Assembly: GCA_963726745.1 (NCBI GenBank)
Contig: CAVSDR010000005.1
Location: forward strand, 128,001-192,000
Direction of reading: 5' to 3'
Length of the DNA stretch: 64,000 bases
From: an uncultured Verrucomicrobiae bacterium
GTDB taxonomy: Bacteria > Verrucomicrobiota > Verrucomicrobiia > Chthoniobacterales > UBA10450
Shown: one piece after another, positions 1 through 64,000 of the stretch
How the letters are laid out: each line of letters begins with the position of its first letter
Position numbering within the stretch: the first letter of the stretch is position 1
Translations under genes and position numbers: made by a program
Notes under the pieces: generated by a model
What the model saw: only the letters and a program-made list of their open reading frames with translations
Told to the model about the DNA's origin: nothing
The model's database searches: none

Positions 1-1021
1 ACCTCGGGCGGGCCGGCGTTGATCTTCTTCGATCGGAATCAGAACCTGCTGTCCGCTCCCGAAGTGCGTCTTCAGCCGCGAATGGCGGCGGCCAACGGCT
101 CGAACAGCACTTGGACCGGCAGCGACTCCGCGAATGACATCGACACCGGGAACGGCCAGTTCTACGGCACCAGCGCGGCAGCGCCGCACGCGGCCGCAGT
201 CGCCGCGCTCGTCCTCCAGGCCAAGGGCGGCCCGGGTTCGGTCACGCCGTTGCAGATGCGCACGATGTTGCAAAACACCGCCTTCCCGCATGATCTCGAT
301 CCCTACCGCGCGAGCGGTGTGGCCCGCGCGACGAATGGCGGCAAAGTCACCGTGACCGTCCGGAGCGACACCACCGCGGTGCAGAATCGCGGCCGCAACG
401 ATCCCGATTCCTTCTCCATCAGCTACGTGGGGCCGAGTGCGATCACGTCGTTTAAATTCAATCCGAGCGGCCTTGCGTCCGAAGGCGGCGGCGTGACCAG
501 CGGGCAGAACGGCGTCGACGCGAGCAATAACTATTTCTCGACCGTGACCCCGGGGCTGTATTTCACCACCGCCACGGCCGGGGGAGCGTTTGCTTTCACG
601 CCGGGCGCCAGCACCGGTCTTCTCGCGTCGGATGCCACGGCGGCCCTGAGCAATCCAGCGCCGGCACCGGCCACGGTCACGGCCAGCCAGGGATTCACCC
701 TCACGCTGTACTTTCGTCGCGGATAGCTTCACCGGCGGCGATGTCTTTCGCTTCACCATCGGCCGCGCCCTGGCGCGCGGACCGAACGTAGCCGCCACCG
801 GCGGCGCGGTCCTGGCGCATTACAGCGCGGACCTCTTCGGCGGCGGCGTGCTCATCCCAGAGGGGACGATCATCTCTGATGGCATGCGCTTTAGCGGCAC
901 GCTGGCGGATGGCTCCACCTTCGACGGTGTGATCCGCAATCGCATCGGGGCCGGCTTCTCGCAGCTCGATGGCTTCGGCTTTGTGAATGCGGAAGCCGCG
1001 GTCTACGCGCCTGTGCCCTAA
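1..1021 (+). CDS. S8 subtilisin-like serine peptidase, C-terminal part (5' truncated by window; apparent +1 frameshift near 709)
   Basis: FYGTSAAAPHAAAVAALVLQ catalytic-Ser motif in ORF 19..726; removing one base near 709 continues the frame to ...DGFGFVNAEAAVYAPVP with TAA at 1019-1021. Confidence 0.8.
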
Positions 1022-1045
1022 AGAATCGGTCCAGGCAGAAATCGG

Positions 1046-1086
1046 AACGGCAGGCCCGGGTTTCCCGGCCTGCCGTTTTCTTTTTT
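1046..1086 (+). terminator. Intrinsic terminator
   Basis: Hairpin aacggcaggcc(c)ggg/ccggcctgccgtt followed by a T-rich run. Confidence 0.8.
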
Positions 1087-1366
1087 CCCGGTCGCGAGCG
1101 CGGGGACAGGAAAAAATTAGCCGACATTCTCACCCTGAGCGGAACCCGGTGTGTGTGGTCTGGGCGCCCAGGGTTTTCGAATCGATTGAAGAGGCCTTTA
1201 CGATGGTAAATAACTTTTTCTCGAAAAAAGTGCTTGCCGGGTTGGAGCAGAATTCCTTACAACCCCGGTTCGCCTCGGTGACAAAAAAGTAATACGGAAC
1301 GTCTTCGTTCCTGCGCTTCTAAAGGCGGCAAACCACCAGTCCCTAAAAACCCCATCATCGACATCC

Positions 1367-4300
1367 ATGATTAAAACAAAAACCCTTCTGCCCTTGGCTG
1401 CCCTCGCAACAGCCGCCCTGGGTTCATTGTCCTTCGCCCTGGCGCAGGCACCTTCCGCTGCCCAGCCTGCCGCCGCCGCTCCCGTGGCAAGCACGGAGGC
1501 CTCCTCCGAAGGGGAGAACTTGCGGGCTTATTTCGTCGAGATGACGGCGCCCGCCGCCGCCGCCACTTTCTCTTCAAACTACCAACGCTATGCCGCGGAA
1601 TCGCGTCTCCTGCGCGGCAACGCCGCCGCCCGTGCGCAAGCCGCGACCGAGCGGGCTGCCTCCGAGGCGACCCAGCAGGCTTGGACGAACGAAAACGCGC
1701 AGCGGGCCTTGCTGAATAATCTTAGCGCTCCGGGTCTCGGTGTGAAGGTCCTCTATCGCGCGCAGACCGCTCTCAATGGCATCGCGGTGATGGCTCGCCC
1801 TGATCAGGTCGCGGCCCTCGAGAAACTTCCCGGCGTGCAGCGGGTCATCGAAGTGGTCCCGATGAAAATGGATGCGGTCAGCAGCCTCAACTTTGTGGGC
1901 ACGCGCAACTTCTGGAACACTTCAGGAATCAACGCCCACGGCGAAGGCGTCGGCGTAGGGGTGATCGATACCGGCATCGACTTCGTCCACACCGGCAACG
2001 CCGGCCCCGGCGGCAGCGGCTATGCGACCGGCGTCACCTCGGTTGGCGGCGGCACCCCCGCGACGACTTTCCCGACTTCGAAAGTGGTCTGGGGTTACGA
2101 CCTCGTGGGCGATGCCTACTCCGGCACAAACTCTCCCGTGCCCGACCCGAACCCGATGGACACGAACGGTCACGGCACCGCTTGCGCGAGCTTGATCGCC
2201 GGTTTCGGCGTGAACAGCGACGGCACCACCTACACCGGTTCCTACACTTCGGTCGTTCCCGATATTTCGACCCTTCGGATTTCGCCCGGCTTCGCCCCGC
2301 AGGCTTCCCTCTTCGCCTTCCGCGTCTTCGGCACCAGCGGCTCGACCAACGTCAGCTCGCAGGCGATCGACATCGCGACCGCGCTCCGTCTCTGGCAGCT
2401 CTCGCCTGATGGCACGGCGCTCCCGCCAGCCATCAGCAACCTGAGCCCCGCGGCGGTGGCACCTCCGCGCACCCCTGTGCTTTCGGTGATCAACATGTCC
2501 CTCGGCTCCGGCAACGGCCAGGCCTCGGCTTACAACGACGGCACCGTGGCGGTGCAGAATGCCGCCGCCGCCGGTCTCTCGATGATCATCTCGGCGGGTA
2601 ATTCCTATGACAACATCTACGTGGTCGGCAGCCCGAGTGTCGCCACCGGCTCCATTTCCGTAGCCGCGACCTTTAACGACAAGCAGCCTGGCGCCACGGC
2701 CAACGCGCCGGCCAATGGCAGCCAGCCGCCGCTGAACGTCGCCATGCAGATCGGCGCCGCCGCCGCCGCCATCACCAGCGCCCCGAACGACCTGCCCCCG
2801 ACCGCGGCGCGCTACGCCAATCCTCCTCTGGGCGACTTCCAGCACACTGCCGGCACCAGCCTCGCGGCCACGCTGACCGCTGCGCTCAAAAATGACGCAG
2901 GTGAACCTGTGACCGACGCGAGCGGCAATCCGATTGCCGGCGTTTCGAATCCTTATCCGGGCAAGGTCGTCCTGATCGATCGTGGCGTGGTCGGTTTCCA
3001 TCAGAAAGCTCTCGCCGCTGCCCGTGCGGGCGCTGCCGCGGTGGTCATCGTGAACAACCGTCCCGGTTCTGCCCCCGGCATGGCCGCAGCCGCCGGTTTC
3101 CCCGTGCTCTCGATTCCAGTCGTGAGCGTAACCGACGTGGATGGCGCTCTGATGAGCAATACCGGCGTGGCTAACGTCCCGCCCGCGCGTCCAGGCTTGA
3201 CTATCGGCCTGCAGCCGGAAAACCCGGCCAATGCCGATGAAGTTACCGGCTATTCCTCCCGCGGTCCGCGGCGGCTGGACAACCGGCTGAAGCCCGACAT
3301 GGCGGCGCCGGCCGAAAACGTGACCGTGAATGTCGCCACCACCGGTAACGGCGTGGGCAGCTTCAACGGCACCTCCTCCGCCGCTCCCCACGTCTCCGGC
3401 GCGATGACGTTGCTCCGGCAGTTGACCAATTCCGGCGGCACCACGCCGGCTTGGACGATGGAAGAGCTCAAGGCGTTGATTATGAACTCGGCCACGGGCA
3501 ATCCGCTCCTCGGTGGCGCCAATGGCACCATCCGCTACGGCCTCTCCCGCGTGGGCGTGGGTCGGTTGAACCTGGCCCCGGCCGGCGGCATGCCGACCGC
3601 AGTGGCGATGAGCACCGATGCCGACTTCCCGGTGAGCATTTCTTTCGGCTCCGTGGAAGTGCCGGTCGCGGAGACGGTCACGATCGACAAGACCTTCAAG
3701 GTGGTCGACAAGGGCCCGGTCCCGCTGTCGCAGAAAGGGGTCGCCTCCATGCGCACCTTTAACCTCTCATTCGACACCGTGAACGCGGTCCCCGGAGTCT
3801 CGTTCTCCTTCCCGGACGGCCCGACCATCGACGTCCCGGCTGGTGGCTCCGCCACCGCCCGCGTCCGCATTACCGCGGTCGGCAGCCTGCTGCGCCATGT
3901 GCGTGAAGCCGCGACTACGGCCACGCAGGTGTTTGCCCTCGGCCCTCCGGCCACGCTTCTGCCGCGCACCTTCCTCACGGAAGCAGGCGGCAACATCATC
4001 CTCACGGAATCGGGTGGAGCGGGGAATCAAATGCGCCTCTCGGTGCATGCCTTGCCGCGGCCGAACTCGAGCTTGAGCGTCACGCCGGCCTCGTTGGTGC
4101 TGCCGGCGACTTCCGCCTCGCAAGTCCTGACCTTTGCGGGCAACGGAATCGATACCGGCAACAACCTCGACACCGTGGCCAACTCGACCGCAGACATCAA
4201 ATCGCACGCCAAGGCGTTCGAGTTGCAATACGACAAGCCATCGGTGCAAAGCGATCCGCTCTTCAAGACGGCCGAGATCACGAAGGTGGGTGTGACCAGC

Positions 4301-5476
4301 GACTTTGCGCGCCGCACCCTTCCGTTCGATACCGCGACCACAAACAACCAGAGTGCGGTGGTGGTCTTCGCGGTCGCGACCGCGGCGGACTACAACACCC
4401 CGAGCAGCTCGGGGCCGGACATTCAGATCTTGGTCGACCGGAATGGGGACTTCGTGGAAGACATCACCGTGCGCAGCTTTGCCTGGAACGATCCCAGCCA
4501 GGGCACGGGCACGTTTGGCTCGAACATGTTCCTCAGCGTCACCAACCCCTTCGGGTCGGGCACGCTCACGACGACCGGATTCTTTACCAACATCCTCGTC
4601 GGCCGCGCGATGAACACGTTGAACAACAACACCATGATGTTGCCGGTTAATGCCCAGCGCCTCGGCCTCACGGCCGCGGCGTCGCGCATCAATTATAAGG
4701 TGAAAAGTTCGTTCTACTTTGGCACCTACAACTCGGAAACCCCGTGGATGACCTACGACCTGGCGAAGCCGGGCGTGGACGCCTCCGTGGCGGTGGCAAA
4801 CGAGCCCTTCGTCTTGAATGCCATCGGCGGCAGCAGCACTTCGGCCACGATCAACACCCCGCAATACAACGGGAACCGGTCGCTCGGCGTGATGATGCTC
4901 TATCCGTGGAATGCGCCGGCTAATCGCGTGCAAACCGTCCGCGCTCCGGCGCAGTTGCTCGAGGTGGTCTCGCGCCGTCCGGGTGCAGGCACGCCGGAAC
5001 GCGTCTTTTCACTCGCGAACCCTGTGGGCGTGGAGAGCCGTCGAGGGGCGAACTTCAACACCAGCGTGAACCCGAACACCGGCGACTACACGGTAGCTTT
5101 CCGGTTCAACAGCCCGGTTACGCAGGGCACATGCACCATCCAATCGGGTGTGGCCACCGTGGGAGCGATCACGTTTAACGGGAACGACATGATCGTGCCG
5201 CTTACCGGGGTGAACGACAAGCAACTCATCACCTTCAGCCTCACTGGCCTGGTCGACAACCAGGGCAATCCGCTGCCTAACTTGCAGCCGCAACTTGGGT
5301 TCCTTGTGGGCGACATCAATGGCGACGGCACGGTCGACGTCGGCGATTCCATTCTCGTCCGGAATGACGCCGGGAAAACCGCCGCGCAAGCGCCGGCTAG
5401 CGACGTAAACGGTGACGGCACCGTGAACTCTGGCGACGCCATCATCGTGCGCGGTGCCTCGGGGAACGCGTTCTAA
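1367..5476 (+). CDS. Secreted S8 subtilase with I9-like prodomain, PA domain, C-terminal Ig-like module and dockerin
   Basis: Signal peptide; triad motifs VGVIDTGID, HGTACAS, NGTSSAAPHVSG; PA motif GKVVLIDRG...GAAAVVIVNN; duplicated Ca-loops GDINGDGTVDVGD and SDVNGDGTVNSGD. Confidence 0.92.
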   Translation: MIKTKTLLPLAALATAALGSLSFALAQAPSAAQPAAAAPVASTEASSEGENLRAYFVEMTAPAAAATFSSNYQRYAAESRLLRGNAAARAQAATERAASEATQQAWTNENAQRALLNNLSAPGLGVKVLYRAQTALNGIAVMARPDQVAALEKLPGVQRVIEVVPMKMDAVSSLNFVGTRNFWNTSGINAHGEGVGVGVIDTGIDFVHTGNAGPGGSGYATGVTSVGGGTPATTFPTSKVVWGYDLVGDAYSGTNSPVPDPNPMDTNGHGTACASLIAGFGVNSDGTTYTGSYTSVVPDISTLRISPGFAPQASLFAFRVFGTSGSTNVSSQAIDIATALRLWQLSPDGTALPPAISNLSPAAVAPPRTPVLSVINMSLGSGNGQASAYNDGTVAVQNAAAAGLSMIISAGNSYDNIYVVGSPSVATGSISVAATFNDKQPGATANAPANGSQPPLNVAMQIGAAAAAITSAPNDLPPTAARYANPPLGDFQHTAGTSLAATLTAALKNDAGEPVTDASGNPIAGVSNPYPGKVVLIDRGVVGFHQKALAAARAGAAAVVIVNNRPGSAPGMAAAAGFPVLSIPVVSVTDVDGALMSNTGVANVPPARPGLTIGLQPENPANADEVTGYSSRGPRRLDNRLKPDMAAPAENVTVNVATTGNGVGSFNGTSSAAPHVSGAMTLLRQLTNSGGTTPAWTMEELKALIMNSATGNPLLGGANGTIRYGLSRVGVGRLNLAPAGGMPTAVAMSTDADFPVSISFGSVEVPVAETVTIDKTFKVVDKGPVPLSQKGVASMRTFNLSFDTVNAVPGVSFSFPDGPTIDVPAGGSATARVRITAVGSLLRHVREAATTATQVFALGPPATLLPRTFLTEAGGNIILTESGGAGNQMRLSVHALPRPNSSLSVTPASLVLPATSASQVLTFAGNGIDTGNNLDTVANSTADIKSHAKAFELQYDKPSVQSDPLFKTAEITKVGVTSDFARRTLPFDTATTNNQSAVVVFAVATAADYNTPSSSGPDIQILVDRNGDFVEDITVRSFAWNDPSQGTGTFGSNMFLSVTNPFGSGTLTTTGFFTNILVGRAMNTLNNNTMMLPVNAQRLGLTAAASRINYKVKSSFYFGTYNSETPWMTYDLAKPGVDASVAVANEPFVLNAIGGSSTSATINTPQYNGNRSLGVMMLYPWNAPANRVQTVRAPAQLLEVVSRRPGAGTPERVFSLANPVGVESRRGANFNTSVNPNTGDYTVAFRFNSPVTQGTCTIQSGVATVGAITFNGNDMIVPLTGVNDKQLITFSLTGLVDNQGNPLPNLQPQLGFLVGDINGDGTVDVGDSILVRNDAGKTAAQAPASDVNGDGTVNSGDAIIVRGASGNAF

Positions 5477-5497
5477 GCGGCGCCCAAAACGCAGTCT

Positions 5498-5538
5498 AAC
5501 GAGCGGCTCCAGCAGCGTTGCTGGAGCCGTTTTCGTTT
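5498..5538 (+). terminator. Stem-loop / probable terminator after subtilase gene
   Basis: gcggctccagca / tgctggagccgt inverted repeat followed by tttcgttt. Confidence 0.7.
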
Positions 5539-5686
5539 CTGAGGGGGGGGCGCTGGGGGTGCAAAGACGTCGATGACGAAAATATAATGACGGTTTCGCT
5601 GGGTCTTTATCGGGAAGACCAGTAACTAGTGCTCCGGCTGGCGCGTCACGCCACCATAAAAGCCCAACCTAGCAATACCTACGTCT

Positions 5687-8600
5687 ATGATTCCACGCTT
5701 CCGTCCTCTTCTCTCGCTGCGCCTCGTTGCGGCGGGGATTGTTTTCACTCTATCCGCAGGACTGGCTTCGGCCGTTCCGTGGGCACCAGGCGAACGCGAA
5801 GGGGATGAATTCCACGAAACCCCGGCGGAGAAGTTTGTCGAAAACCTCCCGGCAAGTGACGCGCTCCTCCCCGCGCCGCAGCCCAAGAGCGTGCCGGCTA
5901 TTTCTCGAGCGGTTCGCAAGACCAACCTCGTTAATTTGGACTGGACGGCGATCGGGCCGTTCCCGATTCCGAATGGCCAGACGATTGGACGCCAGGATCC
6001 GGTAAGCGGACGTGCGACTGCCATCGCGATCCATCCCACGAATGAAAACATCATGTATTTGGGCACGGCCCAAGGCGGTCTTTATCGGACGCTCGACGGC
6101 GGCGCGACCTGGACGCAATTGATGGACGCCGCCACCGCCGGCCCTGTGGGCACGCCTCTGGCCATCGGCGCGGTCACGATCGATCCCACCGACCCGACCA
6201 CGGTTATCGTCGGCACCGGCGAAGGAAACCTTTCCGCCGACAGTTATTTTGGCAGCGGCCTTTACACCGTCACCGGAGCGGATGGCTCCAACCCCGTGGT
6301 GAACGGCCCCTTCAACGCGTCCGCCGGTGAAACGGGCGTGGCCGCTGGCACCGATCTCTTTACGGGCCGCTCGATCGTGGCCATCGCGGTGGATCCGACG
6401 AACCACAACAACGTCTTCATCTCCACTTCTTCGGGTGTCGGCGGTATCCGGGGCACGGCCTATAGCGTCCTGCCTCGCCGCGGTCTCTATCGCTCCACGA
6501 ATCTCTTTTCTGCCTCACCTACCTGGACTCGTTTACAAATCACGGGCACGACGAGCACCAACACCATCTCCACCTCGCTGGTGATGGATCCGGCGAACGC
6601 GAATAACCTCGTGGTGGCCTATTACAGCCAGGCCGGGACCGACCCGACGGGTATTTACCGCACGACGAACGCGCTCGACCCTGTGCCCACCTTCACGCAG
6701 TCGCTCGCGCTGCCGAACTTCATCAACTGCAAGCTCGCCATCCAGCGCGCGACAGACGGCACCGTGACGGTCTACGCCACGGCCGACCAAAGCTCGGGCA
6801 CGCTCTACAAGTCGGTCAATGGCGGCGCGACCTTTGTGAACAAGCCGGGCGCCAATGGTTTCGCCGGCGGTCAGGGCTTCTACGATCTCTCCGTGGGCGT
6901 GGACCCAAACAACGCCAACAACGTGAGCGTGGGCGGCCAGGCGGGCCAAAACACCTTCAAGCGTTCCCAAGACGGAGCGAACACTTTCACTGTAGACACA
7001 GCTGGCACCTCCATCACTGTCGGGTTGCACGCGGACGTTCACGCGATCCGCTACGCTCCTTCGAACGGAAACGTGATCTATCACGCGAATGACGGTGGTG
7101 TTTGGCGCTCCGGGGACGGCGGCAGCAACTGGGTTTCGAAGAACACCGCTGGCCTCAGCGCGACGCAGTTTTCCGATCTCGCGATTCACCCGACGGACGC
7201 GAAATTTTCCATCGGCGGCACGCAAGACAACGGCACCGAGCAGCTCCGCGCAGACGGCACTTTCACCCGCGTCGACTTTGGCGACGGCGGCTTCTCCCTG
7301 ATCGACCAGAACGCCACCGACACGACCAACGTGGTGCAGTATCACACCTACTATAACCAGACGGCGAATCTGATCGGCACTGGTCGCATTCTCACCAACG
7401 CTTGCGCTTCTGAAGGCCAATGGAGCTTCCATGGCATTTACGGCGGCGCGGTTGACCCCACGCCGTATTGCGACGGCAGCACCGATACTTTTAACGGTAT
7501 CGCCCTCACGGACGCGACCAACTTTTACGCGCCGCAGGTCCTCGGGCCGGGCAATCCGAACACCTGGTATTTCGGCACCGATAAGCTCTACCGCTCGATC
7601 AATCGTGCGGATACGGCCACGGTCGCGAGCCAATTGCTCGACCAGACCACAGCAGGCACACCGCCGACGGGCACCCCGGTGAGCGCGATCGCGATCTCGC
7701 CGCAAGACGATAACGTTCGCCTGGTCGGCTTGAACAACGGCAAGATTTTCGCGACCACCATCGGCAGCCCGACGATGCTGCAGATCGCCGGCACCGGTGC
7801 GACCAATGGACCCACGAACACGCCAGCGGTGGCGGTGGGGCGCATCGCGATCGATCCGAACAACAAGAATGTCGCCTATTTCGCCTTCGGCGGCTACGGC
7901 ACCCCGGCCGCTCCGCTCTCGCATGTCTACAAAGTGACTAACCTCGACGCGTTGAGCGCCACCCCTCCCGGCGTGCTCGTCTTCACGGCCGTCTCTTCAG
8001 GCCTCCCGGATGTCCCGGCAAACGCCCTCGCGATTGATCCCCAGAGCGGGTCGAATAGCGCCAGTTCGAGCGACATTTATGTCGGCACCGACCTCGGCGT
8101 TTACAAAACCACCAACGGTGGCACCGGTTGGACCCGCTACGGCACCAGCATGCCGCGCGTGGCAGTCTTCGGATTGCAGATCCAGAATCCGAATCGCCTC
8201 ATCCGCGCAGCGACCCATGGTCGCGGCATGTATGACGCCTCCATCATCGCGTCGTCCCTGCAGGCGCCCGTGCTCTCCAGCGTGGTTTCGCGAAAGACCC
8301 ACGGCTCTGCCGGCACCTTCGACATCAACATGCCGCTTACCGGTCCTGCCGGCATCGAGCCGCGCAAGGGCGCGCAGGGCTTGAACACGCCGGGAGACTT
8401 CACCATCGTCTGCCGCTTCACCAATGCCATCTCCAGCCTGCAAGCTCAGGTGACCACGGGCACCGGCACGGTGAACAGCATCGTCTACCAAGGGAACGAT
8501 GTGATCGTAAACCTGACCGGCGTCACCGACGTCCAGGTCCTCACCTTAACCCTGAGCAATGTCACCGATTCCAACGGCAACACCTTGCTCTCTGCCTCGG

Positions 8601-8797
8601 TCAAGCTTGGGTTCAATATGGGAGATACCACCGGCAATGGAGTCGTCGACGTCGGCGACGCCGCGCAAACGAGAAATAATTCTGGTATTGCGACAACCAT
8701 CTCGAACTTCCGCACCGATGTGAATGTCGACGGCACGATCAACGGCGGCGACGTATTGATCGTCCGGCAGAAATCAGGCAACAGCATTATGCCTTGA
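5687..8797 (+). CDS. Secreted BNR/Asp-box beta-propeller protein (VPS10/GH74-like fold) with C-terminal Ig-like module and dockerin
   Basis: Signal peptide; WTAIGP...SGRATAIAIHP start; Asp-boxes RTLDGGATW, KSVNGGATF, RSGDGGSNW, KTTNGGTGW; VSRKTHGSAGTFDI module; GDTTGNGVVDVGD and TDVNVDGTINGGD. Confidence 0.85.
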   Translation: MIPRFRPLLSLRLVAAGIVFTLSAGLASAVPWAPGEREGDEFHETPAEKFVENLPASDALLPAPQPKSVPAISRAVRKTNLVNLDWTAIGPFPIPNGQTIGRQDPVSGRATAIAIHPTNENIMYLGTAQGGLYRTLDGGATWTQLMDAATAGPVGTPLAIGAVTIDPTDPTTVIVGTGEGNLSADSYFGSGLYTVTGADGSNPVVNGPFNASAGETGVAAGTDLFTGRSIVAIAVDPTNHNNVFISTSSGVGGIRGTAYSVLPRRGLYRSTNLFSASPTWTRLQITGTTSTNTISTSLVMDPANANNLVVAYYSQAGTDPTGIYRTTNALDPVPTFTQSLALPNFINCKLAIQRATDGTVTVYATADQSSGTLYKSVNGGATFVNKPGANGFAGGQGFYDLSVGVDPNNANNVSVGGQAGQNTFKRSQDGANTFTVDTAGTSITVGLHADVHAIRYAPSNGNVIYHANDGGVWRSGDGGSNWVSKNTAGLSATQFSDLAIHPTDAKFSIGGTQDNGTEQLRADGTFTRVDFGDGGFSLIDQNATDTTNVVQYHTYYNQTANLIGTGRILTNACASEGQWSFHGIYGGAVDPTPYCDGSTDTFNGIALTDATNFYAPQVLGPGNPNTWYFGTDKLYRSINRADTATVASQLLDQTTAGTPPTGTPVSAIAISPQDDNVRLVGLNNGKIFATTIGSPTMLQIAGTGATNGPTNTPAVAVGRIAIDPNNKNVAYFAFGGYGTPAAPLSHVYKVTNLDALSATPPGVLVFTAVSSGLPDVPANALAIDPQSGSNSASSSDIYVGTDLGVYKTTNGGTGWTRYGTSMPRVAVFGLQIQNPNRLIRAATHGRGMYDASIIASSLQAPVLSSVVSRKTHGSAGTFDINMPLTGPAGIEPRKGAQGLNTPGDFTIVCRFTNAISSLQAQVTTGTGTVNSIVYQGNDVIVNLTGVTDVQVLTLTLSNVTDSNGNTLLSASVKLGFNMGDTTGNGVVDVGDAAQTRNNSGIATTISNFRTDVNVDGTINGGDVLIVRQKSGNSIMP

Positions 8798-8816
8798 TTT
8801 CGCCCAAATAAAGTCG

Positions 8817-8865
8817 AACCGGGTCGAGCCCGAAAAATATTATAAAATCGGGCTCGACATCGGTT
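8817..8865. repeat. Inverted repeat with AT-only loop
   Basis: gtcgagcccga (8823-8833) / tcgggctcgac (8848-8858), perfect 11-bp stem around aaaatattataaaa. Confidence 0.85.
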
Positions 8866-8913
8866 TAGCGAAATCCTAGAAAACTCGAAATCACTGCAAC
8901 CCCGCACGCACCC

Positions 8914-9591
8914 ATGAAAAAAACTCTCCTTCTTTCCGCTCTCGCTTTCGCGAGCGTCTGTCTCACTGCCGTATCCAGCTTCGCGCAAACCGCGTCGTTC
9001 GTTTATACCGGAGTACCCAGCGGGCCTTTGGCTCCGGGATCGTCCTTCACCATCGGCATCAGTGTGGTCTTCGCCGCCGGCGGCACCGTGACGGACGTCA
9101 ACGGCCTATCTTATTGGTTCGCCCAAACTAACCCAACGAGCAGCTATCCCTTCTCGATCACAAATCGCAATGTTGGCGCGAGTGCGTTCAATCAGCTCCA
9201 GACCCCTGGGTTGACTTATCCGCAGATCATCGATCCGATCAATCGCAACTCGAATGGCACAACCAACCAAACGGATTTGGGCGCTCTCTCGCAGGACCCT
9301 CAGGGCACTCCTGGCAATCGTAATGGCACCTTCTTCGTCGGGAATTTGACCTTCCAAATCTCCGGCACCGCCGCTGCGACAACTTACACCCTTGGGAACA
9401 CCAGCACCGGGACTCCTCCTGGGGTGGGTGGCCGCGTTTCCGTTGTGACCGACAGCAACGGCAACACTGCGCCGATCGCGTTCTCGCCTTTCAACGTCAC
9501 GGTCGTGCCAGAGCCGAGCACCTACGCGCTGCTCGCGTTTGCCGGCCTCGGCCTGGTTGTGGTGGCCTATCGCCGCCGCGCGAACGCCTAA
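8914..9591 (+). CDS. PEP-CTERM sorting-domain protein with a possible cohesin-like domain
   Basis: Signal peptide; C-terminus VPEPSTYALLAFAGLGLVVVAYRRR (PEP, TM helix, basic tail); body has a beta-sandwich-like pattern. Confidence 0.9.
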   Translation: MKKTLLLSALAFASVCLTAVSSFAQTASFVYTGVPSGPLAPGSSFTIGISVVFAAGGTVTDVNGLSYWFAQTNPTSSYPFSITNRNVGASAFNQLQTPGLTYPQIIDPINRNSNGTTNQTDLGALSQDPQGTPGNRNGTFFVGNLTFQISGTAAATTYTLGNTSTGTPPGVGGRVSVVTDSNGNTAPIAFSPFNVTVVPEPSTYALLAFAGLGLVVVAYRRRANA

Positions 9592-9612
9592 GCGTTTAGC
9601 CAAGTTTCCAGC

Positions 9613-9646
9613 ACAGCCCCGGTAGTTCGTCTGCCGGGGCTGTCTT
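9613..9646 (+). terminator. Stem-loop / probable terminator
   Basis: acagccccggtag / ctgccggggctgt. Confidence 0.7.
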
Positions 9647-9667
9647 GCGTACCGGCCCGAGCAGCGG

Positions 9668-9696
9668 TTGACGGCTTCGCTTCGCGCAGCCATATT
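9668..9696 (+). promoter_or_regulatory. Putative sigma70 promoter of typA
   Basis: TTGACG-N17-CATATT, 30 nt upstream of the ATG. Confidence 0.55.
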
Positions 9697-9726
9697 CCGC
9701 GCCCCTCATTCGAGGGGACTCGTCTC

Positions 9727-11541
9727 ATGGATAAAATAAGAAACATCGCCATTATTGCACACGTCGACCACGGGAAGACCACCTTGGTTGATCAGTTGCT
9801 TCGTCAGTCCGGAACTTTCCGCTCCAACCAAAAAGTCGAGGAACGGATGATGGATTCCATGGATCTCGAGCGCGAGAAGGGGATCACCATTCGCGCCAAG
9901 AACGCCGCCTTCGAGTGGAACGGCTACCGCGTGAACATCGTCGACACACCTGGCCACGCCGACTTCGGCGGCGAAGTCGAGCGCATCATGAAGATGGTCG
10001 ATGGCGTCCTTCTGGTGGTTGATGCGCATGATGGTCCTCAGGCGCAGACGCGTTTCGTCCTCCGGAAGGCGCTCGAAAACAAGGTCAAACCGATCGTGGT
10101 GATCAACAAGATCGACCGCGAGAATGCCCGTCCGCACAAAGTGCTGGATATGGTTTTCGATCTTTTCGTTGAGCTCAAGGCCAACGATGAGCAGCTCGAT
10201 TTTCCGATCGTCTACGCGAGCGCGAAGAACGGCTTCGCCATGCGCGAAATTCACGAAAACAGCGAGGACATGACCGCGCTCTTCGAGACGATTATTCAGC
10301 ACGTCCCTCCGCCCACGATTTCCTCCGAGCCTTACTTGCAGATGCTCGTCTCTAATCTCGATTACAGCGATTATCTCGGCCGGATTGCCTTGGGCCGTAT
10401 CGTCAGTGGCCGCGTGGCTGTAGGCGACTCGATCGTTTGCATTCACCGCGACGGCCGCCGCGAACGCGCCAGCGTGACCGCGCTTTTCACTTTCTCGGGC
10501 ATGGGCCAGGTGGAAACGAAGAACGCCTCCGCCGGCGAGATCGTCGGGCTCACCGGATTCGAAGAAGTTTTCATCGGAGAGACCCTGACCGATCGCGAAG
10601 AGCGCACGCCGCTGCAGTTCGTCGACATCGATCCGCCGACCATCCGGATGCGCATCCTGGTGAACGACTCGCCGTTCGCTGGCCGCGAAGGCAAATACGT
10701 CACTGCCCGCCACGTGCGCGAGCGCCTCATCCGCGAAACCCGCGGCAATGTCTCGCTGCAGGTGAATGACACTGAGGCGGCCGGCGCTTTTGAAATCAAC
10801 GCCCGCGGCGAGATGCAGATCGCCATCCTGGTGGAACAAATGCGCCGCGAAGGCTACGAGGTCATGGTCTCGCGGCCGGAAGTCATCTTCCAACGCGACG
10901 ATCACGGCAACCTCCTCGAGCCCCTCGAGAATCTCTACGTCGAAGTCCCGAGCGACAAATTAGGCGACGTTTTGCAGTCGTTAGCCGGCCGCAAGGCCGA
11001 TGTGCAAAACATGGAGCACCACGCCACCCGCGTCTCTGTGGAAGCGATCATTCCCACCCGCGGCCTTATCGGTTTCGAGAGCGATTTGGTGAACTTGACC
11101 CGCGGCGAAGGCTTGATGAGCCATCTCTTCCGCGAATACGCCCCGTTCAAGGGCGAGATCGAAGGCCGCAACCGTGGCGTGCTTATTTCCATGGAAGCCG
11201 GCGTTAGCACCGCGTACGCGCTCAACAATATTCAGACGCGCGGCAAGCTCTTCATCGGGCCGCAGGAGGAGATCTACTCCGGCATGATCGTGGGCGAGAA
11301 CGCCCGCCCGGATGATCTCCCGGTGAACCCCTGCAAGGCAAAGCATCTCACAAACATGCGCAGTCAGGGCGACGGCAAAGGCATTCAATTGGAAGCTCCG
11401 CTGAAGATGTCGCTTGAGCGCGCGATCGAGTACATCAGCTCCGACGAATACGTCGAGGTCACGCCGAAATCGCTCCGCCTGCGCAAGCGCCTCCTGGATG
11501 CCACTGCGCGCAAGCGCGCCAGCAACGCTGTCGCCGCGTAA
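9727..11541 (+). CDS. typA: Translational GTPase TypA/BipA
   Basis: [43 protein letters not shown]-terminal [15 protein letters not shown]. Confidence 0.97.
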
Positions 11542-11807
11542 TTTAGCCAGCAACTTGGTTCGTTAGGCGTCACTTGTTGCCGCCGGGGCGCCGAGCGACC
11601 ATGCGCAAACGGCACGACGCACTTAGCGTCGTGGCTCCAGCTGTTTGTCTCTCCCCCGCCAGCGGCGTTGACAGGCGCGGGCGCTTGCGTTTGAATTTTC
11701 CCGTTCGTCTGCCGCTGCGAGAGCCATTCTCTCCCGCAGTTTTCGCTTCCGATTCTCCCCCGGGTGCAAGCTGGCGCGACTGACACCGTTTAAACGACAC
11801 GTTCGAC

Positions 11808-12563
11808 ATGGCAGGACACAGCAAGTGGTCCAAGGTAAAGCGCAGCAAAGGGGCCTTGGACGTGAAACGCGGCGCGCTCTTTAGCAAGCTGGCGAAGGAA
11901 ATCTCCATCGCCGCGCGCATGGGCGGCGGCGATCCTGCCGCCAATGTCCGCCTCCGCAGCGCCATTCTCTCGGCCCGCGCGCAGAGTATGCCGAACGACA
12001 ACATCGAGCGCGCGATCCGCCGTGGCACGGGCGAAGGCGAAGCCGCGGTGCACTACGACGAATTGGTCTACGAAGGCTATGCGCCCGGCGGTGTGGCTGT
12101 GCTCGTGGAAGCGGCGACCGATAACAAGAACCGCACGGCCGCGGACCTGCGCCTCATTTTTAGCAAAAATGAAGGCAACCTCGGCACCAGCGGCAGCGTT
12201 TCCTACATGTTCCACAAAAAAGGGCGCATCAGCGTGCCGCGAGCGGCCATTGCAGAGGAGCAGCTGTTCGAGCTGGCCCTGGAAGCCGGGGCGGAAGAGT
12301 TGACAACCGAAGAGGAGGCGTATGTTATCACCACTTCACCCGATCAGCTCTACGCTGTAGCTGAGGCGCTCCGACACGCGGGCGTCGCCATGGAAGGGCA
12401 GAAGTTTACTTTCATTCCCGATACGACAGTTCCTGTCGTCGACGAGGCCACCGCCCTCCAGGTATTGCGGTTGTGCGAAAGCCTCGAAGACGACGATGAC
12501 GTTCAGAACGTCTATTCCAATTTAGATATTTCCGACGAGTTGCTGGCGCGGTTGCCGGCTTAA
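11808..12563 (+). CDS. yebC: YebC/PmpR family protein
   Basis: MAGHSKWSKVK, YEGYAPGGVAVLVE, TDNKNRT, DDDDVQNVYSN. Confidence 0.95.
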   Translation: MAGHSKWSKVKRSKGALDVKRGALFSKLAKEISIAARMGGGDPAANVRLRSAILSARAQSMPNDNIERAIRRGTGEGEAAVHYDELVYEGYAPGGVAVLVEAATDNKNRTAADLRLIFSKNEGNLGTSGSVSYMFHKKGRISVPRAAIAEEQLFELALEAGAEELTTEEEAYVITTSPDQLYAVAEALRHAGVAMEGQKFTFIPDTTVPVVDEATALQVLRLCESLEDDDDVQNVYSNLDISDELLARLPA

Positions 12564-12632
12564 GAATTTCAGGACGCTGAGTCCGGATTTGCCCGACGTG
12601 TGTCGCGCGCCCGCCCCTCGGCCTGTTTGCAT

Positions 12633-14149
12633 ATGAACGAAGAATCACAGAATCAGTCCGAGGGCGCGAACCAAGTCCGCGCCGGCCCGTCGCCGCCGGC
12701 CTTCCCGCCGCGGCGCGCGTCCCCGCCGTGTCGCTGGCAATGCCGAGCGTCCTTCCGAAAACGTCGATGAACGCCGCGCCGCCGAGATGACCGCCGACCG
12801 CACCCGCGAGCAGCGCGAGCAGCGCGAGGGCGGGAGCCACGATTCTTCCGAGCCCGCGAATCGCGAAGGCGAAGGGCAAAGCTCCGCGCCTCCGCAGGGC
12901 GACCGCGAATTCCGCGAGCGCGACCGTGGCGGCGAGCGAAGCGATCACGAGGACCGTGATCGTCCGCGGGACCGAGAGCGCGATCGCTCCGAGCAACCGC
13001 ACGGCGGTGGCCAGGGGAACAACAACGGCCAGGACCTGCAGCGCGAGCCGGAGTTTGGCGAAGGCATCATCGAGATTTCCGGGAAAGGCTTTGGCTTCCT
13101 GCGCGACCCCAAGCGCAACTTCGTCCAGACGCCGCAGGACATTTTCGTCACACCGGAGATAGTGCGCCGTTTTAACCTGCGCGACGGCATGTGGGTCCAG
13201 GGTGAGACGCGCCGCGGCAATCGCGGGCCGCAGCTCATGCGCCTGAACAAGATCAACGACGACGAGCCGACGAAGTATCAGGAACTTCGCCCGTTCGAGG
13301 AGCTGACCACGATCAATCCGAACAAGCGGATCAAGCTCGAGACCGTGCCCGACCGCTTCACTACGCGCATCATGGACTTGATGACGCCGCTCGGCATGGG
13401 CCAGCGCGGGATCATTGTCGCCCCGCCGCGCACCGGCAAGACCACCCTCCTGCATCACATCGCCGATGCCGTGACCAAAAACCATCCGGAGATGAAATTG
13501 ATCATCTTGCTGGTTGATGAACGTCCCGAGGAAGTGACCGATTTCCGCCGCTCGTGCCCAGGCGCCGAGATCATGGCCAGCTCGAACGACAGCGACATCA
13601 AAAGCCACACGCGCATCGCCCAGCTCGCGATCGAGCGCGCCAAGCGCATGGTCGAGGCCGGCAAACACGTCTTCATTCTGCTCGATTCCATCACCCGCAC
13701 CGCGCGCGCGTTTAACAACGCCACCGGCGGCGGCGGTCGCACCATGAGCGGCGGCATCGACGCCCGCGCGATGGAAATCCCGCGAAAGATTTTCGCCGCC
13801 GCCCGCAATACCGAAGAAGCGGGTTCACTCACGATTGTCGCGACTGCGCTTGATCGAAACCGGCAGCCGCATGGACGAGCTCATTTTCCAAGAGTTCAAA
13901 GGCACCGGGAACATGGAGCTGGTGCTCGATCGCAAGATCAGCGATCAGCGCATTTACCCGGCAGTCGATATTTTCCTCTCCGGCACCCGTCGCGAAGAGC
14001 TGCTCCTGGAAGCCTGGGAGCTGGAGAAGATCAACCTGATTCGCCGCGGCCTCGCCGGTCACAAACCGGAGGAAGCAATCCAGCGCCTGCTCATGTTCGT
14101 GAAGAAATTCCCCACGAATACGCAGATGCTGAAAGAGATCCCGGGTTAA
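12633..14149 (+). CDS. rho: Transcription termination factor Rho (apparent frameshifts near 12670 and 13852)
   Basis: GFGFLR, PLGMGQRGIIVAPPRTGKT, LLVDERPEEVTD, LLDSITR in ORF 12787; ETGSRMDELIFQEFKGTGNMEL continues in ORF 13835..14149; likely ATG at 12633 is in a different frame. Confidence 0.93.
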
Positions 14150-14154
14150 CCACC

Positions 14155-14682
14155 GTGCCGCGAAGAACTGGCGCGGAGGAAGTGGAGTGGGAGATCCTGC
14201 CTCCGGAAGAAAAAGGCCAGCGCGCCCGGGTGGAGCCGCTCTTCCGCTGGATCGCGTTCTTCATGGATGACTTCCTGCGCCTGCCCGGCACGAAGTTTCG
14301 CTTCGGTCTCGATCCGCTGATCGGCCTGATTCCTGGAATTGGCGACACCGGCTCCGCGCTCGTAAGCGCGTTCGCCCTTATTCAAGCCGTGCGCACTGGC
14401 ATCCCGAAGATCGTCCTCGCGCGCATGTCGATGAACATCCTGCTGAACGAAGTTATTGGGATCGTCCCCGTTTTAGGCGACGCCTTCTCTTTCTGGTTCA
14501 AGTCGAACGCGCGCAACCATGCGCTCCTGCAACAACACCTGCAGGCCCCGCGAAAGGCGCAGGCGAGCGATTGGTTTTTCGTCTTCGGTATTCTCCTCGC
14601 GTTGGTGGTCGTTGTCGGCGCCGGCCTTTTCGTCAGCCTGTGGCTCATCCAACAATTCCTGCGGCTCCTGACCGCTCGTTAG
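14155..14682 (+). CDS. DUF4112-like membrane protein
   Basis: MDDFLRLPGTKFRFGLDPLIGLIPGIGD...GIVPVLGDAFSFWFKSNARN; GTG at 14155; fused to rho in the ORF track only because of the frameshift. Confidence 0.8.
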   Translation: MPRRTGAEEVEWEILPPEEKGQRARVEPLFRWIAFFMDDFLRLPGTKFRFGLDPLIGLIPGIGDTGSALVSAFALIQAVRTGIPKIVLARMSMNILLNEVIGIVPVLGDAFSFWFKSNARNHALLQQHLQAPRKAQASDWFFVFGILLALVVVVGAGLFVSLWLIQQFLRLLTAR

Positions 14683-14701
14683 CCGTCACCTCCGCGGCTC
14701 T

Positions 14702-17419
14702 TCAGCTGCTTCGCGCCAATTGCCGCACGTAAAAGGCGTGGATGATTTCACGGGCGGCGCGGTATTCCTGGCCGAAAGCGTCGAGGCTCTTCTTTCCCAG
14801 GCGTCGGGCCAGGCGGCCTTGGGCCTCCTCGTCGGGCGGAAGTGTGGCGACGCTTTTGTGTTCCCAGCGACGGAGAACCGACTCGCAACGGCGGAGGAAA
14901 TCGTAGCTCCGCTGGAACATTTCCGCTTGATCGCGCGGGATCAGTTCGCCGTCGCGCAGACCGCGCACCGCCTCGGTGAAGCTGGGACTCCAGAGGCTGG
15001 CGCGCATCTGTAGCGCCTGGACGATGAACTCTGCTTCCACCATTCCGCCGAGCCCCGTCTTGTAGTCTAAAATTTCCGAGCCGCTGCCGCGATCGCGCCG
15101 CACGCGCTCGCGCATGGCCTCGATTTGCTCGAGCAAGTCGCTCCGCTGCCCGGTGGTGCGCCAGAGCTCCTTGGCCATGGCGATGAACTCCTCGCCGCGC
15201 GGCCCGCAGATCGCACGCGCGCGCGTGAGCGCCTGGATTTCCCACAGCTGCGCGCGCGTGCGGTAGTAGGTTTCGCAGGTGCCTAACGAGCACACGATCG
15301 GGCCTTTCTCGCCGTCCGGCCGGAGCCGGGCATCGAGCGCGTAGATCGAACCTTCCGCCGTCAGCTTGCCCATCTCGACGATTAATTCCTGCGTCGCCTT
15401 GGTATCGTTGCCGATGAAAAGGACGTCTAAATCCGCGCCGTAGCTCAGCTCCGCACCGCCAAATTTACCCAGCGCGATCACCGTGAGGTCGCCTTCCCTA
15501 ACGAGGAGTCGGTGCACGTAGCGCAGGCAGGCCTCGGCGAGCGCGGAGTGTTCCGCCTCGAGGTCGCGCACTTCGAGCAGACCGAGGATGTCGCGCACGG
15601 TGATGCGCAGCAATTGCGCCTGCCGGTAGATGCGCACGCCGTCCACGTTGCCGGCGGTTTCTAATGCGACCAGGTGGCGCGCGACGGTGCGGTTCGCATC
15701 GAGCACGCCAGGCCGGGTCACTTCCTCGAGCAGTTGCGGCCGGCGAATCAAAAGATCGGTCGCGAAGCGGCTGGCATCGATCGTCTTCACCAGCAGCTCG
15801 AGCAGGCGCGGGTTGGCCACGAGCAACTCAAACAGCAAGCTGCGCATGCCATACGCCTGCACGAACCGGAGGAATTGCGTGAGCGTGGCGTCTGGATCAG
15901 CCGCCTGCTCGAGCCACGCAAGCAGGGGCGTGCGCAGCTTCCGAAAAATCTGCCGGGTGCGCGGCGCCACGTGAAAGCTCCCGCGGCCTTGAGTCAATTC
16001 CTCGAAGGCCTTGGTAGCCGCGGCCTGGTCGCGAAAAACCTCGAGCCGCAAGGCGCTCTCCTGGTCGCGCGGACGGTGCGCAATCACGCGCACGAAAATC
16101 TCGCGCACGCGTTGCGTGTGGACCTGCAAGGCCTGGCCGAAAGCCGCCGCGTTCTCGAACCCGAGACTGCGCGCCAGCCGCAAGCGGGCTTCGCCTTCCT
16201 CGGGGACGGTGTGGGTTTGCTGCTCGGCCTCGATCTGCAGGCGATGCTCGACCCGGCGGAGAAAACGGTAAGCCTGGTCGAGATCGTGCGCTTCGCCACG
16301 CGGGAGCAATTCCAGCTCCGCCAGGCCAGGCAGCACTTTGAGCGTGCTTGTTTCCTGGAGGAAAGCGTTGCGCGCGCCGTGCAGGAGTTGCAGCGCCTGG
16401 ACGACGAACTCGATCTCGCGGATGCCGCCGGTGCCGAGCTTCACGTTTCGCCCGAGTTTGTCGTGCCCGACAATATCGCGCTCAATCCGGCGCTTGATCG
16501 CGGCGATCTCGTCGAGCAGCTCCGGCGTGGCGCTGCGTGGATAGACGAACGGCTGGTGCTCGCGCAGGAACTCGTAGGCTAATTCCTCGTCCCCGGCGAT
16601 CCCGCGGGCCTTGATCAAGGCAAGGCGCTCCCAGGTTTCGCCAAAGCCGGCGTAGTAATTCTCCAGGCTCTCGAGCGAGCGGGCGAGCGGACCCGCGGAA
16701 CCTTCCGGGCGCAGCCGCAGGTCCATGCGGAAGAGCGGACCGGCGGGCGAGTTGGCGGAGAAGGTCTCGAAAATCTTCGTGGCCAAACGCGAAAACCATT
16801 GGTGATAGCTGAGCGTGGGCGTGACCTGGCCTTCTTCGCTGTAGAGGAAAATGACGTCGATGTCGGAGCTATGATTAAGCTCGCGTCCGCCGAGTTTGCC
16901 CAGGCCGAGGACGGCAAATTGCGCCTTGGGCGAGCCCAACCGCGCACGCAATTCCGTGTCCCAATGCCGCAGCACTTCGGCCACACAAATCTCCGCGAGC
17001 TGCGAAAGCTCGCCGGTGGTTTCCTCCAGCGGCGCCGCGCCCGCGACTTCGCGCAGGGAAATGCGGAGCATCTCGCGCCCTTTCCAGAGGCGGAGCTCGC
17101 GGAAGTTATCCGCACCTAACGACACTTCGCCGCGCGGGAGATCGGCGCGCATCAGCCGGCGCGGTCGGGGCGCGGCGCAAACTTCGCTCAACCAGAGGAG
17201 CCAGGCCGGCTGCCTAACGAGTCGATTGGCGCAAACGCTGGAAACGGCCAGGAGATGGAGGAAAGCCTCGAGCCCGAGCGGGAAGTCCTCGAGCAACGGC
17301 TGGAGCGCGGGCGCGTCCGCGGGCCAGACTTCGTCGAGCCGGGTAAGGGCGCGCGCGACCTGGCCCGGCTGCAAAGTGCTGGCTGATTTTTCCCGAATCC
17401 AGACTGCGTCGAGGCCCAT
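14702..17419 (-). CDS. glnE: Glutamine synthetase adenylyltransferase
   Basis: Two nucleotidyltransferase domains GKLGGRELNHSSDIDVIF and GKFGGAELSYGADLDVLF; DLRLRPEG; NVKLGTGGIREIEF; start chosen at ATG 17419. Confidence 0.93.
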   Translation of the reverse strand: MGLDAVWIREKSASTLQPGQVARALTRLDEVWPADAPALQPLLEDFPLGLEAFLHLLAVSSVCANRLVRQPAWLLWLSEVCAAPRPRRLMRADLPRGEVSLGADNFRELRLWKGREMLRISLREVAGAAPLEETTGELSQLAEICVAEVLRHWDTELRARLGSPKAQFAVLGLGKLGGRELNHSSDIDVIFLYSEEGQVTPTLSYHQWFSRLATKIFETFSANSPAGPLFRMDLRLRPEGSAGPLARSLESLENYYAGFGETWERLALIKARGIAGDEELAYEFLREHQPFVYPRSATPELLDEIAAIKRRIERDIVGHDKLGRNVKLGTGGIREIEFVVQALQLLHGARNAFLQETSTLKVLPGLAELELLPRGEAHDLDQAYRFLRRVEHRLQIEAEQQTHTVPEEGEARLRLARSLGFENAAAFGQALQVHTQRVREIFVRVIAHRPRDQESALRLEVFRDQAAATKAFEELTQGRGSFHVAPRTRQIFRKLRTPLLAWLEQAADPDATLTQFLRFVQAYGMRSLLFELLVANPRLLELLVKTIDASRFATDLLIRRPQLLEEVTRPGVLDANRTVARHLVALETAGNVDGVRIYRQAQLLRITVRDILGLLEVRDLEAEHSALAEACLRYVHRLLVREGDLTVIALGKFGGAELSYGADLDVLFIGNDTKATQELIVEMGKLTAEGSIYALDARLRPDGEKGPIVCSLGTCETYYRTRAQLWEIQALTRARAICGPRGEEFIAMAKELWRTTGQRSDLLEQIEAMRERVRRDRGSGSEILDYKTGLGGMVEAEFIVQALQMRASLWSPSFTEAVRGLRDGELIPRDQAEMFQRSYDFLRRCESVLRRWEHKSVATLPPDEEAQGRLARRLGKKSLDAFGQEYRAAREIIHAFYVRQLARSS

Positions 17420-17450
17420 GCTGGCTAGATGGGCAGGGAGGCCGGCGGTT

Positions 17451-18281
17451 TCAGGATTGCGCGACGAGTTTTTCGCGCGCCTGCAGAAGGATGCGGCGTT
17501 CGCTGCGGGTGAGGCTCCCGAGCCCCTGGCGCGCGATCTTGTCGAGCAGTGGGTCGACTTCCGCGGAGATAAATTGCTCCGCATCCATCTGGCGCAGGCG
17601 CTCGTTTTTTTGCCGGCGCCGATGGAGCGCGCGCTGGAGCGGCGAGGGCCGGCCGAAGCCGAGCAGGTGCGCATAACAAAAACCGGCCGCGGCGCCGCCG
17701 AGGATCGCGCTGTGGAGCACGGTCGCGCTCCGGTCCACGAAGACCAGCGCAACGCCGAGCGCAGTCACGGCGTAGGCGAGATATTTCGCCTTCAGGCGCA
17801 CTGGGAAGACGAGGAAAACCAGCGCGGTGATTTCCAACTCCGGCAAGATGGTGGCGTAGGCCAGGACGACGGCGACCACTCCGCCCGAGGCCGCGAAGAG
17901 GACGGAGGAAGCGGGCATGAGCGCGAGATGCCCGAGTTCCCCGAGGAAGCCGCCGGCGAGGTAAAGAAAAAGAAAATGCCGCTGCCCGAGGATCGATTCC
18001 ACGTCGCGGCCGAGGAGGTAAAGCACCACCATGTTGCCGGCTAAATGCCACGGCCCGGCGTGAACGAAGGGGGCGGCAAAAAATTGCCAGGCGTAGGCGC
18101 TCTCCAGGCCGGCTTCGCTGAAGCCGAGGAACTCGCGGACGAAGCCGGGCTCGTAGGCGTCGAGGATCAGTTGCGCCCCGTAGACCGCGACGTTCAAGCC
18201 AATGATCGTGAGCAGGACGAGGCGCTGACGCTGGGTCCACGGCCGGGCGATGGACGACGATTTCCGGCCGGAAAGGCGCAT
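17451..18281 (-). CDS. Rhomboid family intramembrane serine protease with C-terminal DUF6576-like tail
   Basis: HAGPWHLAGNM, AASGG, HSAILGG; tail VDPLLDKIARQGLGSLTRSERRIL. Confidence 0.8.
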   Translation of the reverse strand: MRLSGRKSSSIARPWTQRQRLVLLTIIGLNVAVYGAQLILDAYEPGFVREFLGFSEAGLESAYAWQFFAAPFVHAGPWHLAGNMVVLYLLGRDVESILGQRHFLFLYLAGGFLGELGHLALMPASSVLFAASGGVVAVVLAYATILPELEITALVFLVFPVRLKAKYLAYAVTALGVALVFVDRSATVLHSAILGGAAAGFCYAHLLGFGRPSPLQRALHRRRQKNERLRQMDAEQFISAEVDPLLDKIARQGLGSLTRSERRILLQAREKLVAQS

Positions 18282-18356
18282 GAGGCCGAGATTATCGCAA
18301 CGCCCCGGGATTGTCACTGGATGAAACGTGCGGCCGCGTCGCGGGCGAGAAATCCG

Positions 18357-19634
18357 CTAGGGCGCCGGGGCGTTCTTGAGGATTTTCAAGGCGCGTAAGA
18401 GGCCTTCGCTCACCAGTTCGTAGAGCGGGAAATCGACGAAGAGGATGAGGTATTGGCGGTATTCCATTGCGCAGAGGAAGGCGACCGCGCCGCCGAGAAT
18501 CCAGGCGCGTTGCCGGGTTACCGGCTGGATCACTTGCACCAAAAGGCCGAAGGCGAGGAGGCGCAGCGGCAGCTCCCACATGGTCGCGTAGCGCAGGTTC
18601 ATCCCGTATTTCAGGTTGCACATCACGAGGTAACTCGCGCCGATGAAGACCGCGACGAAGAGCTCCGGCTTCATCGCGCGGTTGAGCCGGAAAAGCGCGC
18701 CGATAGCCAGCAACATGACGATCGGACTCACGAGGGTGAGATCGACGATGTAGCGGTGCCATGGGCCATCGCCGGTCACGATTGCGTAGACCAGGTGATA
18801 ATTTTTGCTCACCGAGAGCTGGTAAGTCGTGAGCAAGGTCTCGACCCCACCGGCGAGGAAGAGCAATCCCACCACGCCCAGCAGTGGGCCGACGACCAGG
18901 CAGCCGAGCAGCTCGCGCGTGACCGTGCCCCACTCGAGCCAGCGATTGAGCACGATGATGGCGCCGAAGGCGATGAAGACGAAGGCGGCGTTCTCCTTCG
19001 TCAACACCATGCAGGCGAGGGCGAGCGCGAACGGCAGGAGCCAGCGCCAATCGCGCGGCGCCCGCAGGTTCTCCCAGAGCAGCCAGAGATTGAGGATCGC
19101 CCAAAAGGCGAAGAAGCCGTCGACCAGCGCATGCTGCGACATGTGAAGCTGCGTGGGCGCGAAGGCGATCAGCGCGCCCACGGCCAGCGCGGTCAGCGGA
19201 CCTTTTAAGCGCCAGGCAAAGAGCGTGCTCAGGAGCAGCAGGAGCACGCTAAAGAAGGAAGCTACATCGTGCAGTGCCTGCAGCACCTCGGTGCCGAAGA
19301 GCTGGTGCCAGCTGTAGGCCGCGAAGATGTAGAGAAAACGCATCGGCGGGAGGATGGAGCCAGTGAGCGTTTTCTGAACTTCGATGTAGCGATCGACGAT
19401 GCTGGAGTAGTTCGTGAGCCCCACGCGCACGAGGCTGTTCACGTAGCCTCGATAGAGGCTTTCATCGAAGCCTACGCCGTCGAAGGCGGGATTCGGGTGC
19501 ACCGCCGCGAGTGCGTGGAGCGCGCCCTCTTTCTCGAAGAGCGCCGCCGGGAGCCGCAGGAAAATGCCGGTCGCGAGGACGAGCGCGAGCGCGACGAAGA
19601 AGAGGCGGCGATGTCGGGCAGGCGGCGGCAGCAT
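18357..19634 (-). CDS. ArnT/PMT-like (GT-C) membrane glycosyltransferase
   Basis: Multi-TM; early FDE acidic motif; HMSQHALVDG; LTKENA motif. Confidence 0.65.
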   Translation of the reverse strand: MLPPPARHRRLFFVALALVLATGIFLRLPAALFEKEGALHALAAVHPNPAFDGVGFDESLYRGYVNSLVRVGLTNYSSIVDRYIEVQKTLTGSILPPMRFLYIFAAYSWHQLFGTEVLQALHDVASFFSVLLLLLSTLFAWRLKGPLTALAVGALIAFAPTQLHMSQHALVDGFFAFWAILNLWLLWENLRAPRDWRWLLPFALALACMVLTKENAAFVFIAFGAIIVLNRWLEWGTVTRELLGCLVVGPLLGVVGLLFLAGGVETLLTTYQLSVSKNYHLVYAIVTGDGPWHRYIVDLTLVSPIVMLLAIGALFRLNRAMKPELFVAVFIGASYLVMCNLKYGMNLRYATMWELPLRLLAFGLLVQVIQPVTRQRAWILGGAVAFLCAMEYRQYLILFVDFPLYELVSEGLLRALKILKNAPAP

Positions 19635-19736
19635 GTGGGCAAGAATCTAGCAATTTGCGTGAAAGACAATGCGCCTTCCGAGGCCGGCGCACAGCCAGGC
19701 GGCGAGGAACACATCCTGCTTGGAAAAGAGTCGCCG

Positions 19737-21227
19737 ATGAAACCGCTCGCGCTTGCGCCCAAACCGCTGCCGCCGTCCCTCGAGGAGAGGCCGGCGCTAC
19801 GCGTGCTCCCGGCGCCGGTCCTGCCCACGTTGCTCGAACAGCATCTCGAAAAGCTGCGCGCCTTTTACGAAGCGGCGCCCACGCGTTTGCGCGCAGCCGG
19901 CCTTTTCTATCGTCAGCAGCTCGCGCAACGCTATCGCCATCTCATCCCGGAAGGCGCGAGCGTGCTCGAGATCGGCTGCGGCGCGGGTCATCTGCTCGAA
20001 TGCCTGCCGAATCGCGACGTGGTCGGGATCGATCTCTCGGCTACGCAAATCGCCGCGGCGCGCGCGCGGGTGGGCCATGGGGAATTTCACGTGATGGCGG
20101 GCGAGGAGTTGCAACTCGAGCGCACCTTCGACTTCGTGATCCTTTCGGAAACGGTCAACCAGGCGGCCGACGTCCAGCAGATGCTCGAGCGCATCCAGAC
20201 CGTCGCGCACGGGCGCACCAGGTTGCTGCTTAATTTTTACAGCGCGCTCTGGCGGCCGCTCCTCAGCCTCGGGACGGCGCTCGGTTTGCGCGCGGCGCAG
20301 CCAGCTTCGAATTGGCTCAGCTCGACCGACCTCCGCCATCTTCTCAGCCTCGCCGGCTGGGAAGTGATGAAGCAGCAGAGCGCCCTGCTCCTGCCGCTGC
20401 GCTGCCTCGGCCTGGAGAAAATAGCCAACCGTTTCTTCACTCCGCTGCTCGCGCCGTTTGCGCTCACGCACTTCCAGGTGGCGCGACCGCTGCCGAAACC
20501 GCTCGGCGAAAAAAGCGTCACCGTGGTCATCCCCGCGCGCAACGAAGCGGGCAACATCGAGGCTGCGGTCCGGCGCACGCCGCGGCTCGGGCGACACACG
20601 GAGATCATTTTCATCGAGGGGAATTCGACCGATCACACTTGGAGCGAGATCGAGCGCGTGGCTGCGGCTTATCCCGATTTAGACATCAAGACGATGCGCC
20701 AGACCGGCCGCGGGAAAGGCAACGCGGTCCGCGAAGCTTTCGATGCCGCCAGCGGCGAAGTGCTGATGATCCTCGATGCCGACCTGACGATGCCGCCGGA
20801 GGAGCTGCCGAAGTTTTACCAGGTGCTGGTGAGCGGACGGGCCGATTTCGCGAACGGCGTGCGCCTGGTCTATCCGATGGAAGAAAAGGCGATGCGCTTC
20901 TGCAATCTCTGCGCGAACAAGTTCTTCGGCGTCGCCTTTAGCTGGGCCCTCGGGCAGCCGATCAAGGACACGCTCTGCGGGACCAAGGCGCTGCTTAAAT
21001 CCGACTACGAACGGATCGCGGCTAACCGCGCGCACTTCGGCGAGTTCGATCCGTTTGGCGACTTCGACCTCATCTTCGGCGCGAACCATCTGCACCTGAA
21101 GATTGGCGACATTCCCATCCGCTACCGCGACCGGACCTACGGCGAAACCAACATCCGGCGCTGGAGCAGCGGGGTGCTCCTCTTGCGGATGCTTTTCCTG
21201 GCGGTCAGGAAGATCAAATTGGTCTAG
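19737..21227 (+). CDS. Class I SAM methyltransferase-like domain fused to GT2 (polyprenol-phosphate glycosyltransferase-like)
   Basis: VLEIGCGAG; VVIPARNEAGNI, GRGKGNAVREAF, ILDADLT, DTLCGTK. Confidence 0.85.
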   Translation: MKPLALAPKPLPPSLEERPALRVLPAPVLPTLLEQHLEKLRAFYEAAPTRLRAAGLFYRQQLAQRYRHLIPEGASVLEIGCGAGHLLECLPNRDVVGIDLSATQIAAARARVGHGEFHVMAGEELQLERTFDFVILSETVNQAADVQQMLERIQTVAHGRTRLLLNFYSALWRPLLSLGTALGLRAAQPASNWLSSTDLRHLLSLAGWEVMKQQSALLLPLRCLGLEKIANRFFTPLLAPFALTHFQVARPLPKPLGEKSVTVVIPARNEAGNIEAAVRRTPRLGRHTEIIFIEGNSTDHTWSEIERVAAAYPDLDIKTMRQTGRGKGNAVREAFDAASGEVLMILDADLTMPPEELPKFYQVLVSGRADFANGVRLVYPMEEKAMRFCNLCANKFFGVAFSWALGQPIKDTLCGTKALLKSDYERIAANRAHFGEFDPFGDFDLIFGANHLHLKIGDIPIRYRDRTYGETNIRRWSSGVLLLRMLFLAVRKIKLV

Positions 21228-21256
21228 AGTCCCGCGCCGCTCGGCGGCTGGACCAG

Positions 21257-22830
21257 ATGTTCGGGCGCAAAAATTTCCCTCTTCTCGCGGCGGTGCTCGG
21301 CACCCTCGGCGCGGTCGCGCTGCAGATTTTCTTCGGCCTGCATGCGGGTGCCTTGTGGCGGGATGAGGTCACCAGCGTGGAGATCGCGAGCATGTCGAGC
21401 TGGGGCGAGACCTGGGACAATCTCGCGTTTGAGTCCTTCCCCGCGCTTTTCGTCGCGCTGCTTCGCTTCGTCGCGGGCGTGCCGCACGGCGCCAGCGATG
21501 CAGAGTTGCGGGTCTTCGGCGTGGTCATCGGGCTGCTCCTGCTCGCGCTGCTCTGGGTGAACGCGCGCTGGCTGCGCTTCGGTTTGCCGCTGCTTTCCCT
21601 CGCGCTGGTTGGTTTTAATCCCATGGTCGTGCGCTACGGCGATTCCATCCGCGCCTATGGCCTGGGCATGGTGGTGATCCTTTTCGCGCTGGGCGCCTTT
21701 TGGCGGCTCACGGAAAAGCTCTCGTTAGGCCGCGTGTTCTGCGCGCTCGCGGCCGCGCTCTTGAGCGTGCAATGCCTCTACTACAACGCCTTTCTCCTCG
21801 GGGCGATTTGCCTGGGCGCGGTCACGGTGGCACTGCGGCGGCGGGATTTCCGCACGGCGGGAACGGTGGTTGCGCTGGGCGCGCTCGCAGCGGTCTCGCT
21901 GCTGCCTTATCTCCCACGATCCACCGGGTGCAGGCGTGGAGTTTCATCTGGCAAACGCCGTTCAAGTGGTCGGCTATTTCCGCGAAGGCGGCAGAGACTT
22001 TCGGCGCGCCGCTCGGCGGCTTCGCCTGGGTTTGGCTGGCGCTGTTCTTCTTCTCGTTAGGCGCCGGGATCTGGGCGCTGGTGCGCCAGCCGGTGGAAGA
22101 CCGGACGCTCTTCGCCCTGGTGACGCTGGTCGCGGGGACGGCGGCTTACCTGGTCTTCCTGCGGATGCTGAGCTACCTCACGCAGCCGTGGTATTACATC
22201 GTCCTGCTGGCTTTTGCCGCAGTCTGCCTGGAGATGTTGCTCGCGGCGAACGTGCGGCCGGGAGTGCGCGCGCTTTTCCTGGTCGCATTTGCCGCGCTCG
22301 CTTTTCTCCCAGCGCTCAAGTCCCTCGGCGAACGTCAAACGAACATCGACCTGGTCGCGCAACGGCTGGAGGCAATGGCGGCAGCAGACGACCTGATCCT
22401 GGTAAACCCGTTTCCCTACGCGATCTCGCTGCAGTATTACTACCATGGTCGCGCCCGCGTGCGGACGATCCCGCCGATCGACGATTTGCGTTCCCATCGC
22501 GCCGATCTGCTGAAGACGCAGTTGATGGCGCAGACGCCGCTCGCGCCGATCTTCGCGCAAATCCAGGAGACGCTGCAGGGTGGCCACACCGTCTGGCTGG
22601 TGGGCGGGGTAAACTTTGTCCCGCCAAATCAGTCGCCGCTGTGGGCGCCGCCGGCAGGGGAACATCCGGATGCGAAGAGCGTGGCGCCGATTTACCGCGC
22701 GTGGAGCGAGCAAACCGCCTTCGTTTTGCAGCAGCGCGCGGCGACTTTTGAGCGCGTCCCGGTGCCGCTGGCGCAGCCCGTGATCCATTACGAAAACGTG
22801 GCCTTGAGTGCGTTTCGCGGCTGGAAGTAG
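21257..22830 (+). CDS. Multi-pass membrane protein, GT-C glycosyltransferase-like (apparent frameshift near 21920)
   Basis: LWRDE motif after TM1, IRAYGL motif; continues in ORF 21700..22830. Confidence 0.6.
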
Positions 22831-25067
22831 CCGGCTAATTCACCGGCAGCGGCGTCCAATCGAAAGCCGGCGCCGCCGCTCGCTGCCGCTCGCCACCCGC
22901 GGCCGAGGGTCGCGAGGCCAATGAAGGCCAGCGCTCCCCAGCTGGCGATGAGGAGGGAGGGCATGCCGAGCGGCCGGAAGCGGAACTCAATGCGGTTCGC
23001 CCCGCGAGTCACGGGCACGGCGCGGAAGATGAAATTGGCGCCTTCCACCGGCTGCGCGACACCGTTGACCGTCGCCTGCCAGCTGCGCGACCAGCGATCG
23101 GTGACCATGACCCAGCCGTCGTCGGGCGCTTCGACCTCGAGGATCATTTTCTCCGGCGCATACTCCCGCACCACCGTCGGCACGCGGCTCGCGGCGGAAA
23201 CTTTCGCGGGATCGAACGGCACCGGCGTCTTCTCCTGGCCGAGCATCCCGGCGCGCGAATGCCGGATGATGACCGGCCGGTCCAATTGCAGCAGATCGAC
23301 CGTGTAGACGTTAAAGGTCTCGTTATCCGGCGGCAGCAGCGGCGCGTCCTTGCTGAACCAGGTGCGCTCCGCCCCGAGGGCCATGTCGCTGAACGGCGGC
23401 CATTTTGTGATCAGGTGATGGTAGTAATTCAGGAGCGGGGTGTAGTTCCACAGCTGCGGCTGGCGCGCGAGGACATTGGAATTTGCCTGCCCTTTCCCGA
23501 GCACGCGGTCAAACCGCGGCGCAAGCGAGGACACGTGCGCCTGCGGGGGATCGGCTTCCCAAGTGAAAACGGTCGCCTGCGAAAGGCGCGCGGTCGCGAG
23601 CAGATCGAGCACCGCGAGGAGCACGAAAATCCCTGGTGCGAGCGGCGCCCAGCGTTCGAAGTGGCGCGCCAGCGCCAGGCCCAGGAAGACCGGGCCGATC
23701 CAGACGATCACCAGGTGAGCTGTGGTGAGCGCGGCGTGCGGCAGTCCCACGAGGGCGATCGCGTTGACCGCCCCGAAGCCCACGAACGCGCAGACCGCCA
23801 GGAACAGCGCGAGAAATTGAAAGCCCTGGAGTGCGCGTGCGCCGGCCTTCCAGCGGGCGAGGTCGCGCGCCCCCAGGAGGGCGAGCGCCGACAGCAGGAA
23901 AATGAAATAGCCGCGCAGCATCGCGGAGTGCCGGAAGAAACGCGTTGGCGGGAGGAGATCGTACATCCAACCGCGCAGCGGGAGCGTACGCGACATCGCG
24001 CAGGCCAGCGCAAGGAGCGCAAGCGTCACGAGAAACCAGCGCCAGCCACGCTCGCCGCGATTGCCTAACGAGACCAAGGCCAGGAGCAGGGTGGCCGCGC
24101 CGGTGTAGAGGCTCAGGCAGGAGACGTCGGTGTAGCTCCAGAGTGACGGCTGCCGCATCTTCAGCTCGCCGTAGGCCGGACTCCCGAGAGTCACCAGGCT
24201 GCCCGGATGGAGCGCGTTCGACTCCAGCGCATATGGCCGGCTGATCGGCTCGCCGCGGTCGCTGTAGCCGCGGCCTTCCCACACCGCGCTGATCAGCGAA
24301 GGCGCGAGGATCACCGCACCGACGAGACCCACGACGAGCAAGCGCAGAAACGCGCGGGTGCAACGCGCGGCGGTCGGTTTTTCCAGCGAGAAAAGCGAAC
24401 GACCGACTGTCCACAAGCCGAGCAAGCCGGCGGTGCAGACGGTGAACGAGGGATAGCCCGCGAGCCCGGAAAGTCCCCAGAGCGCGCCCGCCTGGAGAGC
24501 CGGGAGCCAGCGAGAGGATTGCAGGGCCACATCCAGCCGCCAGAGGATCCACGGCAGGAGCGAGAAGGAATAGACCACGAGCGAGTGCTCCGCGTGCCCG
24601 GTGTAAAACCCGGAAAAGAGATACCCGAGCGCGACCACCAGCCCGCCCCAGACAGGCGCGCGCCAATGCCGCGCGAGCAGGAGCATGCCGAAACCGCCGG
24701 CTAACCAAATCAGCAGCCAGTAGGCGATGTAACCGCCCCCGCCCGGGCCGGTGAGCGCAGCCAGCAGGATCATATCGGGCGACAAGGCTCCGGCGCCGGC
24801 GATGGCGAAATCGGGCGAGCCGCCCGCGAGCCAGGGATTCCAGAAGAGCAAATGGCCCGCGCGCGCGCAGTCGGCCACGAGCGAATAATACGGCATGCCG
24901 AGGTCGTAGGCGTCCCATTGTTCGTGGCCCTGGCCGGTGAGCAACGGCCAGTTGGCCACCGCGAAGAGCGCGGTAAGGATCAAGGCCGCGTGCCGCCAGC
25001 GCATGCGGGAGGCGCCCGCGAGCCAGCCTTCGAGAATCGCGAGAAAGGAGGAAGCGGCAGCAGGCAT
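22788..25067 (-). CDS. YfhO family membrane protein (GT-C-like)
   Basis: FWNPWLAGGSP; C-terminal WQATVNG...ANFIFRAVPVTRGANRIEFRFRP typical of YfhO. Confidence 0.75.
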   Translation of the reverse strand: MPAAASSFLAILEGWLAGASRMRWRHAALILTALFAVANWPLLTGQGHEQWDAYDLGMPYYSLVADCARAGHLLFWNPWLAGGSPDFAIAGAGALSPDMILLAALTGPGGGGYIAYWLLIWLAGGFGMLLLARHWRAPVWGGLVVALGYLFSGFYTGHAEHSLVVYSFSLLPWILWRLDVALQSSRWLPALQAGALWGLSGLAGYPSFTVCTAGLLGLWTVGRSLFSLEKPTAARCTRAFLRLLVVGLVGAVILAPSLISAVWEGRGYSDRGEPISRPYALESNALHPGSLVTLGSPAYGELKMRQPSLWSYTDVSCLSLYTGAATLLLALVSLGNRGERGWRWFLVTLALLALACAMSRTLPLRGWMYDLLPPTRFFRHSAMLRGYFIFLLSALALLGARDLARWKAGARALQGFQFLALFLAVCAFVGFGAVNAIALVGLPHAALTTAHLVIVWIGPVFLGLALARHFERWAPLAPGIFVLLAVLDLLATARLSQATVFTWEADPPQAHVSSLAPRFDRVLGKGQANSNVLARQPQLWNYTPLLNYYHHLITKWPPFSDMALGAERTWFSKDAPLLPPDNETFNVYTVDLLQLDRPVIIRHSRAGMLGQEKTPVPFDPAKVSAASRVPTVVREYAPEKMILEVEAPDDGWVMVTDRWSRSWQATVNGVAQPVEGANFIFRAVPVTRGANRIEFRFRPLGMPSLLIASWGALAFIGLATLGRGWRAAASGGAGFRLDAAAGELAGYFQPRNALKATFS

Positions 25068-25078
25068 CAGGCAGTCGG

Positions 25079-27037
25079 CTAGAGCGCCGCCTCGATCGTC
25101 TTCTTCAGCTCAAGGAACTCCGGCTGCTCTGGCCGCGCGCGCAACGCCGGGGCCAGTTGCGCCTGCGCCCGCGCGTAATCGCCGAGTGCGGAATAGGCGC
25201 GCGCCATCAGGAAGTGCGTCTTCGGGTCATCGGGCGATTGCTCCTGCGCGCCCCGGAAAAATTTGATCGCCAATTCCCAGCGATTCTCGCCCAGGGCGAG
25301 CACGCCGAGATTATTCCAGGCGCCTTCGTGGGTCGGATCGAGGCGGAGGGTGGCGGCATACCACGGTTTCGCCTCCGCGGTGTGGCCTTGCTCGAGCTGG
25401 AGATTGCCGAGGGCGAAATTGATCTCTGCGTTGTCCGGCACGTAGGCGTAGGCCAGCTCGAGCTTCTCCTGGGCTAACGAGTAGTTCTTTCCCTGGAGCG
25501 CCTGCCAGCCGGAGTTGTAGGGATCGAGCGCCCAGAGCGAGGGATCGCCCCGGCGAATGGAGACGAAAGTGCAGGTGGCCACGAGGAGCGCCAAATAGAC
25601 GGCAAGCTCACGGAAGCGCGCGCGGCAGAGATTTTCCCAGAGCAGGTAGACCCCGAACGCAGCCAGCAACATCAACCCCGGGACGGCGGCCATGCGGTAG
25701 CGTTCGGTCACGAAAACCGTCAGGAGCGAGCCCAGGTGGAGCGCGATCGCGGCGATGACCCAGCGGGCTTCGCGCGCGCGCCTCGCCGCGAAGGGCAGGG
25801 CCGCGAGCGCGAGCGCGGCCACGAGGCCGAAGCGCAGACCCGGCGGCAGGATTCCCTGGAGGCGGAGGTTGGTGATGATGCTGAGGTCGTCGTATTGAAA
25901 GGCGTTCCAGAAGTTGGCGATCTTCGTGCCGACCAGCCGCAGCCAGGCGCCGGGATTCTCGCGGATGTAGGCGTTCGCCTTGGCCGACCAATATTTTGAA
26001 ACTTCCGCGCGCTGGAGCTTGTGCCCCACGCTCCGCTCGGCGGTCTTGATTGAATCGGAGAGCATTGCCTCCTGTCCGGCGTGCAGGCCGGGCGGCATCT
26101 TCGGGTAGCCATTGGCCACGGGGTTGTTGCCAATCCAGAAGTTCACCCCGCTGTGGGCCGAGAGCAGGACGGGCTCGTGCGCAACGAAGTAATTGTGCGC
26201 CCAGCACGGAAGGGTGCCGAGGCCGAGACCGGCCGCGAGCAAAACTGAGAGCACGGCCGCGCGGGTGAGTTCCACGCGATTGCGGCCGGCCCATTTAAAG
26301 AAAAGCGCGGCAATAAAAAGCGGCGCGAGGAAAAGCGTGGTGGCGATGCCCATGGCGGTGAAGCCGATGAGCAAACCAAAGAGGAAGACGACCGCGGGTC
26401 GCGGGGTCTCCTGGCGGCGCACGATCTGCCAGACGACGAACCAGAAGACAAAAATAGCCAGCGCTGTGGGCATGAGGATGGCCGCGTAAGCCTGCGCCGG
26501 GGCGTAGCAGGCCCAGCCGCCGGCGGCGAGCAGGCCGACGATCGTGCCGCGCTGCGTCCGGAGCTTTTCCCACGGAGTGACGGCCGTGCTTGCCCGCGGA
26601 GCGGCGAAGAGATGCGCGCCCAGGCGGAAGAGGATCACGGCCGTGCCGCTATCGGCGCAGCCTTGGAGGAACGCCGGGAAGAACGGGCTATAACCAAAAA
26701 CCTTGTAGAGCGCCGCGAGCAGATACGGGTAAAGCGGGAGCCCGTAGAAGGCCTGGTGATCGGTCCATTGGCCGTGGAGGATGCGCTGCGCCCAGTCGTT
26801 GTAGAAATGCATGTCGCCTTGGGCCGGCAGAAGGAAGGCCGAGGCGCTGAATTTCAAGAGTACAAGCAACCGCACGAGGAGCACGCCGGCAAACACGTAG
26901 GCCGATAGAGAGATGGTGCGCGGCAGCGCCGGGCGGAGAAGTCCCATGGCCATTCTCTTTAGCAGTGCGCGGGCCGAGCGGGGAACTTCCTGCCTGGTGG
27001 CGGCGGAAATTTGCGGCCGCATTCCAGTAATTCTCAT
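25079..27037 (-). CDS. GT39/PMT-like membrane glycosyltransferase with C-terminal TPRs (alternative start 26953)
   Basis: GDMHFYNDWA, PLYPYLLA, SGVNFWIGNNPVANG, ERYRMAAVP; TPRs such as AWNNLGVLAL. Confidence 0.75.
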   Translation of the reverse strand: MRITGMRPQISAATRQEVPRSARALLKRMAMGLLRPALPRTISLSAYVFAGVLLVRLLVLLKFSASAFLLPAQGDMHFYNDWAQRILHGQWTDHQAFYGLPLYPYLLAALYKVFGYSPFFPAFLQGCADSGTAVILFRLGAHLFAAPRASTAVTPWEKLRTQRGTIVGLLAAGGWACYAPAQAYAAILMPTALAIFVFWFVVWQIVRRQETPRPAVVFLFGLLIGFTAMGIATTLFLAPLFIAALFFKWAGRNRVELTRAAVLSVLLAAGLGLGTLPCWAHNYFVAHEPVLLSAHSGVNFWIGNNPVANGYPKMPPGLHAGQEAMLSDSIKTAERSVGHKLQRAEVSKYWSAKANAYIRENPGAWLRLVGTKIANFWNAFQYDDLSIITNLRLQGILPPGLRFGLVAALALAALPFAARRAREARWVIAAIALHLGSLLTVFVTERYRMAAVPGLMLLAAFGVYLLWENLCRARFRELAVYLALLVATCTFVSIRRGDPSLWALDPYNSGWQALQGKNYSLAQEKLELAYAYVPDNAEINFALGNLQLEQGHTAEAKPWYAATLRLDPTHEGAWNNLGVLALGENRWELAIKFFRGAQEQSPDDPKTHFLMARAYSALGDYARAQAQLAPALRARPEQPEFLELKKTIEAAL

Positions 27038-27051
27038 AAAGCTGGCCTGGT

Positions 27052-27067
27052 TGGCACCACCCCTGCT
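27052..27067 (+). promoter_or_regulatory. Putative sigma54 (-24/-12) promoter of pilin 1
   Basis: TGGCACCACCCCTGCT = GG-N10-GC. Confidence 0.7.
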
Positions 27068-27114
27068 TTTAACCCTCGCAACAATCGGCGGTTCTCGGAT
27101 CGCCGCTTCGAACT

Positions 27115-27604
27115 AAAAAACCAAACCAGAAAGAACCAGCAAGATGTTAAACAAATTGAACAAGAATCGCGGGGGCTTCACCCTCGTGGAAATCATGATC
27201 GTGGTCGCGATTATCGCCCTCCTGGCGGCGATCGCCGTCCCCGGCTTCCTCCGTGCCCGCAAGCGCTCGCAGGCCAGCCGGATCATCAACGATCTGCGCC
27301 TGATCGACAGCGCGGTCGACCAGTATGCGATCGAAACCAACAAGACCTCGGGCGCGACCGTGCTCGTGGCCGATTGGACCAACTACCTGAAGAAAGGGAC
27401 CAACCTCTACGTGACCGGGGCGGACCTCTTCGGCAACACCTACGGCAACCAGGCCGTCGACAAACTCCCGAGCGTGCCCACGGCGACCAAGACCGCCCTC
27501 TCGGACGTGACCGACAACACCTTCTGGTCTCCGTACAACTAAGCTAAGACCCTTCACCCACCTGTCATCCCCGCACCCCGCGGGGGTGGCAGGCAGTGAG
27601 TGGT
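27115..27604 (+). repeat. ~490 bp direct repeat, copy A (pilin gene plus 3' hairpin)
   Basis: Near-identical to 29681-30183. Confidence 0.95.
27144..27542 (+). CDS. Type IV pilin, copy 1
   Basis: Class III signal MLNKLNKNRGG|FTLVEIMIVVAIIALLAAIAVP, 132 aa. Confidence 0.92.
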   Translation: MLNKLNKNRGGFTLVEIMIVVAIIALLAAIAVPGFLRARKRSQASRIINDLRLIDSAVDQYAIETNKTSGATVLVADWTNYLKKGTNLYVTGADLFGNTYGNQAVDKLPSVPTATKTALSDVTDNTFWSPYN

Positions 27605-27608
27605 TAAG

Positions 27609-29534
27609 CTAACGAGTTATCCGCATGCGACCGAGTGGAAGCGGCGGAGCCAGTAACGGAATCTCCGCCCCGGTCTTGGGCTGCCAGGTGGCACGCGACC
27701 GGTCCATGAAAAGAAGCTCGCCCTCAAATTCGCCGGGAGCGAGATCGGCTGGCGGATTAACCAACCATTTCTCTACATAAAGGCCTTCGCCCGCTTCCGG
27801 CGCGGCGAGTCCGCGCTGCAGGATGAAAGGCGGTCCGCCATTGCCTGGTCTTAGGCGAAGCACCATCCATGGGAAGACTTCCCGTTCCACACCGAATTGC
27901 CAGGTTAAGGTTAACTCGAGTGCTTCCCGTGATGAGAAATTAGCCGACGATTTCTCAATTTTGAGGAGCTTCGTTCCCGCGCCCATTTCGATTACCGAGA
28001 CGGCATTCTCCAGCGCGGGCGCGGCGCGCTTTTCCACCCGTCGCAGAAGCGTTAGCTCGTTCTGCGAGACGGATTCCCATTGCGCTTTGACCAGGAAATC
28101 GTGGAGCAATTCCTCGCTCGAGGGGAACGCTTCGCCGCGGGCTGTGCGCATGCGCGGATGGAAGTAACCCGACCCCGGATCGAAGGTCGCCTGGTCGCCG
28201 TAATCCAGGAGCACGTAATCGGTCGGCGGCGGTGGCTGGAAACGTTCACGGCTAAGGGTGCGCAGGCCTTTGAGAATGTAATGGAGCGAGTGCAGTCGCT
28301 CGCGCAGCGCCAAGTGAGTGAGGTAGGGAAGCGGCGCGACCACGCTCGCTTCCGCCGGGATCGCGCGCAGGAATTCCTCCTTCCGTAATCGATCCGCTCG
28401 GCCACCCGACCATTCCTGCGCCGTGCGCAGCATGCCCGCGGCCGGGCCGATCCAAAGTTGCCCAATGAGACAGGCGGCGAGAATTGCCGGCGGCAGCCAG
28501 CGTTGGCCCCGGCGAAAACCAGCCACCGCTTCGACCGTGGCCAGCCAACAAAGCGGCAAGAGCGGCGCGGCGTAATGAAAGAAAACCGTCCACTCCGACG
28601 AGCGCCAGGAAAGCAAGTGCTGCAGCAAAACAGGCAGCGCGATCAACAGCCAATGTGGCCGCAAGAGTGGCAGCGCCAGGAATGGGAGCAGCAGGGCCCA
28701 GAGCAAATTGCCGTGAGCTAACGAGTGGCCGAGCGCGCCCAGGGCGAGCTGAGGTTGCAGGATAAAATTGCGCAGGATCTCGCCGCCGGATGCACCCAAG
28801 CGATCGTAGAGTGCGAGGTAATCGATGTTCCCGGAGTTCAACGCCGGCGTGATCACCTTGCTGGAAAAAATAAACCAACCGAGCGCGCCCAGCATCGGCC
28901 AGGCATACCAGCGCAGCAGCTCGCGCCCTCCGCGTCGGCGCTCCCGCCAGGCCTCGACCACACAAAAAGCCGCCAATAACAGCGCCATGTTTTCCTTGCA
29001 GGCGAGCACCGCGGCGAACCAGCACCAGTAAGCGCCTACTCGTCGGCGCAGGCGCGCGTGCCACAGGAGCAAAAGGAAGGGAGCGGTCAGCGCTTCCGGG
29101 TGAAACTCGTGCAGCGCCACGTAACCCGTGGCCGGGATAAGCAGGAGGGCCAGCGCCAGCAGGACGCTCGCCGTTTCGCCTATGCCGGACCGGCGCGCGA
29201 TCCGGTAGCCGACAAGTCCCATCGAGGCGAGCCCGAGGTTTTGCAGGACCACAAAGGTCATCGGATGCGGGAAGAGGAAGAAGATCGGCGCGATAAGCAG
29301 AACGATCGGCTCCACGTGGTTGCCGAGCAGCGGGACGTATTGCACCGAGACCTCGAGGCGTCCGTGGATCAATTGCCAGAGCGCCTGCACGTAGTAGGCC
29401 AGGTCAAAGGTGCGATAGGCGAAACCGGCCCAGCGGGCCGCGGAAGTGGCGGTCCAGGCGAGGAAGCAAAGCAGCGCCACGCCTGCCACCAGCGTCGCGC
29501 CGCGGCCGTCGTTTCGCTCGCTCTCCCCGTGCAC
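27609..29534 (-). CDS. DUF2079-like membrane protein (GT-C-like)
   Basis: TFDLAYYVQALW, LGNHVEPI, EFHPEAL, LACKEN, FHYAAPLLP. Confidence 0.75.
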   Translation of the reverse strand: MHGESERNDGRGATLVAGVALLCFLAWTATSAARWAGFAYRTFDLAYYVQALWQLIHGRLEVSVQYVPLLGNHVEPIVLLIAPIFFLFPHPMTFVVLQNLGLASMGLVGYRIARRSGIGETASVLLALALLLIPATGYVALHEFHPEALTAPFLLLLWHARLRRRVGAYWCWFAAVLACKENMALLLAAFCVVEAWRERRRGGRELLRWYAWPMLGALGWFIFSSKVITPALNSGNIDYLALYDRLGASGGEILRNFILQPQLALGALGHSLAHGNLLWALLLPFLALPLLRPHWLLIALPVLLQHLLSWRSSEWTVFFHYAAPLLPLCWLATVEAVAGFRRGQRWLPPAILAACLIGQLWIGPAAGMLRTAQEWSGGRADRLRKEEFLRAIPAEASVVAPLPYLTHLALRERLHSLHYILKGLRTLSRERFQPPPPTDYVLLDYGDQATFDPGSGYFHPRMRTARGEAFPSSEELLHDFLVKAQWESVSQNELTLLRRVEKRAAPALENAVSVIEMGAGTKLLKIEKSSANFSSREALELTLTWQFGVEREVFPWMVLRLRPGNGGPPFILQRGLAAPEAGEGLYVEKWLVNPPADLAPGEFEGELLFMDRSRATWQPKTGAEIPLLAPPLPLGRMRITR

Positions 29535-29624
29535 GCACTCCGCTTAGCCCGCGCCTGTGCCGGGCACAAGCGCCGCCGCTCGCGGATGGCTCTTTGCAGC
29601 CTAACGAAAAATTCTTCGGAAGCG

Positions 29625-29640
29625 CGGCACCGCTCCTGCT
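29625..29640 (+). promoter_or_regulatory. Putative sigma54 (-24/-12) promoter of pilin 2/3
   Basis: CGGCACCGCTCCTGCT = GG-N10-GC, followed by TTTA as in copy 1. Confidence 0.65.
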
Positions 29641-29680
29641 TTTAGCAAGACCTGTCAGTTCGTCCCACCCGGACGCAATC

Positions 29681-30183
29681 AAAAAACCAAACCAGAGCAG
29701 TAACCAGAAAGAACCAGCAAGATGTTAAACAAATTGAACAAGAATCGCGGGGGCTTCACCCTCGTGGAAATCATGATCGTGGTCGCGATTATCGCCCTCC
29801 TGGCGGCGATCGCCGTCCCCGGCTTCCTCCGTGCCCGCAAGCGCTCGCAGGCCAGCCGGATCATCAACGATCTGCGCCTGATCGACAGCGCGGTCGACCA
29901 GTATGCGATCGAAACCAACAAGACCTCGGGCGCGACCGTGCTCGTGGCCGATTGGACCAACTACCTGAAGAAAGGGCACCAACCTCTACGTGACCGGGGC
30001 GGACCTCTTCGGCAACACCTACGGCAACCAGGCCGTCGACAAACTCCCGAGCGTGCCCACGGCGACCAAGACCGCCCTCTCGGACGTGACCGACAACACC
30101 TTCTGGTCTCCGTATAACTAAGCCAAGACCCTTCACCCACCTGTCATCCCCGCACCCCGCGGGGGTGGCAGGCAGTGAGTGGT
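29681..30183 (+). repeat. Direct repeat, copy B
   Basis: Near-identical to 27115-27604; differs by a 12-nt leader insertion, one extra base at ~29977 and two substitutions. Confidence 0.95.
29722..30121 (+). CDS. Type IV pilin, copy 2 (one-base insertion near 29977)
   Basis: Same sequence as copy 1; aaagggcacc versus aaagggacc; TAA at 30119-30121 after correction. Confidence 0.85.
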
Positions 30184-30278
30184 CAGCCTAAACCTAAACC
30201 AAAATAAAACAGCTGCTTCTCTGCCAGTGAACCTACCGGAACGCTGGTCCCGTTAACCCTACCGAAAGAACCAAACCA

Positions 30279-30683
30279 ATGCTAAACCAACTCTCTAAGA
30301 AAAGCCGCGCGGGTTTCACCCTCGTGGAAATCATGATCGTCGTGGCGATCATCGCCCTCCTCGCCGCCATCGCCGTGCCCGGCTTCCTGCGCGCCCGCAA
30401 GCGGTCCCAGGCCAGCAAGGTAATTAACGATCTGCGCATGATTGATTCCGCGATGGACCAGTATGCCATCGAAAAAGGCAAGAAGAGCGGCGACCCGATC
30501 GCGGTGGACGACTGGATCGCCTACGTGAAGAAGGACACCCAGCTCTACGCGACCGGCGCCGATTTGTTCGGTCACTCCTACGGCGACCAGACGGTCGACT
30601 CCCTGCCGAAAGTTCCGCAGGCGACCTATGACGCTCTTTCCGACGTGGCCGACACCTCCTTCTGGTCGCCCTTCAATCAGTAG
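30279..30683 (+). CDS. Type IV pilin, divergent paralog
   Basis: MLNQLSKKSRAG|FTLVEIMIVV; shares GADLFG and FWSP motifs with copies 1 and 2. Confidence 0.92.
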   Translation: MLNQLSKKSRAGFTLVEIMIVVAIIALLAAIAVPGFLRARKRSQASKVINDLRMIDSAMDQYAIEKGKKSGDPIAVDDWIAYVKKDTQLYATGADLFGHSYGDQTVDSLPKVPQATYDALSDVADTSFWSPFNQ

Positions 30684-30706
30684 CCTTACTCGACTGTAAC
30701 TCCGGG

Positions 30707-30743
30707 AAGCGTCCTTTCGTCATCGTGCGGAAGGACGCTTTCT
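30707..30743 (+). terminator. Stem-loop / probable terminator after pilin 3
   Basis: aagcgtcctttcgt / gcggaaggacgctt followed by tct. Confidence 0.65.
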
Positions 30744-30775
30744 GCGCTTAAAAGCAGCTTCTTCGACTGGAACCC

Positions 30776-32846
30776 ATGGAAGCCACTCTTAGCTGGAAAA
30801 CTCTCCCTGCGCCCGAGTCTCTCCCGGACACGCGCGGCGCCCTTCTGCGTCATCCTTGTTTCCACGCCTTCCTTCTCTTGGTGGTCGGCTTTCTGGTTCG
30901 TCTGCCCGCGCTCCAGGGGACGCCACTCTGGGACGATGATTACCTTGTCGCGGAGAATCCTTTCATCCGCAGCCCGCTGCTTATTCCGGAAGCTTTCCGG
31001 CATTACCTTTTCCCGGATGGCTTCGGCTCGCATTACCGTCCGGTGCAAAACGTTTCCTTTGCGCTCGACTATTGGTTCTGGAACACCGACGCCTACGGCT
31101 TTCACCTGACCAATGTCCTGCTGCACCTAACGAGTGCAGTCTTTCTCTACCTGCTCCTGCGGCGTTTGCTTCCGGGCTTGGTCGGCCGCACTCACGGCGC
31201 CATGGTGGCTTTTGCGGTCGCGTTCCTTTGGGTGCTGCATCCGGTGCATAGCGCAGCGATCGATTACATCTCCGGGCGGGCGGATAGCCTGGCCTTTGCC
31301 TTCGCCAGCGGCGGCTGGCTGCTTTTCTTGCGGGCCGAGCAGGGCGCGGGGAGGCGCAAGGTTGCCGGCTATCTAGGCGCGGCCCTCTGCGGTTTGCTGG
31401 CGCTGGCCTCGCGCGAGAGCGCGCTCGTCTGGCTGGGAATTTTCCTCCTGCACACCTTCGCTTTTCGCGCCGGTCTTTCCTGGAAATGGAAAGCCACCTG
31501 CCTCGCCGCCTGCCTCGCGCTCGTGGCCGGTTACGCCGGCTTGCGCAGCCTCCCACAACGCCAGTCCGGCCCGCCCAAGTCCGAGCCCACGAGCGCGCCC
31601 GTGCGCGCCGTGCTTATGCTCCGCGCGCTGGGCGATTACGGGCGGCTGATGCTTTGCCCGACCACGCTCTACATGGAGCGGAGCGTGCTCGACCCGGAGA
31701 ATTACCTCAACACCCCGAGCTGGAGGAAGTCGGTCAAGACGGAATACCTCTCGTTAAGCGGAGCGCTCCTCCTGGCGGCTTTCGCGTTCGGTTGTGCCCG
31801 TCGCGGCGCCGGGCGCCAGCTGCGGGTCTTCGGCAGCGCCTGGTTTTTTGCCGGCTACCTGCCGGTTTCCAATTTGCTCGACTTGAACGCCAACGTCGCC
31901 GAGCACTGGCTTTACCTCCCGAGCGTCGGCTTTCTCCTCGTCCTCGCCGGCTGGGTTCTGGAGTTCTCTCCGCGTGGTCAGCGGGTCGCGGTCGTGGTTG
32001 CCTTGCTCGCCGCTGGCGGGTTGGGCGGGCGCGCCTATGTCCGCAGCACCGATTGGGTCAGCCCAAAGATATTCTACCAGCGCACCATGACTGCCGGCGG
32101 CTCCAGCACTCGCGTGGCCGCGAACCTCGGCCTGATCTACCTGAATGAGGGCGAGTACGTAAAAGCCGAATCCATCTTTCGCCGCATCCTTCAGCTCACG
32201 CCGGATTACCCAACCGCGCGAAACAATCTTGCCGAGGCGCTCTATCGCCAGGGGAAGCATGCGGAAGGCGAGGCGATGTTCACCAACTCCAAGGTCGCCG
32301 CGCAGGAGACGCGGAAGGAATATCCACGCACCTGGGTGGCTGCGCTCAACCTGGCGCACATCCGGCATAATGCGCACGACGACGCCGCCGCGATCGTGCT
32401 CCTGGAGCAGGCGCGGAAGGATTACCCGAACGTCTGGCAGATCATTCGCTTCGAATCAGAAGTCCTCCGCCAAACCGAGGGACCGGCTGCGGCCGCGGAG
32501 TTGGTCTCTGCGTTTGCGGTCGGAACATTGGTGGCACTACGGCGCCACGATCGCGCTCGGGCAATTGCTCGCGGAAAAAGGCGACGCCGAGGCTGCGGTC
32601 GCGCAATTGCGTTTTGCCAGCTGGCTCGATGTGCATGACGCCGAGGCCCTGCGCCTGATCGCGGGCGTGCGCCAGCGGCAGGGCCTGCTCGAGGAGGCGC
32701 GAATCGCGCAGGCGCGCGCTATTCGGCGTCAGCCCGATCAGCCAACGCTTTACCGCTCGTTAGCCGACATTCTCACGCTGCTGGGCCGGCGCGAGGAGGC
32801 GCGGGCGCGCGCTCGCGCAAATGTCCGCGCTCGAAGCGTTGGCTAA
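30776..32846 (+). CDS. TMTC-like membrane protein O-glycosyltransferase with TPRs (apparent frameshift near 32515)
   Basis: LWDDDYLVAENP, HYRPV, GFHLTNVLLH, LHPVHSAAIDYISGRADSL, AEHWLYLPSVG, TPRs; tail continues in ORF 32229..32846. Confidence 0.8.
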
Positions 32847-32911
32847 GACCAGCATCGCCGCGAATTGATCCGCGTTTCTGCGCGCGGCCGCTCGTGCTAG
32901 CGTCCGCCGGC

Positions 32912-33838
32912 ATGCAAATCATCGTCCTGGGCGCCGGCGCCATCGGCAGTCTCCTTGGCGCCAAGCTCGCGGAGGCCAACGAGGTCACGCTCATTGGCCG
33001 CCCTGAGCACGTGCGCGCGATTCAGGCCGAAGGCCTGCGCGTGACGGGCCGCGAGGAACGCGTGGTGCGGGTGCGCGCCGCGACCGCGGTCGAGCGGGTG
33101 GAGCCCGACACCTGCATCCTCCTGACCACCAAAGTGCCGGCTAATCGCGCGGTGCTTGCGCCGCTGGCGCCGTTACTGCGCGCGGATACCACCGTCATCG
33201 CGCTGCAAAATGGACTCGCGAGCGAAGAGGAAGCGCGCGCGGTTCTGCCGGCGGAGGTCGTTGTTTTACGCGGGCTCACGCAACTCGGCGCGATCTTCGA
33301 GGCGCCCGGCAGCGTGCGTTACATGGTCGCCGGCGAGACTCTCCTGCAGGCTCATCCGCGCAGCGAAAGCGTGGCCGTGCTTTTCCGCGCCGCCGGCCTG
33401 CCCTGCCGCACCGTGCCCGACATTCGCCGCGACGTCTGGCGCAAGCTCATCTTCAACTGCGTGGTCAATCCCATCACCGCCCTGCTCGGCGCGGAGGTGG
33501 GGACGATCGCCGATGAAGGCCTCGACCCACTCAAGCGCCTCGTGCTCGCGGAATGCCTCGCGGTGGCCGCGGCCGAGGGCGTGCACTTCGAGGAGGATTT
33601 CCTCGGCGAACTCAACGCCCTCTACGCGCCCTCGCGCAACGTCGTCTCGATGCTGCAGGATCTCCGGCGCGGACGCTCGACGGAAATCGAGCACCTCAAC
33701 GGCGCCGTGGTTTCGTTAGGCAAAAAACACCGCCTCGCCTGCCCGGTGAACACCGCGCTCGCGGCGATCGTCCGCGAGCTCGAGCGCGCGGCCGCGCCTA
33801 CTCTTCCCAGAGAAAGTGCTCCAGCCGCAGACGACTGA
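32912..33838 (+). CDS. panE: 2-dehydropantoate 2-reductase
   Basis: IIVLGAGAIG, LQNGL, WRKLIFNCVVNP, SMLQDLRRGRSTEIEHLNGAVV. Confidence 0.92.
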   Translation: MQIIVLGAGAIGSLLGAKLAEANEVTLIGRPEHVRAIQAEGLRVTGREERVVRVRAATAVERVEPDTCILLTTKVPANRAVLAPLAPLLRADTTVIALQNGLASEEEARAVLPAEVVVLRGLTQLGAIFEAPGSVRYMVAGETLLQAHPRSESVAVLFRAAGLPCRTVPDIRRDVWRKLIFNCVVNPITALLGAEVGTIADEGLDPLKRLVLAECLAVAAAEGVHFEEDFLGELNALYAPSRNVVSMLQDLRRGRSTEIEHLNGAVVSLGKKHRLACPVNTALAAIVRELERAAAPTLPRESAPAADD

Positions 33839-36204
33839 GGCGTCCTTTCGCTTCCTCGCTCCGGGCGCCGCCGGCAAAGGCAAGCTTTTCGTAGATCGCG
33901 GCCGCGGGTTGCCACTGGTTTTGCTCCTCGAGCAGACGCGCCGCATTGAATCCGGCCTTGTAGAACCAGAAGAACTCCCGCCGCCGATCAGGCCGGCCGC
34001 CGTCGTCGAGCACTTCGTAGAACGCCGCCAGCGCTTCCTCCGGTTTTTCGAGCCGCTCAAGGCACATTCCTTTCTTGAAAAGCGCCTGGTTTTTCCAATG
34101 CGCGGGGACGCCAGATTCGTTTGCCAGCTGATTGTAGGCCTCGATCGCGCGCGTGTAATTCTCCGGCGCATTCGCGCCCAAATCGTAGAGCACATCACCC
34201 TGGCCGCAGCGCGCTTCGCGCTTCTCCGGCGCAGCCGCGTCGCCCTTCAAGACTTCCTCATAAAGCGTGAGCGCGTCCTGCGGTTTGCCCAGTTTCCGCT
34301 CGATCACCGCCTGCTCGTTGCGCGCGGCCCATTTCCATTCGCCGCCCGCTTTCACCACTTCGTCGAAGAGCTCGAGGGCCCGCTCGAGTGCGCCGGGATT
34401 CATGCTTTGCATGGCCGCTTCCGCGGCGAAAAAGAGCGCTTTCCGCGCGAGCGGCGCGGCGGGGTCGATCTGGGCGAGGATCTCGAATTGCGTCTGCGCG
34501 TTCGCGAAATCCTGCCGGCGATAATGCAGCTCTGCCAGCTTTAGCCGCACCTCCGGGAGGAGCGCGCTCTGGGGATATTTGGCAACAAATTCATTCGCCC
34601 GCGCGATCGCCTTGGTTTCGTTAGGCGCGGCCTCGTCCAGCCAGATGCGCAAGTAGTCAGCGCGCTCGCTCGCGGCCGGGTCGGCCGGCGCCTCCGCGGC
34701 GCGGGCGAGGAATTGGCCAGCCTCTTCCAGCCGTGGCGGCGCGGCGTGGAACGCCATTTCCGCGAGCGCCACGAAAGCCTCGGCGGCGCGCGGATGTTTC
34801 GGGGAGGTGCGGGTGAACTGAACCAGCGCCTCGGGCTCGCCGCGCCGGGCCTTGAGCAACGCATCCTCCAGCGCGAGATCCGTGGCCGCGCCGCGGTCGG
34901 CCAGCGCCTGGGCCGCAGTCGCCGCTTCCGGCGCTTTCTCCGCTTCCATCCAGGCGAGCGAAGCGTTAAAGCGCGCGGCCGGCTGCTCCACGCGCAGGAA
35001 AGTTTCCGCCGCGTGCACGTAGTTTCCCCCTGCGAATTCCGCGCGCGCGATCGCAAAGTCGACCCGTTCCCGCGCTGCTCCGCTCACCGGCAACGCGCGC
35101 GCCTTTTCCAGGATGGCGCGCGCTTCTTCCGTCTGTCCGTCCTGCAATTTCAGCTGTGCAAATTCGATGAAAGCGTCGGCTAAATCCGGCAGCGGCGGAT
35201 GCTCCGCGCGCAGTTGCGCGAAGGCGGCGAGCGCGGCCTCGCGATGGCCCAGGCGAAGTTCGGCGCGCGCGAGATACCATTGCGCGAGCGCGCGGCGCGG
35301 CTGCGCTGGCTCGCGGCTCCAGCGCCCGAGATCGTGGCGCGCCTGCCGCCGCTCCGCCGCGTAGAGTTGGTCGAGCTTCGCGAAGAGCGCGGGCAGGGCT
35401 TCGTCGCCCGGATAATGCTCGATGTAATTCTCCAGGAAATCATCGCCGTTCTCCGGCGTGCCCAGGCGGAGGTGCGCATCCGCGAGCGCAAAAAGCGTGG
35501 CCTGCAGGACGGCGTGACGGGCCCCGCGCGGGCGCCGCAAAATCGAGGCATACATGTTGAGCGCGCGCTGCGGGCGATTCGTCGCCCAGGCGATGCGGCC
35601 GCCGAGGAGACGGCGCTCGCGACGCTCGCTGTCGCTCTTCGCATTCACGGAATCGAGCAGGCGTTGCGCGGCGCCGACTTCGTTTTTGCGCGAGCAAAAT
35701 TTCCGTGGCCGCGAAGCGCGCGCGCACGCTCCAACGCGGTTCGCGGGCGAGGCGGGTGAGCAACTCGAGCGCTTCATCCGAGCGGCCGAGCGCGCGCAAC
35801 GCTTCCGCCTGGCCCATGAGCGCATCGCTTCGCCAAGGGAGGATCACTTCGGTGGCGCTGGTGGCGAAAAGCGGGAGCGCCTCGGCCCAGCGCCCGAGCG
35901 CGGCGAAAGCCTGCGCGCGATGGAAATTTTGCCTCGGCAGAAGCCTGCACCAAAGGGTCGGCTAAAACTTCCAGCGCGGCTTGCGGTTCCCCCGCGGCCA
36001 CGAGGGCTTCGCCCAATTTCACGGTCGCGGCGCGGCGCTCGTCCTCGGGCAATTTCCCCGCCGCGAGGAGCGCGCGCAGACGCACGACCGCAACCTGCGG
36101 CACGCCTTCCTGCAGCGGCTGAACCGCGCGCGCGAGTTCTCCGGGCAAGGCTTGCGCCCCGGCGGTGAGCACGAGTGCGAGCGCGAGGAAAACAGCCAGC
36201 ACTT

Positions 36205-36208
<4 letters not shown>
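33798..36208 (-). CDS. Secreted TPR-repeat protein (several apparent frameshifts at 35.7-35.9 kb)
   Basis: Signal peptide MKVLAVFLALALV at 36208 overlapping the uvrA stop; TPR helices in ORF 33798..35825. Confidence 0.7.
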
Positions 36209-39090
<2,882 letters not shown>

Positions 39091-39160
39091 CGGACGACAA
39101 AGGTCGAACCGTGCAGCTAAGCAGCTACTGCTTCATTTTCCAGCCCATTTACCTTTACTC

Positions 39161-39421
39161 ATGAGCGATTCAGAGCGGACGATTTCCCAGGAAGAGCTGG
39201 TCGTGTTGCAGAAAAAATTCAGCGAGATCAAGCACTCGATCAACAACGCCCTCGCCGTCATGATGGCGCTCTCGGAGATGTCGCAGCGCCGCCCGGATTA
39301 CTCGGAAAAGCTCGCGAGCACGGTGCTGACGAAGGCGCCGCAGATCGTTTCCAGCCTGCAGGAATTCACCCAGGCTTTGAACGAGAAAGCCGGCCCGAAG
39401 CCCGAAGGCATTCCGGGTTAG
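39161..39421 (+). CDS. Small protein resembling a stand-alone histidine-kinase DHp (HisKA) domain
   Basis: 86 aa, helical, SEIKHSINNALAVM resembles an H-box. Confidence 0.6.
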   Translation: MSDSERTISQEELVVLQKKFSEIKHSINNALAVMMALSEMSQRRPDYSEKLASTVLTKAPQIVSSLQEFTQALNEKAGPKPEGIPG

Positions 39422-39435
39422 GCAGCGACTTCACT

Positions 39436-40975
39436 TCACTTGTGCCGCTGCAGGAAGCGGTGCACGTCCTCGGCCAGTTTCGGGCCGATTCCCTCGGTCT
39501 GCGCGATCTGCTCGACGCTCGCTTTGCGCAGGCGATTGACCGAGCCAAACGCGCGCAGGAGGAGATTCTTGCGGTTCTGGCTCACGCCCGGGCAATCATC
39601 CAGCAAGCTCTCGCCGATCCGCTTCTTCATCAGCAATTGGTGGTAGCCGTTGGCGAACCGATGCGCCTCGTCGCGGATGCGCTGGAGCAACCGGAGCGCG
39701 CCCGAATCGGCCGGTAATTGCAACGGCAGCGCGCGGCCCGGCCGATAAATTTCCTCAAACTCCTTTGCCAGGCCGATGATCGGCAGCTCGTGCAGCCCGA
39801 GCCGCTGGAGCTCCTTGCAGGCGGAGGAGAGCTGGCCTTTGCCGCCATCGACGATGATGAGATCGGGCAGCCGCACGCTGGTGAATTTCGCACGCTCGAG
39901 CGCTTCCGCCGGATTCTCCTGCGAGAACTCCGCGGTCTCCGGATCGACCGCGCGCGCCTGCAGGAGCACGCGCGAATACCGCCGCCTAACGACCTCGGCC
40001 ATGCTCGCGAAATCGTCCTGGCCGGCAACCGTGCGGATGCGGTAGCGGCGGTAGTTGTTCTTGTCCGGGACGCCGTCGCGGAAGCAAACCATCGAGGCAA
40101 CGACGTGCGTGGTGGAAATATTCGAGATGTCGAAGCACTCCATGACCGCGGGCGCGCGCTCGAGCTGGAGCGCGTCGCGCAACGCCTCCACATCTTTCGC
40201 CGGATTGATCGTGCTCGGGAGGCTGTGGCGGGTGAAGCGCCGCATTGGCTTGGTCGTGCGCTTCAAGTCCTCGAGCATGTTTCGCAATTCGGCGGCCTTC
40301 TCGAAATCGAGCTTCTCGGCCGCTTTCTTCATCTCCTCTTCGACCGCGCCGATCATTTCCCGCGAGTGTCCCTCGAGGAAATCGCAGGCCTGGGCCACGC
40401 GCTCGCGGTATTGCTCCGCGGTCGTATCGCTCAAGCGCACCGGCACCTGATAGGTCGAGGACTTCAGCTCGCGCGCTGTCGGCGAGCCGCGGCCAAAGGT
40501 GAGCACGCCGAATTTCTTGCGCATGAAGTTCAACGTCTGCCGCAGCGCGCCGGCGTGCGCATACGGCCCGAAATAGCGCGCATTATCGTCCTTCTTGAAA
40601 CGCGCCAAACGGAAGCGCGGCCATTCCTCGCGTCGGGTCGACTTTGACCACGAGGAAGCGTTTGTCGTCGCGGAAGGAAACGTTGTAACGCGGGCGGAAT
40701 TCCTTGATCAGCTTCCCTTCGAGCAGAAGCGATTCGGGCTCGCTCGCGACCGTATGGAATTCAAAATCCCAGACCGCCTCGAGCAGCGCGCGCGTCTTCA
40801 AGTCCGCCTGCGCCATGCGCGACGGGAGAAAGTAGGAGCCGACCCGCTTCCGGAGATCGCGCGCCTTGCCCACGTAGATCACGCGATTGAAACGATCGCG
40901 CATCAAGTAGACGCCGGGCTTGTGCGGCACCTCGTGCATCCGCTTCGCCAGGTCGGGCTTTTCCTTGGTCGCCAT
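39436..40975 (-). CDS. uvrC: Excinuclease ABC subunit C (apparent frameshift near 40635)
   Basis: PGVYLMRD...IYVGKARDLRKRVGSYF (GIY-YIG) in 40583..40975; ECFDISN, DGGKGQL, RIRDEAHRFA in 39436..40608. Confidence 0.95.
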
Positions 40976-40978
40976 TCG

Positions 40979-42073
40979 TTAGGCCACGGCGGCGCGCGCC
41001 CGTCGTTTTGGCATCGCGCTGTGCACCATCATCAGCTCGGTCACGTTCTCCGGCGTGAGCAACCCGACCAGCCGCTGCATCTGGTCGAGCACCGGGACAG
41101 CCGGGCAATTCGATTCCTGCATGATCCGAAAGGCCTCTTCGAACGGCATCCCGCTCGAGACCGTCGGCACGCCGCGGCGCATCACGTCGGCTACCCGCAG
41201 GGCGGGATCGTCCTTCTTGAGCGCGGCGAACAAATCCTTGCGTAAAAGCACGCCGCTGACCGTCCCGTTCCCGTCGAGCACCGGGAAGTCGTGTTGCGAC
41301 GTCGCCAGGAGCGCGTCGACCGCGGCGCTCAGCGGCGCGTCCGCCGGGAGCGTGCGGAATTCCCGCACCATCGCGCTCGAGACCGGCATCCCGCGCGAGA
41401 CATCCCGCATTTGCGCGACCGCCGCTTCCTGCGAAGCGCCGATATAAATGAACAGCGCGATGAACAGGAGCATCGGGTTCCCGAACAAGCCGGCGAAGCC
41501 GAAGAGGAAGGCGCACGCCTGGCCGACCGTGGCCGCGATCTGGGTGGCGCGGGCGTAGTTCAACCGCGTCGCCAGGAGCGCGCGCAGGACGCGGCCGCCA
41601 TCCATCGGGAAAGCAGGCAGCAAATTGAAAAGCACCAGGACGATGTTGATCGTGAGCAATTGCCGGAGCAGATCGGGCGCTTCGACCACGTTGCCGCCCA
41701 CTTCGCCGCGGAAACCGGTGACCAGGAAAAGGCCGAGCGCGATCGCGACATTCACCGCGGGTCCGGCGAGCGCGACCACCAGTTCCTGGCTCGGCTTGTC
41801 CGGCATCCGCTCCATCCGCGCGACCCCGCCGATCGGCAGGAGGGTGATATCCGGCGTCTTGATTCCGTAGGCCCGCCCGGCGATCACGTGCCCGAATTCA
41901 TGCAGGAGCACGCAGAGAAAAAGCAGCAGGATGAAAAAGACGCGCGCCGCTGCCGCCGCGGTCCCGCCTTGCGAATAATAACTGAAAGCCAGCCACGCCA
42001 GCAGCAGCAGGAACGTAACGTGAATGCGCACGACGGTGCCGCCGGCGCGAAATATGGGAATCGACCAACTCAT
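40979..42073 (-). CDS. Site-2 protease (M50) with CBS domains
   Basis: HEFGH, FNLLPAFPMDGGR, two CBS repeats. Confidence 0.93.
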   Translation of the reverse strand: MSWSIPIFRAGGTVVRIHVTFLLLLAWLAFSYYSQGGTAAAAARVFFILLLFLCVLLHEFGHVIAGRAYGIKTPDITLLPIGGVARMERMPDKPSQELVVALAGPAVNVAIALGLFLVTGFRGEVGGNVVEAPDLLRQLLTINIVLVLFNLLPAFPMDGGRVLRALLATRLNYARATQIAATVGQACAFLFGFAGLFGNPMLLFIALFIYIGASQEAAVAQMRDVSRGMPVSSAMVREFRTLPADAPLSAAVDALLATSQHDFPVLDGNGTVSGVLLRKDLFAALKKDDPALRVADVMRRGVPTVSSGMPFEEAFRIMQESNCPAVPVLDQMQRLVGLLTPENVTELMMVHSAMPKRRARAAVA

Positions 42074-42141
42074 GGATTTGCTCTCGCGGGGGAAACGTAT
42101 CCCCACTTCCCCGGCCGTGCATGTGCGCCGACGCTCTCCGC

Positions 42142-43164
42142 ATGTTTGACGTCGCGATCATCGGCAGCGGCCCGGCCGGCGCGACCTGCGCGCTCCTCTG
42201 CGCGCGCGCCGGTCTGCGCACGCTCCTGCTCGAGCGGGAGAAATTTCCGCGCGAGAAAGTCTGCGGCGATTGCCTGAACCCGGCCTGCCTGCCGGTGCTG
42301 GAACGTCTTGGCCTAACGAGTGCACTGGAGAGCCTGCCGCACGCGCGCCTGCGCCGGGTGGAGTTCATCGCCATCGGCGGGAAGCAGGTCGCGATCGACT
42401 TCGAGGGACGCAGCGAGATCGCGGTCAAGCGGAGCCATCTCGACCGGATGCTGATGGAGGCGGCGCGGGCCGCGGGGGCGGAAGTGCGCGAAGGTTTCAC
42501 CCTCCAGCGCGTGACTTCCGCGGGGGATGGCTGGGAATTAAACAGCGAGATCGCGGCGCGCTCGCTGGTCGCGGCGGACGGGCGGAACTCGACCGTGGCG
42601 CGCTTGCTCGGCTTGCTCCCGCGGATCGAGCGCGAGCGCGTGGCCCTGCAGACGCACCTGAAGTTGCCGCCTGATTTTGGCGAGCGCGTGGTCCTGCATT
42701 TTTTGCCCGAAGGCTACGCCGGTTACGCGCCCGTGGGCGAAGGGCAGCTCAATCTTTGCCTCGTGAGCCGGCCGGCGGGCATGGCCGCGTTGCGCCGGTG
42801 GGCGGAGGAGCGCTTCGGCCTCACCGCGGAGCATCCCTGGCGGACGATCACGCCGTTGCGGCGCGCGCCGATCGCGCCGGGAGGTCGCCGGCTCTTTTTC
42901 GCGGGCGACGCCGCGCGCGTGGTCGAGCCGTTCACTGGCGAGGGAATTTTCTACGCGCTGCGCACCGGGGAGCTGGCCGCGATGTGCCTCGTCGATGGAC
43001 GCGACTACGCCGCGGCGCACGCCGAGCTCTATCGTGGACGGCTTTGGATTAATCGTCTCGCCCGGGCTGCGGTGCTCTCGCCGCGCGCGACTTCGTTGCT
43101 CCTGCGCGCCGGCCTGGCGCACCCGAAATTACTCGGTGCGCTCACGACCAAGGTCGTCGGCTAA
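42142..43164 (+). CDS. FAD-dependent oxidoreductase (geranylgeranyl reductase-like)
   Basis: DVAIIGSGPAG, FPREKVCGD, GDAARVVEPFTGEGI. Confidence 0.85.
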   Translation: MFDVAIIGSGPAGATCALLCARAGLRTLLLEREKFPREKVCGDCLNPACLPVLERLGLTSALESLPHARLRRVEFIAIGGKQVAIDFEGRSEIAVKRSHLDRMLMEAARAAGAEVREGFTLQRVTSAGDGWELNSEIAARSLVAADGRNSTVARLLGLLPRIERERVALQTHLKLPPDFGERVVLHFLPEGYAGYAPVGEGQLNLCLVSRPAGMAALRRWAEERFGLTAEHPWRTITPLRRAPIAPGGRRLFFAGDAARVVEPFTGEGIFYALRTGELAAMCLVDGRDYAAAHAELYRGRLWINRLARAAVLSPRATSLLLRAGLAHPKLLGALTTKVVG

Positions 43165-43165
43165 A

Positions 43166-44047
43166 TCAGCGCATGGCCTGCTGGCAGGCTTTGACCGTGT
43201 TTGCCATCAACATCGCGATCGTCATCGGGCCGACGCCGCCGGGCACCGGGGTGATCGCGCGGGTTTTGGGTGCGACCTCGTCAAAGGCAACATCGCCCAC
43301 GAGCCGGTAACCGCGCGGCGCGCCCGCGTCTTCCACGCGATTGATCCCGACATCGATCACGACCGCGCCCTCGCGCACGTGTTCCGCTTTGACGAAACCG
43401 GCCTGGCCGATCGCGGCGATAACGATGTCGGCCGAGCGCGTGATCTCCGCGAGGTTCCGGCTGCGCGAATGGACCACAGTCACGGTCGCGTTGGCGTTCG
43501 GCGCTTTCGCCATCAGGAGCAAGGCCAGCGGCTTGCCGACGATCATGCTCCGGCCGAGCACGACCACGTGCGCGCCGGCGATCTCGACGCCGCTCTCCGC
43601 GAGCAGGCGCTGGCAGCCAAGCGGCGTGCAAGGGACGAAGCCGCTCGCGTCGCCCATGGCGAGCTTGGCGACGTTGAGCGGATGGAAGCCATCGACATCT
43701 TTCGCTGGGTCAAGCGCGCGCACGATCGCGGCTTCGTCGATCTGTTTCGGCGGCGGCGATTGCACGAGAATGCCGTGCACTGCGGGGTCGCGATTCAACT
43801 CGGCGACGCGCGCGAGCAGGTCTTCCTGCGTGGTCTCGGCGGGCAACTCGAGCTTGACCGAATGAAGGCCAAGGTCGCGGCACATCTTGTCCTTTGAACG
43901 GACGTAAGCGCGCGAAGCGGGATCGTCGCCGACAAGAACGACTGCGAGCCCGGGGGTGATGCCGCGCCCTTTCAGCTCCGCGATTTCGCCGCGCAGCTCC
44001 GCATAGACTTTCTCCGCAACCGCGCGGCCGTCGATCAAGTGCGCCAT
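43166..44047 (-). CDS. folD: Methylenetetrahydrofolate dehydrogenase/cyclohydrolase
   Basis: [35 protein letters not shown]. Confidence 0.97.
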
Positions 44048-44049
44048 GC

Positions 44050-44694
44050 TCACAGCATCTCCACGATTTGCATGATCGCATTCTGCAAACGCAGGCGCTC
44101 AGCTTCAAATTCCTCGTCGGTCGCGGTGGGCCGCACCGGGAGGAGAGGGCCGAAGATCACGCGCACTTTCGAGAACGGCTTCGGAATGATGAAGCGATCC
44201 CAACTCCCGAGGCGCCAGCAGCTCGAAAATTCGAAGTTCGTTGGGAGGAGCGGCGCGCCGGATTTCTGCGCGAGGAAAACGATCCCGGCGCCGAGCTGGT
44301 AGGCTGGGCCGCGCGGGCCATCCGGCGTGATCGCGACGTCGCGGCCGCTTTGGAGGACGTCGGCTAGTTGCAGCATCGCGCTGGCGCCGCGGCGCGAGCT
44401 CGAGCCGCGCGCGACCTCGACGTCGTAGCGGCGGACGAATTCCGAGAGCATCTCGCCGTCGCGGCTGGCGCTGATGAGCGCGACCGCGCGCCGGTGCGGG
44501 ATGAAATGCCGCGCGACGTGCGGCCAAAGGAAAAGACGATTGTGCCAGAGCGCGCCGATCACGCGTTCGTTAGGCGGCAACTTCAGGAAACCGCCCGGAT
44601 CGTCGATCTGGTAGCGCAGGGTGCGCACCCAGATTTGCTGGAGGTAATACGCGAAGGCGATGAGCCAGCGCGCCGGGCGGCCACGGATTTTCAA
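44050..44694 (-). CDS. Lysophospholipid acyltransferase family (DUF374-like) protein
   Basis: [43 protein letters not shown] start overlapping the ubiX stop. Confidence 0.8.
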
Positions 44695-45254
44695 ACTTCG
44701 CTGGCTTCCGGATCGCGCCAGCGGTAGGCGCGCGGGTTCGGCAGATTGAGTTGATCGAGAATGCGCCAGACGACGGTGTCGGCGACGTCGTTGACCGTCT
44801 GCGGGCGGCTGTAGAACGAGGGAATAGCCGGCAAGACGACCGCGCCGGCCTCGAGCAGCGTGACTACGTTGCGCGCGTGGATCAGGCTCCACGGGGTCTC
44901 GCGCGGCACGACGATGAGCTGGCGGCGTTCCTTCAGAAAAACGTCGGCCGCGCGGAGGAGCGCGCTGGTGCCGGAACCGCTGGCGATGCGGCCGAGGGTC
45001 GACATGGAGCAGGGGACGATGACCATGGCGTCGAAGCGCGCCGAGCCGCTGACGTAGGGGACGTTGAGGTCGTTCTCGGTCTGCCGGTGCACTCCGGCGG
45101 GGATGCGGAGCTCGTCGGTTTCCTGCGTGGCCACCTGCCGCGCGTGCCCGCTGAGAATGAGATGGACCTCGTGCGCCGCGGGATCGATTTGATCGAGCAA
45201 GCGCTGGAGATAGATCGTGCCGCTGGCGCCGGTGGCGGCGATGACGAGTTTCAT
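44691..45254 (-). CDS. ubiX: Flavin prenyltransferase
   Basis: ATGASG, SGS, PCSMSTL, RAADVFLKERR, PRETP, PSFY. Confidence 0.93.
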   Translation of the reverse strand: MKLVIAATGASGTIYLQRLLDQIDPAAHEVHLILSGHARQVATQETDELRIPAGVHRQTENDLNVPYVSGSARFDAMVIVPCSMSTLGRIASGSGTSALLRAADVFLKERRQLIVVPRETPWSLIHARNVVTLLEAGAVVLPAIPSFYSRPQTVNDVADTVVWRILDQLNLPNPRAYRWRDPEASEV

Positions 45255-45290
45255 TCGCGCCTACGGTAAGCGCGGCCCATATTTTCCTCC

Positions 45291-45671
45291 ATGATCAAAA
45301 AGCTCCTTCACACGCGCTACCGGGTTCAGGATTTGGAGAAGACGGTGAGCTTTTACCGCGACGTCCTCGGGCTCGAGGAAGTGCGCCGCCACACCTCAGG
45401 GCGCGGCTCGCAGCTGGTCTTCCTGAAGGCGCCGGGGAGCGAGGAGGAGATCGAGCTCTGCAAGTTCGACGAGAGCGGTCCGGTGGTGGTGGGCCCGGAC
45501 CTGACGCACCTCGCCTTTGAGGTGGACGACATCGAAGAGTTTGGGAAAGCGACCGCGGCCAAAGGCTACCCGCTCTCCGACGGACCACACCCGAACAGCA
45601 ACGGCGGCGCGATCGCGTTCATCGACGCGCCCGAAGGCTACGAGGTCGAGCTGATCCAGCGCGGGAAATAG
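45291..45671 (+). CDS. VOC family protein (lactoylglutathione lyase-like)
   Basis: LLHTRYRVQDLEKTVSFYRDVLG, HLAFEVDD, FIDAPEGYEVELI. Confidence 0.88.
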   Translation: MIKKLLHTRYRVQDLEKTVSFYRDVLGLEEVRRHTSGRGSQLVFLKAPGSEEEIELCKFDESGPVVVGPDLTHLAFEVDDIEEFGKATAAKGYPLSDGPHPNSNGGAIAFIDAPEGYEVELIQRGK

Positions 45672-45716
45672 CCGGCAGGATGGCGCGCCCCTTGCGCTAC
45701 GCAGGGAGGTAACACA

Positions 45717-46640
45717 GTGTCACCCGTGAATTTCGTCCGTCATCCTTTCGTTGCTTTTTCGACCGCGCTGCTCTGTTGCGCGCTCGCGACCTCTGCCTTT
45801 GCCGCGCCGAAAAAGAAGAGGAAATCCACTTCTTCGAAGCCGAAAAAGACGGAGATGGAGGCAGTGCGGGCCTTGCCGGCGAACACCGGCGGCTCGCAGC
45901 AGACTGGCGGCATCCCGTCGGTCAAGGCCAAGGCCGTGATCGTGGTCGATGCGCGCACCGGCGAAGTTTTGTATGAAAAAAACGCGGACGCGCAGCGGGC
46001 CGCGGCGAGCACGCAGAAATTGCTCACGGCCTTGATCGTGGCCGAGCGCGGCTATCTCGATAAGGAAGTCACGGTCATGCCGGGCGACACCTACGCCGAG
46101 CCGGTGAAGCTGAATATCAAGGCTGGCGAAAGTTACCGCCGGATCGATTTATTGCGCGCGCTCCTGGTGAAAAGCCCAAACGATGTCGCCCGTTGCCTGG
46201 CGCGCGATTCCGCCGGGAGCTTGGACGCGTTTGCCTACCTGATGAACGAGAAAGCGCGCTCGTTAGGCGCGACCAACTCGCATTTCGTGAACCCGAACGG
46301 CCTCCCGATTCCCGGGCAGTACTCGACCGCGCGCGACCTTTCGTTGATCGCGCGCGCCGCCTACGCCAATCCGACGATCCGCTCGATCGTTTCCATGCCG
46401 ACGCTGGTCTTTCGTTATTCCGATGGGCGCACGCGCGAGCTCGAGAACACAAACAAAGTCCTGAAGCGCCTGCCTTACTGTAACGGGATGAAGACCGGCT
46501 ACACCGAGGCAGCCGGGCATTGCCTTATCTCCAGCGGCGCGCGGCCGGGACGCGACGTCATCGCCGTGGTCTTGGGCGATGCCAAAGGCCAGGTTTGGTC
46601 GGACTCGGCGGCGCTTCTCTCCTGGGCGCTTTGGATGTAG
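45717..46640 (+). CDS. D-alanyl-D-alanine carboxypeptidase (S11)
   Basis: ASTQKL (SxxK), SPND (SxN), HFVNPNGL, MKTGYT. Confidence 0.9.
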   Translation: MSPVNFVRHPFVAFSTALLCCALATSAFAAPKKKRKSTSSKPKKTEMEAVRALPANTGGSQQTGGIPSVKAKAVIVVDARTGEVLYEKNADAQRAAASTQKLLTALIVAERGYLDKEVTVMPGDTYAEPVKLNIKAGESYRRIDLLRALLVKSPNDVARCLARDSAGSLDAFAYLMNEKARSLGATNSHFVNPNGLPIPGQYSTARDLSLIARAAYANPTIRSIVSMPTLVFRYSDGRTRELENTNKVLKRLPYCNGMKTGYTEAAGHCLISSGARPGRDVIAVVLGDAKGQVWSDSAALLSWALWM

Positions 46641-46660
46641 CTTCCGCCTTTGGCGGAGGC

Positions 46661-47849
46661 ATGATGGACGATCCTTTCCACGAACGGTTGCAGGCGCTGC
46701 GCGCGCAATCGCTCCATCGCAAGCTGCGCGAGATCGGCACTGCGCAGGGAGCCGAGGTGGATGTCGTCGGCCGGCACCTGGTCAACTTTTCCTCGAACGA
46801 TTACCTCGGGCTGGCGAACGATCCGATCCTGCGGGAGGCGGCCACGGCGGCGATCGCGGAGTTCGGTGTGGGCGCGGGCGCTTCACGACTCGTGAGCGGC
46901 ACGCAATCGCCGCACCTGCGACTCGAGAGCGCGCTGGCTAAATGGAAAGGCACACCCGCGGCGCTCAGCTTCAGCAGCGGGCACGCGGCGGCCTTGGGGA
47001 CGATTCCCGCGCTCGTCGGCAAGAGCCGACGTGATCTTGCTGGATAAACTCGCGCACGCCTCGCTGATCGACGGCGCGAAATTAAGCGGCGCGCTCATCC
47101 GGGTCTTCCCGCACAACCATCTCGGCAAGCTCGAGAGCCACCTCGATTGGGCCCGGCGCGAGCATCCCGAGGCGCGGCTCCTGATCATCACCGAATCAGT
47201 CTTTTCCATGGACGGCGACCGCGCGCCGCTGCGCGCACTGGTTGGCTTGAAGAAACGCTTTGGCGCGATGCTCTTGCTCGACGAGGCACACGCGGTCGGC
47301 GTCATCGGCACGCATGGCCGCGGGCTGGCCGCGGAGGAAAATCTGACCGCGCACATCGATGTGCAGATGGGTACGATGAGCAAAGCGCTCGGCGTGAGCG
47401 GCGGCTACGTTTGCGGTTCGCGCAGCTTGATCGAGTGGCTGATCAACCGTGCACGCTCCTTTATTTTCTCGACCGCACCGCCGCCCGCGCTGGCGGCGGC
47501 GGCGCAGGCGGCGATCGAGTTTCTCGGCTCGGCCGCCGGCGAAGAGCGCCGGCTGCTCCTCTGGCGGCGGATCGAGACGCTGCGGCATTTGCTGGCGCAA
47601 CGGTCTCTCGAGACCGCCGGCGGCAGCGCGATTCACCCGCTGGTGGTGGGCGACGAGGAAGCCGCGCTGGAACTCTCGCGCGCGCTCCAGGCCGAGGGAT
47701 TTCTCGTCCCGGCGATTCGATATCCCACGGTCGCGCGCGGCGCCGCGCGCCTGCGGATCACCGTGACCGCGGCGCACGACGAGGCGCAGTTGCGAGGATT
47801 AGCCGACGCTTTGGACCGGCTCCGGCCAGACCTGCGCTCGGCGGCCTAG
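46661..47849 (+). CDS. bioF: 8-amino-7-oxononanoate synthase (apparent frameshift near 47025)
   Basis: NFSSNDYLGL, GAGASRLVSG; HASLIDG, ESVFSMDGD, DEAHA, GTMSKALG, IRYPTV. Confidence 0.92.
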
Positions 47850-48109
47850 AGGCTGCCGGCGGCGTTCTGCCGCAGGAGCGGGGTCGGCAGCAGGCTCGGG
47901 TTGCGGTTTGGATCGACCGAACGCGTCGCGGGCACGTCTTCCGGTCCTTCTGCCGGAGGCGCGGGCTCGGCCACCGTGTTCGGATTTGAGGCCGTGCGTT
48001 GCGCAAGCATGCGCGACTGCAAATTCTCGCGGCCAGCGGTGCGTGAAGTGGTTTGGCAGGCGGTAAAGCTCGAGAGCGCGAGCAGGCAAACAGCAAGTTT
48101 GATCATCAT
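47846..48109 (-). CDS. Small putative lipoprotein
   Basis: MMIKLAVCLLALSSFTAC lipobox-like signal. Confidence 0.5.
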   Translation of the reverse strand: MMIKLAVCLLALSSFTACQTTSRTAGRENLQSRMLAQRTASNPNTVAEPAPPAEGPEDVPATRSVDPNRNPSLLPTPLLRQNAAGSL

Positions 48110-48243
48110 AATTTTAGTCCCCAATTTCGGAGGCGAGCGTCCCAGTTGCTGCCTACGGAAGAATTAGAGCACAAATAAAAATTCTGTGGCAAGTACGACC
48201 TTTGCTAGGTCAATCCTGCGACTCAGGAATGAGAAAGCGTCGG

Positions 48244-49110
48244 CTAAAATCGCCCGAGAATAGGCGACAACTTCTGCCGCGTCCCCTCCGGCCAGAGCTT
48301 CCGGTCGGTCACCAGCGCGGCGTCGAGCGCGCGGTGCTCCGGCCAGGTCGGTTGCTCGGGAATTTTCGGAATTGCGAGGGCCAGAACCTTTTTCGCGGCT
48401 TCGGCATTGGCCAGCAAATGACCGAAAACCGACTCCGCGGAGACCGGCTCCTCCTCGATCTTCCAGCAATCGTAATCCGTGATCATGGCCATCGTCCCGA
48501 GCGCGATCTCGGCTTCCCGGGCCAGCTTCGCTTCCGGCAAATTCGTCATGCCAATGACGTCGAAACCGTGCCGGCGATTTAGATTCGACTCGGCGCGCGT
48601 GGAGAAAGCCGGGCCGTCCATGTTCACGTAAGTGCCGCCGTTATGCACGTTCACGCCCGCGGCCTGCGCCGCTTCCGCGAGGATTCGTCGCATCGCGGTG
48701 CTGATCGGCTCGGCAAAGCCGATGTGCGCCGCAATCCCCTCGCCGAAGAAAGTGTGCTGCGCGCGCTGGCTGGTGCGGTCGTAGAACTGATCCGGCAGGA
48801 CGATGTCGCGCGGGGCGTATTTCTCCTGGAGGCTGCCGACCGCGGTCACGCAAATGATCCAGCGCACGCCGAGCGAACGAAGCGCCCAGATGTTCGCGCG
48901 GTGATTTAGTTCATGCGGAAGAAGGCGATGGCCGCGGCCGTGGCGCGGGAGGAAATAGATCTGCCGGCCGTGCAACGTCCCGCCGAAAAGAGCATCGGAG
49001 GGCGCCCCGAAGGGAGTTTCCACCTGCTGCTCGGTCGGATTCTCGATCCCTTCCATTTGGTAAAGGCCGCTGCCTCCGATGATGCCGATCGCGGGTGCTG
49101 GTGCTGTCAT
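48244..49110 (-). CDS. mtnP: S-methyl-5'-thioadenosine phosphorylase
   Basis: IGIIGGSGLY, RHGRGH, GPAFSTRAES, GMTNLPEAKLAREAEI, TDYDCW. Confidence 0.93.
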   Translation of the reverse strand: MTAPAPAIGIIGGSGLYQMEGIENPTEQQVETPFGAPSDALFGGTLHGRQIYFLPRHGRGHRLLPHELNHRANIWALRSLGVRWIICVTAVGSLQEKYAPRDIVLPDQFYDRTSQRAQHTFFGEGIAAHIGFAEPISTAMRRILAEAAQAAGVNVHNGGTYVNMDGPAFSTRAESNLNRRHGFDVIGMTNLPEAKLAREAEIALGTMAMITDYDCWKIEEEPVSAESVFGHLLANAEAAKKVLALAIPKIPEQPTWPEHRALDAALVTDRKLWPEGTRQKLSPILGRF

Positions 49111-49212
49111 GCGGCGGGAGTTAAACCGAAGCGCGCACCTTGGGGAAGGGGAATTCTGCGGCGAGGCGGTCGTGGCGCGGGGTGGGCCCCTGTGCCACTG
49201 TTGCCTCCCGCG

Positions 49213-50568
49213 ATGCCGAAATTTTTCATCAAGACCTACGGCTGCCAGATGAACGAGCGCGACTCCGAGCAGGTGGCGCACTCGCTCCGGGAGCGCGGCT
49301 ACGAGGCCGCGGCGCACGAGGCCGAGGCCGACGTGGTTCTCTTGAACACCTGCAGCGTGCGCGACATGGCCGACCAAAAGGCGCTGGGAAAAATGGGCAT
49401 GATGAGTGTGCTGGCTAAACGCCGGCCGGAAGTGGTCTTCGGCTTTCTCGGCTGCATGGCGCAGGCGCGCGGCGATGCGCTATTCAAGGGCCTGCCGCAT
49501 CTCGACCTGGTCGTGGGCACGCAAAAATTCCATCGCGTGGCTGATTACGTGGAGGAGTTGCTCGAGAAAAAACGCGCGCAACGGATGGACGATCTCCGCT
49601 TCTCCATCTGCGACATCGCGGAGGAAGCCGGCTCGCAGGAGACCATCCGCGACCAGGAGCTCGCGCCCCGGCAGGCGACCGCGTTTGTCTCGATCATGCA
49701 GGGCTGCAACATGCACTGCACTTTTTGCATCGTGCCGTATACCCGCGGGGCTGAGCGCAGCCGAGGCATCGCCGAGATCGTCGAGGAAGTGCGGGCGCTG
49801 GTCGCGCGCGGCGTGCGCGAAGTGACGCTCCTCGGCCAGATCGTGAACCTCTACGGGCGCCACGAATTTGCGAAGGTGGGAGGCAAGAGCCCGTTTGTGC
49901 AGTTGCTCGAGGCGGTGCACGCGGTCGAGGGGCTGCAGCGGCTGCGCTTCACCTCGCCGCATCCGATCGGTTTCCGCGACGATTTGATCAATGCGCTGGC
50001 TGATTTGCCGAAGCTTGCGGAGCACGTGCATCTCCCGCTCCAGTCCGGCTCCGATCGCATCCTGAAAGCGATGCATCGCCCTTACACCGCGGCGAAATAC
50101 AGCCGGCTGGTCGAGCGCATCCGCGCGGCGCGGCCGGACGTGGCTGTGACCACGGATGTGATCGTCGGTTTTCCCGGCGAGACCGAGGAGGATTATCAGC
50201 AGACGCGCGCGCTCGTAGAGCATCTGCAGTTCGACAACGCTTTCATCTTTCGCTACTCCACGCGCGCCGGCACCCCGGCCGCGATCGCCGGCGAGCAGGT
50301 GCCGGAAGCGATCAAGGAAGCGCGCAACAAGGACCTGCTGGGCGTGGTCGACGTTTCCGCGCACCGCGCGAACGATCGTCTGCTCGGGCGCGAGGTGGAG
50401 ATTCTCTGCGAAGGCCCGAGCCGGAATAACGCCGCGCGTTTGATGGGCCGCACGCGCACGAACAAGATCGTCGTCTTCGAGGACGCGGCCAATCGCGCCG
50501 GCGAACTGCTCCGCATTCGCGTGGAGCAGGCGAATGGTTTCAGCTTGTATGGCACGCCGGTCGTGTAA
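49213..50568 (+). CDS. miaB: tRNA-2-methylthio-N6-dimethylallyladenosine synthase
   Basis: TYGCQMNERDSE, NTCSVR, GCNMHCTFCIVPYTRG, C-terminal TRAM domain. Confidence 0.95.
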   Translation: MPKFFIKTYGCQMNERDSEQVAHSLRERGYEAAAHEAEADVVLLNTCSVRDMADQKALGKMGMMSVLAKRRPEVVFGFLGCMAQARGDALFKGLPHLDLVVGTQKFHRVADYVEELLEKKRAQRMDDLRFSICDIAEEAGSQETIRDQELAPRQATAFVSIMQGCNMHCTFCIVPYTRGAERSRGIAEIVEEVRALVARGVREVTLLGQIVNLYGRHEFAKVGGKSPFVQLLEAVHAVEGLQRLRFTSPHPIGFRDDLINALADLPKLAEHVHLPLQSGSDRILKAMHRPYTAAKYSRLVERIRAARPDVAVTTDVIVGFPGETEEDYQQTRALVEHLQFDNAFIFRYSTRAGTPAAIAGEQVPEAIKEARNKDLLGVVDVSAHRANDRLLGREVEILCEGPSRNNAARLMGRTRTNKIVVFEDAANRAGELLRIRVEQANGFSLYGTPVV

Positions 50569-50586
50569 CCCTGCCGCTCCCGTCGC

Positions 50587-51138
50587 ATGATCTATCATCT
50601 CTCGCTCCAGACCGCCGGCCTGCTTGCGGCGATTTTTCTTCTGCTCGTGAGCGCGCCGGCGCTGCTCTTGCCCGAACCTTCGCGCACGTGGATGCGGCGG
50701 CTGCCGCGCTCGTTTCCCGTGGGCGCGTTGCTGCTCACGATCGCGCTCGTTTGGAGCTTTTGGCTGCTCGCGACCATGGAGATGGGCGAGTTCTCCAGTT
50801 TCCGGAAGCCGCTCATGTTCGCGCTCCCGATAGGCTATTTTTTGGTGCTGAAATTCGTGAATGAATTTCTCGCGGTGCGCGCGCTTGGGATGCTCTACCT
50901 GCTCGCGGCCGAGCCGCTCCTCGATGCCGCTTTCCTGCGCTACGAATCGAGCCGCCTCCTGGTCACGGTGCTGGCTTACATCTTGATCGTGAAAGGTCTT
51001 TTCTACGTGACCATGCCGTATCTCCTGCGCGACCAGATCGCCTGGAGCACCGCTTCCAAAGGTCGCTGGCTCTCCTTGAACGCGGTCACGCTCGCTTACG
51101 GCGGGGTGATTCTTTTCTGCGCGCTCACGCTTTATTAA
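50587..51138 (+). CDS. Hypothetical membrane protein
   Basis: 183 aa with several hydrophobic segments, co-oriented after miaB. Confidence 0.7.
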   Translation: MIYHLSLQTAGLLAAIFLLLVSAPALLLPEPSRTWMRRLPRSFPVGALLLTIALVWSFWLLATMEMGEFSSFRKPLMFALPIGYFLVLKFVNEFLAVRALGMLYLLAAEPLLDAAFLRYESSRLLVTVLAYILIVKGLFYVTMPYLLRDQIAWSTASKGRWLSLNAVTLAYGGVILFCALTLY

Positions 51139-52032
51139 GCGCATCCTCGTCATCCGCGGCGGCGCCATTGGCGACTTCATCCTGACGCTGCCGATGCTGG
51201 CCGCGCTGCGCGACGGGTTTTCCGCGGGCGGAGATCGAGCTGCTCGGCTACAAGCACATCGTCGCGCTCGCGGTGCCAGCCTACGCGAATGCTGCCCGCT
51301 CGATCGAATATGGCGCGCTCGCCGGCTTCTTTGCGCGCGGGGGAAACCTGGCGCCGGATCTCGCCGACTATTTTCGCACCTTCGACCTCGTCATCAGCTA
51401 CCTTTTCGATCCCGACCGGCTACTTTCGAGCAAAATCTCCGCCGCTGCGGTGCGGAGGAGATCCTCCTCGGGCCGCCCAAGATCGCCGGCGACGAGCATG
51501 CCGCGCGGCAATGGGCGCGTCCGCTCGCGGAGCTCGGCCTCGAACAGACGACTACGCCGCGCGCTTGAGATTGCCGGCTGTGACCGTGAGTCCGGCGATT
51601 GCGCTTCATCCGGGCAGCGGGAGCGCGCGCAAGAATTGGCCGCTGGAGCGCTGGCAGGCGCTGGTGGATCACCTGCTCGCGACCTATCCCTCGCGAGAAA
51701 TCCTCCTCGTCGGCGGCGAGGCCGATCGCGAGCAACTGGAAACCTTTCGCCGCACGCCTAACGAGAGGTTGCGCCTGGTCGAGAATCTCTCGCTGCCGGA
51801 CCTGGCGGTGAAGCTTGCGGGCTGCGCCATGTTCGTCGGGCACGACAGCGGGATCTCGCACCTGGCCGCGGCCGCGGGCACAAAGTGTCGGCTACTTTTC
51901 GGGCCGACCGATCCCGCGATCTGGGCGCCGTTGAATGAAGAGGTGAAAGTCCTGCGCGCGTCGGACGGGACGATGGAATCGATCTCCCTCGGCGAAGTGA
52001 AAGCGGCGATCGAGACCGCGCTGGCCGAATAG
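51134..52032 (+). CDS. GT9 family (LPS heptosyltransferase-like) glycosyltransferase, several apparent frameshifts
   Basis: KRILVIRGGAIGDFILTLP at 51137; HPGSGSARKNWP, GHDSGISHLAAA, LFGPTDPAIWAP. Confidence 0.8.
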
Positions 52033-52038
52033 CCCCGC

Positions 52039-53136
52039 CTACGAGCTGATGCGCATCGGCATCAAGACGTAGAGAAACGGCGTCTGGATCTTCAAAACGC
52101 CGGGGCTCATCTCGTCGATTAAATCGAGGAAGACTTCGTCTTCGGTGAGCGCGCGCAGCGGCGCCATGAAAAACTCTGGATTGAACGCGATCGAGAATTC
52201 GCGGCCTTTGTAGGCCACCGCGAGCGACTCCTTCGCTTCGCCGACTTCCGGCGTGTTCGCGGTGATGTCGATGTTGTTCTTGGTGAAGTTGAGCTTGATC
52301 GAATTCGACTTGTCGCTCGCGAGCAGGGAGACGCGGCGAAGGGAATTCAGGAAAGTCTCGCGCTCGAGCGTGACGCGTTCCTTGGTCTCCGCCGGGATGA
52401 CCTGGCGGTAGTTCGGGTAGTTCCCCTCGATCAATTTCGAGACCAACAAAGTGTTGTTTAAATCAAAGGCGATCTGCCCGCTGCCGAAGCTGACTTTGAC
52501 GTCGCCTTCATCGGTCAGGAGGCGCTGCAATTCCGTCACGGCCTTGGTCGGGACAATGATGTCGGCCTCGTGGCTACGGGGAAATTCGAGGTCGATATCG
52601 ACCATCGCCAGGCGGCGGCCGTCGGTGGCCACGAGCGTGAGCTTGTTTTCCTTGAGCGAAAAGAGCACGCCGTTGAGCACGTAGCGCGTCTCATCGGTCG
52701 AGATCGCGTAGGCTGTTTTCCGCAGGCCATCGCGCAGCGCTTTCTGCGGGATGGTCACGTTCTTCGCGCCTTCAAATTTCGGCAGTGGCGGGAACTCTTC
52801 TTCCGGCAAACCGAGGATCTTGAAGAAGCTCTGGCCGCTGCGGATGGAGGCGGCGTTTTTGTTATCGATCTCGATCTGGATTTCGCTCGAGGGCAGCTCG
52901 CGAATGATCGTGAAGAGCCGGCGCGCCGGCAGCGTGGTCGCGCCTTCTTTTTCCACCTTCGCCTCGAAGCTTCCACGCACTCCGACGTCGAGGTCGGTCG
53001 TGGTCAGGTGCACTTCGCCGCCGCTCGCCTGCAGGAGAACGTTCGAGAGAATCGGCAAGGTCGTGCGCGTGCTGACGACGTTTTGAACCTGCTGCAAACC
53101 TTCGAGTAATTTCTCTTTCGTGGCGCTGAATTTCAT
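52039..53136 (-). CDS. dnaN: DNA polymerase III beta clamp
   Basis: TTLPILSNVLL, STDETRYVLNG, VATDGRRLA, GNYPNY, VLMPMR. Confidence 0.97.
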   Translation of the reverse strand: MKFSATKEKLLEGLQQVQNVVSTRTTLPILSNVLLQASGGEVHLTTTDLDVGVRGSFEAKVEKEGATTLPARRLFTIIRELPSSEIQIEIDNKNAASIRSGQSFFKILGLPEEEFPPLPKFEGAKNVTIPQKALRDGLRKTAYAISTDETRYVLNGVLFSLKENKLTLVATDGRRLAMVDIDLEFPRSHEADIIVPTKAVTELQRLLTDEGDVKVSFGSGQIAFDLNNTLLVSKLIEGNYPNYRQVIPAETKERVTLERETFLNSLRRVSLLASDKSNSIKLNFTKNNIDITANTPEVGEAKESLAVAYKGREFSIAFNPEFFMAPLRALTEDEVFLDLIDEMSPGVLKIQTPFLYVLMPMRISS

Positions 53137-53232
53137 GAGGAGTGCGGGGCCGGACGAGCTATGATGTAAGGCTTCCGATTTTATTCGGCAACCGCAATCT
53201 CGACGCGGCGCGCCGAGGAAAAGGCAATCGGT

Positions 53233-54600
53233 TTAACGCTTCAGCGAACTGTCGATGAAGGAGATGGTTTGCCGGAGATTATCCTGCTCGGTCATCTTCC
53301 GCTTCACCGTCTTGCAGGCATGGAGCACGGTCCCGTGATCGCGTCCGCCAAAGGCGTCGCCGATCTCATTGAGTGAGGCCTTGGTCAGTTCGCGTGAGAG
53401 ATACATCGCGATCTGGCGGGGAAAGGCAATGTTCGCCGGCCGGCGCTTGCTCGTCATGTCGGCAATGCGGACATCGAAGTGCTCGGCCACGCGCCGCTGG
53501 ATTTGCTCGATCGTAACCGCGTGCCGCGCCTCTTCGTTGAGGATGTCCTTGAGCAGATGCTCGACGACCTCGTTGTTCAGCTCCTTCCCGCTGAGCGAGG
53601 CAAAGGAGGCCACGCGCATGAGGGCGCCCTCGAGCCGGCGCACGTTCGTGCGGATACGGTTTGCGAGGAAAGTGAAGATCTCGTCGGAGAGTTTGATCTG
53701 CAGGGTGCGCGCTTTCTTGCGGAGAATGGCGGTGCGCGTTTCGACATCGGGCGGCTGCAGCTCGGCGGTCAAGCCCCACTCGAAGCGCGAGACCAGCCGA
53801 TGCTCGAGATTGGCAATCTCGGAAGCCGGCCGGTCGCTCGAGAGGACGATCTGCTTATGGCCGTCGAAGAGCGTGTTGAAAGTGTGGAAGAACTCTTCCT
53901 GCGAACGCTCCTTGCCGCCGAGGAACTGGATGTCGTCGATCAGGAGGAGATCGGCCTGGCGATAGCGCTTCCGGAATTTAACCAGCGTGCTGTGCTGGAT
54001 CGCGTCGATGAATTCGTTGATGAAAAGCTCGCTCGAGAGATACATCACCTTGGCGTTTTTCTTCTTCGACCAAACGTATTGGCCGATCGCCTGCATCAGG
54101 TGCGTTTTGCCCAAACCGACGCCGCCATAAATAAACAGCGGGTTGTAAGTGCGCGCCGGGGATTGCGCGACCGCGAGACTGGCGGCATGCGCGATTTCGT
54201 TGTTCGGCCCGACAACGAACGACTCAAAGTTATTTCGAGGATTGAGCCCGACAGGACCGGTGGGCGAACTTTTGCCGGTGGTCACGGCGGGCGCCGCTGG
54301 CGGCTCTTCCTGCACCACTTCCAAGTCGCCTTCGTCAGCGGTCGCATTGTCTGAAGGAAGAGTAAAACGAACCTTTCGAGGCTCGCCAAAAGCGCTCACG
54401 ATCGCGGCCTGCAAGGCGGCCATGTGATTACTCTCGATCCAGAACTGGTAGATATTGTTCGGGACCAGGAAGGTAAAGGAATCGTCCGAGACTTCCGATA
54501 GTTTGACCGCGGAAAACCAACGCTTGTAGGTATCCGCACTGACCTGTGGTCTGAGGGCTGCCGACAGCTTGGTCCATGTTTGCGCACACTTCTCTTCCAT
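53233..54600 (-). CDS. dnaA: Chromosomal replication initiator
   Basis: YNPLFIYGGVGLGKTHL, LLIDDIQF, QEEFFHTFN, FGGRDHGTVLHA. Confidence 0.98.
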   Translation of the reverse strand: MEEKCAQTWTKLSAALRPQVSADTYKRWFSAVKLSEVSDDSFTFLVPNNIYQFWIESNHMAALQAAIVSAFGEPRKVRFTLPSDNATADEGDLEVVQEEPPAAPAVTTGKSSPTGPVGLNPRNNFESFVVGPNNEIAHAASLAVAQSPARTYNPLFIYGGVGLGKTHLMQAIGQYVWSKKKNAKVMYLSSELFINEFIDAIQHSTLVKFRKRYRQADLLLIDDIQFLGGKERSQEEFFHTFNTLFDGHKQIVLSSDRPASEIANLEHRLVSRFEWGLTAELQPPDVETRTAILRKKARTLQIKLSDEIFTFLANRIRTNVRRLEGALMRVASFASLSGKELNNEVVEHLLKDILNEEARHAVTIEQIQRRVAEHFDVRIADMTSKRRPANIAFPRQIAMYLSRELTKASLNEIGDAFGGRDHGTVLHACKTVKRKMTEQDNLRQTISFIDSSLKR

Positions 54601-55190
54601 ACAGACTTGTTAACAGCGTTAAGCGACGAACGAAGCCTGCCGTGGAGAGGGAAATTGGCGCTCGACGCAGCCAGCGCCGTGCAAAATCCCCAAGGTCGAA
54701 AAGTTGTTTTGCGCGCTCGTCGCGGCGCGAAAATCTCCATGATACGAGGGAGAAAGGCCGATTCCCTGGTCCGCGCGTCCCGCTGAAGTTATCGAGATCA
54801 TCGCAGAACTTTCGGCTTTGGCGGTGGGGGCGGATGTTCTTGTCATTCTAACTTCTAGCGTTGCTGCAGAGCTGTTCACAGGTTGTTCACACCCTGCTTT
54901 TCCTTCTCTCGGCCCGCGGGTTGAGAGTAGAAACGCGACTAAGTTCGAACAAGGAAATTTCGGAAGTTTATTTCCGTTTCCGCGCCAAAAAAATCTTGAC
55001 GCTAAAATTGAACCGCGGAGCCAACTCGTCGTCTAAAAGTCCGCAGTCGGGCGAAGGTTGACCGCTCTTCGGCTGTCGCGCAACTTCGTCTTTCGAGCCC
55101 GCGCGCAGCGCGCGCTGACGTTGTAAAAATGGACCGAAATTCTCCTTTTGCTCATCGCTTCGCGCCGCGGCGCGCCCGGGCTTGATCCTC
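54601..55190. other. Candidate oriC / dnaA regulatory region
   Basis: ~590 bp, visibly AT-richer, no convincing ORF, upstream of dnaA; DnaA-box-like TTGTTAACA (54607), CTGTTCACA (54872), TTGTTCACA (54883). Confidence 0.5.
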
Positions 55191-55194
55191 CGCG

Positions 55195-55713
55195 ATGCGC
55201 CTTCTTTGCACGCTCCTTTTTGCTTCGCTCCTGCTCGCCGCTCCGGCGCGCGCGTTTGAAGACATCCCGCCGCCGTTCGGCTTTCGCTGGAATGATTCGG
55301 CGGGAAAAGTGGAGCAGGTTCTCACCGCGGCGAAAGCCAGGATCGTCAAGCGCGAGGAGCGGGAAAAGCGCGATGTCTGGACGGTGGAAGGCCTGGTCCA
55401 GCCCGGGCTCAAGCGAACCGTGTTTGAGTTCAAGGAAGGCTTCCTTGTCGAAGTTGAGCTGCAATACGAATACGACCGCTGGACGATCGAGAACTACAAC
55501 AACCGAATGGGCGAAATCCGGCGCTACTTCGACGCGAAGTTCGGCACCGGGAAGCTGATTTCGCGCACGCGCGATTCCGATTCCGACGTCATTCAGACGC
55601 TCGTTGGCTACCAGTGGATGGTCGGCGGAACGATGCTCGAGCTTTTCTATTTCTCGGCCGAGAAACAGCCGAATCTCTACCGCACGATCACGGTCACCTA
55701 CAAAGCGATGTGA
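55195..55713 (+). CDS. Hypothetical secreted protein
   Basis: Signal peptide MRLLCTLLFASLLLAAPARA; typical codon usage. Confidence 0.75.
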   Translation: MRLLCTLLFASLLLAAPARAFEDIPPPFGFRWNDSAGKVEQVLTAAKARIVKREEREKRDVWTVEGLVQPGLKRTVFEFKEGFLVEVELQYEYDRWTIENYNNRMGEIRRYFDAKFGTGKLISRTRDSDSDVIQTLVGYQWMVGGTMLELFYFSAEKQPNLYRTITVTYKAM

Positions 55714-55724
55714 TCGCCGCGGCG

Positions 55725-56282
55725 CTAGCCGCGCTGCGTTTCGCGTTGCATCCGTTTCAAGCGACTCCCGAGGGTCGCCTTCGCGGCTGAACTCATCCGG
55801 TCGATAAAGAGAATGCCGTTTAAGTGATCGACCTCGTGCTGGAGCGCACGGGCCAGCAAACCGGTTGCTTCGATCACGATCTCCTTGCCTTCGAGCGTTT
55901 GCGCGCGCGCGGTTACGGCCTCGGAGCGGACGATATCGGCCGTGATCTCGGGGAAGCTGAGGCAGCCTTCCGGGCCGATGGCTTTCTCCTCATGCAGAGT
56001 GAGCACCGGATTCAGCAGGATGAGCGGCATAGCCTCCGCGAGGTCGACCAATTTGCCGTCTAATTTCATCGTGCTCGGCCGGTCTTCGACCTCGGAAACA
56101 TCGAGCACCGTAAGTTGCAGGGCCTCGCCAATCTGCTGCGCGGCCAGGCCCACGCCGTTGGCTTGGTGCATCGTCTCGAGCATGTCGCTGGCGAGCTGGC
56201 GGAGTTGCGGGTCGCCGGGCTCCGCACGTTGCCCTTTCGCGCGCAAGACCGGGTCGCCGTATTTCACGATCGGCCGAATCAT
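55725..56282 (-). CDS. def: Peptide deformylase
   Basis: GVGLAAQQIG, EGCLSFP, QHEVDHLNG. Confidence 0.97.
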   Translation of the reverse strand: MIRPIVKYGDPVLRAKGQRAEPGDPQLRQLASDMLETMHQANGVGLAAQQIGEALQLTVLDVSEVEDRPSTMKLDGKLVDLAEAMPLILLNPVLTLHEEKAIGPEGCLSFPEITADIVRSEAVTARAQTLEGKEIVIEATGLLARALQHEVDHLNGILFIDRMSSAAKATLGSRLKRMQRETQRG

Positions 56283-56686
56283 GGCTCGCCGCGGGTAAAC
56301 GCCGGGAGATTTTTCACTCCGGCGAGTTTCAATGCATCCATCACTTTGATGATCGTCCCGAAGGAAGCTTTCTTGTCCGCCTGAAGCGCGACCGAGGACT
56401 TGCGCGCGGTCGCCAATTCGCGCACCGCCAACTCGAGTTCCTCCACCGGGATGGCCCGGCCATCGAGCTGGATCTCATCGTTGGCGTCCACGCTCACGAT
56501 CGCGTGGTCGGTCTCGGCCGGTGCTTTCGCAGCGGTTTGGGATTCCGGGAGATTAATCTGCACTTCCGGCTGGTCTTTTTTGAAGGTCGTGGAGACGACA
56601 AAAAAGATCAGCAGGATGGTCAGGATGTCGACCAGCGAGACGATGATGATCGACGGCGCCCGCCGTTTTCGCACTGCGATTCTCAT
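56279..56686 (-). CDS. exbD: ExbD/TolR family protein
   Basis: SLVDILTILLIFFVVSTTF, LQADK, VMDALKLAG. Confidence 0.88.
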   Translation of the reverse strand: MRIAVRKRRAPSIIIVSLVDILTILLIFFVVSTTFKKDQPEVQINLPESQTAAKAPAETDHAIVSVDANDEIQLDGRAIPVEELELAVRELATARKSSVALQADKKASFGTIIKVMDALKLAGVKNLPAFTRGEP

Positions 56687-56701
56687 CGGCGTAACCGCTC
56701 G

Positions 56702-57424
56702 TTAGACTAGAGGGGCACGGGCTGCCGGGGCGGCTGGGCGGGCGTGCGGCGCGCTCTCCTCGCCGCGCTGCGGCAGCCGGCCGAAGTAGCATTTGCCGAT
56801 GAGCTCGACCACGAGCGTTTCCATCTCGACCGACATCACTTCGATCTTCTTTGAAAAATAACTGAAGGCGACCAAAGCCGGGACCGCGATCGAAAGGCCG
56901 AAAACGGTCGCATTGAGCGCCTCCGCGATGCCCTTGGCGATTGCCTGCGTGTTGGACGCGCCCGTGCTCAAGCCTAGCGCGGAGAAGACATGCACCAAGC
57001 CCGAGACCGCGCCGATCAAGCCCAGGAGCGGCGCGATGCCGGTGATCACTTCGAGCACGATCAATCCCCGCTCCAGGACCACGAGCTCATGGCGTGCTTT
57101 TGTTTCCACCACCTCGACCGTTTCGGAACGCGGACCGCGCAGATGTTGCAGCGCGGTGCGCACGATTCGCGCGAGCGAGGAGTCGTCCTGCTGCACGATG
57201 CGGGCGAGCCGCTCCGCGCTGCCGCCGGGAACCAGCCGCTCGATCTCGCTTTCGATCACCAACGGCAACACATTCCGCCGACGCAGCGCCATTCCGCGGA
57301 GGATGATCGTGGCCACGGCCATGACCGAGCAGACCAGCAGCGGCCACATGAAGAGGCCGCCGGAAAGAAAGAACTGGAGGGCGGCGTTCGCCGGCTCGGG
57401 CAATTGCGCCAGGGTCAGGGTCAT
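56702..57424 (-). CDS. exbB: MotA/TolQ/ExbB proton channel protein
   Basis: IAPLLGLIGAVSG, GIAEALNATVFGLSIAVP. Confidence 0.88.
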   Translation of the reverse strand: MTLTLAQLPEPANAALQFFLSGGLFMWPLLVCSVMAVATIILRGMALRRRNVLPLVIESEIERLVPGGSAERLARIVQQDDSSLARIVRTALQHLRGPRSETVEVVETKARHELVVLERGLIVLEVITGIAPLLGLIGAVSGLVHVFSALGLSTGASNTQAIAKGIAEALNATVFGLSIAVPALVAFSYFSKKIEVMSVEMETLVVELIGKCYFGRLPQRGEESAPHARPAAPAARAPLV

Positions 57425-58473
57425 TGGTTCGCGTAGGTGGTGAAGAAAAAGTCGACCGGCAGGCGGCCTTCCGGGAGCGTCGCCGCCACGTCCGGCGGGA
57501 TGGGAGGAATTTGCGCCTCCTGAAATGATTGCAAGCAGATGTTGGCGAAGGCCTCGTTCGAGTCGTTGGAAATAATGCGCAGGTTCTGCACCCGGCCCTT
57601 CGCATCCACCTGCGCCTCCACGTGCGCGGTCCCGATCTTCACCAGGTCCATCCGCTCCTTCATGTAAAAATACCAGCGCGAGCCGATCGCATCCGAGACC
57701 TGCTTTTGATATTTCCCCAGCGGCGTCGCGACCGCGTTCACCGCCGACGGTCCACGATTCGTTAGGCGGCCAGTGATGCGGGTCTGCTGCCGTTCCGGTT
57801 GGTAAGTCGAGGCCGGCCGTTCCGGCCGCGGGCGCTCAGTGATTGGCGGGACGTTGGGCGCGACTGAGGGCAGCGGCGTGGCCTCGGGCTCCTCTGTCGG
57901 CCGCAGCGCGGGCGGCGGTGTCGAAGTCAGCATCGCCAGCTTTTCCGGCTCCGGCGTGGGCATGATTGCGGGCGTCATTGTCGGCGCTGGCGTGGCGCTG
58001 GGCTTGGGCGGTGCCGAGGGGCGCGGCGTGGCCTTCGGCGCAACGGTCGGCGGAGGCACCGGAGTCGGCGCGGGCGCGGAGTCCTTGGCGGCTAACGAGA
58101 GGTCCTGGGTCTCGAGGTTCATGAACGGCTGCTCCTTCCCTTCCTGCGACGGGAGCGGCGCTTCGCCCTGCGCCGGCTGCGTGCTCGCGGCGACGGAGTT
58201 CGCGTTCGACTCGAAAGTTTTCTCGGTCGGCTCCTCCGCGCTCTCCCGCGTGGTCTCGATGTAAGCCGGATTAGGCGGCGACTTCGGCGTGGCCGGCGGA
58301 ACCGGCGCGAGGTCCATCATCGTCATCTCCATCGGCGCGTCGTCCGGCGGCGGCACGGAAGCGAAGGAACGATTGAAGGCCGCGAGCGAGAGGGCGATGA
58401 CGACATGCAGGAGGAGCGACGCGACGACCGCGATCACTACCCGTTTGCGTTCTTTCTCCTGGCGGCTGGTCAT
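57421..58473 (-). CDS. TonB/TolA-like energy transducer
   Basis: N-terminal TM with SLLLH, Pro-rich linker, TonB-C-like domain; directly upstream of exbBD. Confidence 0.8.
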   Translation of the reverse strand: MTSRQEKERKRVVIAVVASLLLHVVIALSLAAFNRSFASVPPPDDAPMEMTMMDLAPVPPATPKSPPNPAYIETTRESAEEPTEKTFESNANSVAASTQPAQGEAPLPSQEGKEQPFMNLETQDLSLAAKDSAPAPTPVPPPTVAPKATPRPSAPPKPSATPAPTMTPAIMPTPEPEKLAMLTSTPPPALRPTEEPEATPLPSVAPNVPPITERPRPERPASTYQPERQQTRITGRLTNRGPSAVNAVATPLGKYQKQVSDAIGSRWYFYMKERMDLVKIGTAHVEAQVDAKGRVQNLRIISNDSNEAFANICLQSFQEAQIPPIPPDVAATLPEGRLPVDFFFTTYANQ

Positions 58474-58533
58474 CTCGAAATCCCCGCGAACTGTAGCACC
58501 GGCCCTTCCCGCGACCAGCCTGCGTGCACGCGG

Positions 58534-59382
58534 CTACTTCTGGCGCGTGCGCGGCGTCGTCTTCCGCGCGTGGTGAAAGAGAAACTGCTGCGCGTAGCCG
58601 CCGTGCTCGCCGAAGTAGCGGTCGCAAAAATCGCGCAGCCGCCCGGCCGTAAGCTTGCGGGCGCGCGGGAAATATTTTTCGCGCAGGACGCGCTCGATCC
58701 AGACATCGATCGGGAAAGCACGCAGCCGTTCGTAGGCGAAGAGCATCACGCAATTCGCCACTTTTTCGCCCACGCCGGGCAAGCCCAGGAGCTGCGCCTG
58801 CAACAAAGTGTCGTCTAATTTTCGCCAGCTCTCGAGGTCGGCTTCGCCTGCGGCCACGAACTGCGCGGTCGCGCGCAGATTTTTCGCGCGATAACCCAAG
58901 CCGCACGCGCGCAATTCCGCTTCGCTCGCCGCCGCCAGGCGGGCCGGCTCCGGGTAGGCGTAAAGGGTCGCGCCGCTCAAAGTGTGCGCGGTCCCGAAGC
59001 GTTCGCGCAAGGCGCGCGACATCTGCCGGATGTGCGCCACCTGCTTCATCGAACTGGTAATGAAAGTGGCGAGGCATTCCCAGATCGGCTGGCGCATGAT
59101 CCGCAGGCCGCGGCAGAATTCCTTCGCCGGGGTGAGCGCGGCATCCTCCGGAAGCGCGCGGCAGATTTCCCCTAACGAGTGATCGAGCGCGAAGTAATGC
59201 CGCACCAGCGCCACATCTCGCTGTCTAATGACGAGCGCCTCGCCCCGTTGCTCCACGTAGACCGGGCGCGCACCGATGCAGCCGACGTAGCCCGGGCCGA
59301 GCGGCTCCCAATGGAACGTCTGCCCGGAGTCGAGCGTAACCGCCAAATCGAAGTCCGGGGCGGGAAGTTCGGCGTGTTTCAT
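58534..59382 (-). CDS. 8-oxoguanine DNA glycosylase (OGG1-like, HhH-GPD)
   Basis: TLDSGQTFHW, GLGYRAK, LPGVGEKVANCVMLF, FPIDVW, GYAQQFLF. Confidence 0.9.
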   Translation of the reverse strand: MKHAELPAPDFDLAVTLDSGQTFHWEPLGPGYVGCIGARPVYVEQRGEALVIRQRDVALVRHYFALDHSLGEICRALPEDAALTPAKEFCRGLRIMRQPIWECLATFITSSMKQVAHIRQMSRALRERFGTAHTLSGATLYAYPEPARLAAASEAELRACGLGYRAKNLRATAQFVAAGEADLESWRKLDDTLLQAQLLGLPGVGEKVANCVMLFAYERLRAFPIDVWIERVLREKYFPRARKLTAGRLRDFCDRYFGEHGGYAQQFLFHHARKTTPRTRQK

Positions 59383-59386
59383 TTTC

Positions 59387-59474
59387 GCCACAGATTAACA
59401 CGGACAAAGCACGGATGGGGGAGCGGGCCGCGAGCCCCTGGAAAATCCCTGTTCCCTCCGCGCGTATCCGTGGC
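59387..59474. repeat. Intergenic palindromic element built from CACGGAT/ATCCGTG units
   Basis: Left arm gccacagat-taa-cacggac-aaag-cacggat; right arm atccctg...ctccgcg...atccgtggc. Confidence 0.65.
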
Positions 59475-59489
59475 TACTAATTCCGCCTC

Positions 59490-61139
59490 ATGGACGCACG
59501 CCTAGCCATCGATACGGTCGTTCTCCTGGTCTACTTCTTCGGGATCGTCGCGCTCGGCCTTTGGGCCGGCCGGCGGAACAAGAACTTGCAGGACTTCTCG
59601 TTAGGCTCGCGTTCCATCCCGTGGTGGGCCGTGCTCGCCTCGATCGTGGCCGCGGAGACCAGCGCCGCCACCTTCCTCGGCACGCCCGCCGAAGGCTTCA
59701 AGACGCGCGGTTATTTCTACGGGCAACTCGTCATCGGCACGATCCTCGCGCGGGTCATTATCGCCTTCACTTTCATCAAGCCCTATTACGACTACCGGGT
59801 GCAGAGCGTTTACGAATTTCTCACCGTGCGCTTCGGCACCGGCACGAAGAACATGGCCAGCGGGATCTTCCTTTTTACCCGCGTCCTCGGCATCGGCGTC
59901 CGCCTTTACCTCGGCGGCGCGATCATGGTGGTGATCTGGCGTTACCTTTTCCCGACGCTGCCGGTGAACCTGAACACCTACGTCTGGGGGATCGTTTTCG
60001 TGACTGTGATCACGACGATCTACACCGCGGTCGGCGGGATCAAGGCGGTCGTCTGGACCGATCTCATCCAGGCGGTCCTGATGCTCAGCTCCGTGGTGCT
60101 GGCTATTTTTCTTCTCTTTCGCAGCATTCCCGGCGGCTTCGCGACGATCACGGAGAACCTCGGCGGCATGGGCAACATCCAGGTCTTTCAGACCGGTTGG
60201 AACTCGGAGTTGTCCTTCGGCCCGGCGCTCAAGGCGATGTTCGAGGAGCCTTACACGATCTTCGCCGCCTTCATCGCTTCGACGATGCTTACGATGGCCA
60301 CGCACGGGACCGACCAGGACATGGTCCAGCGGATGTTGACCGCGCCGAACTATCGCAAGTCGCAGCTCTCCCTCATCCTCAGCGGCTTGATGGACCTGCC
60401 GATCGCCGCCGGCTTTCTCACCGTCGGCATCCTGCTCTCGGTCCACTACGCAGTCGTGCCCGGCACGACCCTGCCCGCGGCCGACAACGAGATCTTCGGC
60501 CATTACATCGTGCACGAAATGCCGGTGGTTTTCCGCGGCCTGATCGTGGCCGGCGTTTTCGCGACCATGATGGGTTCGACCTCCGCGGCGCTGAACGCGC
60601 TCGCGACCAGTTTCACGAAAGATTTTTACCTGCCTTACATCAATCGCGGGGCGACCGACCGCGACGCCATCCGCGCCGCGCGCATCGCGACTTCGGTTTT
60701 TGGCGTGCTCATGATCATCGTTGCGACGATGGCGGCGCACGCGGTCTTGCAGGACGCGAAGCTCACGATCATCCCGATCGCGATCGGAATCTTAGGCTAC
60801 ACCTACGGCGCGTTGCTGGCGGTCTTTCTCCTCGGCATGCTCACGCGCAATCGCGGTCGCGATGGCGCAAACGTCCTGGCGATGATCATCGGCATCACCT
60901 CCGTCCTGATCCTCTGCCGTGTCAGCATCCCGGCGTTTCACCTCGCCGAGCTTTTCCGCGGCCACCTTGTCGGGGTCCACTGGGTCTTCGGCTACTTCAT
61001 GCCTGACTGGTGGCCGAAGATCTCCTGGCCCTGGTTCATCTGCGTCGGCTGCGTCGTTACCTTTGCGATTGCGGTTCTCTTCCGCACTCCGCAAAGCCAG
61101 ATCGACGCCGCCGAAGCGCACGTGCGCAACGGCGCCTAG
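59490..61139 (+). CDS. Sodium:solute symporter family transporter
   Basis: SIVAAETSAATFLGTP, YTAVGGIKAVVWTDLIQ, GTDQDMVQR; many TM segments. Confidence 0.92.
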   Translation: MDARLAIDTVVLLVYFFGIVALGLWAGRRNKNLQDFSLGSRSIPWWAVLASIVAAETSAATFLGTPAEGFKTRGYFYGQLVIGTILARVIIAFTFIKPYYDYRVQSVYEFLTVRFGTGTKNMASGIFLFTRVLGIGVRLYLGGAIMVVIWRYLFPTLPVNLNTYVWGIVFVTVITTIYTAVGGIKAVVWTDLIQAVLMLSSVVLAIFLLFRSIPGGFATITENLGGMGNIQVFQTGWNSELSFGPALKAMFEEPYTIFAAFIASTMLTMATHGTDQDMVQRMLTAPNYRKSQLSLILSGLMDLPIAAGFLTVGILLSVHYAVVPGTTLPAADNEIFGHYIVHEMPVVFRGLIVAGVFATMMGSTSAALNALATSFTKDFYLPYINRGATDRDAIRAARIATSVFGVLMIIVATMAAHAVLQDAKLTIIPIAIGILGYTYGALLAVFLLGMLTRNRGRDGANVLAMIIGITSVLILCRVSIPAFHLAELFRGHLVGVHWVFGYFMPDWWPKISWPWFICVGCVVTFAIAVLFRTPQSQIDAAEAHVRNGA

Positions 61140-62911
61140 GGCTTCGCTTCCGCGAGCTTGATCCCGAGGTCGCGCAGCTGACGGAGGTCGACCTCGCTCG
61201 GCGATTGCGACATCAAGTCTTGTCCGCGGTTGTTCTTCGGGAAGGCCATCACTTCGCGGATGGAATTTTCCCCGCAGATGAGCATGACCATGCGGTCGAC
61301 GCCGAAGGCAATGCCGCCATGTGGTGGCGCGCCCAGGCGGAAGGCCTTGAGCAGGTGGCCGAACATCAGCTCCTGCTCCTCGGCGCTGATCCCGAGCACG
61401 CCGAACATCTTTGCCTGCAAGTCGGGCTCGTGAATCCGAATGCTGCCGCCGCCGATCTCGACGCCATTCATGACCACGTCGTAAGCCTCGGCGCGGACTT
61501 CCGCGAACTTGCCCTCGTCGAGCAGCGCGAGGTCGTCCGGATGCGGCCGGGTAAAAGGATGATGCACCGCGCTCCAGCGCTGCTCTTCCGCGCTCCAGGC
61601 GAGGAGCGGGAACTCGGTTACCCAAAGAAAATCGAGCACCTCGGGACCGGGGATGACCCCGAGAATTTCGGCCGCGCGCAAGCGCAAACGGCCGAGCACT
61701 TCAGAGGCGACGTCCCATTTGTCGGCCGCGAAAAGGATCAGGTCGCCCTCGGCGATCTCCAGCTTCTCGGTCAACGCCTGCTTCTCCGCGTCTGTGAAAA
61801 ATTTCACGATCGGCGACTTCCACTCGCCGTTTTCGACCTTGATGAAGGCGAGGCCTTTGGCCCCAAAGTTCTTCGCGATCGCAGTCAGCTCATCGATCTG
61901 GCCGATGGTAATGCTGGCAAAATTCTTCGCGTTGATCGCCTTCACCACTCCACCGGCGTCGAGCGTGCTCCGGAAAACCTTGAAGCTGCTCTCGCGGAAA
62001 GTGTCGCTAAAATCGACCAGCTTCATCCCGAAGCGGCGGTCGGGTTTGTCGCTCCCGTAAATGCCGACCGCCTCGCGATAGGAGAGCCGTTCGAATGGCG
62101 TTGCGATCTCGATCCCGCGGGCGTCGCGGAAGATGCGCGCCAGCATCCCCTCCGCGAGCGCATAGATGTCTTCCGGCCGGACGAAGGACGCCTCGACGTC
62201 GATCTGGGTGAATTCCGGCTGGCGATCGGCCCGCAGGTCTTCGTCGCGAAAACACTTCGCGATCTGAAAATACTTTTCGATCCCGCCAACCATGAGCAGC
62301 TGCTTGTATTGCTGCGGCGCCTGCGGGAGCGCGTAGAACTTCCCGGGCGCGAGCCGGCTCGGGACCAGGAAATCGCGCGCGCCTTCCGGCGTGCTCTTCG
62401 AAAGGATCGGCGTTTCCACTTCCACGAAGCCCTCTTCGTCGAAGTAATCGCGCGTCGCCTTCATCACCCGATGACGCGTGCGCAGATTGCGCGACATCTG
62501 CGGGCGGCGGAGATCGAAATAGCGATGGCTCAGGCGCAGGTCTTCATTCGCCGACTCGGCGTCGATCGGGAACGGGAGCACGTCCGCGCGGTTCAGGATC
62601 GTGAGCGTGTCGGGTAAAATCTCGATCTCGCCCGTCTCCAGTTTTGGGTTCTCCGTGCCGGCGAGACGCTGCGAGACTTTGCCTTCTACTTGCACGACGT
62701 CCTCGTGCCGGAGCGTGTGCGCGAGCTTGGCGGCCTCGGCATTTTCCTCCGGGCGAAAGACCACCTGGGTGAGCCCTTCGCGATCGCGGAGATCAATGAA
62801 AACCACGCCGCCGTGATCGCGGCGCACGTGCACCCAGCCGGCGAGTTTAACCGTCTGGCCGATGTCCGCCGCGCGCAGGGCGGCGCAATGATGGGTGCGA
62901 TAGAAACTCAT
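61136..62911 (-). CDS. aspS: Aspartate--tRNA ligase
   Basis: YRTHHC, RRDHGGVVFIDLRD, TPEGARDF, CFRDEDLRADRQPEFTQID, GAPPHGGIAFG. Confidence 0.97.
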   Translation of the reverse strand: MSFYRTHHCAALRAADIGQTVKLAGWVHVRRDHGGVVFIDLRDREGLTQVVFRPEENAEAAKLAHTLRHEDVVQVEGKVSQRLAGTENPKLETGEIEILPDTLTILNRADVLPFPIDAESANEDLRLSHRYFDLRRPQMSRNLRTRHRVMKATRDYFDEEGFVEVETPILSKSTPEGARDFLVPSRLAPGKFYALPQAPQQYKQLLMVGGIEKYFQIAKCFRDEDLRADRQPEFTQIDVEASFVRPEDIYALAEGMLARIFRDARGIEIATPFERLSYREAVGIYGSDKPDRRFGMKLVDFSDTFRESSFKVFRSTLDAGGVVKAINAKNFASITIGQIDELTAIAKNFGAKGLAFIKVENGEWKSPIVKFFTDAEKQALTEKLEIAEGDLILFAADKWDVASEVLGRLRLRAAEILGVIPGPEVLDFLWVTEFPLLAWSAEEQRWSAVHHPFTRPHPDDLALLDEGKFAEVRAEAYDVVMNGVEIGGGSIRIHEPDLQAKMFGVLGISAEEQELMFGHLLKAFRLGAPPHGGIAFGVDRMVMLICGENSIREVMAFPKNNRGQDLMSQSPSEVDLRQLRDLGIKLAEAKP

Positions 62912-62933
62912 GTCGGAGGGGTGCCAAGCTGAA

Positions 62934-64000
62934 TTATTGCGCGAGATGCGCAAGCAACTCTTCCGGCGCGAGCAGGGTCTCCTCGCGGCTGGCGAGATGC
63001 TTCACTTTCACCTGCGGCCACTCGTCGCCGAAGAGCACGGCGTGTTTCGCGCCGAGATGCTCCGCGGTTTGGAATTGTTTGCCGACTTTCGCGGCCGCGA
63101 GCGGGTAGTCGGCTTTCAAGCCACGGTCGCGCAAGCGCTGGAGTTCGCGCATGGCATCGGCGCGGCGCTCTTCCTTGGCGATGACCAAATAGACATCGAG
63201 TTGGCGCTCGCGCTGGAGCGCCGCTTCCATGCGTGCGCGCGCGCCGTCGTGATTTTGAATCAAGTCGCCGAGGACGACGTCGCCCATGGCAAAGCCGAGC
63301 GCCGGCATCGCAGCCGCGCCGTCGCTCAGGTGCGCCACGAGATTGTCGTAACGCCCTCCGCCCGCGATCGCGCGAAGCTTGCCGCTGCGATCGAAAGCCT
63401 CGAAGACCACCCCGGTGTAATAAGCCAGGCCGCGGACAATCCGGAGATCGACCTTGGCGAAATCAGCCAGCCCTCTGTGCGCGAGGCCGGCCATGAGCGC
63501 GTCGAGTTTTTCGCTCTGGCCGCCGCCGTCGAGAATCTCGATCACCGGCCCGGCGAGATCGCCCAGGCGCGCAGCGGTTTTCTCGCGCGGCTCGCGTTCG
63601 CTCTTGTCGATCACTTCCAGAACTTGCTGCCAATTTTCCTGCGGCACGTTTTGCGCGCGCAGGAAATCGAGCCAAAACTCGCGGTCGCTGATCCGCAGGA
63701 CGACGTCATCTGCGGTGAAACCAAAGGCCCGCAGGAGATCGATGCAGACCGCGATGACCTCGATCTCGGCCTCGAGCCCGGCCTCGCCGAGGAGGTCGCA
63801 GTTGAATTGAAAATGTTCACGCAAACGCCCGCGCTGCTGCTTTTCGTAGCGGAAACATTGCGGGATCGCGAACCACTTCAGCGGCTTCTTGAATTGGCGC
63901 TCGTTTGCGGCCACCACCCGGGCAAGCGTGGGCGTGAGCTCGGGGCGCATCGCCACTTCGCGCTCGCCTTTATCCACGAAGTTAAAGAGCTGGCCCACGA
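62934..64000 (-). CDS. hisS: Histidine--tRNA ligase (5' end outside window)
   Basis: RPELTP, FRYEKQQRGRLREHFQ, VRGLAYYTGVVFE, GGGRYDNL. Confidence 0.96.
   Translation of the reverse strand, partial: VGQLFNFVDKGEREVAMRPELTPTLARVVAANERQFKKPLKWFAIPQCFRYEKQQRGRLREHFQFNCDLLGEAGLEAEIEVIAVCIDLLRAFGFTADDVVLRISDREFWLDFLRAQNVPQENWQQVLEVIDKSEREPREKTAARLGDLAGPVIEILDGGGQSEKLDALMAGLAHRGLADFAKVDLRIVRGLAYYTGVVFEAFDRSGKLRAIAGGGRYDNLVAHLSDGAAAMPALGFAMGDVVLGDLIQNHDGARARMEAALQRERQLDVYLVIAKEERRADAMRELQRLRDRGLKADYPLAAAKVGKQFQTAEHLGAKHAVLFGDEWPQVKVKHLASREETLLAPEELLAHLAQ

Follow-up and report, generated by a model that had tools for sequence, protein, structure and literature searches.

Anchoring of secreted proteins by cohesin–dockerin pairs is established in monoderm cellulolytic bacteria. 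In Clostridium (Acetivibrio) thermocellum, OlpA and OlpC (PDB 3ul4, 4dh2), both anchored by SLH, combine one cohesin with an envelope anchor for single dockerin-tagged proteins, and ScaE of Ruminococcus flavefaciens (PDB 2zf9), which accepts X-dockerin-type tails, combines a type III cohesin with a C-terminal sorting signal processed by a protease. According to an excerpt of PMC11557425, SLH-anchoring represents a known class of cohesin anchors, and ScaE is linked covalently to the cell wall by sortase. Cohesin–dockerin use apart from cellulose degradation is represented by the glycoside hydrolase cohesins of Clostridium perfringens (2vo8, 2w1n) and by 2xdh of Archaeoglobus fulgidus. For diderms, two hypothetical systems with peptidase cargo have been put forward: the “Planctosome” of Nemodlikiaceae, where a lamin-tail protein of 2,210 aa with a cohesin serves as the anchor (PMC6461901), and the complex of Ca. 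Stygibacter with a 3,755-aa multi-cohesin scaffoldin ending in another C-terminal domain (PMC8542988); the excerpts of both papers describe neither PEP-CTERM nor an X-dockerin family. The known substrates of the PEP-CTERM/exosortase system (TIGR02595, PF09721) are direct cargo linked to exopolysaccharide and floc formation, their final location being unsettled in the literature (PMC12188702, in excerpt).

The locus described here spans positions 1367..9591 of the window, i.e., of the whole 64,000-nucleotide stretch analysed, and comprises three co-oriented ORFs on the + strand coding for proteins of 1369, 1036 and 225 aa (the last at 8914-9591; see Table 1 for the features). This array is best read as providing a single-cohesin anchor of the OlpA/ScaE kind, with exosortase as the sorting enzyme, in a diderm that likely belongs to Chthoniobacterales. 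Specifically, with a probability of about three in four, the single-copy PEP-CTERM cohesin is an exosortase-sorted envelope anchor which binds the X-dockerin tails of about 30 secreted proteins, its neighbours included. No exosortase-sorted single-cohesin anchor of this kind was found in the published literature searched. Unlike OlpA and OlpC, which belong to a cellulosome on a monoderm wall, the protein carries PEP-CTERM in a diderm where no scaffoldin was found; unlike ScaE, which has a cellulolytic host, it would depend on exosortase instead of sortase. The cohesins of C. perfringens are modules within an enzyme, not stand-alone sorted anchors, and come from other lineages and envelopes; the large anchors of the two hypothetical diderm complexes contrast with a PEP-CTERM protein of 225 aa. 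In contrast to the known PEP-CTERM substrates, one substrate would here act as an adaptor displaying about 30 tag-free proteins.

Table 1. Features of the three-gene array and its intergenic regions (positions in the window).
Feature	Position	Strand	Basis
Subtilase, secreted, I9-like + S8 with PA insert, X-dockerin at C-terminus	1367..5476	+	ORF, Pfam, motifs
Ig-like X domain of subtilase	4961..5308	+	sequence comparison; fold modelled on propeller-protein paralogue
Type I-like dockerin of subtilase, two Ca-binding repeats	5309..5473	+	Pfam, 32.7 bits
Terminator-like hairpin downstream of subtilase gene	5501..5532	+	intergenic fold, z -4.0
Asp-box (BNR/Vps10-like) propeller protein, secreted, X-dockerin end, putative catalysis	5687..8797	+	ORF, Pfam, TIGR, motifs
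Ig-like X domain of propeller protein	8276..8620	+	AF2 model, VIA
Type I-like dockerin of propeller protein	8621..8794	+	Pfam, 25.5 bits
Strong hairpin in the propeller–cohesin gap; inner stem of 11 bp without mismatch, loop of A and T only	8816..8866	+	
Signal-peptide-like N-terminus of cohesin-fold protein, aa 1-24	8914..8985	+	by eye; model helix 3-16
Cohesin-fold domain (predicted), aa 25-197	8986..9504	+	model, Foldseek, VIA
PEP-CTERM sorting signal, aa 198-225	9505..9588	+	Pfam, TIGR02595
13-bp hairpin 3' of cohesin gene	9613..9643	+	intergenic fold, z -4.4

An earlier note, made from the sequence, had described the first two genes as a subtilase and a BNR-propeller enzyme ending in dockerins. 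The dockerins were recovered at coordinates which agree with those given there, Pfam Dockerin_1 exceeding its cut-off of 22.9 bits in both proteins (aa 1315-1361 and 979-1028, respectively). The subtilase identity was likewise borne out by Peptidase_S8 (E 3e-34) together with the D201/H269/S670 motifs; PA was also matched, and the I9 match was sub-threshold. The propeller stands, with four Asp-box motifs and a sub-threshold Sortilin-Vps10 match, whereas “enzyme” is an unproven label for this protein, since no catalytic family in Pfam passes the cut-off. The signal peptides of all three proteins were judged by eye; in the 225-aa protein, the N-terminus follows a Sec-signal-like basic-hydrophobic-AxA pattern.

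Overlooked in the earlier note was a conserved Ig-like X domain of ~110 aa preceding the dockerin in both large proteins. The X-dockerin of the propeller protein was modelled with a pLDDT of 96.8 (AF2), and the X domain is predicted to adopt an Ig-like fold, its best VIA match being the Ig-like domain of 3bc9 (Z 8.2, rmsd 2.2 over 89). VIA returned generic Ig-like matches only and Foldseek none at E 0.001, cellulosomal X-dockerin chains appearing as weak Foldseek matches (E about 0.02-0.05). Genome-wide, this tail is common to 30 ORFs. Calcium ligands of dockerins occupy repeat positions 1, 3, 5, 9 and 12, and positions 11 and 17 serve in recognition (PMC6780208, in excerpt); in 29 own-genome copies, the ligand positions of the two repeats hold D/N/S at 98%. 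Among 22 copies, G11 occurs in 22/22 and 21/22 for the two repeats, and R17 in 22/22 for both. Assignment to type I dockerins (PF00404) follows from the HMM cut-off, the ligand repeats and the conserved symmetric recognition residues 10, 11, 17 and 18.

Proteases and hydrolases had been expected as the cargo. A Pfam peptidase domain is present in 2/30 dockerin ORFs, whereas a Pfam glycoside hydrolase family was found in 0/30; since several of these ORFs are fragments, the cargo is partly unseen. Most of it shows no recognisable enzyme, and the system is likely non-cellulolytic. Of the cellulosome-like display proposed earlier, the one-socket anchor is retained and the cellulosome is not, because neither Pfam glycoside hydrolase cargo nor a multi-cohesin scaffoldin was found. 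The absence of the latter refers to one homologue in the genome and no Pfam cohesin, and more divergent cohesins would escape such a search.

The 225-aa protein is single-copy in a genome that is 94.7% complete. Three strand motifs quoted earlier as cohesin-like are present in the translation of 8914-9591, and structure prediction sides with this view: the domain is predicted to adopt a cohesin beta-sandwich fold, the model being confident (pLDDT 90.5) and its best Foldseek match the cohesin 2vo8 (E 2.5e-6). VIA ranks 1-16 are all cohesin entries, the best at Z 11.5 with an rmsd of 3.0-3.1 over 135-138 residues. The top matches include the C. perfringens cohesins 2vo8 and 2w1n (Z 11.5 each), the OlpA and OlpC complexes (Z 10.3 and 10.6, 8-10% identity) and 2xdh (Z 9.4), ScaE following at Z 8.0; the best non-cohesin reached Z 8.8. 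Identity to solved cohesins amounts to 8-22%, and about 35-40 residues form unaligned insertions which could cover the binding face. Pfam Cohesin (PF00963) matched neither this protein nor any other genome-wide, and it matches 5/120 homologues (best E 0.044). Profile search of PDB sequences gave nothing useful, and the ESM Atlas matches were all under 0.9, with cohesin-bearing clusters at 0.78-0.81 serving as leads only. Complex prediction for cohesin aa 24-198 with X-dockerin and 4 Ca scored 0.30 and 0.27, the mark being 0.32 and the controls not having been folded; it was given no weight for or against binding.

The PEP-CTERM announced for this gene is above the cut-off in both Pfam (24.5 vs 20.7) and TIGR02595 (19.9 vs 16), with the PEP motif, transmembrane helix and basic tail in place. 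PEP-CTERM is the sole Pfam match, no SLH or sortase anchor being found in the protein; at 225 aa, there is no room for SLH repeats. The census of the genome proposed earlier returned, along with the 30 X-dockerin ORFs, one cohesin–PEP-CTERM protein among 22 PEP-CTERM ORFs, four exosortases above cut-off and three secretin genes. The mechanism would involve Sec export of the cohesin anchor and the dockerin proteins, cutting of PEP-CTERM by exosortase and fixation of the anchor to the outer membrane or exopolysaccharide. The cohesin would bind X-dockerin, probably in a calcium-dependent manner, each anchor holding a single cargo drawn from a common pool, and the lock-and-key would differ from genome to genome. 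A dual binding mode may be expected since the dockerin repeats are symmetric.

It is conceivable, though unlikely, that cohesin and dockerins bind but are not retained at the outer surface, the socket passing into the periplasm or exopolysaccharide matrix once exosortase has cleaved it, or acting as an export escort. PEP-CTERM proteins can be attached or released, some are periplasmic, and their route across the outer membrane is unclear, as far as the excerpt of PMC12188702 goes. Cohesin homologues lacking PEP-CTERM also exist, namely the X-dockerin fusions L054 and P0250, P0138 with another dockerin type, and P0139, P0140, L045 and L204 with a different C-terminal domain. However, PEP-CTERM is kept in 117/120 homologues, exosortase-type enzymes appear to leave their substrates membrane-anchored at the surface (PMC11980579, in excerpt), and the three secretins are compatible with an export route, which is not the same as proof of it.

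The envelope-anchor reading further builds on the distribution of both partners, for which the co-occurrence of homologues and dockerins had been set beforehand as a test. Among 151 genomes of the order, with homologues domain-verified, X-dockerins were present in 18/18 genomes with a cohesin homologue, and no such homologue occurred in the 129 genomes devoid of X-dockerin. In the family sample (151 genomes, 103 with X-dockerins), the figure is 58/58 cohesin-positive genomes. A scan of the phylum matched 4/301 genomes, all within the own order. Of the 3 loci recovered in a metagenome scan with the distant match P0230, none carried the domain or a dockerin. The matches in G016, G091, G121 and G131 and loci L052 and L055-L057 were confined to the PEP-CTERM tail, so these candidates were excluded from the counts. 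The PEP-CTERM protein located behind three X-dockerin genes in G110 looks cohesin-like by eye and was set aside at an hhalign probability of 3.8%.

Gene order points in the same direction. Of 25 homologue loci (own included), 22 lie directly downstream of a co-oriented dockerin gene, with an intergenic gap of 5-61 nt in 10/22 pairs; the other three are one cohesin–X-dockerin fusion and two loci with neither. The upstream cargo is unrelated among loci (S8, phosphodiesterase, BNR, fn3, PKD), and in six genomes with one X-dockerin match that match adjoins the cohesin gene. As a control, 1/22 own-genome PEP-CTERM ORFs, the cohesin-fold ORF itself, sits directly behind an X-dockerin gene.

A quite improbable explanation is that X-dockerin functions mainly without cohesin (as a secretion tag, a calcium-stabilised cap or a means of self-association), the cohesin-fold protein being an adhesin- or lectin-like companion in a surface-protein cassette. 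In its favour, and counting against the envelope anchor, 45/103 X-dockerin genomes of the family, including 5/5 of genus g8, lack a match to the cohesin profile, and four of these were also negative for Pfam Cohesin. The profile-negative genomes retain the calcium ligands (0.88-0.93), with 6-16 copies in g8; hence, X-dockerin does not need this socket in order to persist. Non-cohesin beta-sandwiches, e.g., the CLIPPER adhesin domain 9ifr, reach Z 8.4-8.8 in VIA, and adjacency weakens to 8/20 among the new loci of the wider family sample. Against this stand the top VIA ranks occupied by cohesins, the PEP-CTERM control and the fact that cohesin was never found without X-dockerin. Uniform, symmetric recognition positions also accompany the presence of cohesin. 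For the latter comparison, confined to positions 10, 11, 17 and 18, identity amounts to 0.52-1.00 in 12/13 genomes classed as cohesin-bearing and to 0.20-0.27 in five genomes with no cohesin found, where repeat symmetry is 0.10-0.23; these five represent about two independent lineages (four g8 genomes and G569). Among the eight cohesin-negative genomes examined, three (G547, G508, G559) are not heterogeneous, and the cohesin-positive G046 is heterogeneous at 0.17 (three sequences, two cohesins). Thus, X-dockerin loses uniformity at recognition positions in several relatives with no match to the socket.

The dockerins proper track their own genome. The nearest neighbour resides in the same genome for 97/121 dockerins vs 31/121 X domains, and column identity within/between genomes is 0.68/0.46 for the dockerin and 0.45/0.41 for X. 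Positions 11 and 17 rank among the most genome-specific columns in both repeats; positions 9 and 13, not named for recognition, are equally genome-specific. The two repeats change together: their agreement within a protein vs across genomes is 0.79 vs 0.18 at position 11 and 0.95 vs 0.41 at position 17. The genome tracking and the joint change of the repeats, along with the near saturation of synonymous sites given next and the heterogeneity in the five genomes with no cohesin found, are new here. Four-fold degenerate sites are 0.32-0.59 identical at amino-acid identity up to 0.83, i.e., synonymous sites are near saturation. It is very improbable that recent duplication or conversion of gene 3' ends, not partner selection, made the dockerins genome-specific: four-fold identity is indeed somewhat higher in the dockerin than in X (0.59 vs 0.49 in the own genome, 0.50 vs 0.43 pooled within genomes), but G093, G042, G101 and G029 combine amino-acid identity of 0.77-0.82 with four-fold identity of 0.32-0.44, and such a process alone would neither co-change both repeats nor cease in cohesin-free genomes.

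Distances of cohesin and dockerin correlate once the TypA distance is removed (r 0.44, 20 pairs). In ten family genomes, the value after TypA is r 0.39 (p 0.0125), that for X in the same subset being r 0.19 (p 0.20). Across the order, the X domain also correlates with cohesin (r 0.29-0.35 after TypA), which means that some of the signal comes from inheritance of the cassette as a unit. Correlation rows using seven “rec” positions were left out of the evidence, since 9 and 13 had been chosen post hoc.

Tentatively, at somewhat less than even odds, the envelope-anchor reading may be extended to Chthoniobacterales as a whole: the PEP-CTERM cohesin would be a universal, genome-specific surface socket recapturing dozens to about a hundred secreted X-dockerin proteins, with the lock co-evolving with the keys and each bacterium keeping its own secreted proteins, not those of its relatives. 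If true, this would parallel the sortase-anchored scaffoldins in a diderm, non-cellulolytic setting and would keep secreted enzymes private. To our knowledge, non-cellulosomal dockerins mostly lack a known partner, and few PEP-CTERM proteins have a concrete molecular job. A predicted cohesin invisible to Pfam would account for a large dockerin-tagged secretome, here and in the 103/151 family genomes with X-dockerins, and would give a PEP-CTERM protein such a job, that of an adaptor. The relatives would also offer a natural panel of divergent cohesin–dockerin pairs with predicted orthogonal specificities, of use in designer-cellulosome work.

Regarding the intergenic regions, the promoter scan was close to chance (3 found vs 1.6 +/- 1.4 expected). 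The hairpin between the propeller and cohesin genes is not conserved with the gene pair, the gap being too short for it in many relatives; in the own genome, its fold has a z of -4.5, matched by 0/200 shuffles.

Three co-oriented genes, encoding a subtilase, an Asp-box propeller protein and a 225-aa PEP-CTERM protein, are attributed here, with a probability of about three in four, to a system in which an exosortase-sorted cohesin anchor (the "socket") binds proteins ending in an X-dockerin (the "plug"), i.e., a dockerin preceded by a conserved domain X. Both partners would be exported by Sec; exosortase would cleave the PEP-CTERM segment, leaving the cohesin on the outer membrane or exopolysaccharide, where it would take calcium-loaded dockerins singly, probably in two orientations. 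Binding of the cohesin to the dockerin would be somewhat more probable than the surface location. PEP-CTERM proteins are considered surface-anchored by analogy in the part of one source consulted (PMC11980579), and in that of another their fate (attached or released) and route are described as unsettled (PMC12188702).

Features of the window, in window positions
Feature	Position	Orientation	Remarks
Second large S8-type protease gene, without dockerin	1-1021 (contig C5 of the same genome, about 125970-129020)		frame shift near 720, end at 1021
Subtilase gene	1367-5476	co-oriented with the next two	1369 aa
Asp-box propeller protein gene	5687-8797	co-oriented with the other two	1036 aa
Hairpin before the cohesin gene	8816-8866		strong, AT-only 14-nt loop, z -4.5
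PEP-CTERM protein gene	8914-9591	co-oriented with the other two	225 aa
Rho-like gene (by eye)	12787-14149		frame shift near 13835

The positions and shared orientation of the three genes agree with the earlier note, as do the dockerin ends of the subtilase and propeller protein (both above the Pfam Dockerin_1 cut-off) and the PEP-CTERM segment of the 225-aa protein (above cut-off in Pfam and TIGR02595). The subtilase displays the motif residues D201, H269 and S670; the propeller protein harbors four Asp boxes and no catalytic family above the Pfam cut-off. The frame change in the upstream protease gene is likely an assembly indel; that in the Rho-like gene, together with many fragmentary ORFs, likewise suggests assembly indel errors.

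The cohesin-like domain proposed in the earlier note was borne out as a predicted fold. The sequence signal for cohesin is close to nil: Pfam Cohesin touches 5 of 120 members (best E 0.044), and a search of the genome with it returned no match. The AlphaFold2 model built from a 120-row alignment is confident (pLDDT 90.5), and Foldseek placed cohesins on top (2vo8, E 2.5e-6). Cohesin entries also took ranks 1-16 in VIA-align, with Z up to 11.5, an rmsd of 3.0-3.1 across 135-138 residues and sequence identity of 8-22%; no fold other than cohesin exceeded Z 8.8. The protein, present as one copy in its genome (94.7% complete), has 143 homologues by the first search and 479 representatives at E 1e-10, the named ones belonging to Chthoniobacterales or Verrucomicrobiota, which makes Chthoniobacterales the probable order of the host. 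Since a shared fold does not prove function, independent genomic tests were sought.

The genome census proposed in the earlier note yielded 30 ORFs ending in this dockerin, one PEP-CTERM protein with a predicted cohesin fold and four exosortases, along with three secretins and 22 PEP-CTERM ORFs (own-built profile). The conserved domain X preceding the dockerin comprises ~110 aa and is predicted to be Ig-like. The suggestion that proteases and hydrolases are the cargo held in part: a Pfam peptidase domain was found in 2 of the 30 ORFs (the S8 of the window and an M12B reprolysin), a Pfam glycoside hydrolase family in none, and propellers or MAM-like domains in several. Several of these ORFs are fragmentary, probably through assembly frameshifts, so the cargo is partly unseen. 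A 25-kb cluster elsewhere in the genome (G000 C3:744541-769004) contains seven X-dockerin ORFs on both strands and no cohesin gene.

Of 25 homologue loci, counting that of the window, 22 have a co-oriented, dockerin-ended gene immediately before the cohesin gene, and the cargo of these upstream genes falls into several unrelated groups; one further locus encodes a cohesin-X-dockerin fusion and two have neither. Six genomes have as their sole detected X-dockerin match the neighbour of the cohesin gene, and only one of the 22 PEP-CTERM ORFs in the own genome, that of the window, directly follows an X-dockerin gene. Counting against the socket-plug reading, an upstream X-dockerin lies within 1.5 kb at only 8 of 20 family loci new to the analysis (14 of all 27 loci retrieved).

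As the earlier note expected, cohesin homologues co-occur with dockerin proteins, in 18/18 order and 58/58 family genomes; as kin are not independent, neither these nor the adjacency counts amount to a statistical test. In the order sample (151 genomes), the full-length cohesin profile matches 22, of which a domain-only check retains 18; the four dropped had matched via the tail only. X-dockerins occur in 22 genomes, i.e., all 18 plus G084, G101, G110 and G127. G101 has a frameshifted cohesin homologue directly behind an X-dockerin gene, and G110 a candidate, cohesin-looking PEP-CTERM gene directly behind three of them. The product of this G110 gene (L065:8093-8821, minus strand) carries a shorter candidate domain and does not match the cohesin profile. 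In the family sample, cohesin was detected in 58 and X-dockerins in 103 of 151 genomes, the former all within the latter. Without G563 and G577 (X-dockerin-positive, cohesin-negative, flagged unpublished), on which no other claim depends, the counts are 58 and 101 of 149. The 45 X-dockerin genomes lacking a cohesin profile match count against the socket-plug reading.

The dockerins themselves are genome-specific and symmetric. Of 133 X-dockerins aligned from 22 genomes, 121 from the 13 genomes with three or more were analysed; the own genome contributed all its 29 full copies, the others a sample of their top-scoring ones. The closest sequence belonged to the same genome in 97 of 121 cases when judged by dockerin vs 31 by the adjacent X domain (24-34 with X cut to the dockerin's column number); column identity within/between genomes was 0.68/0.46 for the dockerin and 0.45/0.41 for X. 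Genome specificity peaked at positions 9, 11, 13 and 17 of both repeats; recognition positions are given as 10, 11, 17, 18 and 22, and similar repeats as an indication of dual binding, in the part of PMC6780208 consulted. The two repeats of one protein agreed at position 11 in 0.79 vs 0.18 across genomes, and at position 17 in 0.95 vs 0.41. Such uniformity could also stem from recent conversion. Within genomes, low identity at four-fold degenerate sites (0.32-0.59) beside amino-acid identity of up to 0.83 argues for selection instead, though a small four-fold excess is seen in the own genome (0.59 in the dockerin vs 0.49 in X). With TypA distance removed, cohesin distance correlated with neighbouring-dockerin distance (r 0.44, 20 pairs; r 0.39, p 0.0125, 10 family genomes), one marker gene and Mantel tests being a rough control. 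Across the order, a correlation is seen for the X domain as well (r 0.29-0.35); hence, cassette inheritance contributes to the cohesin-dockerin correlation.

A natural control was provided by 8 of the 45 cohesin-negative genomes, picked for many copies (6-10 dockerins each). In five of them (G084, G469, G501, G515, G569), identity at positions 10, 11, 17 and 18 was 0.20-0.27 and repeat symmetry 0.10-0.23, with calcium ligands kept (0.88-0.93). The same identity was 0.52-1.00 in 12 of 13 genomes classed as cohesin-bearing, a class including G101 and G110 on weaker evidence; the exception, G046 (0.17, three sequences), has two cohesins. The other three negatives show no such relaxation. In G547 (0.92), an X-dockerin gene is immediately followed by a partial PEP-CTERM ORF that looks like a cohesin; the assemblies of G508 (0.72) and G559 (0.39, symmetry 0.67) are split into 610 and 270 contigs. 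Four of the five relaxed genomes share one genus, so only about two events are represented. The control points in two directions: constraint on the plug seems to come from the socket, yet the X-dockerin, surviving without it, may have a second role.

The likeness to a cellulosome put forward earlier failed: neither a multi-cohesin scaffoldin nor glycoside hydrolase cargo was found. The single-cohesin anchors OlpA/OlpC and ScaE would share the working mode and differ in their anchor feature, not encountered here. Non-cellulolytic complexes have been proposed for freshwater Planctomycetes (PMC6461901), Ca. Stygibacter (PMC8542988) and ANME archaea (PMC9012536, PMC5244752), with other anchors or none named in the parts consulted; cohesins with a C-terminal transmembrane helix are listed, with Bacillota examples, as non-SLH anchors in the part seen of PMC11557425. 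In a full-text search covering main texts and few subscription papers, cohesin, dockerin and PEP-CTERM were not found together, nor was PEP-CTERM paired with cohesin or Udaeobacter with dockerin. Sorted cohesins could be listed in the ANME domain tables and in the supplements of PMC11557425. For dockerins in Chthoniobacterales, one paper mentioning each once was listed, and the titles and abstract starts among the matches listed described no such system. ESM Atlas clusters carrying both Pfam labels exist, so the architecture is present in databases, even if undescribed. The feature is real, and the window adds evidence for a plug under genome-specific, symmetric constraint accompanying socket presence.

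Among the homologues, cohesin is fused to X-dockerin in P0250 and at L054:9944-11113, and to a different dockerin type in P0138, making these candidate adaptor or chain-forming scaffoldins. Another short C-terminal domain replaces PEP-CTERM in P0139, P0140, L045 and L204, a possible sign of a further sorting route. In several family genomes, 3-5 cohesin paralogues lie clustered (G491 C2:7439-10146; G532 C1:47766-67160; G500 C11; G513 C2), with up to 8 cohesin matches per genome; these may be sockets of different specificity. The hairpin before the cohesin gene of the window, which is not a conserved feature in relatives with short gaps, could affect transcript level.
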